DNA from: a virus
Taxonomy: Duplodnaviria; Heunggongvirae; Uroviricota; Caudoviricetes
Strand: one strand, 5' to 3'
Length of the DNA: 24,282 nt
Virus record (IMG/VR): IMGVR_UViG_3300037067_001516
Both the position numbers and the translations under genes were made by a program. Every line of letters begins with the position of its first letter. Positions within the stretch are counted from its first letter, which is position 1. This document shows, one piece after another, positions 1 to 24,282 of the stretch. Below the pieces are notes generated by a model. The model saw only the letters and a program-made list of their open reading frames with translations, was not told the origin of the DNA and made no database searches.

Positions 1-237
1 GTCGCATGAAACAAGTTCTCCGAATCCATTATCTTTAATTGCCTTAGCCATTTCTATCGTAGTATCTCCAAGATAGCATCCAGTTTCTAAAACTAATTGT
101 GGTTTTAGTAAACGTATTAATGATCCGATAAACTGTCCAACCTCATTCTCTGCAGATTGTTCATCTCTAGATGTCCATAGTTTATCATTGCGACAAAGTC
201 TATTACGACCGTGTGTATATTTATCTTCTGTTGGCAT
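1..237 (-). CDS. Class I SAM-dependent (O-)methyltransferase, 5' part only (runs off the window)
   Basis: Not in the ORF track. Manual translation from ATG at 237 gives MPTEDKYTHG...EVGQFIGSLIRLLKPQLVLETGCYLGDTTIEMAKAIKDNGFGELVSCD. The VLETGCYLGDT motif I and the preceding LIRLLKP helix are typical of COMT-like/Methyltransf_24 enzymes. Confidence 0.8.
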   Translation of the reverse strand, partial: MPTEDKYTHGRNRLCRNDKLWTSRDEQSAENEVGQFIGSLIRLLKPQLVLETGCYLGDTTIEMAKAIKDNGFGELVSCD

Positions 238-241
238 AGTA

Positions 242-580
242 TTAATTATCTAAGTTAGGTTTGATAACTGTAACCAAAGTCTTTTGTTGCATCTGCTGTT
301 TATATAAATACTTCTTAGCAAATATAAAGATGCATCCATTAAATGATTTTGTTATTTTGTCTTTACCTGGATCTTTCCTTTTTACTGGTAGTTCGCTGTT
401 CCATGCTTTTATTGTTATCTTTTTTATTTTTGTTTCGTCGCATTTGAATCTTTCTATCATTCTTTGTCTTGCGTGTTCGCTTATTAGAAACTCTGGTGGC
501 TGGTCTATTTCCATCGCTACTCTTAGATACTTGTATCTCTTCAACAGAAACTTGATTAATTTTTCTTCGATTCTTTTCAT
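242..580 (-). CDS. Hypothetical protein with HAxxRxxER motif (DUF4258/RelE-like fold)
   Basis: ISEHARQRMIERF and C-terminal LVTVI motifs. The start is most likely ATG at 580 (MKRIEEKL); the track start at 634 overlaps the upstream gene more deeply. Confidence 0.6.
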   Translation of the reverse strand: MKRIEEKLIKFLLKRYKYLRVAMEIDQPPEFLISEHARQRMIERFKCDETKIKKITIKAWNSELPVKRKDPGKDKITKSFNGCIFIFAKKYLYKQQMQQKTLVTVIKPNLDN

Positions 581-989
581 AATCTTTATCATCATATTTA
601 TTTGCTGTATGATTCCATCTGATGATCCTGGCAATTTGCTGTACTAATTTTTCATTTGCAGTTTGTATCTCAGGTGGAGTGGCATACCTGTTAGATGCTA
701 AGTTAAATAATTCTTCTGTTAGACAATGAGTTAACTCATGTGTTATAACTTCTCTCAACATGTTGGGGTTGTTGCCGTATTCTTTTATCAATATTGGGTA
801 GATTGTTATAATAGCGTTGGAATACATATGGCTAACGGCCACTACAGCTAGATGTTTTTCTGAATAAGCGTTAGTTTCACTATCGGTGTCATTAAACTTT
901 ACGTTTATTTTCCAATGCCCCATGAATAAATCCCATCGTAATTCTTCTATTATATCTACTATGATTTTTTTGTAGTTTATTTCTTTCAT
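363..989 (-). CDS. Zn-metalloprotease-like protein (HEXXH)
   Basis: EVITHELTH followed by a downstream E (NEKLV). ATGA overlap with the upstream gene. The basic C-terminal tail overlaps the next gene. Confidence 0.7.
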   Translation of the reverse strand: MKEINYKKIIVDIIEELRWDLFMGHWKINVKFNDTDSETNAYSEKHLAVVAVSHMYSNAIITIYPILIKEYGNNPNMLREVITHELTHCLTEELFNLASNRYATPPEIQTANEKLVQQIARIIRWNHTANKYDDKDYEKNRRKINQVSVEEIQVSKSSDGNRPATRVSNKRTRKTKNDRKIQMRRNKNKKDNNKSMEQRTTSKKERSR

Positions 990-1291
990 TTGTGTTGTGC
1001 GTATAACGCGTTATGTCTTTTAGTAGTCGGGTCTACAATTGTCTCGCCACATTTATTACATCTGAAAAAGTATGCATAGTAAAAGGGTTCTAACAATACG
1101 TCTGGTGTAAGCACTACTTTTAATCTTAACATTTTTTCTTTGCACTTTGGACACTTTGGATCTTTGACAACTGGCTTACTACTTCTAGTAAAGTCAAATT
1201 GGTTTTTACAATTACGGCATGTTACTGTAGTTATGCTGCCGTTAGATTTAAAACTGAATTCATTGTGTCCACACTCACGACAATTTTTCAT
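986..1291 (-). CDS. Double zinc-ribbon protein
   Basis: Four CxxC pairs (CREC, CRNC, CPKC, CNKC); 4-nt overlaps with both neighbours. Confidence 0.7.
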   Translation of the reverse strand: MKNCRECGHNEFSFKSNGSITTVTCRNCKNQFDFTRSSKPVVKDPKCPKCKEKMLRLKVVLTPDVLLEPFYYAYFFRCNKCGETIVDPTTKRHNALYAQHK

Positions 1292-1773
1292 AGTTTTTTT
1301 TCTTTGTCTTTGGTAAGATCAACTAACTTATTAATAAGAATTTTATCTTTTAACTTTTCTGTTATTTGATTTCGCATTCTTTCTAGATATCTTCCAATAA
1401 CTCTTTGCTGTTCTGGTTCAGTAAGTATGGATAATTCTGCTATAGATATTCGTATTTTTGCATCAAGAGAAAGAACAAATTCGTTATTGATTAAGTCTTC
1501 AGTTAATCCTAATGATGTCAACAGCCCTTTTATTTCTTCGCTGACATCGCCCATCCCGTACCATGACTCTTGTCCAGAATAAGTGCTACTGCTTGAAGTT
1601 GTAGTCGCCCAGCTTGTTGGTGGATATGTAGCAAAAGCATGAGTTGTGTTTCCTAACGTAGTGTTAGTTCCCGAAGTAGTTGTCATTTGTGGTTTACTAT
1701 TTGTGTTTTGTTTAGTATTTAAATACTTTTCGAAATTTTTGTATGCTTCTTGTAATTCAAAATCAATGCCCAT
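1288..1773 (-). CDS. Hypothetical protein with Thr/Ser-rich linker
   Basis: ATG at 1773 sits 1 nt after the upstream TAA (1775), so it is a better start than 1836. Confidence 0.65.
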   Translation of the reverse strand: MGIDFELQEAYKNFEKYLNTKQNTNSKPQMTTTSGTNTTLGNTTHAFATYPPTSWATTTSSSSTYSGQESWYGMGDVSEEIKGLLTSLGLTEDLINNEFVLSLDAKIRISIAELSILTEPEQQRVIGRYLERMRNQITEKLKDKILINKLVDLTKDKEKKL

Positions 1774-1774
1774 A

Positions 1775-2209
1775 TTAACTTGATATTTCAATAGGACCGT
1801 TGGTTGGTTTAACCGGTCTGTTGGCTGGTTTAACAACGCTCATATTAAAATTAGATATAGATTTTATTGTTTGACTGCATTCAAACTTAACTTGTTTCCT
1901 TGGAGCAACGGATACTATAATCTGCTGCTTGGTTCGAAAGTCCATGATTTTTTGCTTTCTACGTTTACAATCTACGACTCTGTATCTCCCAAGATAAGGG
2001 ACAAGGCATGCACCTTTTGTCGCGAGATCATGTCTGACAACTGCGGCTGAATGAACAAAAACATTTATAACTTCTATTATACTTAGCCCGGTTCTCAGTG
2101 ACACTTTTTTAAAAAAACTTTCTCTTGTTGACATTTGTTTTATAATATTAATCTTAGGACGATAAACAATAGCACCATGCTTGTCATGTATAGCTACGTT
2201 TCTATACAT
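1775..2209 (-). CDS. HU/IHF-like DNA-binding protein
   Basis: Helix-helix followed by PYLGRYRVV...RRKQ...RTKQQIIVSVAPRKQVKF, matching the HU arm pattern. An alternative start is ATG at 2134 (MSTRE). Confidence 0.75.
   Translation of the reverse strand: MYRNVAIHDKHGAIVYRPKINIIKQMSTRESFFKKVSLRTGLSIIEVINVFVHSAAVVRHDLATKGACLVPYLGRYRVVDCKRRKQKIMDFRTKQQIIVSVAPRKQVKFECSQTIKSISNFNMSVVKPANRPVKPTNGPIEISS
1794..1835. repeat. Imperfect 21-bp tandem repeat (2 copies, 17/21 identical)
   Basis: ggaccgttggttggtttaacc / ggtctgttggctggtttaaca; encodes VKPANRP-VKPTNGP in the HU-like tail. Confidence 0.7.
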
Positions 2210-2241
2210 ATAATACTATTGCTATCGTCGTCCAAAGATTA

Positions 2242-2679
2242 CTATAGTTGTTCTATTATTAAACCTTTTATCAAGCCTTTAGATAGTGGCGCTAGCTGTG
2301 CGAATGCATGACTTGATAAATCTATCTCTATACCAGTGTATTCTTTTGGGCCGTAGTCGTTTATATAAACTACTACTGACTTTCCATTGGCTGGATTAGT
2401 TACCTTAGCCTTTGAATATCTAGTTAAAGTTCTGCTAGCGGCAGTGTCATGATCGACGCTCCATTTAATATTATTCAGATCATAGTCGTACCAGCTGCCT
2501 TCACCAATAGTTATATTTTTATCTTCTTTAACTGGGCATACAACAGGCACGGCATAACTATTTCTTAATATTTCACTCTCTGTTTTGGTAACGTATTGAT
2601 AGGTGTATAGTATCGACCATAACAGTACGGATGCTATTATGAAATATGATTCTATATTTTTTATTTGTTGTTTAAACAT
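2242..2679 (-). CDS. RlpA-like double-psi beta-barrel protein (putative lytic transglycosylase) with N-terminal TM/signal
   Basis: GEGSWY, TAASRT, KVTNPANGKSVVVYINDYGP and IDLSSHAFAQLA motifs; hydrophobic segment at residues ~11-30. Confidence 0.85.
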   Translation of the reverse strand: MFKQQIKNIESYFIIASVLLWSILYTYQYVTKTESEILRNSYAVPVVCPVKEDKNITIGEGSWYDYDLNNIKWSVDHDTAASRTLTRYSKAKVTNPANGKSVVVYINDYGPKEYTGIEIDLSSHAFAQLAPLSKGLIKGLIIEQL

Positions 2680-2785
2680 ATGAAATCTACTGGCTGAGAG
2701 GAATGTAAGTGGGCATTCCCTCAGCTCTCTTAAGACTAGGCAGCCGGGCGATTAACCCAGCCAGCAGATTTCATCTGCTTTTTTT
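2680..2785 (-). promoter_or_regulatory. Structured RNA leader with competing stems directly upstream of the RlpA-like start codon
   Basis: Arms 2680-2696 and 2758-2774 form a 17-bp stem (one G.U) in the minus-strand RNA. There is an inner hairpin 2693-2725 and an alternative hairpin 2763-2779. Confidence 0.65.
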
Positions 2786-2834
2786 GTTTGACCTTTTGTT
2801 TATGCAAAAGTTTTAACTTTTGTTTTCGCTTCAT
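2736..2834 (-). CDS. Small Lys-rich ORF (32 aa), possible leader peptide
   Basis: MKRKQKLKLLHKQKVKQKKQMKSAGWVNRPAA*. ATG lies 2 nt after the helicase stop; below the ORF-track cutoff. Confidence 0.5.
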   Translation of the reverse strand: MKRKQKLKLLHKQKVKQKKQMKSAGWVNRPAA

Positions 2835-2836
2835 AT

Positions 2837-3637
2837 TTATACAGCGATTCTGTTTTCGTCTTCGCTTGATATAGCTTCAACGAAAGTATTATTAACATAA
2901 GATAGTTTTACTTTCTTGCCCATTGTTCCTGTGCGTCTTTGTTTAAGAATAAGAAACCATGATTCATTTTCGTATATCTCGCTTGAGTACCCTTTCTTCT
3001 TAACTCTGTTTATAGCATAGACAGCATCAGATTCCTGGGCGATGAATGAACTGTCTCTTATAGAACTCAACGATGGCTGTTGGTTTGTGTTGTCTTCCCC
3101 CTTAGGTTGGGCAGTGTGGGCTATAAGGAATACTGTTATGTTTAACTTGATTGCTAGTTGTTTTAATCTTCTGCACACATCGCCGATCACAGCTGACTGA
3201 CTTAGGTTTCCTCTAGGTATCATCTCTACTATGTAATGTAGGTGATCAATGAAGATTGCTCTTATGCCAAACTTCTTTATTGCTTCTTCAGTAGCTCGTT
3301 CAACGAAATCGAATCCTACATTGTTACCTTGTTCTGGTATATAGAACAACGGCATTGGTGAATTAAATTTTCTAAGGAATTGCCTAGCTGTCATTTCAAA
3401 AGAAAACCATAAACTTTTCATTTTATTTCTAGCTATGTTTACTGTAAGCGTCTGACAGAAAGACGTTTTACCATGACCGGAGTACCCAGTAACTATTATC
3501 AATTCACCTGGACCAAACCCTTCCGTTAAAACATCTATACCTTTTATCCCGGTAGAGTACCGCGCTTCTTTCGGCAAGCTAGAAAGTTTTTTTTGAAGAT
3601 CATGCGATGAGATTATTATGACCTCATCTTTATTCAT
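2837..3637 (-). CDS. DnaB-like (SF4) replicative helicase, ATPase domain only
   Basis: Walker A GYSGHGKT, FSFEM, IFIDHLH (Walker B), LIAH, IRDSSFIAQESD, KQRRTG. Confidence 0.9.
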   Translation of the reverse strand: MNKDEVIIISSHDLQKKLSSLPKEARYSTGIKGIDVLTEGFGPGELIIVTGYSGHGKTSFCQTLTVNIARNKMKSLWFSFEMTARQFLRKFNSPMPLFYIPEQGNNVGFDFVERATEEAIKKFGIRAIFIDHLHYIVEMIPRGNLSQSAVIGDVCRRLKQLAIKLNITVFLIAHTAQPKGEDNTNQQPSLSSIRDSSFIAQESDAVYAINRVKKKGYSSEIYENESWFLILKQRRTGTMGKKVKLSYVNNTFVEAISSEDENRIAV

Positions 3638-3640
3638 ATA

Positions 3641-3850
3641 TTATAATTTACGATTTATTTCTTCAGCGAAATTTACTTCTTTTAAAAGGCACTCTTCGAA
3701 TTGAGACATTATTTTCTCTGGTGTCGCAGTAGATTCCGTTGGTTTTTCTACTTGGAATGCGTTTGTTTTTTCATTTATACAGTCAAGAGCATGTCTAAGT
3801 CTTGATAATAGTTCACCATAAGGTAATGAAATTTGTGAGTCTGGCCCCAT
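3641..3850 (-). CDS. Hypothetical protein
   Basis: Fills the gap exactly, with TAATATG and TAATATATG junctions. Confidence 0.6.
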   Translation of the reverse strand: MGPDSQISLPYGELLSRLRHALDCINEKTNAFQVEKPTESTATPEKIMSQFEECLLKEVNFAEEINRKL

Positions 3851-3851
3851 A

Positions 3852-4361
3852 TTATTCGTTGTTATTATTAATTAAATATTTATTAAGAATAAAATTACCT
3901 AATGCTATCTTCAACGAACAACCCATTCTCTTACAGTCATCAGAGTTAAGATAGAAGTCGAACAGATCGGCCAGTTGTTCTGGGGTAAATCTTCCTAATC
4001 GTTTTTTAACCATCGCACCATCTGCTCCCCAACTAATCTCTGGTTTAAATCCTTTAATGTTCTGGCAATATTCAATCCATTTGTTTATAACATCTTTTAC
4101 TCTCGGATCAGCTACAGTTTTTTTAGACTGTAGTTCCGTCATAGATGCTATAAGTTTATCAGATTCTATTATGTATTTTGCCTGGTCAGTTTTATTTAGA
4201 AGACTATATATGGTATTCATCTGTCTCTGCCAGCGCTTTGTAAGATCTGCCGGTATAGTCGCACTGCCATCTTTATTAAACGTACAGCTGCCGAGTATAC
4301 ACATCATAGACTTCGACCATTGTTCATGGCATAAAGCTGCCACCTTATCTTTTATTGCCAT
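3852..4361 (-). CDS. Two-domain protein: N-terminal RyR-like phage domain plus C-terminal replication-initiator-like helical domain
   Basis: HEQWS...DGSATIP...RWQRQMNT pattern. The C-terminal VINKW...KPEI...G..VKKRL...F....L resembles phage replisome organiser C-termini. Located upstream of the helicase. Confidence 0.5.
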   Translation of the reverse strand: MAIKDKVAALCHEQWSKSMMCILGSCTFNKDGSATIPADLTKRWQRQMNTIYSLLNKTDQAKYIIESDKLIASMTELQSKKTVADPRVKDVINKWIEYCQNIKGFKPEISWGADGAMVKKRLGRFTPEQLADLFDFYLNSDDCKRMGCSLKIALGNFILNKYLINNNNE

Positions 4362-4365
4362 AGTT

Positions 4366-4707
4366 TTAATTTATTCTAATTATAGATGGCTTTGTCTTTA
4401 TGTATTTAGAAGTAAGTTCATCTATTTTGTTTTTTATAACTTCTATCTCTGCTATGTTTCTATATTCGTAGATGTCTTTATCTAGCATCGACACAGTTAA
4501 GACCACAGGTATCAACGTTATAATAGTATCTTCAGAAAAATTCTGTGAGGTTATGATGCGACCGTTCCAGACTGACGTTATAGGCAAATGTTCCATTGTA
4601 TTAATTCTTTTATTAGAAATAATAGACGGGCACACTGCTTTATTATCGTTATCTTGGACGAGCCAAAACCCTATTGTTGCTTTATAAGTTTGTTTACCTG
4701 TGGTCAT
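4366..4707 (-). CDS. Hypothetical protein
   Basis: Same strand, tight packing with neighbours. Confidence 0.6.
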   Translation of the reverse strand: MTTGKQTYKATIGFWLVQDNDNKAVCPSIISNKRINTMEHLPITSVWNGRIITSQNFSEDTIITLIPVVLTVSMLDKDIYEYRNIAEIEVIKNKIDELTSKYIKTKPSIIRIN

Positions 4708-4715
4708 AATGTGTT

Positions 4716-5300
4716 TTATATTCCTGGATCTGATTTAAATACTTGTTTACAGTCATCGCATTTCCATGCTGTAAACTTTGTGACATTATCGTGAGGACAG
4801 TTGATTACTTCCGCCATTGATTTATCTTTAGTAGAAATTTCATCTGTCAGATCTTTAAATCGTAGTTGTTCAGCTTTCGTGAGCCAATCTTCTATATCTT
4901 GCGTGTTATCTTTCTCTAGCAAAGAAGCTATAAGACCAGACTTTGTCCATCCAATAGCGGCAAGTCGTTTTTCTGGAACATTGAATTTAAGCTGTAGTTG
5001 TTCATATATCTTAATCAATGTATAGGCAGTTCTTTTACGTGATTCCGCAGTACGCCCGGGTATCGGGATATCTTCTCGTTCAATAAAACTAGAGAATGTC
5101 AGTTCGTTAGCAGAATCCTCGTATTTATATGTTTCATTAGAACATATAGTTGAAAGATACTTACCTGCTTGTAGAAATCCGACTTGCCCTATTAGCAAGC
5201 TCGTCTTCAATTTGTCGACTAAAGCTATATGTTGTTTAGCCATATAGACTTCATCGACTATGTCAAACTTCTTTGGTTTTGATAATTTATTATTTGCCAT
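4716..5300 (-). CDS. Hypothetical DNA-binding-type protein with C-terminal Zn site
   Basis: CPH...CDDC at the C-terminus; helical body with IGWTK motif; ATG directly abuts the upstream TAA. Confidence 0.65.
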   Translation of the reverse strand: MANNKLSKPKKFDIVDEVYMAKQHIALVDKLKTSLLIGQVGFLQAGKYLSTICSNETYKYEDSANELTFSSFIEREDIPIPGRTAESRKRTAYTLIKIYEQLQLKFNVPEKRLAAIGWTKSGLIASLLEKDNTQDIEDWLTKAEQLRFKDLTDEISTKDKSMAEVINCPHDNVTKFTAWKCDDCKQVFKSDPGI

Positions 5301-6098
5301 TTAGAATGGAATATTTTTTACATCTATATTATCTTCTGCACTATCCAATGTTTTAGGTTCATCTCCATCATCTACGTCTATAACTGGTTCAGTGTAACCA
5401 GGTTGGATAGACTGTGGATCTTGAGCGTCTTGAGCTGCAATTGAATCACGGCTATGTTGGTTATCAATCTTCTCTAAGACTGTTCCTACTTCTTCTATGA
5501 ACGGCCCGACTTTTTCTAGATCTACAGGTGTGGTTGCGCTAAATACTACTGAGTAGTAGTCGAAACTTTGAGACTCTTCTTTATTAACTGATAGTTCTGT
5601 TTCAAATTCATAGAAAGATTTTTTATCTTTCTCTAATTCCTCTCTGTAAGCTTTGAAAGCTTTCAATGATTTACCTTTAAGCTTCAGTTTATGGACTACA
5701 TTGTTATACAGCACATAAAGTACGACGGATGTTCTAAGTAACGGGTACTTTTCGTACAAGGCGCTACTTGTACCTGTGTCTATTACCTTGGCCTTGCTGT
5801 CTTTCTCTACACAGAATAGGGTTAGAATATCGGCATAACTGTTATGCTCATTCGTGAAATAACTCATGCCTTCTCCGGTAGAATTCTTCTCGTACCATCC
5901 GCATACTCTGCGTGGTCGTAAGATTGTCACCTTAATCGGCGCAGTCAATGCTTTTGGTGCATTGTATCCGCTGGTAGTCTTCTCTACTAGAGAGAAAGTC
6001 CCGCGCGATCCATTGAATTTGATCAATGATGGAGTGTACTTGACTCTAGAAGTAGAATCGTTCCCACTCAGTTTGTCCAGTTGTGTTTTGTCGTACAT
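5301..6098 (-). CDS. Putative ssDNA-binding/annealing protein
   Basis: Beta-rich body, long acidic tail ending DNIDVKNIPF (SSB-like xPF tip); first gene of the replication operon. Confidence 0.6.
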   Translation of the reverse strand: MYDKTQLDKLSGNDSTSRVKYTPSLIKFNGSRGTFSLVEKTTSGYNAPKALTAPIKVTILRPRRVCGWYEKNSTGEGMSYFTNEHNSYADILTLFCVEKDSKAKVIDTGTSSALYEKYPLLRTSVVLYVLYNNVVHKLKLKGKSLKAFKAYREELEKDKKSFYEFETELSVNKEESQSFDYYSVVFSATTPVDLEKVGPFIEEVGTVLEKIDNQHSRDSIAAQDAQDPQSIQPGYTEPVIDVDDGDEPKTLDSAEDNIDVKNIPF

Positions 6099-6150
6099 GT
6101 TTTTTGTTTACTTAGTTTATTAAATTTTTTAATTTGATATTGACATTAAC

Positions 6151-6212
6151 AGTATAGCATACGTACAGAATTTGTCAAGGGGGGTGGTCTCTTTTTGTAA
6201 AGAGGAACAAAA
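6151..6212 (-). promoter_or_regulatory. Sigma70-type promoter P1 with an upstream second -35-like box
   Basis: TTGACA (6178-6173), 16-nt spacer, TGcTATACT extended -10 (6156-6151); TTTACA box 23 bp upstream. Confidence 0.85.
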
Positions 6213-6227
6213 CTCGAACGTTTATGC

Positions 6228-6902
6228 TTAAAATAGAAATGTTTTTAGGTTATCTATGTATTTTGCTACAGATACATCACTTATTATAGCTTGTTCTATC
6301 GCTATATTATCTATTCCTGCAGGGTTGAATGTAGGAACTAGATAAAATTTAGATGATGGAACTTGTACCTTCTTTCGGTTGATCACTTTAGTAATTGGTC
6401 TAACCAGTATAGGATTACCATGCAATTTGGCTAGCATATCATGTTGTTCTTCTAGATTATATTTTGCAAGAACAACTTTAGTTGATTGTTTACCCATTGT
6501 ACATACTACTTTTGGTTTAATTAATTCTAATTGATAGAACAAATGTTTTGAACATGTGCTAAACCATTGTAGATTGATATCAGTAACTCCTCTGATCGAA
6601 CATCTAAGACAAGAAGTTGTGTAAATGTCTTTTCTCTTTATATTGTTTGCTTCTAAAGCTTTTTCAAAAATTGGTTTCGATGCGCCAGAGAATGGTATGC
6701 CAGTTTCACATTCTATATCTCCAACCGCATCGCTTACAAACATTATAGATGCATTCTCATTGCCATTGCCTGTTAATAATTTAGACTTGTATTTGCATAA
6801 CGGGCACAGCTGGCAGTTTTTTATTTGTTGTTGGGCTGATTTTAGGAAGTCTGTTCTGAACATCTCCAAGTTTGTTGCATGTGTCATAAAATTTACAGAC
6901 AT
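6228..6902 (-). CDS. Uracil-DNA glycosylase family 4-like protein with degenerate active site
   Basis: CQLCPLC Fe-S motif, GNGNENASIMFV, GIPFSGAS, QLELIKPKVVCTMG, LVPTFNPA. The start may be ATG at 6863 (MFRTD). Confidence 0.85.
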   Translation of the reverse strand: MSVNFMTHATNLEMFRTDFLKSAQQQIKNCQLCPLCKYKSKLLTGNGNENASIMFVSDAVGDIECETGIPFSGASKPIFEKALEANNIKRKDIYTTSCLRCSIRGVTDINLQWFSTCSKHLFYQLELIKPKVVCTMGKQSTKVVLAKYNLEEQHDMLAKLHGNPILVRPITKVINRKKVQVPSSKFYLVPTFNPAGIDNIAIEQAIISDVSVAKYIDNLKTFLF

Positions 6903-7548
6903 ACTTGCAGAAATTACTTATTTCTCTAGGAGGAAGTATGTCTTTAGCCCAATAATTATTTAACGTTCTTAATTCATCTATTATTTCTTGCAAATATTCG
7001 TTTGTAAAGATAATTATTATTTCGTCGCGTTCTCCAGTGTCTCTATTGATGTAATACATCCTGGCATTTTTGATGTTTGGATACTTCTTTCTAAGAAATA
7101 CATAGTACGAACCAAGTTGGCGCTTATGTTCTGGGAGAACTTTGTCTGGCAATCTGTTTCGTGCCTTAAAAGCCTTGCTATTCTGGTTCTTTATGTCACA
7201 TAGAGTCAACCCATCGGATAACACTACCAGTAAATCAAAGTGCCCACAGTAATGTAGATCTTCTATGATGATTTCGTCTTCCCATGCTACCATTGCTCCC
7301 ATTTGTTCTATTGCAAGTTGCCTCCATGTGTGAGAAGCATGCCCATCTTCGGCATTATTCTTCCATTTATAAGGTACGCTGTTAGAAATACCTGTAGATT
7401 TACGCGACAAATACTGCAATCGTTTACATTTGCCTAGACCACTGGCTGCCCAATAATCGTTGCCTCTTTGCACTGTAGTATTCTGATTTTTCTTATCAAG
7501 ATAATCACAGATAATTTCATCGATACTATTGTATTGGCTGTTTGCCAT
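6781..7548 (-). CDS. Cas4-like PD-(D/E)xK exonuclease (stand-alone)
   Basis: ASGLGKCKR (Cys1), GHASH, GHFDLL, DIK, QLGSY and C-terminal CKYVCKFYDTC (4-Cys Fe-S pattern). Confidence 0.85.
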   Translation of the reverse strand: MANSQYNSIDEIICDYLDKKNQNTTVQRGNDYWAASGLGKCKRLQYLSRKSTGISNSVPYKWKNNAEDGHASHTWRQLAIEQMGAMVAWEDEIIIEDLHYCGHFDLLVVLSDGLTLCDIKNQNSKAFKARNRLPDKVLPEHKRQLGSYYVFLRKKYPNIKNARMYYINRDTGERDEIIIIFTNEYLQEIIDELRTLNNYWAKDILPPREISNFCKYVCKFYDTCNKLGDVQNRLPKISPTTNKKLPAVPVMQIQV

Positions 7549-7756
7549 TATATTGTAGTATTAAATTAATCTTTTCTTTAGCGCGAGCTTCTATTTGGCT
7601 CACTCTGCTCTTAGATACTTTGATGAGGGCGGATACTTCGTCCTGTGATCTAGCAACACCGTCTTCAAAGCCGAATCTTAGCTTAAGAACTTGACGTTCA
7701 TTGCCATTCAAGATCTTAAATACTTTTCCTGAATCCATTATGTCTTGGTAATCCAT
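7526..7756 (-). CDS. Stand-alone sigma70 region-4 HTH protein
   Basis: LNGNERQVLKLRFGFEDGVARSQDEVSALIKVSKSRVSQIEARAKEKI follows the region 4 consensus LxxREREVLxLRFGLxxG...TLEEV...VSRERVRQIExxALxKL. Confidence 0.85.
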   Translation of the reverse strand: MDYQDIMDSGKVFKILNGNERQVLKLRFGFEDGVARSQDEVSALIKVSKSRVSQIEARAKEKINLILQYNGKQPIQ

Positions 7757-7765
7757 TGTTTTTAA

Positions 7766-8179
7766 TTAATCTTGTTTATAATTTACTTCGACTTCACTAT
7801 CGTCCGCCTTATAATGATCTTCCATGTCTTCTGTTATCTCGCTGGCTATCGACATACCATTGAAATCTTTTGGTACTAAACATTTTATTTCTTTTTCGTG
7901 GCAAAACATTACACTTTCTTCATCCCACTTGTCACCTTGATCGATCTTACTGTATTCATGGAGAAAAAATCTATCTCCATTCTTTACAGAAGCACAATCC
8001 GGGCCGCAGGATATGGCTTTGCATACATACTTATGCCCAAGTCTTTGATCATTGAAGCCGTGTATTGTTTCTGGTATAAAGATGCTAGAATTCTTGCTAG
8101 TTAATGAACTTTTGATCCACTTAAAAGCCACGATATCGTGGACGGTTTTGAATTGTTCGTTGATTTGAGTTAGTTTCAT
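7766..8179 (-). CDS. GroES/Cpn10-like protein
   Basis: TVHDIVAFK...SSIFIPET...AISCGPD..SVKNGDRF....YS...FCHEKEIKCLV aligns with the Cpn10 pattern PLxDRVxVK...GIIIP...VxAVGP...VKxGDxV....Y...xxExDILAxV; extra acidic tail. Confidence 0.7.
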   Translation of the reverse strand: MKLTQINEQFKTVHDIVAFKWIKSSLTSKNSSIFIPETIHGFNDQRLGHKYVCKAISCGPDCASVKNGDRFFLHEYSKIDQGDKWDEESVMFCHEKEIKCLVPKDFNGMSIASEITEDMEDHYKADDSEVEVNYKQD

Positions 8180-8186
8180 ATCTTTA

Positions 8187-8250
8187 AGTATAGCAGATCT
8201 GAGAATTTTGTCAAGGGGGACTGCCTGTTTTTGTCAAGAGGAAAACAAAA
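8187..8250 (-). promoter_or_regulatory. Sigma70-type promoter P2, paralogue of P1, with a second TTGACA box
   Basis: TTGACA (8214-8209), 16-nt spacer, TGcTATACT (8192-8187); second TTGACA at 8237-8232. Confidence 0.85.
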
Positions 8251-8310
8251 AGGCAGTATCATAGATATAAGTTGACCACTAATACTTATATTAAGATACT
8301 GTCTTTTTGT
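8245..8310. terminator. Long hairpin, probable (bidirectional) intrinsic terminator at the end of the late operon
   Basis: Arms 8245-8260/8295-8310 (15/16 complementary) with inner arms 8265-8272/8284-8291; T-rich tracts on both strands. Confidence 0.6.
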
Positions 8311-8311
8311 A

Positions 8312-8333
8312 AGAGCAGAATCGATTCTGCTCT
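8312..8333. repeat. Perfect 22-bp palindrome
   Basis: agagcagaatc|gattctgctct. Confidence 0.85.
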
Positions 8334-8339
8334 GTAACT

Positions 8340-8540
8340 TTATTCTGTTTTCTTACCTATACCAAGAACATTCTTCACGCCAGCGATTGCTTGCATTTCG
8401 TATGATTTGAAGTAATAACCTACGATCACGCCCAACAAAGACGACAATATAACTGATGAATCGGGATAAAAAATAATCCCTAGTACTGCTGCTATAACAA
8501 TAATTACAGCAATAATAGCTCTTGTAATTTCAGTAATCAT
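8340..8540 (-). CDS. Small two-TM membrane protein, putative holin
   Basis: Two hydrophobic segments, GVIVGYYF motif, basic C-terminus, last gene of the late block. Confidence 0.6.
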   Translation of the reverse strand: MITEITRAIIAVIIVIAAVLGIIFYPDSSVILSSLLGVIVGYYFKSYEMQAIAGVKNVLGIGKKTE

Positions 8541-8557
8541 AACTTTAAAGTTAATAA

Positions 8558-8866
8558 TTAATAATGTGTTATATAGTTAACAACTTTGAATGGCCGCTTT
8601 ATATTAACAGCATAAGTATCTATCGTACCAGAGAACTCAAGACTATAGTCACCAACTAAAGATGGCGTCCATAGCAAATACCAACAGCCTGTGACACGCT
8701 TATACGGGCCGCCTGCGGTTGAACTATCTGCTACAACAGTACCTACTCCATTCTTAATCTCCCATGTTGGAGATGTTGGATCAGCAAGTTCTCCGTTTTG
8801 ATCACGATACTCACACTCAAAATATATCGCACTATCAACGTTGAAAGTTTTTATTAGTTCCATCAT
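8558..8866 (-). CDS. Hypothetical all-beta (Ig-like) virion-type protein
   Basis: YRDQNGELADPTSP...TGCWYLLWTP...GDYSLEFSG pattern. Confidence 0.55.
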   Translation of the reverse strand: MMELIKTFNVDSAIYFECEYRDQNGELADPTSPTWEIKNGVGTVVADSSTAGGPYKRVTGCWYLLWTPSLVGDYSLEFSGTIDTYAVNIKRPFKVVNYITHY

Positions 8867-8872
8867 ATATTT

Positions 8873-10933
8873 TTAATTAAATCTAGTTGATTGTCTACCA
8901 TTTGATGAAGCATCTGGAGAACCATATTTTTTAATTCTTAAATTTATTGTACCGGCTACTGTTGCTGCTGTTGGGAAAGAAGAATCACTAGTGAAAGTGA
9001 CAGTCTCTGTGCCGATCAAGTTTGAATCTGAACAGTATGTTGTTGTTTCTACACTTAACAGACTGGCATCCCCGGTGTATGTCGTAGTTTCATCTACCGA
9101 TTTCAAATTAGCTTCTCCGTTGAAAGTATTCTGAATATCTAATCTTTTTTTGTTAGTATTACTATTGTACACACAGGAGACAACCTTCAATATATTTACA
9201 TTTCCAGTGTATGTTGTTGTTTTATTTGTTAATCTTAAATTAGCTTCTCCGTTGAAAGTGTTCTGAATATCTAATCTTTTTTTGTTGGTATTACTTGTAT
9301 ACGTACTAGAAACTATTTTTAAGATACTCATGTTTCCAGTATACGTCTCTGGTATATCTGTATGTAAAAGATTAGAATCTCCATTATAAATTTCTACTTT
9401 TATCCTAACTAGATTAATATCTGCGGTATATGATTCACTACGTGTTGTAACAATAGATGCATCACCCTTATATACCGCGGATAGATCATGTTTAGCCAAA
9501 TTTGAGCCGCCAGTAAAGTATGTTGATACACCTTTGGTCAATATAGAATCTCCAGTATATATACTGCTCATCGTGCTTGTTAAAGATGCATTGCTTGAGA
9601 ATGACGCAGATTTTTCTTTAATCAAATTAGTATCTGCTGCAAATTGTTGTTGGATACTTTTTGTTAATATAGAATCCCCAGTATATGCGCCAGCAATTAC
9701 AATAACTAAACATGCATCACAACAGAAAGATATTGATTCTTCTCCGACAAGATTGGAGTCCGAAGTAAGTTGAGCTGGTAGTACAGCCAATAAACTAGCA
9801 TCTCCATGAGAATAAAGATCGTCAACAACTTTTACGAGATTTGAATCTCCAGTAATATTCACCGGTATAGTTCTCAAAAAATTAGAGTCCGATTTTATCG
9901 TCGTTGATTCTTCTCCTATTAGGTTGGAGTCCGATGTAAATACTGTGGACTCTGTACTAATTAAGTTTGAATCTGAAGTAACTTGTCCAGATATTTCTTT
10001 TGATAAACTAGAGTCAGAAGTATATGTGTTTGATTCAATACTTTTTAAATTTGAATCAGAAGTATATGTGGCTGCTGCAGCAGAAGTCAATGATGCATCG
10101 CCAGAAAAATCGCCAGAAACAGTAGTACTTCCTTCAACAAAAGTAATCGTGCCATCGGCTATAAACTTAGCTACCATCTCAGAATCATCTTCAGTCAGCG
10201 TATTTCCATCTCCAGTAATAGAACAAGTACCAAAATCAGAGGTAGTATAACGAATTATGACAATGCCTGACCCACCAGCAGCACCATTGTCGCTTGTATT
10301 ATATGAAGTTCCACCTCCACCTCCACCTCCAGTATTAGCACTACCAGCTCCAGGATAACCAGTACTATAAGCACCATTACCACCACCACCTAAGCCGCCT
10401 AAACCTTTTCTTGATTCTGGAGCACTATTACCACCACCTCCACCACCACAATAATAAACCGAAGAACCATCACGAATAGTATTAGCTGTTCCATCTCCAC
10501 CATCACCTGAATCATCACTGGGTGCATCTTGTCCAGCTTCACTAGCACCACCACCACCAGCGGCAGTAAAACTAGCGTCACCTCCGTCTCCACCTTGCGA
10601 ACCAGTACCACCAGTATTAGCTCCACCTCCACCACCACAACCACCAGCATTACCAGTTTGTGATTTACCACCACCTCCTCCACCACCGTCAGCAGTAATA
10701 TCATCAAAAGAAGAATCACCTCCGTCTCCTCCGTGTTCAGGGCCTCCATATTTTCCGCTTTTTCCCGCAGAACCTCCACTACCTACCACAACCGAATATT
10801 CTCCTCCGATAACAGCGTGAGAAGCTTCATATTGATAACCACCACCACCACCACCACCACCAAAAACACCAATAGAACTTTGAGCACCACCCCCACCCCC
10901 AGCAGCTATAACTAAAATTTTTATATTAGGCAA
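8873..10933 (-). CDS. Gly-rich-domain fibre/surface protein with ~14-aa GDxxL repeats
   Basis: N-terminal ILVIAAGGGGG...ANTGGGGGG...GGSGIVIIRY glycine-rich domain, then ~27 repeats of (Y/F)T(G/S)DSNL. The TTG start is uncertain. Confidence 0.75.
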   Translation of the reverse strand: MPNIKILVIAAGGGGGAQSSIGVFGGGGGGGGYQYEASHAVIGGEYSVVVGSGGSAGKSGKYGGPEHGGDGGDSSFDDITADGGGGGGGKSQTGNAGGCGGGGGANTGGTGSQGGDGGDASFTAAGGGGASEAGQDAPSDDSGDGGDGTANTIRDGSSVYYCGGGGGGNSAPESRKGLGGLGGGGNGAYSTGYPGAGSANTGGGGGGGTSYNTSDNGAAGGSGIVIIRYTTSDFGTCSITGDGNTLTEDDSEMVAKFIADGTITFVEGSTTVSGDFSGDASLTSAAAATYTSDSNLKSIESNTYTSDSSLSKEISGQVTSDSNLISTESTVFTSDSNLIGEESTTIKSDSNFLRTIPVNITGDSNLVKVVDDLYSHGDASLLAVLPAQLTSDSNLVGEESISFCCDACLVIVIAGAYTGDSILTKSIQQQFAADTNLIKEKSASFSSNASLTSTMSSIYTGDSILTKGVSTYFTGGSNLAKHDLSAVYKGDASIVTTRSESYTADINLVRIKVEIYNGDSNLLHTDIPETYTGNMSILKIVSSTYTSNTNKKRLDIQNTFNGEANLRLTNKTTTYTGNVNILKVVSCVYNSNTNKKRLDIQNTFNGEANLKSVDETTTYTGDASLLSVETTTYCSDSNLIGTETVTFTSDSSFPTAATVAGTINLRIKKYGSPDASSNGRQSTRFN
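9105..9295. repeat. Recent internal duplication with 132-bp period
   Basis: aaattagcttctccgttgaaagt(a/g)ttctgaatatctaatctttttttgtt(a/g)gtattact at 9105 and 9237; SNTNKKRLDIQNTFNGEANL occurs twice. Confidence 0.9.
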
Positions 10934-11115
10934 ATATTTCCGATTGATACTGACACTAATTCCTGAAGTTTCGGAATTAGCCGTTTCTCTTCCGCTCTTC
11001 TTTTAGGGCGATGAGCGTGGCATATGGTAATGCCATTATTAATTTTATGTCGTAACTCTGGATAGCCAGACCAACTCAATATATGATGAGCTTCTATCCT
11101 GCCGCTGCACTAATA
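10934..11115 (-). promoter_or_regulatory. Structured, relatively GC-rich leader with two short uORFs
   Basis: Hairpins ggatag/ctatcc, agctca/tgagtt, tggcat/atgcca, cgctc/gagcg, ctaattcc/ggaattag; uORFs at 11036-10977 and 11023-11003. Confidence 0.5.
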
Positions 11116-11138
11116 AATATTTTTTTAAAATTAAAAAT

Positions 11139-13028
11139 TTATTCAATGTCACCACACATGTATTCCATGTCTAATTCTCCGACAGGAGTCCAATCTTCTA
11201 TCTGGAAACTTGGTGAAGGAGAAACTGAAGGACTATACGATGGGGAAATAGAAGGACTATAGGATGGTGAATATGAAGGGCTAAAAGATGGAGAGTATGA
11301 CGGAGAAATAGAAGGACTATATGAAGGAGAATATGAAGGACTAATTGATGGAGAATAAGAAGGGCTGGTTGACGAACTATATGACGGAGAAATGGAAGGA
11401 CTATAAGATGGGCTTATCGAAGGCGAGATTGACAAACTATATGACGGAGAAATGGAAGGACTATAAGATGGGCTTATCGAAGGCGAGATTGAAGAACTTA
11501 ATGATGGAGATATAGAAGGGCTATAAGATGGGCTAATAGAAGACGAAGCAGAAACACTTGGAGATGGAGATATAGACGGACTATAAGACGGGCTGGTAGA
11601 AGACGAAGCAGAAACACTTGGAGATGGAGATATAGATGGACTATAAGACGGGCTGGTAGAAGGCGAAAGAGAAGCACTAATTGATGGAGAAATTGATGGA
11701 CTAATTGATGGGGAAAAGGAAGAACTTAATGAAGGCGAAAAAGAAGGGCTGAATGAAGATGAGGCACTTTCTGATGGAGAGATGGAAGGACTAAAACTTT
11801 CAGAAAAGCTTGAACTTAAGGAAGGTGAATAAGATAAACTCGCAGAAGAACTTAATGATGGAGAGAATGAAGGACTAGCAGAGGCACTAATGCTTGGACT
11901 CGAAGAAGGAGAATATGAAGGACTTACCGATACAGAAGGACTCTCCGACGGAGATATAGATGGACTGATACTTTTCGAAATACTAGGAGAAAAAGAAGGG
12001 GAAATAGAAGCAGACGGGCTAACACTCGGGGAAATAGACGGTGAATATGATGAACTCGGTGAAACAGAAGGGCTATAAGAAGGTGAGTGTGAAGGACTGA
12101 TTGAAGTTGAAGGAGATTCTGATGGAGAGTACGAAGGGCTGATAGAAGCTGAAGGGCTTGCTGATGAAGAAATAGACGGACTGTAAGACGGACTGTAAGA
12201 CGGACTGATACTCGGAGATACACTAAAAGAAATTGAAGGGCTAATAGAAGCCGAAGGACTCGCCGACTGACTTATTGACGAACTAAGAGAGGGACTCGCG
12301 CTAGGGCTTACAGACGGACTTGTTGAACCTGCCGCACCTGTAGTTACATCAACCGTGCTGCCATAAGAAGTTCCAGCACTATTAGTAGCATAAGCCCTAA
12401 CACGATAAGTAGTTTCTGGAGTTAATGGAGGTTCTACATAATTAGGACTGATATAATCGAAATAACAATAATGGCTAGTATCTAAAGTGTATGCGTCTAT
12501 CCATATTTTTGCTACATCCGCTCTAGCTGCTGTAAAAGCTAGAGCACTACTCCAAGCACCATTATTTACGTTTACTTTAAAAGTATCAGCAGATAATCCT
12601 TCCCAACTTCCAGCACCGCATTCGAATTGAATACCAATTCTAATAGCAGTATTATCTGCATATGTTAAAGAACCAATCTGAGTCCAAGCTGCACCAGCGG
12701 CATTCCAATAACAAATTGTATCATCAGTCCACAAAGCTATTGCTAGGGCTTCATTATTGCTTGAATCTTTTAATCTTAATATTTGATAAAGATTACCTGC
12801 CGTAGTCATCTTCATCGAAATATAAAACGTTCCACTAGCAACAGCAGTAATCGCTCTAGAAATACTATCTTCAGTATTGTTAAGAGTAATTTTTACCCCT
12901 TTGTTCCCTTCTAACGCTGCATCAGTGCTGACATCAAAAGTAGTATCTCCACTCCAAGAGTTTTGACCATTCAAGTCGCCATCATTCAAACCGTTAAATT
13001 TATCTTCAAATGTCCAAAGATTTGCCAT
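11139..13028 (-). CDS. Surface/virion protein: lectin-like beta-sandwich cassette + C-terminal strands of an FN3-like domain + Ser/Pro mucin-like tract
   Basis: [25 protein letters not shown]...YFDYISPNY, then [22 protein letters not shown], then SPSx repeats. Confidence 0.8.
11208..12326 (-). repeat. Coding low-complexity repeat (SPSx)n, ~370 codons, containing 60-bp tandem duplications
   Basis: 12-bp period with degenerate codons; near-identical 60-mers at 11371-11430/11431-11490 and 11521-11580/11581-11640. Confidence 0.9.
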
Positions 13029-13031
13029 ATA

Positions 13032-15017
13032 TTAATATTTATCTATTGTTTTAGTAAACGCACCAGTCCCAAAATCACCGTCGTCATAAGCTATGCTGTC
13101 AGAGGTGGTGGGGTCTTCTCCTACTGGATTTTGAGGAGTTATAATATCCCAGTAAGTATAATGACCATTACCTGTTTGTTTTTCAACGTGAACTCTGCCA
13201 ACTGTTGTCCAAGCCCCTTGACCTGCATCAACCCAACTCGTAAAAGCACTCCAAGAAGTTCCGTCATTAACTCTTACTCTATATTTTGTTCCCTGAACTG
13301 CATAGTCAAATTCTATATTTAAAATATACCATTGGTTAGCAGTATAAGAAATTATATCTACATAACCACTTGCATAATATTGTATTTTTCCGCCTGAACT
13401 AAACTTTATATTTGCGGCTATACTACCTCCACCTGCGGCTCTTAATTGAAAGTTTGACTCATCAGAATTATTATCAGTTTTCATCATTGCTACATACATT
13501 GAACCCTCTGCGATAGCTGTAATTTCTCTTTGAGCATTTTGAGCAATCCCATCGTGAATCATCTGTAAGGCTTTTGCCCCTTCGTATTTTGTAGTAGTCT
13601 GAACCTCAACTCCAGCCGTGCCAGTCCAAGAGTCTTGTCCGTTAATATCGCCGTCATTCAATGTGTTAAATTTTTGTTCGTATATCCAATCTGTGCTAGG
13701 TGCTACTACTTTAGGACAATACGCAAACCCTCTTCTTGTAGCATTAGCACCGCCTGTAGCTGTTATATTTCCATTGCCTATAAAAGAAGAAGAAGCGACA
13801 GAAGAAGCAGCTTGAGTTGTTACTGTCGGAGGATCGCAGTAATTAGGACTAATGTCGTCAAAATAAATATAAGTTCCTGATACTTCACTTGGGACAGCGT
13901 CTATTCTCATCGAGGACATTCCAGTCCCATTTGTTCTTTCAAATGGATATGGTCCATTCCAATCTCCATTGTTGACACTAACACTAAATTGCCTCTCTCC
14001 TAAACTTTCATAAGCAGCCGCTCCTGAACATCTAAATTTAATACCTAATCTATACCAAGTGCCAGCTTCAAATGTTTCAGTTCCGACCTGAACAATCGAA
14101 GCAGAGTCTTTATTATAATATTTTAATTTATGGTCGCTACTATCAAAATATAAATTTACCTCTGTCTGACCATTGTTATCATTAAGCAAAAAAAAGTTTG
14201 GTTGATTATTCCCATCATCAGTTTTCTTGAAAGAAATATACATTATTCCACTTTCAATATTAGTGAAAGACCTGGTTGCTGTTATTCCCCCAGCGTTACC
14301 AGTTACTTCAACCCCTTTTGCACCCTCGTATCTCGCACCTGCGTTGGTGGTAACATCAAATTTTGCGTGAGCAGTCCAACTATCCTGCCCATTCAAATCA
14401 CCGTCATTGAGAGTATTAAATTTTTGTTCGTATGTCCAAAGGTTTGGGTCTAAATATCCATAACCACCCTCGCTCCCAAAAGCTTCTATTTTAAATTGGT
14501 CCCCTTTAGTAACCGGGTAAACAACACTCGTCTTAAAGTATTCCGTTTCTCCTGCTTTAATGAGTTGAGTAAATTGTTTTTTATGGTGCATCCCTTTCAA
14601 ATCTTTTCTAAGTGGAGTAATTTTTTCGTCTTTTATTCCGTCTTTATCAATGACTGCAATTTGTTCATAAACTGTTTCCGTAAAAACTACCTTGCTGATC
14701 TCCTTAGTTTCTCTGTCGACAACATCATCAATAACTTCTTTCTCCCCAACAACTCTTCTAACATTTCCATAATATCTATCGTCTCCACCGAAAGCACACA
14801 AAGTTTTTACGTGTTGGTTTTTATCTGAAATATTTGTAATTGAAAAGTATACAGAGATCGAGCCACCAAGACCATAATAATCTTTACTATCACTCTTGAT
14901 TATCAAATCACAATTGGTAGTATCTTTATCAATATAATTGATACTTTTTTCAACACCATTAATAAACTTAGTAGCCGGTATTTTTTCTATTTTAATTTGT
15001 CTTAGTTCTTCTAACAT
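13032..15017 (-). CDS. Surface/virion protein with two lectin-like (ConA/LamG-like) cassettes and the first two segments of an FN3-like domain
   Basis: Two W.YEQKFNTLNDGD.NGQDSWT cassettes; PPTVTTQAAS...GNGNITATGGANATRRGFAY; DPTTSDS...DDGDFGTGAFTKTI. Confidence 0.8.
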   Translation of the reverse strand: MLEELRQIKIEKIPATKFINGVEKSINYIDKDTTNCDLIIKSDSKDYYGLGGSISVYFSITNISDKNQHVKTLCAFGGDDRYYGNVRRVVGEKEVIDDVVDRETKEISKVVFTETVYEQIAVIDKDGIKDEKITPLRKDLKGMHHKKQFTQLIKAGETEYFKTSVVYPVTKGDQFKIEAFGSEGGYGYLDPNLWTYEQKFNTLNDGDLNGQDSWTAHAKFDVTTNAGARYEGAKGVEVTGNAGGITATRSFTNIESGIMYISFKKTDDGNNQPNFFLLNDNNGQTEVNLYFDSSDHKLKYYNKDSASIVQVGTETFEAGTWYRLGIKFRCSGAAAYESLGERQFSVSVNNGDWNGPYPFERTNGTGMSSMRIDAVPSEVSGTYIYFDDISPNYCDPPTVTTQAASSVASSSFIGNGNITATGGANATRRGFAYCPKVVAPSTDWIYEQKFNTLNDGDINGQDSWTGTAGVEVQTTTKYEGAKALQMIHDGIAQNAQREITAIAEGSMYVAMMKTDNNSDESNFQLRAAGGGSIAANIKFSSGGKIQYYASGYVDIISYTANQWYILNIEFDYAVQGTKYRVRVNDGTSWSAFTSWVDAGQGAWTTVGRVHVEKQTGNGHYTYWDIITPQNPVGEDPTTSDSIAYDDGDFGTGAFTKTIDKY

Positions 15018-15038
15018 AATTAATTTTAAATAAAATAC

Positions 15039-15533
15039 TTATTTCTTTGCTGGAATACGTTCATTTATAATAGCTTCCAGAGTAGCAATATTTATATTTA
15101 AGTCTTCTATATTTTCTTCCATTCTATCTAATGCATCGTTAATTTCTACGGTGTGATTCTGAGCTGTCTTAGTAAGAGAGTCAATTGTTTCTCTTTGAGC
15201 TGTGATTCTTTGATCTTGAAGTTGCAATGCAGTATCATTATCTCTTGTTGGATTTGCCATAAACAAATATCCGCCGACAACAACACCAGCAAATGATATT
15301 ACTGATATGCCAAGAGATACTTGTTTATACCAGATACTAGAAGTACTATTATTTTTTTCACTTATTGTTTCTGCAGCTTCAGTAGCAGCCTTGGCCAAAA
15401 CATTTTTGGCGCTTTCCGCTTCGGAAGCGATATCTTTTCTAGCATCTAAAGCAGCCGAAGATATCTTACTGCAAGCTTCTTCAGTAGTTTTTCTTAAATC
15501 TAGAATAAGTTTTTCTATTTTTGTATCCGACAT
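15039..15533 (-). CDS. Single-TM protein with coiled coils on both sides (lysis-associated?)
   Basis: TM VSLGISVISFAGVVVGGYLFM, heptad-rich C-terminus; ATG at 15533 preferred over TTG at 15554. Confidence 0.6.
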   Translation of the reverse strand: MSDTKIEKLILDLRKTTEEACSKISSAALDARKDIASEAESAKNVLAKAATEAAETISEKNNSTSSIWYKQVSLGISVISFAGVVVGGYLFMANPTRDNDTALQLQDQRITAQRETIDSLTKTAQNHTVEINDALDRMEENIEDLNINIATLEAIINERIPAKK

Positions 15534-15543
15534 TTTATTATAT

Positions 15544-15648
15544 TTAATTAACAAATTGTTCCAACACCCACAACCAAAAACCTATTGTGAGCATTACAAG
15601 GCTGACACTATAGATTATTAATAATGTAAGTTTAAAAAAATCTTTCAT
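15544..15648 (-). CDS. 34-aa single-TM membrane peptide
   Basis: Not in the track: MKDFFKLTLLIIYSVSLVMLTIGFWLWVLEQFVN*; fills the gap exactly. Confidence 0.6.
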   Translation of the reverse strand: MKDFFKLTLLIIYSVSLVMLTIGFWLWVLEQFVN

Positions 15649-15652
15649 AAAA

Positions 15653-16651
15653 TTAAAATGAATTGCCTTTTGGTATTTGATTAAATTGACTTTTTGTTAT
15701 TCTTCTAACAAAAGTTTTATTTTCTATTAAGTACAACGCCGCGTTGCCTTCTCTTCCATTAACTACTTCCATCAATTTACCACCATAGATAATCCCTTTT
15801 CTGCCCGGGGCTTCATTTTCAATCAGCATTCCTTTATCGTTTTGTTTTATTAATTCCATTATTTCTGGCGACATAGTATTTGGTTGATCCACAATTAACC
15901 ATGGATTAAACATAAAATTATTAGTAAACCATTCTGCTCTAAATTTTTGCCATTGTCCTTTAAATCTATCACCCCATGAGTTTGGTGATCCAATCCATTT
16001 ACCGTTGTCATCTATACCAGCTTTGCCAAAAAATAATGCGTGTCCCCAATCTTTAGAACCTATCTTTGGTTCTAATGAACTCCATGTACCATTGTTAGAT
16101 CCACTTACTCCACCAACTACACCATAATTATCTCTGATACTTTGAGCGATAATCTCCATATTAACATCATTTATCATTCTATACTCTTTAGCAGATAATA
16201 TTTTTGCTTCCGAATCTATTTCTGGTTTTTTCCAACCTGAATTTTTAATAAAAGATTCTGACGGTGGTTGACCATTGTCATACGATGGGACTAATTTTTC
16301 TGAGATCGCGCCCCAATCAACTGCGAGTTTGCCGCCGTCTCTGATATAAGCTCCACCTTGTGGTAGAGCAATTTGAGAATAGATTGCTTTAGCAGATACA
16401 TCAGTGTACTCTTTTGTTTCTATTGTATCTAATATTGCAATGTAATATGACCATGCTTGACCTACGCAAGATGAAGAACCATCTTGGTTTTTAATTGGGA
16501 TACTATGATCTATTACTTTTTCTATATCATATCCTGCTTCCCAATCAAAAGGAGCTGCCGAAAACGCGACACCATCATATAGACGATCTCGTGTATCGGC
16601 AGCATCCTTAACTGCACCTGTCCCAAATTTTATCTTGGTAGTGCGAGGCAT
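15653..16651 (-). CDS. Papain-like cysteine peptidase (C1 family) with a small C-terminal domain
   Basis: NQDGSSSCVGQAW (oxyanion Q, catalytic C), WGHAL (H), PNSWG (N). Confidence 0.9.
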   Translation of the reverse strand: MPRTTKIKFGTGAVKDAADTRDRLYDGVAFSAAPFDWEAGYDIEKVIDHSIPIKNQDGSSSCVGQAWSYYIAILDTIETKEYTDVSAKAIYSQIALPQGGAYIRDGGKLAVDWGAISEKLVPSYDNGQPPSESFIKNSGWKKPEIDSEAKILSAKEYRMINDVNMEIIAQSIRDNYGVVGGVSGSNNGTWSSLEPKIGSKDWGHALFFGKAGIDDNGKWIGSPNSWGDRFKGQWQKFRAEWFTNNFMFNPWLIVDQPNTMSPEIMELIKQNDKGMLIENEAPGRKGIIYGGKLMEVVNGREGNAALYLIENKTFVRRITKSQFNQIPKGNSF

Positions 16652-16671
16652 AAACTTATTATTTATTTTTA

Positions 16672-17388
16672 TTAAAATGTTACAAGCTTAGCGTCGCCAT
16701 TGAAAGCATTTGGATGATCAACTTTTAACAAACTAGCGTCACCAGTTTCAGTGCTACTTATATCTACTTTCAAAATGTTTGAGTCCCCAGTAGGTGTACC
16801 AGCGTATGTGTTAACGATCGCAGCATCACCTGTAGCAGTGTCGCTATATTGTGTGCTGAAATTAGCATCACTAGTAACAGTTGTTGATATTCCAACTAAT
16901 GTAAGATTTGTATCGCCAGTAATTGAGGCAGCAACGTTTCCGATCATGTTAGTATCTCCAGACATTGTCGCGGCGATAACTACTTTCAAACTAGCATTTC
17001 CAGTATAGTCATCTGCTATTACTATATTGAGACTAGAATTTCCAGAGAATGATGTTGGAGTTTCTGTGACTTTTAAATTAGCATCTCCAGTAAATGTGGC
17101 AGATTCTGAAACATGTAAAGGAATGTCGCCCAATTCCATAACTGAAACTCTACCTGCTTCAGAACTTTGGATGGCAGATATTTTTGTTGGATACAATATA
17201 TCAAATATATATTGTTCTCCAGCTTTTATCAGATAGCCACCAGTAGCAGTTACAGCGTCAGCATCGAACGCGATATAACAATCCTTAGACGTGGATACTA
17301 GCGTCTGTTTGCTATGCCCGCTAAGAGTTCTTGATGCCGATGTACCGCTTGTTGCTATCGTGGCTATGTTAGTGTAAGGATAACTCAT
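16672..17388 (-). CDS. Virion-type protein: small beta domain + GDxxL repeats
   Basis: About 10 repeats such as FTGDANL, YTGNASL, MSGDTNM, FNGDAKL. Confidence 0.7.
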   Translation of the reverse strand: MSYPYTNIATIATSGTSASRTLSGHSKQTLVSTSKDCYIAFDADAVTATGGYLIKAGEQYIFDILYPTKISAIQSSEAGRVSVMELGDIPLHVSESATFTGDANLKVTETPTSFSGNSSLNIVIADDYTGNASLKVVIAATMSGDTNMIGNVAASITGDTNLTLVGISTTVTSDANFSTQYSDTATGDAAIVNTYAGTPTGDSNILKVDISSTETGDASLLKVDHPNAFNGDAKLVTF

Positions 17389-17404
17389 AATTTTAAATTA
17401 AATG

Positions 17405-17445
17405 TTATAAAAAGACTCCTATCTTCCAATCCAGATAAGAGTCTT
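17405..17445 (-). terminator. Intrinsic terminator-like hairpin inside the late operon
   Basis: 13-bp stem aagactcttatct/agataggagtctt (contiguous with one G.U only in the minus-strand RNA) followed by a U tract. Confidence 0.7.
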
Positions 17446-17493
17446 CTTACAGTGCGCATTGAATTGCGGCTTAATTACCATTGGATTGGTTTA

Positions 17494-18234
17494 TTATTTA
17501 ATTTTTTTTAAATCTTTTTTATTAGAAACTTTCTCACCACTTTCGCTATAAGCTGGTGTAACTTCGAATTGATTAGGATAATCTATTTTTACTTGTTTGT
17601 GATGTGAGCATTTCACTCCAAAGTCTGCATGTATTTTAATTCCTTTCTTTATAACTTTTTCGCAGAAATCAAAGTCTTCTCCTAACGCTGTCTTACCATA
17701 CTTAGCATATGGACGTTCTTCAAACCATGGTTCTTTAATACCTTTGAATACATCTTTGTGGATTAAGCAGCAACTCATTCCGCATGCTATTATTTCTTCT
17801 ACTCCGGATGCTTTAAGTATGGGCATAAACCCTTCTTTCGGTTTTCTTTTATTAGCATATCTGAAAACCATAGGAGCTGGCCGGAGAATACCATCAGAAC
17901 AAAGTTTTAAATTACATGTTACGCCAGATACCATCTTCTTTCTATGAGATAGTAATCTTGTTATAGCATCAGGAGGAGGAACTGTGTCAGCATCTACAAA
18001 GAATATATAATCGTATTTACGTTTTAAGAATTCTTCTACGCATTTATTTCTGGCGACACTTACTGGGGAAAAGTTCTGTGGCGGGAATAAGATTAACTTA
18101 TTGCCATAAACCCATTGGACTACTCGCAGCATTAGATCTGTTTGAATCTTGCCCATATTTGGAATGGCAAGAAATATTGATGGCATCTTGTCAACTTCTT
18201 CTTGACTAGTTTGGCCTATTTTTATTTCCGGCAT
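17494..18234 (-). CDS. GT-A fold glycosyltransferase (GT2-like)
   Basis: IFLAIP, ARNKCV, YIFFVDADT (DxD), CGMSCCLIHKDVF, GEDFDFC, HHK. Confidence 0.9.
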   Translation of the reverse strand: MPEIKIGQTSQEEVDKMPSIFLAIPNMGKIQTDLMLRVVQWVYGNKLILFPPQNFSPVSVARNKCVEEFLKRKYDYIFFVDADTVPPPDAITRLLSHRKKMVSGVTCNLKLCSDGILRPAPMVFRYANKRKPKEGFMPILKASGVEEIIACGMSCCLIHKDVFKGIKEPWFEERPYAKYGKTALGEDFDFCEKVIKKGIKIHADFGVKCSHHKQVKIDYPNQFEVTPAYSESGEKVSNKKDLKKIK

Positions 18235-18235
18235 A

Positions 18236-18694
18236 TTATTTGGCCCTCTCTAGTCTCGGTGTACATCCTGTACAACTTTTTATTTCCGAAGAATCTCTCA
18301 TCGGTAAGGAATTTATAAATGTTTCTGTGTATACTGGTTCATCATCACAAGATATTTCAGAAGTTCCATCCGGAAAGATATACATTACAGATTTGAAATT
18401 AGACTTATTTATTGTAGTCTGCCAACCAATCATGTTGATATGAAATTTCGGGAATAGGTTTCCAGTATTGGCGATCGTCCTGCGAAAATATATTAATCTT
18501 GAATCCTTCGGTATGTTTAGTACTATCTTATTCAGATTTCTTTCTTGTGGTATTAGTATAAATGTTTTTATTTTTTCAAAGTTTTTATTTTTGTTATTGA
18601 ACTTAAACTTTTCTTTGTCTTCTGCTTTAGATTGGTCGAATACTTTACCGTCATCTAAAACTACTTGCCATTTGTAATAGTCTTGTAACATCAT
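18236..18694 (-). CDS. Hypothetical phage protein
   Basis: RLIYFRR...IGWQ pattern; tight junction with the next gene. Confidence 0.65.
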   Translation of the reverse strand: MMLQDYYKWQVVLDDGKVFDQSKAEDKEKFKFNNKNKNFEKIKTFILIPQERNLNKIVLNIPKDSRLIYFRRTIANTGNLFPKFHINMIGWQTTINKSNFKSVMYIFPDGTSEISCDDEPVYTETFINSLPMRDSSEIKSCTGCTPRLERAK

Positions 18695-18767
18695 AGTGGT
18701 CGAATATTAATCCCCTAGGGGAACTGGGCACATCCAGTAAATAGTAATTTACATACTTATTCCTAGT

Positions 18768-19280
18768 TTAGTTTTCGTCGTAAGAATAATTATATGTTTG
18801 CTGAGCCATGTTACCTTGGGATGCTAAGGAATTGACTTCTAAGATCATTGTCAAGTAGCTTGACGATTCTCCGGAAGTATTCAATGTTCCCGCGATAGCT
18901 TGTTTAGCCCCAGCTGTAGCTGCAGTTACTGCAGTATAGCCATCATTAGTTGTGGCCAAAGCTGGTGTGGCATAAGTATTGAGTGTTTTGTAGTAATCAA
19001 CAACGTTTCCGCTATCGATTGCTGAACCACCGCCCCAGAACTTAAAGTTCGTGACCTGAGTATCAGGTTCAGTTGTACCAACTTGGAACTTCAACCATTT
19101 CTCGTAAGAATAGGCTGGAGTAGCAGTAGCTGGAATAGTAATAGGATTACTAGTCCTGTTCCCGCTAGTGTTAGTACAATTGTCGGCAGTGATAAAATCA
19201 ATACCAGCTCCTGTAATATCGGTTTCGGTTTGACCGGCACCGTAATTACAAATTAAATTGACATCTGCTGGACTTGCCAT
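18768..19280 (-). CDS. Putative structural beta-rich protein
   Basis: Thr/Ala/Ser-rich; YSYEKWLKF, NFKFW, terminal YSYDEN. Confidence 0.6.
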   Translation of the reverse strand: MASPADVNLICNYGAGQTETDITGAGIDFITADNCTNTSGNRTSNPITIPATATPAYSYEKWLKFQVGTTEPDTQVTNFKFWGGGSAIDSGNVVDYYKTLNTYATPALATTNDGYTAVTAATAGAKQAIAGTLNTSGESSSYLTMILEVNSLASQGNMAQQTYNYSYDEN

Positions 19281-19306
19281 ACGATTGTGTATGTTAATTA
19301 ATTAAA

Positions 19307-19513
19307 CTATTGTCTTGGAATATAAACTGTCTTCTGATCAATGAACTGATCATCAGAACTTCTTATACCTGTAAAGAGTTTATCATCACCTTTGCTCTTT
19401 ATTTCATCCCAGATTTTTTCTGGCATGGAAACTGTATTGCCTGGTGCGGCATGGAATACTGAAGTTTTATATTCTCCAGTTTCATTGTTTCCTACGAATT
19501 TTGCTGTTATCAT
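19307..19513 (-). CDS. Hypothetical protein
   Basis: ATG at 19513 (MITAKFVG) preferred over GTG at 19549. Confidence 0.55.
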   Translation of the reverse strand: MITAKFVGNNETGEYKTSVFHAAPGNTVSMPEKIWDEIKSKGDDKLFTGIRSSDDQFIDQKTVYIPRQ

Positions 19514-19558
19514 AGTTTTAAGTTTTGGTATGTTATTATATCCACACACCTATTAATA

Positions 19559-19906
19559 TTATATCATAAAATTCAACTTTGCGCCATTGCGCATTGTACT
19601 TTTGTTCAATGATTTTTTTAACATTGAACTATTTTCTATAAGCGTTGATACACAATTAGTGTTTGTAATCCTATATTTTACTGAGTATCTTTTGTTAATC
19701 GCGTAGCAAATATTAGCTACTATTTCAAAGCCATTTGGAGTGACGAGAGCTTCTTTCATCCCAACATAAGAAGAGTATCCTTCTATTTCTATTTTACTTT
19801 TAGTATCTGGAGACAATAAAGTAATTGAAGATATCTTCACTTTTGGAATTTCGATCCATGAGTTGAAGTCGATCTTATCTCCATTGATTGTTTTAACTAT
19901 ATACAT
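19559..19906 (-). CDS. Hypothetical protein
   Basis: Same strand, tight packing. Confidence 0.6.
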   Translation of the reverse strand: MYIVKTINGDKIDFNSWIEIPKVKISSITLLSPDTKSKIEIEGYSSYVGMKEALVTPNGFEIVANICYAINKRYSVKYRITNTNCVSTLIENSSMLKKSLNKSTMRNGAKLNFMI

Positions 19907-19911
19907 ATTCG

Positions 19912-20763
19912 TTAGTTTAGATAAGTATCTCCGTGAAAATGTGCTAAGGTTGGCGCATAAAGGAATGCATTACCGGTCATATGATGGATTGTTTCTAACA
20001 TAGCGTCTCCATGATAGTGTGCAGATGCACTATCTTTTTTCAAATTTGTATTTCCGTGGTAATGAGTTGCTATATTTTTTGTCAATCTAGCATCTCCAGA
20101 ACAAGTATCTGATTCTGAACTTTTATATGTTATCCACGCGACTTGAGCATCTATCACCCCAGATTCTGGAAGAGTCAAATTGTAATCGCCTTCTACGCTC
20201 AGATCACACAACTGTATGCCGGTTAATCCTGGGGTAATAGTCTCCCAATTTGGTGATGCTTCAGTTCCACTATTGCCCGTAAATGACACTGTTGGTGCTG
20301 ATCCCGAGAAGAAATATCTTACTTGCAAAGAAAAATCCATGGATCCTGCTGTCGTGACTGAATCATATGGGACTTCTGCACCTAGATTAAATGTTATAGA
20401 TTCTCCGGCATCTGGGGTTGTAGGGTCTACAACATAATTAGTAGACCCTTTCAACCTATTTTTAGTAGCACCACCAGCAGTTGCTGCTGTGGGCTTCCAG
20501 TTTGCCCCAGGAGCTGCGTTTGTAGTGGCCATAGCATAAAGCATAGGGATGCTACCATTACCAGCAGTACCAGCGAAAATCTGCTTAGAAGTTGTAACAC
20601 CGTAAGTAGTTCTTTTTGGGAATGTTTCTGCATTATCCCAGGCTTCTATTTTTGGAGGCAGTGCTAATGCTGTAGAAAAAGACACCCTAAAAACATTTCT
20701 AGTATTCTGATTCCCGATTGTAGTTATTTTGAATGGTAATGACATATTTTTTCTAGTGGCCAC
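19912..20763 (-). CDS. Putative structural protein with His-rich GDxxL repeats at the C-terminus
   Basis: Beta-rich body; tail SGDARL/HYHGNTNL/HYHGDAML/HMTGNAFL/HFHGDTYL. The start is GTG 20763 or ATG 20745. Confidence 0.65.
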   Translation of the reverse strand: MATRKNMSLPFKITTIGNQNTRNVFRVSFSTALALPPKIEAWDNAETFPKRTTYGVTTSKQIFAGTAGNGSIPMLYAMATTNAAPGANWKPTAATAGGATKNRLKGSTNYVVDPTTPDAGESITFNLGAEVPYDSVTTAGSMDFSLQVRYFFSGSAPTVSFTGNSGTEASPNWETITPGLTGIQLCDLSVEGDYNLTLPESGVIDAQVAWITYKSSESDTCSGDARLTKNIATHYHGNTNLKKDSASAHYHGDAMLETIHHMTGNAFLYAPTLAHFHGDTYLN

Positions 20764-20770
20764 TAGTTAT

Positions 20771-21145
20771 TTATGCGTCGTATGTTTTCGGTTTTTTTGC
20801 TCCTAAATCATCTTCTTTTGTTTTTCTTCTGTTTGCATCTCTCTGCATTTTCTCAGCATATAAATAAACATTATACGCTTCTCTATCCTGCGGGATGCCG
20901 ACTCCGACAAGTTCTTCTCTTGTTAGTTTTGATACTCGTTCATGAAATTCAACAGGGATAAATTTAAGTTTGTTCTGCATGTCTTCAGAAAATTGTTTCG
21001 GATCGATAGGAGCTTTAGCTTCCGTTGCTATCGGAATAACTCTGTTATCAGTTCTATCATTATCAGGATTGTCTATCTCTCTTCCTGATACTGCCGGAGC
21101 AGCTCCAGCCTGAACTTCCATGTCTATTGGTTTGTTCTTAACCAT
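20771..21145 (-). CDS. Hypothetical protein
   Basis: Same strand, tight packing. Confidence 0.6.
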   Translation of the reverse strand: MVKNKPIDMEVQAGAAPAVSGREIDNPDNDRTDNRVIPIATEAKAPIDPKQFSEDMQNKLKFIPVEFHERVSKLTREELVGVGIPQDREAYNVYLYAEKMQRDANRRKTKEDDLGAKKPKTYDA

Positions 21146-21159
21146 ATGTTTTGTGGTCG

Positions 21160-21483
21160 TTATTCATTGTTGATATCTTCGGCCAAGTCAAGCAATTCGC
21201 CTAACCTGCCAACGATAGCAGCAATGAATACATTAGATTCGTTAATTAATTTTTTAAGGATTGTGAATTCTTCTTCTGTTAATTTTACAGAATCTTTAGC
21301 CGAGAAGATCTTCGTTCCGATAGCGAATGCTTTTAATGTTTCGCCTGGAACTTGTGACTTAGCCATTTCACATATAGTCACGATTGCATCCTTATGGCTC
21401 AATAGCTTGTCTTTATCCATGGCTATTGTTGTTCCTGATATTGTCTTGATTGGTATATCCAACCCAACAATTTTTTTTAGCAT
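21160..21483 (-). CDS. Hypothetical protein, possible tail-fibre assembly chaperone
   Basis: Helical, VKLTEEEFTILKKLI...IVGRL; position downstream of the fibre gene. Confidence 0.5.
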   Translation of the reverse strand: MLKKIVGLDIPIKTISGTTIAMDKDKLLSHKDAIVTICEMAKSQVPGETLKAFAIGTKIFSAKDSVKLTEEEFTILKKLINESNVFIAAIVGRLGELLDLAEDINNE

Positions 21484-21495
21484 AGTGGTCTTATG

Positions 21496-21828
21496 TTAAT
21501 TTATTAATTTCTTTTCAAGTTCGTCTATTCTTTTTTGTAATTCATTAAATTTATTTGCGAATAACAAATATAAATCCTGTTTGCTTTCGTACATTCCAAT
21601 CATTTGGCCTTCCAATATTTCCTTTGGTTTCATTCCCATCGTTGGAAGTTCGCGCGGTGGATCTTTGCGTTCTCTTTTCGCAAATTTATATTCGTCGGAA
21701 TTATCGTCCATAGGATCAAATGTTGTCGGATCAAAATTGCTGGAAGGATTTAGTTGCTTATCTAGAACTTCTCTTTTAAAATGTGTTTTTCTTTCAGTTA
21801 ATGAAAGTTTTTTATTTTGATAATTCAT
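21496..21828 (-). CDS. Hypothetical protein with C-terminal coiled coil
   Basis: LLFANKFNELQKRIDELEKKL, reminiscent of the coiled-coil end of tail-fibre intramolecular chaperones. Confidence 0.55.
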   Translation of the reverse strand: MNYQNKKLSLTERKTHFKREVLDKQLNPSSNFDPTTFDPMDDNSDEYKFAKRERKDPPRELPTMGMKPKEILEGQMIGMYESKQDLYLLFANKFNELQKRIDELEKKLIN

Positions 21829-21837
21829 ATAATTGTA

Positions 21838-24060
21838 TTAGTAAGCAGTCATATCGAATGATCCAACCCATGACCCACCACCTGGCCGTCCCCTGAATTG
21901 TTCTATACCACCACCAGAATAATTAGTTATATCACCTGCAGCACTTGGATTATTAGCATAGTATTCTAAATTTATTTTATTCGCTCCAAATGTAGCAGAA
22001 GAAAACAATTTGCTATTATACAAATAGAAATAATCCCCGGCTGATCCTATATACACACGGCCCCACCCATGTGTACTGTCGCCAAGATACTGACTGCCAT
22101 CGCTTTCTGGTATTAGATTTACGCTAGTATCTCCAACTGTAATTGGACCAGCAGAATTACTACAATCAAAATATACTCCAGAGTATCCTATATATACAGC
22201 TCTTGTCCAATTGGCATCGCCATCGCCACTATTGTATAAAGAATAATACGTAGTCCCTCCTGTTGGTAAGTGATTATGACCAGTACCAACAGCATGATTC
22301 AATGTCCAATATGTTGTGTTGTCGGTTACTGACAAACCTGTGCCTATAGAGAATCCTCTGAAACTCAAATCTACTCCACTTTTGCTTTTGTACCATCCGT
22401 AAGAACCTCCTGCATTTGATGCAGTATTTGCTTCTCCAGCAGTAACATCGAATCCTATAGATGATGCTATCTTCCCACCAGATTCATATAGATATCCGCC
22501 AGAAGTTCCTATATATGCTCTACCCCAGCTGTATGAACTGTTTCCCAAATATAATGAACCATCTGCATTTGGAATAATATTATTAAAAGAAATAACATTA
22601 GAACTCGTACCGGCTACAAATTTTACATTTCCTCCTGAATTATCGGCATGTCTTGTACTTAACGTCAAATCACCCGTATCAACAACAACCAATGCTTCAA
22701 ATGCTGTCCCTACTGTATAACCTGCACCGGCACTATTCATAGCTATCAAATCTAACTCGGCTATATCTGCATGAATTGCACTTGCATAAGATACACCAGC
22801 CACTGCTTTTAAACCCTCGAATGTTCCTACTGAAACATTATCTGAATTAAATATTTCTATTTTGTCTCCAGACATAACTACTCTTTTGTTTGGAGACACT
22901 GCTGTTTGTATTGTGAAACCAGTTAATGTACCTGCAGTTATTTGATTTGCTGCTATGCTTCCTGCATAAATATAACCTGTATTAATTTCGTTTGCTGTTA
23001 TAGTATTAGCAGCAATATTATTCGCTATAATTGAACCAGCAGCTATATTTTCGCCTGACACTATAGGTTCTTGGCCACCATAAGGTATCACTGATGCTTT
23101 ATTTGCACCATTCTGCGCCGAAGCTACAAGTATTTTCCCATCTCCGACTGCAGTCGAATAAGTGTATGTAGCTTTTAAAGATGATGGAGCTGATATATCA
23201 AGATAAATATATGTTAATGCGTTCATTGGACTTGTAAGACTAGCTGCAGTTAATGCTGCATCCGTGTTACTGCCTGGTGTCACAGAATATGTAGTTCCAT
23301 CTTGAGTTTTTATTGTGCCAGCAGTCCAAGAAACTGTATTCAAATCTGTAATACTAAAAACTATATTTGTCGTCCATGTTTGTGCCGCTTTATTTAATGT
23401 AACCGTGTAGACTGAACCACTTATGATCGATGTTGTATATGCTGTAGCATTTCTTATGACAACTGAATTAAATTCTGCATTACCGGTAATATATTCTAGC
23501 TTATAACCATCTACACCAGTCGCGAAATTAACTGATGTAATATCTCCAGCCATTGCGAGATCACCTACTATTAACAGTCTTCTATTTGAATTGTCATATC
23601 TGATATATGACGACGGATAATTGCCGATAAGGACATCGCCACGGCTAAAGTCACCTTCTTTTATTGTAGTATCCTGCAGAAAGAATCCAAATACAGTATC
23701 GTCTTTATCTACGCCACGTAAATATTCATCGTCCATTATCCATTGAGTACTCCCATCTTCACCTACTGTTATTCTACTATTTAATGCGTCTAAGTATATC
23801 GATCTACCAACTTGTATTACTGTTTCCGCATATAACCTACCAGTTCTTAATGACGCAGGATCAGTCATCGGTTTATTCGTATACGTGCTTGACCCTTGGC
23901 TAATGATCTTAGAACCAGGAGTAACTGATAATGTAAAATTATCTTTACCTGGAAAGGGTACAATAACTCTACCCTTTGAATCAAATCTAAATTCAGGTTT
24001 GTTAAATATATCTATTCGTTCCGAATCTTGATTTAAATAATCTTGATGTTTAAGCGCCAT
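21838..24060 (-). CDS. Tail fibre/spike-like protein
   Basis: DITSVNFATGVDGYKL...GNAEFNSVVIR; pentapeptide-like run IAAGSIIANNIAANTITANEI...ITAGTLTG; repeated IP.xDGSxYLG.S...WGR.YIG units. Confidence 0.75.
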   Translation of the reverse strand: MALKHQDYLNQDSERIDIFNKPEFRFDSKGRVIVPFPGKDNFTLSVTPGSKIISQGSSTYTNKPMTDPASLRTGRLYAETVIQVGRSIYLDALNSRITVGEDGSTQWIMDDEYLRGVDKDDTVFGFFLQDTTIKEGDFSRGDVLIGNYPSSYIRYDNSNRRLLIVGDLAMAGDITSVNFATGVDGYKLEYITGNAEFNSVVIRNATAYTTSIISGSVYTVTLNKAAQTWTTNIVFSITDLNTVSWTAGTIKTQDGTTYSVTPGSNTDAALTAASLTSPMNALTYIYLDISAPSSLKATYTYSTAVGDGKILVASAQNGANKASVIPYGGQEPIVSGENIAAGSIIANNIAANTITANEINTGYIYAGSIAANQITAGTLTGFTIQTAVSPNKRVVMSGDKIEIFNSDNVSVGTFEGLKAVAGVSYASAIHADIAELDLIAMNSAGAGYTVGTAFEALVVVDTGDLTLSTRHADNSGGNVKFVAGTSSNVISFNNIIPNADGSLYLGNSSYSWGRAYIGTSGGYLYESGGKIASSIGFDVTAGEANTASNAGGSYGWYKSKSGVDLSFRGFSIGTGLSVTDNTTYWTLNHAVGTGHNHLPTGGTTYYSLYNSGDGDANWTRAVYIGYSGVYFDCSNSAGPITVGDTSVNLIPESDGSQYLGDSTHGWGRVYIGSAGDYFYLYNSKLFSSATFGANKINLEYYANNPSAAGDITNYSGGGIEQFRGRPGGGSWVGSFDMTAY

Positions 24061-24282
24061 TTGATTTAAGTTTAAACTTTTTAATCTTAGGAGTAGCTGG
24101 CATATATTTTGGACGGACTCTGCCAGCTGCTAATCTTTTTCTCATCGCCATAATATCTTTAAATTCTTTTACCGGATCTAGTGTATAGACTCCAGCTCTA
24201 CCATGCATATGGTTGCTGTATAACTCTGGGAAATCTCTAGCGAATAGTTGGCCAAGATTGGCATAGATATCATCTTCCCACC
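24050..24282 (-). CDS. 3' end of an upstream gene (partial, hypothetical)
   Basis: Open frame WEDDIYANLGQLFARDFPELY...KKFKLKSNGA* ending at 24050, with an 11-nt overlap with the fibre gene. Confidence 0.65.
   Translation of the reverse strand, partial: WEDDIYANLGQLFARDFPELYSNHMHGRAGVYTLDPVKEFKDIMAMRKRLAAGRVRPKYMPATPKIKKFKLKSNGA

Follow-up and report, generated by a model that had tools for sequence, protein, structure and literature searches.

Two adjacent genes of an uncultured phage encode the pieces of one FN3-like domain, and their products may be joined through it

The window, as we call the whole 24,282-nt stretch of DNA analysed (IMG/VR record IMGVR_UViG_3300037067_001516), carries on its minus strand two adjacent phage genes in which an FN3-like domain is present as three undecayed pieces in one frame. 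Gene A (ORF 13032..15017, minus strand, 661 aa) encodes an N-terminal domain, the lectin-like domain L1, FN3 piece 1, the domain L2, FN3 piece 2 and a three-residue tail before a TAA stop; gene B (ORF 11139..13028, minus strand, 629 aa) encodes the domain L3, FN3 piece 3, a Ser/Pro repeat stalk and a short acidic C-terminal end. Gene A occurs as three slightly different 661-aa alleles in JGI, Logan and ENA assemblies, and the first 281 aa of gene B are also present on a second contig, L059. PHROG gave no match for either gene.

The N-terminal domain of A (14448..15017, minus strand, 190 aa) shares the N+L architecture with its relatives, 14 other proteins at 28-38% identity; the domain is commonly fused ahead of an L domain in these relatives. 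It has no known family, its Pfam rows being at chance level and its Atlas matches unnamed clusters. L1 (13833..14447, minus strand, 205 aa), a paralogue ahead of the FN3, was placed by alignment with L2 and L3 and takes its predicted fold from L2. L2 itself (13122..13715, minus strand, 198 aa; 37% identical to L1) is inserted in frame in the C-C' loop and was modelled with a pLDDT of about 90 as a beta jelly-roll; its best structural match is sialidase BT_1020 (5mqs_A 414-610; Z 19.0, rmsd 2.5, 167 aligned), followed by GH16, GH131 and legume-lectin rows at Z 12-14, with only 5-13% sequence identity to the top structural matches. The model thus gives L2 a ConA-like lectin/glucanase fold, as the preliminary description had supposed for the cassettes, and L1-L3 are predicted sugar-binding heads. 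Purifying selection acts on L2 (pS 0.24, pN 0.005). A check for self-splicing introns found no Rfam family reaching its gathering score within the window; the gaps between the FN3 pieces are protein-coding paralogues.

L3 (12426..13028, minus strand, 201 aa), a paralogue of L1 at 41% identity, is 62% identical to the N-terminal head of the stand-alone protein P0003 and matches DUF6645 (0.97) and Sialidase-like_CBM (0.95) in the Atlas. Because the start of L3 resembles an ordinary gene start and its end is the proline linker that precedes the intact FN3 in relatives, gene B reads best, from its sequence, as a head-FN3-tail gene lacking strands A-E. Of the two inserted cassettes first described, then, the one in the first gap, L2, is clearly an insertion, and the second, L3, appears to be the normal head of a gene of its own. 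The stalk that follows piece 3 (11202..12338, minus strand) is recognised by its composition, 199 Ser and 73 Pro in 399 residues, and by repeat spacings of 24, 36 and 60 nt; 'mucin-like' is a valid label for this composition only. The matches of B to MSCRAMM and serine-rich entries of NCBIfam reflect composition, lie far under the cut-off and were rejected.

The FN3 pieces were located by a six-frame search of the window with a profile of 38 uninterrupted viral homologues, containing no window sequence. Piece 1 (strands A, B and C; 13716..13832, minus strand) matches profile positions 1-38 (13829-13716, E 1.5e-12), piece 2 (strands C' and E; 13044..13121, minus strand) positions 43-68 (13118-13041, E 8.7e-7) and piece 3 (strands F and G; 12339..12425, minus strand) positions 70-98 (12425-12339, E 5.4e-11); strand limits are those of an intact homologue model. 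The pieces tile the domain in the correct order with every strand present and no overlap, and the window holds no spare copy, the next best match in its six frames having an E of 0.63. Joined, they score 123.7 bits against the profile and reach up to 76% identity to uninterrupted domains. Singly, they score higher than 23, 26 and 30 of the 38 intact domains, and together they retain 18 of the 19 invariant columns; piece 3 is 90% identical both to the lone F-G piece of protein P0189 and to intact P0279. The preliminary description had proposed, from three peptides at these positions on one strand and in one frame, a single FN3-like unit with intact parts, and had suggested a search for uninterrupted homologues; the peptides are where it put them, and the homologues composing the profile bear out both the unity and the integrity of the domain.

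The fold is transferred by homology from a model of the intact homologue L011 (pLDDT 98), which has seven strands, A-B-C-C'-E-F-G, and matches the FN3 domains of NCAM2 and titin with Z 11.1-11.2 and rmsd 2.1-2.5 over ~90 aligned residues; the FN3-like assignment of the preliminary description agrees with this model. The strands that flank the breaks (30-39/50-58 and 61-68/75-84 in the intact model) put the first break in the C-C' loop and the second in the E-F loop, both predicted loops, as had been claimed; gene A, by the same model, would carry strands A-E and gene B strands F-G. PF00041 (Pfam fn3) returned no row for A or B, and three single intact homologues score 14.6-17.9 bits against its curated cut-off of 25 bits; with such scores, the domain is called FN3-like and kept out of PF00041. 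Modelled directly, part of gene A reaches a pLDDT of about 57-77 on the FN3 strands, from an alignment that included intact domains. In the FN3 topology strand F occupies the centre of the C'-C-F-G sheet; here it also holds the invariant residues, Tyr and Arg among them, so that A alone would be without a core.

The genes meet at TAA TAT ATG (13026..13034, minus strand), a stop and same-frame restart at the E-F loop position with a 3-nt gap between the genes; the shared frame of A and B confirms this part of the preliminary description. The minus strand has the motif at two places, 13034 and 3643, the latter lying between a 69-aa ORF and a helicase gene, so the earlier remark that the same junction links ordinary genes also holds. 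Apart from the paralogous starts and ends of the L domains, whose three 68-nt starts share 76-79% identity, no att-like or target-site repeat of at least 14 nt flanks the gaps. L059 has the whole order from the start of gene A to the stalk, with its own variants, and keeps the identical stop and restart inside a tract diverged by ~6% (36 differences in 593 nt); because a diverged second contig keeps both, the split does not come from faulty assembly. The window and L059 do not differ in pieces 1 and 3. Piece 2 differs by three changes at 18 synonymous sites and none at 60 replacement sites (Fisher p 0.011), where about 14 replacements would be expected at the neighbouring synonymous rate; piece 2 is under purifying selection, in a test that covers this piece alone and three substitutions. 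One residue of the tail that follows it is changed.

Split relatives are few. In P0048 the head differs, a LamG domain occupies the same insertion site, and the chain stops 4 residues beyond strand E; P0189 carries yet another unrelated head, after which come strands F-G and no other part of the FN3. Each is represented by a single ENA protein, on a contig of 3509 bp in either case, and from this shared figure they are probably adjacent and form one split pair. They are the nearest or joint-nearest to the window pieces (93% and 90%), and since only 7 of 90 positions differ, the split common to the two could be young. Two further proteins, P0057 and P0284, likewise stop directly behind strand E; their pieces are diverged (those of P0057 share no more than 79% identity with any other), and neither yielded an F-G partner. 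At the level of sequence, the same break is thus seen again with unrelated passenger domains. Inserts at the same loop within one chain are found in P0053, P0112 and L041, and intact head-FN3-tail relatives in uncultured phages include P0279 and P0053, the latter with a C-C' insert. Outside L059, 173 fetched loci gave 134 distinct full-length domains, none of them split; the split is rare, and the searches that yielded its relatives were queried with the window's own pieces and so biased towards them. In IMG/VR, two targeted split patterns gave 0 matches, and general patterns gave intact domains, the one loop insert of L041 and locus-edge or weak partial matches. No lone F-G partner was among 7 matches from 20 candidates in shorter proteins, tblastn found no match in 50,697 records of cultured phages, and the one prokaryote-genome scan found an unrelated Bacteroidetes protein with an intact FN3. 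Two proteins that stop early and lack an insert, P0064 and P0108 (the latter with a complete cluster mate, P0243), are probably fragments and were left out of the split relatives.

By profile and model, one chain has an incomplete sandwich and the other gene encodes the missing strands. We think it fairly probable that the two products form a strand-complementing heterodimer, with the FN3 as a branching hub for exchangeable adhesin heads. By beta-strand complementation, the five strands of protein A would be completed with the F-G hairpin predicted in protein B, and the rebuilt FN3 would hold L1 and the N domain at one pole and L2 (from the C-C' loop), L3 (from the E-F loop) and the Ser/Pro stalk at the opposite pole, giving an arm with three predicted sugar-binding heads. 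The arm would probably be displayed on the virion, and translation may be coupled 1:1 across the 3-nt gap.

The second gene's head may instead have landed in the E-F loop as a rearrangement scar, with the pieces persisting as linkers or as DNA crossover anchors by which cassettes are exchanged, and A and B working separately. Heads and tails are clearly shuffled (the P0189 head shares 41% identity with an FN3-less gene in L061, and unrelated heads carry the P0189 tail in L062-L065), the end of the L059 tract lies within the conserved start motif of L3, and the rarity of the split would also suit such an origin. However, a crossover anchor should keep its DNA identity, whereas piece 2 has changed at synonymous sites only, and in three lineages, P0057 among them, the pieces score as well as intact domains or better, the F-G piece of P0189 being near the median; we consider a scar unlikely.

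Pieces 1 and 2 could also be functional yet completed without B, through a self-dimer, as a stable five-strand remnant that does no more than position L2, or with a partner outside the window, which is part of a ~88 kb contig. The selection signal comes from piece 2, and P0057 and P0284 have no known partner, both as such completion would allow; that the next gene, B, carries exactly the missing strands, undecayed, and that the same pairing probably exists in P0048/P0189 make it improbable. It is highly doubtful that the stop is bypassed part of the time, by readthrough or stop-hopping, to give a ~1290-aa chain whose single FN3 would have two in-frame inserts, a route for which the preliminary description already saw little room. 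A and B share a frame, and in the window TAT TAA TAT places matched codons around the stop, as in the 'stop-hops' of synthetic constructs described in a review (PMC5009743) that knows of no natural in-frame case. In L059, however, the sequence is TGT TAA TAT, so the match is lost and take-off and landing codons are not conserved; TAA terminates 27 of 31 ORFs checked, the same nine bases link the two ordinary genes at 3643, and P0189 opens with the head of a normal gene. Bypass would, in any case, leave the strands that build the domain unchanged. An assembly chimera or sequencing error among the paralogous L cassettes, suggested by their similar starts, is barely credible and already largely refuted, since L059 carries the same order with its own variants, three distinct 661-aa alleles are present in the JGI, Logan and ENA assemblies, and the same break recurs in proteins with unrelated inserts. 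Contigs of runs X1-X4 gave no listed piece spanning the junction, which proves nothing because these records are filtered.

The proposed A-B heterodimer would be a variant, by analogy, on known strand-complementation and split-domain systems. In the donor-strand complementation of pili, an incomplete Ig-like fold is completed by a neighbour's strand and the adhesin is joined to a stalk. A similar adhesin-to-stalk joint is proposed here; pili repeat theirs to polymerise, with chaperones, whereas the phage would have a single FN3 joint. Dutta et al. (2005) reportedly obtained high-affinity complementation of an FN3 cut in its CD and EF loops. As in the surrogate light chain VpreB/lambda5, an Ig-like sandwich would come from two genes, one product lending a strand to the other; lambda5 supplies the one strand missing from the V-type domain of VpreB and induces its folding on association (PMC12859133), whereas the phage FN3, known from genes and models, has a putative two-strand hairpin donation and passenger domains at both breaks. 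Insulin receptor FnIII-2, likewise an FN3 with an insert and a chain break, its one domain being made of two polypeptides, is the product of one gene, cut by proteolysis inside the insert and held by a disulphide link (PMC2577065); the phage domain has two genes, and its break lies in a different loop from its folded insert. This break, unlike a protease cleavage, is a stop codon and new start in two alleles. In engineered FN3 monobodies that are split, permuted or given loop inserts, fragments exchange, the CD loop tolerates cleavage and accepts a fluorescent protein in a sensor, and the 'south' pole is where both the CD and the EF loop are found (PMC7140400; 10.1101/2022.08.26.505460); these are artificial human or consensus constructs, whereas the phage split is natural. 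Phage Ig-like/FN3 modular adhesins also shuffle binding heads on small beta-sandwich scaffolds (PMC13370021), and the head-FN3-tail proteins P0279 and P0053 belong to the same FN3 subfamily, with an insert loop common to P0053, P0112 and L041; all of these keep the domain within one chain, whereas in the window it is split over two. Our literature search found no phage case of an FN3 split across genes in print.

The A-B joint may have arisen from a head-FN3-tail gene like P0279 by insertion of a domain in the C-C' loop, as in P0053, followed by a break in the E-F loop that put a second gene's head ahead of strands F-G, and then by exchange of heads through recombination. Tentatively, a plug-and-socket FN3 hub could extend across an uncultured phage family, with a C-C' insert, an E-F break and heads swapped at three positions, the split having arisen or been kept in several lineages because it provides a branch not available to a single chain. 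A quick tree (119 rows, 61 columns) groups window A with P0048 (SH-aLRT 87), then with P0053 and P0279 (86), and places P0057 elsewhere, no support being strong. If A and B bind, they would be a natural two-gene FN3 joint by which phages make adhesin arms, branched and exchangeable, on a single 98-residue scaffold, and the intact, inserted and split forms would show a domain becoming a heterodimer. The 29-residue hairpin should then fold and bind its five-strand partner, and the joint would be a natural split tag already tolerating 200-residue passengers at both breaks. For annotation, the locus is a warning: neither gene receives a useful family call, and a common domain is invisible when read gene by gene.

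The three peptides of the preliminary description were found at the positions it gave, two on gene A (13032..15017, minus strand, 661 aa; pieces 1 and 2 at 13716..13832 and 13044..13121) and the third on gene B (11139..13028, minus strand, 629 aa; piece 3 at 12339..12425). A profile of 38 uninterrupted homologues from IMG/VR loci makes three strong matches in the window and no further one there below E 0.6; the matched profile positions, 1-38, 43-68 and 70-98, tile, bearing out the claim of one domain in three pieces over two genes. The pieces outscore 23, 26 and 30 of the 38 intact domains; 18 of 19 invariant columns are conserved in them, and the remaining one lies at the edge of the insert. 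The AlphaFold2 model of an intact homologue (seven strands, pLDDT 98) matches NCAM2 and titin FN3 domains with Z about 11, which upholds the proposed FN3 fold; however, the subfamily scores below the Pfam fn3 cut-off, and the domain is therefore called FN3-like. Placed on this model, break 1 falls in the C-C' loop and break 2 in the E-F loop, with strands A, B, C, C' and E predicted on gene A and strands F and G on gene B. At the end of strand C (13716-13727), a nearly invariant Cys is replaced by Ala in the window and in P0048 and P0057, all three proteins that retain piece 1 and end after strand E; the Cys is present in an unsplit relative, P0053, and Ala also occurs in a few intact domains.

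The lectin-like domains L1 (before piece 1), L2 (between pieces 1 and 2) and L3 (the head of gene B) are paralogues. The model of L2 shows a ConA-like jelly roll whose best structural match is a domain of sialidase BT_1020 (Z 19.0), in keeping with the lectin-like cassette proposed earlier; the strands expected of the FN3 pieces are formed there too, with lower confidence and from an alignment that includes intact domains. Of the two inserted cassettes originally described, L2 stands as a loop insert, but the start of L3 resembles that of a gene, as is also seen in P0003 and P0212, and the domain ends in the same proline linker that precedes the intact FN3 in head-FN3 proteins. The one lone F-G protein found, P0189, has an unrelated head that begins as genes normally do, shares 41% identity with an FN3-less gene in locus L061, and also ends in that proline. 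Genes of the B type thus resemble head-FN3-tail genes in which strands A-E are missing, not hosts of an inserted cassette. One 30-residue C-terminal repeat tail, probably an anchoring or oligomerisation tag, is found on unrelated heads (L062-L065, P0046, P0189).

In the metagenome contig L059 the parts follow one another as in the window, from the beginning of gene A through the stalk of B and including the TAA TAT ATG junction, and the split is real, not an artefact. Over L1, piece 1 and piece 3, L059 matches the window exactly; it differs at 36 positions within tract 12992-13584, which takes in the larger part of L2 as well as piece 2, the junction and the opening codons of L3. Since the stop is present in both alleles, their differences most simply date from after the split. 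Within the tract, L2 has pS 0.24 and pN 0.005, while piece 2 has three changes at 18 synonymous sites and none at 60 replacement sites (Fisher p 0.011, a test of piece 2 only, based on three substitutions); about 14 replacements would be expected at the synonymous rate of L2. These solely synonymous changes, next to one changed residue in the three-residue tail that follows, indicate that piece 2 is maintained as a protein though its own chain lacks strands F and G. On this test of piece 2, the split is a selected feature. That it is a mere rearrangement scar agrees with the evident shuffling but is unlikely given the synonymous-only changes in piece 2.

Three distinct 661-aa alleles are on record, the third of which, P0123, is a mixture of window and L059 features. 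The tract has sharp bounds and ends within the conserved L3 start motif, the rest of the 3 kb being nearly identical, which suggests that the shared L start motif is a crossover point. In a 216-nt contig record of sequencing run X1, at window 13049-13114, a piece-2-like stretch directly follows an L3-like end; short and of low depth, the record hints at one more relative in which a different L is inserted.

Among 294 fetched proteins, 137 of 143 piece-2 motifs are joined to piece 1 and continue, four have a large insert at the C-C' loop, three of these ending just after strand E, and two end early without an insert and are probable fragments; the counts are biased, the queries being the window's own pieces. 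A profile run against 299 proteins (688 full and 51 partial domains) adds P0284, which is 5'-partial, has a LamG-like insert and stops after strand E, and P0112, with an unsplit C-C' loop insert; an ORF of IMG/VR contig L041 (about codons 399-639 of the matched frame) encodes an unsplit FN3 whose C-C' loop holds a different domain of about 155 aa. By these likewise biased counts, seven units bear the loop insert; in four of them (window A, P0048, P0057, P0284) the chain stops after strand E. The inserts differ in kind, and no similarity to those of P0048 or P0057 is detectable in the sequence of L2. P0048 and P0189, each a single ENA record on a contig of 3509 bp, are inferred from this equal length to be a pair. 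Broader pattern scans found 134 distinct full domains in 173 loci and no split besides L059: the split is rare. The closest relatives without the split, P0279 (L-like head, intact FN3, tail) and P0053, in which only the insert is present and whose head and insert are homologous to those of P0048, are plausible earlier stages; a quick tree groups them with window A and P0048 with moderate support, and P0057 may represent a separate origin. In P0069, a named Patescibacteria protein, an FN3 unit (at about residues 323-585) has a repeat domain of ~260 residues within its F-G hairpin, which makes three insertion sites for the family. In P0059, the third FN3 copy (residues 692-880) extends through strand E and then, still in frame, into a different type of repeat, which reflects either an insertion at the E-F loop or a misassembly.

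Co-translation of A and B over the 3-nt gap is most likely, with the F-G hairpin of B predicted to complete the five strands of A. In the FN3 topology, strand F is internal to the C'-C-F-G sheet, and most of the invariant residues of the subfamily are located on it. The CD and EF loops lie at the same pole of the domain (PMC7140400), from which the stalk, L2 and L3 would accordingly emerge, with L1 at the opposite pole. The Ser/Pro stalk may act as an extended spacer, and its glycosylation is thinkable, given a nearby GT2 enzyme. Completion of A by some partner other than B, perhaps one encoded on the contig outside the window, is improbable. Bypass of the stop is less probable still: matched codons flank it in the window, the context of synthetic stop-hops (PMC5009743), but the match is lost in L059 and TAA terminates 27 of 31 checked ORFs. 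A chimeric assembly, contradicted by L059, is very unlikely.

VpreB/lambda5 is a known case of strand complementation between the products of two genes (PMC12859133), an FN3 common to two chains after cleavage has been described (PMC2577065), and the CD loop of engineered FN3s tolerates cuts and inserts (10.1101/2022.08.26.505460). No natural phage FN3 split between genes is among the literature matches listed, which cover few subscription journals.

The window is phage-like: its long genes, nearly all on the minus strand, include a DnaB-like helicase, a uracil-DNA glycosylase, a GT2 glycosyltransferase and repeat-rich proteins. The gene A protein is also recorded on an 88,282-bp contig. Because neither A nor B has a PHROG family and the FN3 part of A finds no tblastn match among 50,697 cultured-phage records, we infer a virion role only from the neighbors and the presence of the family on IMG/VR contigs. 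Beside the split pair are two proteins of short Thr/Ser/Asp-rich repeats (8873-10933, with a Gly_rich_2 head, phrog_2295, and 16672-17388), which are probable fibre proteins. The 15653-16651 protein, without a match in Pfam, PHROG or NCBIfam, has Cys, His and Asn motifs that we take to be reminiscent of a papain-like peptidase; its gene adjoins that of a small membrane protein, whose weak matches are spanin-like, and the two are a possible lysis pair.
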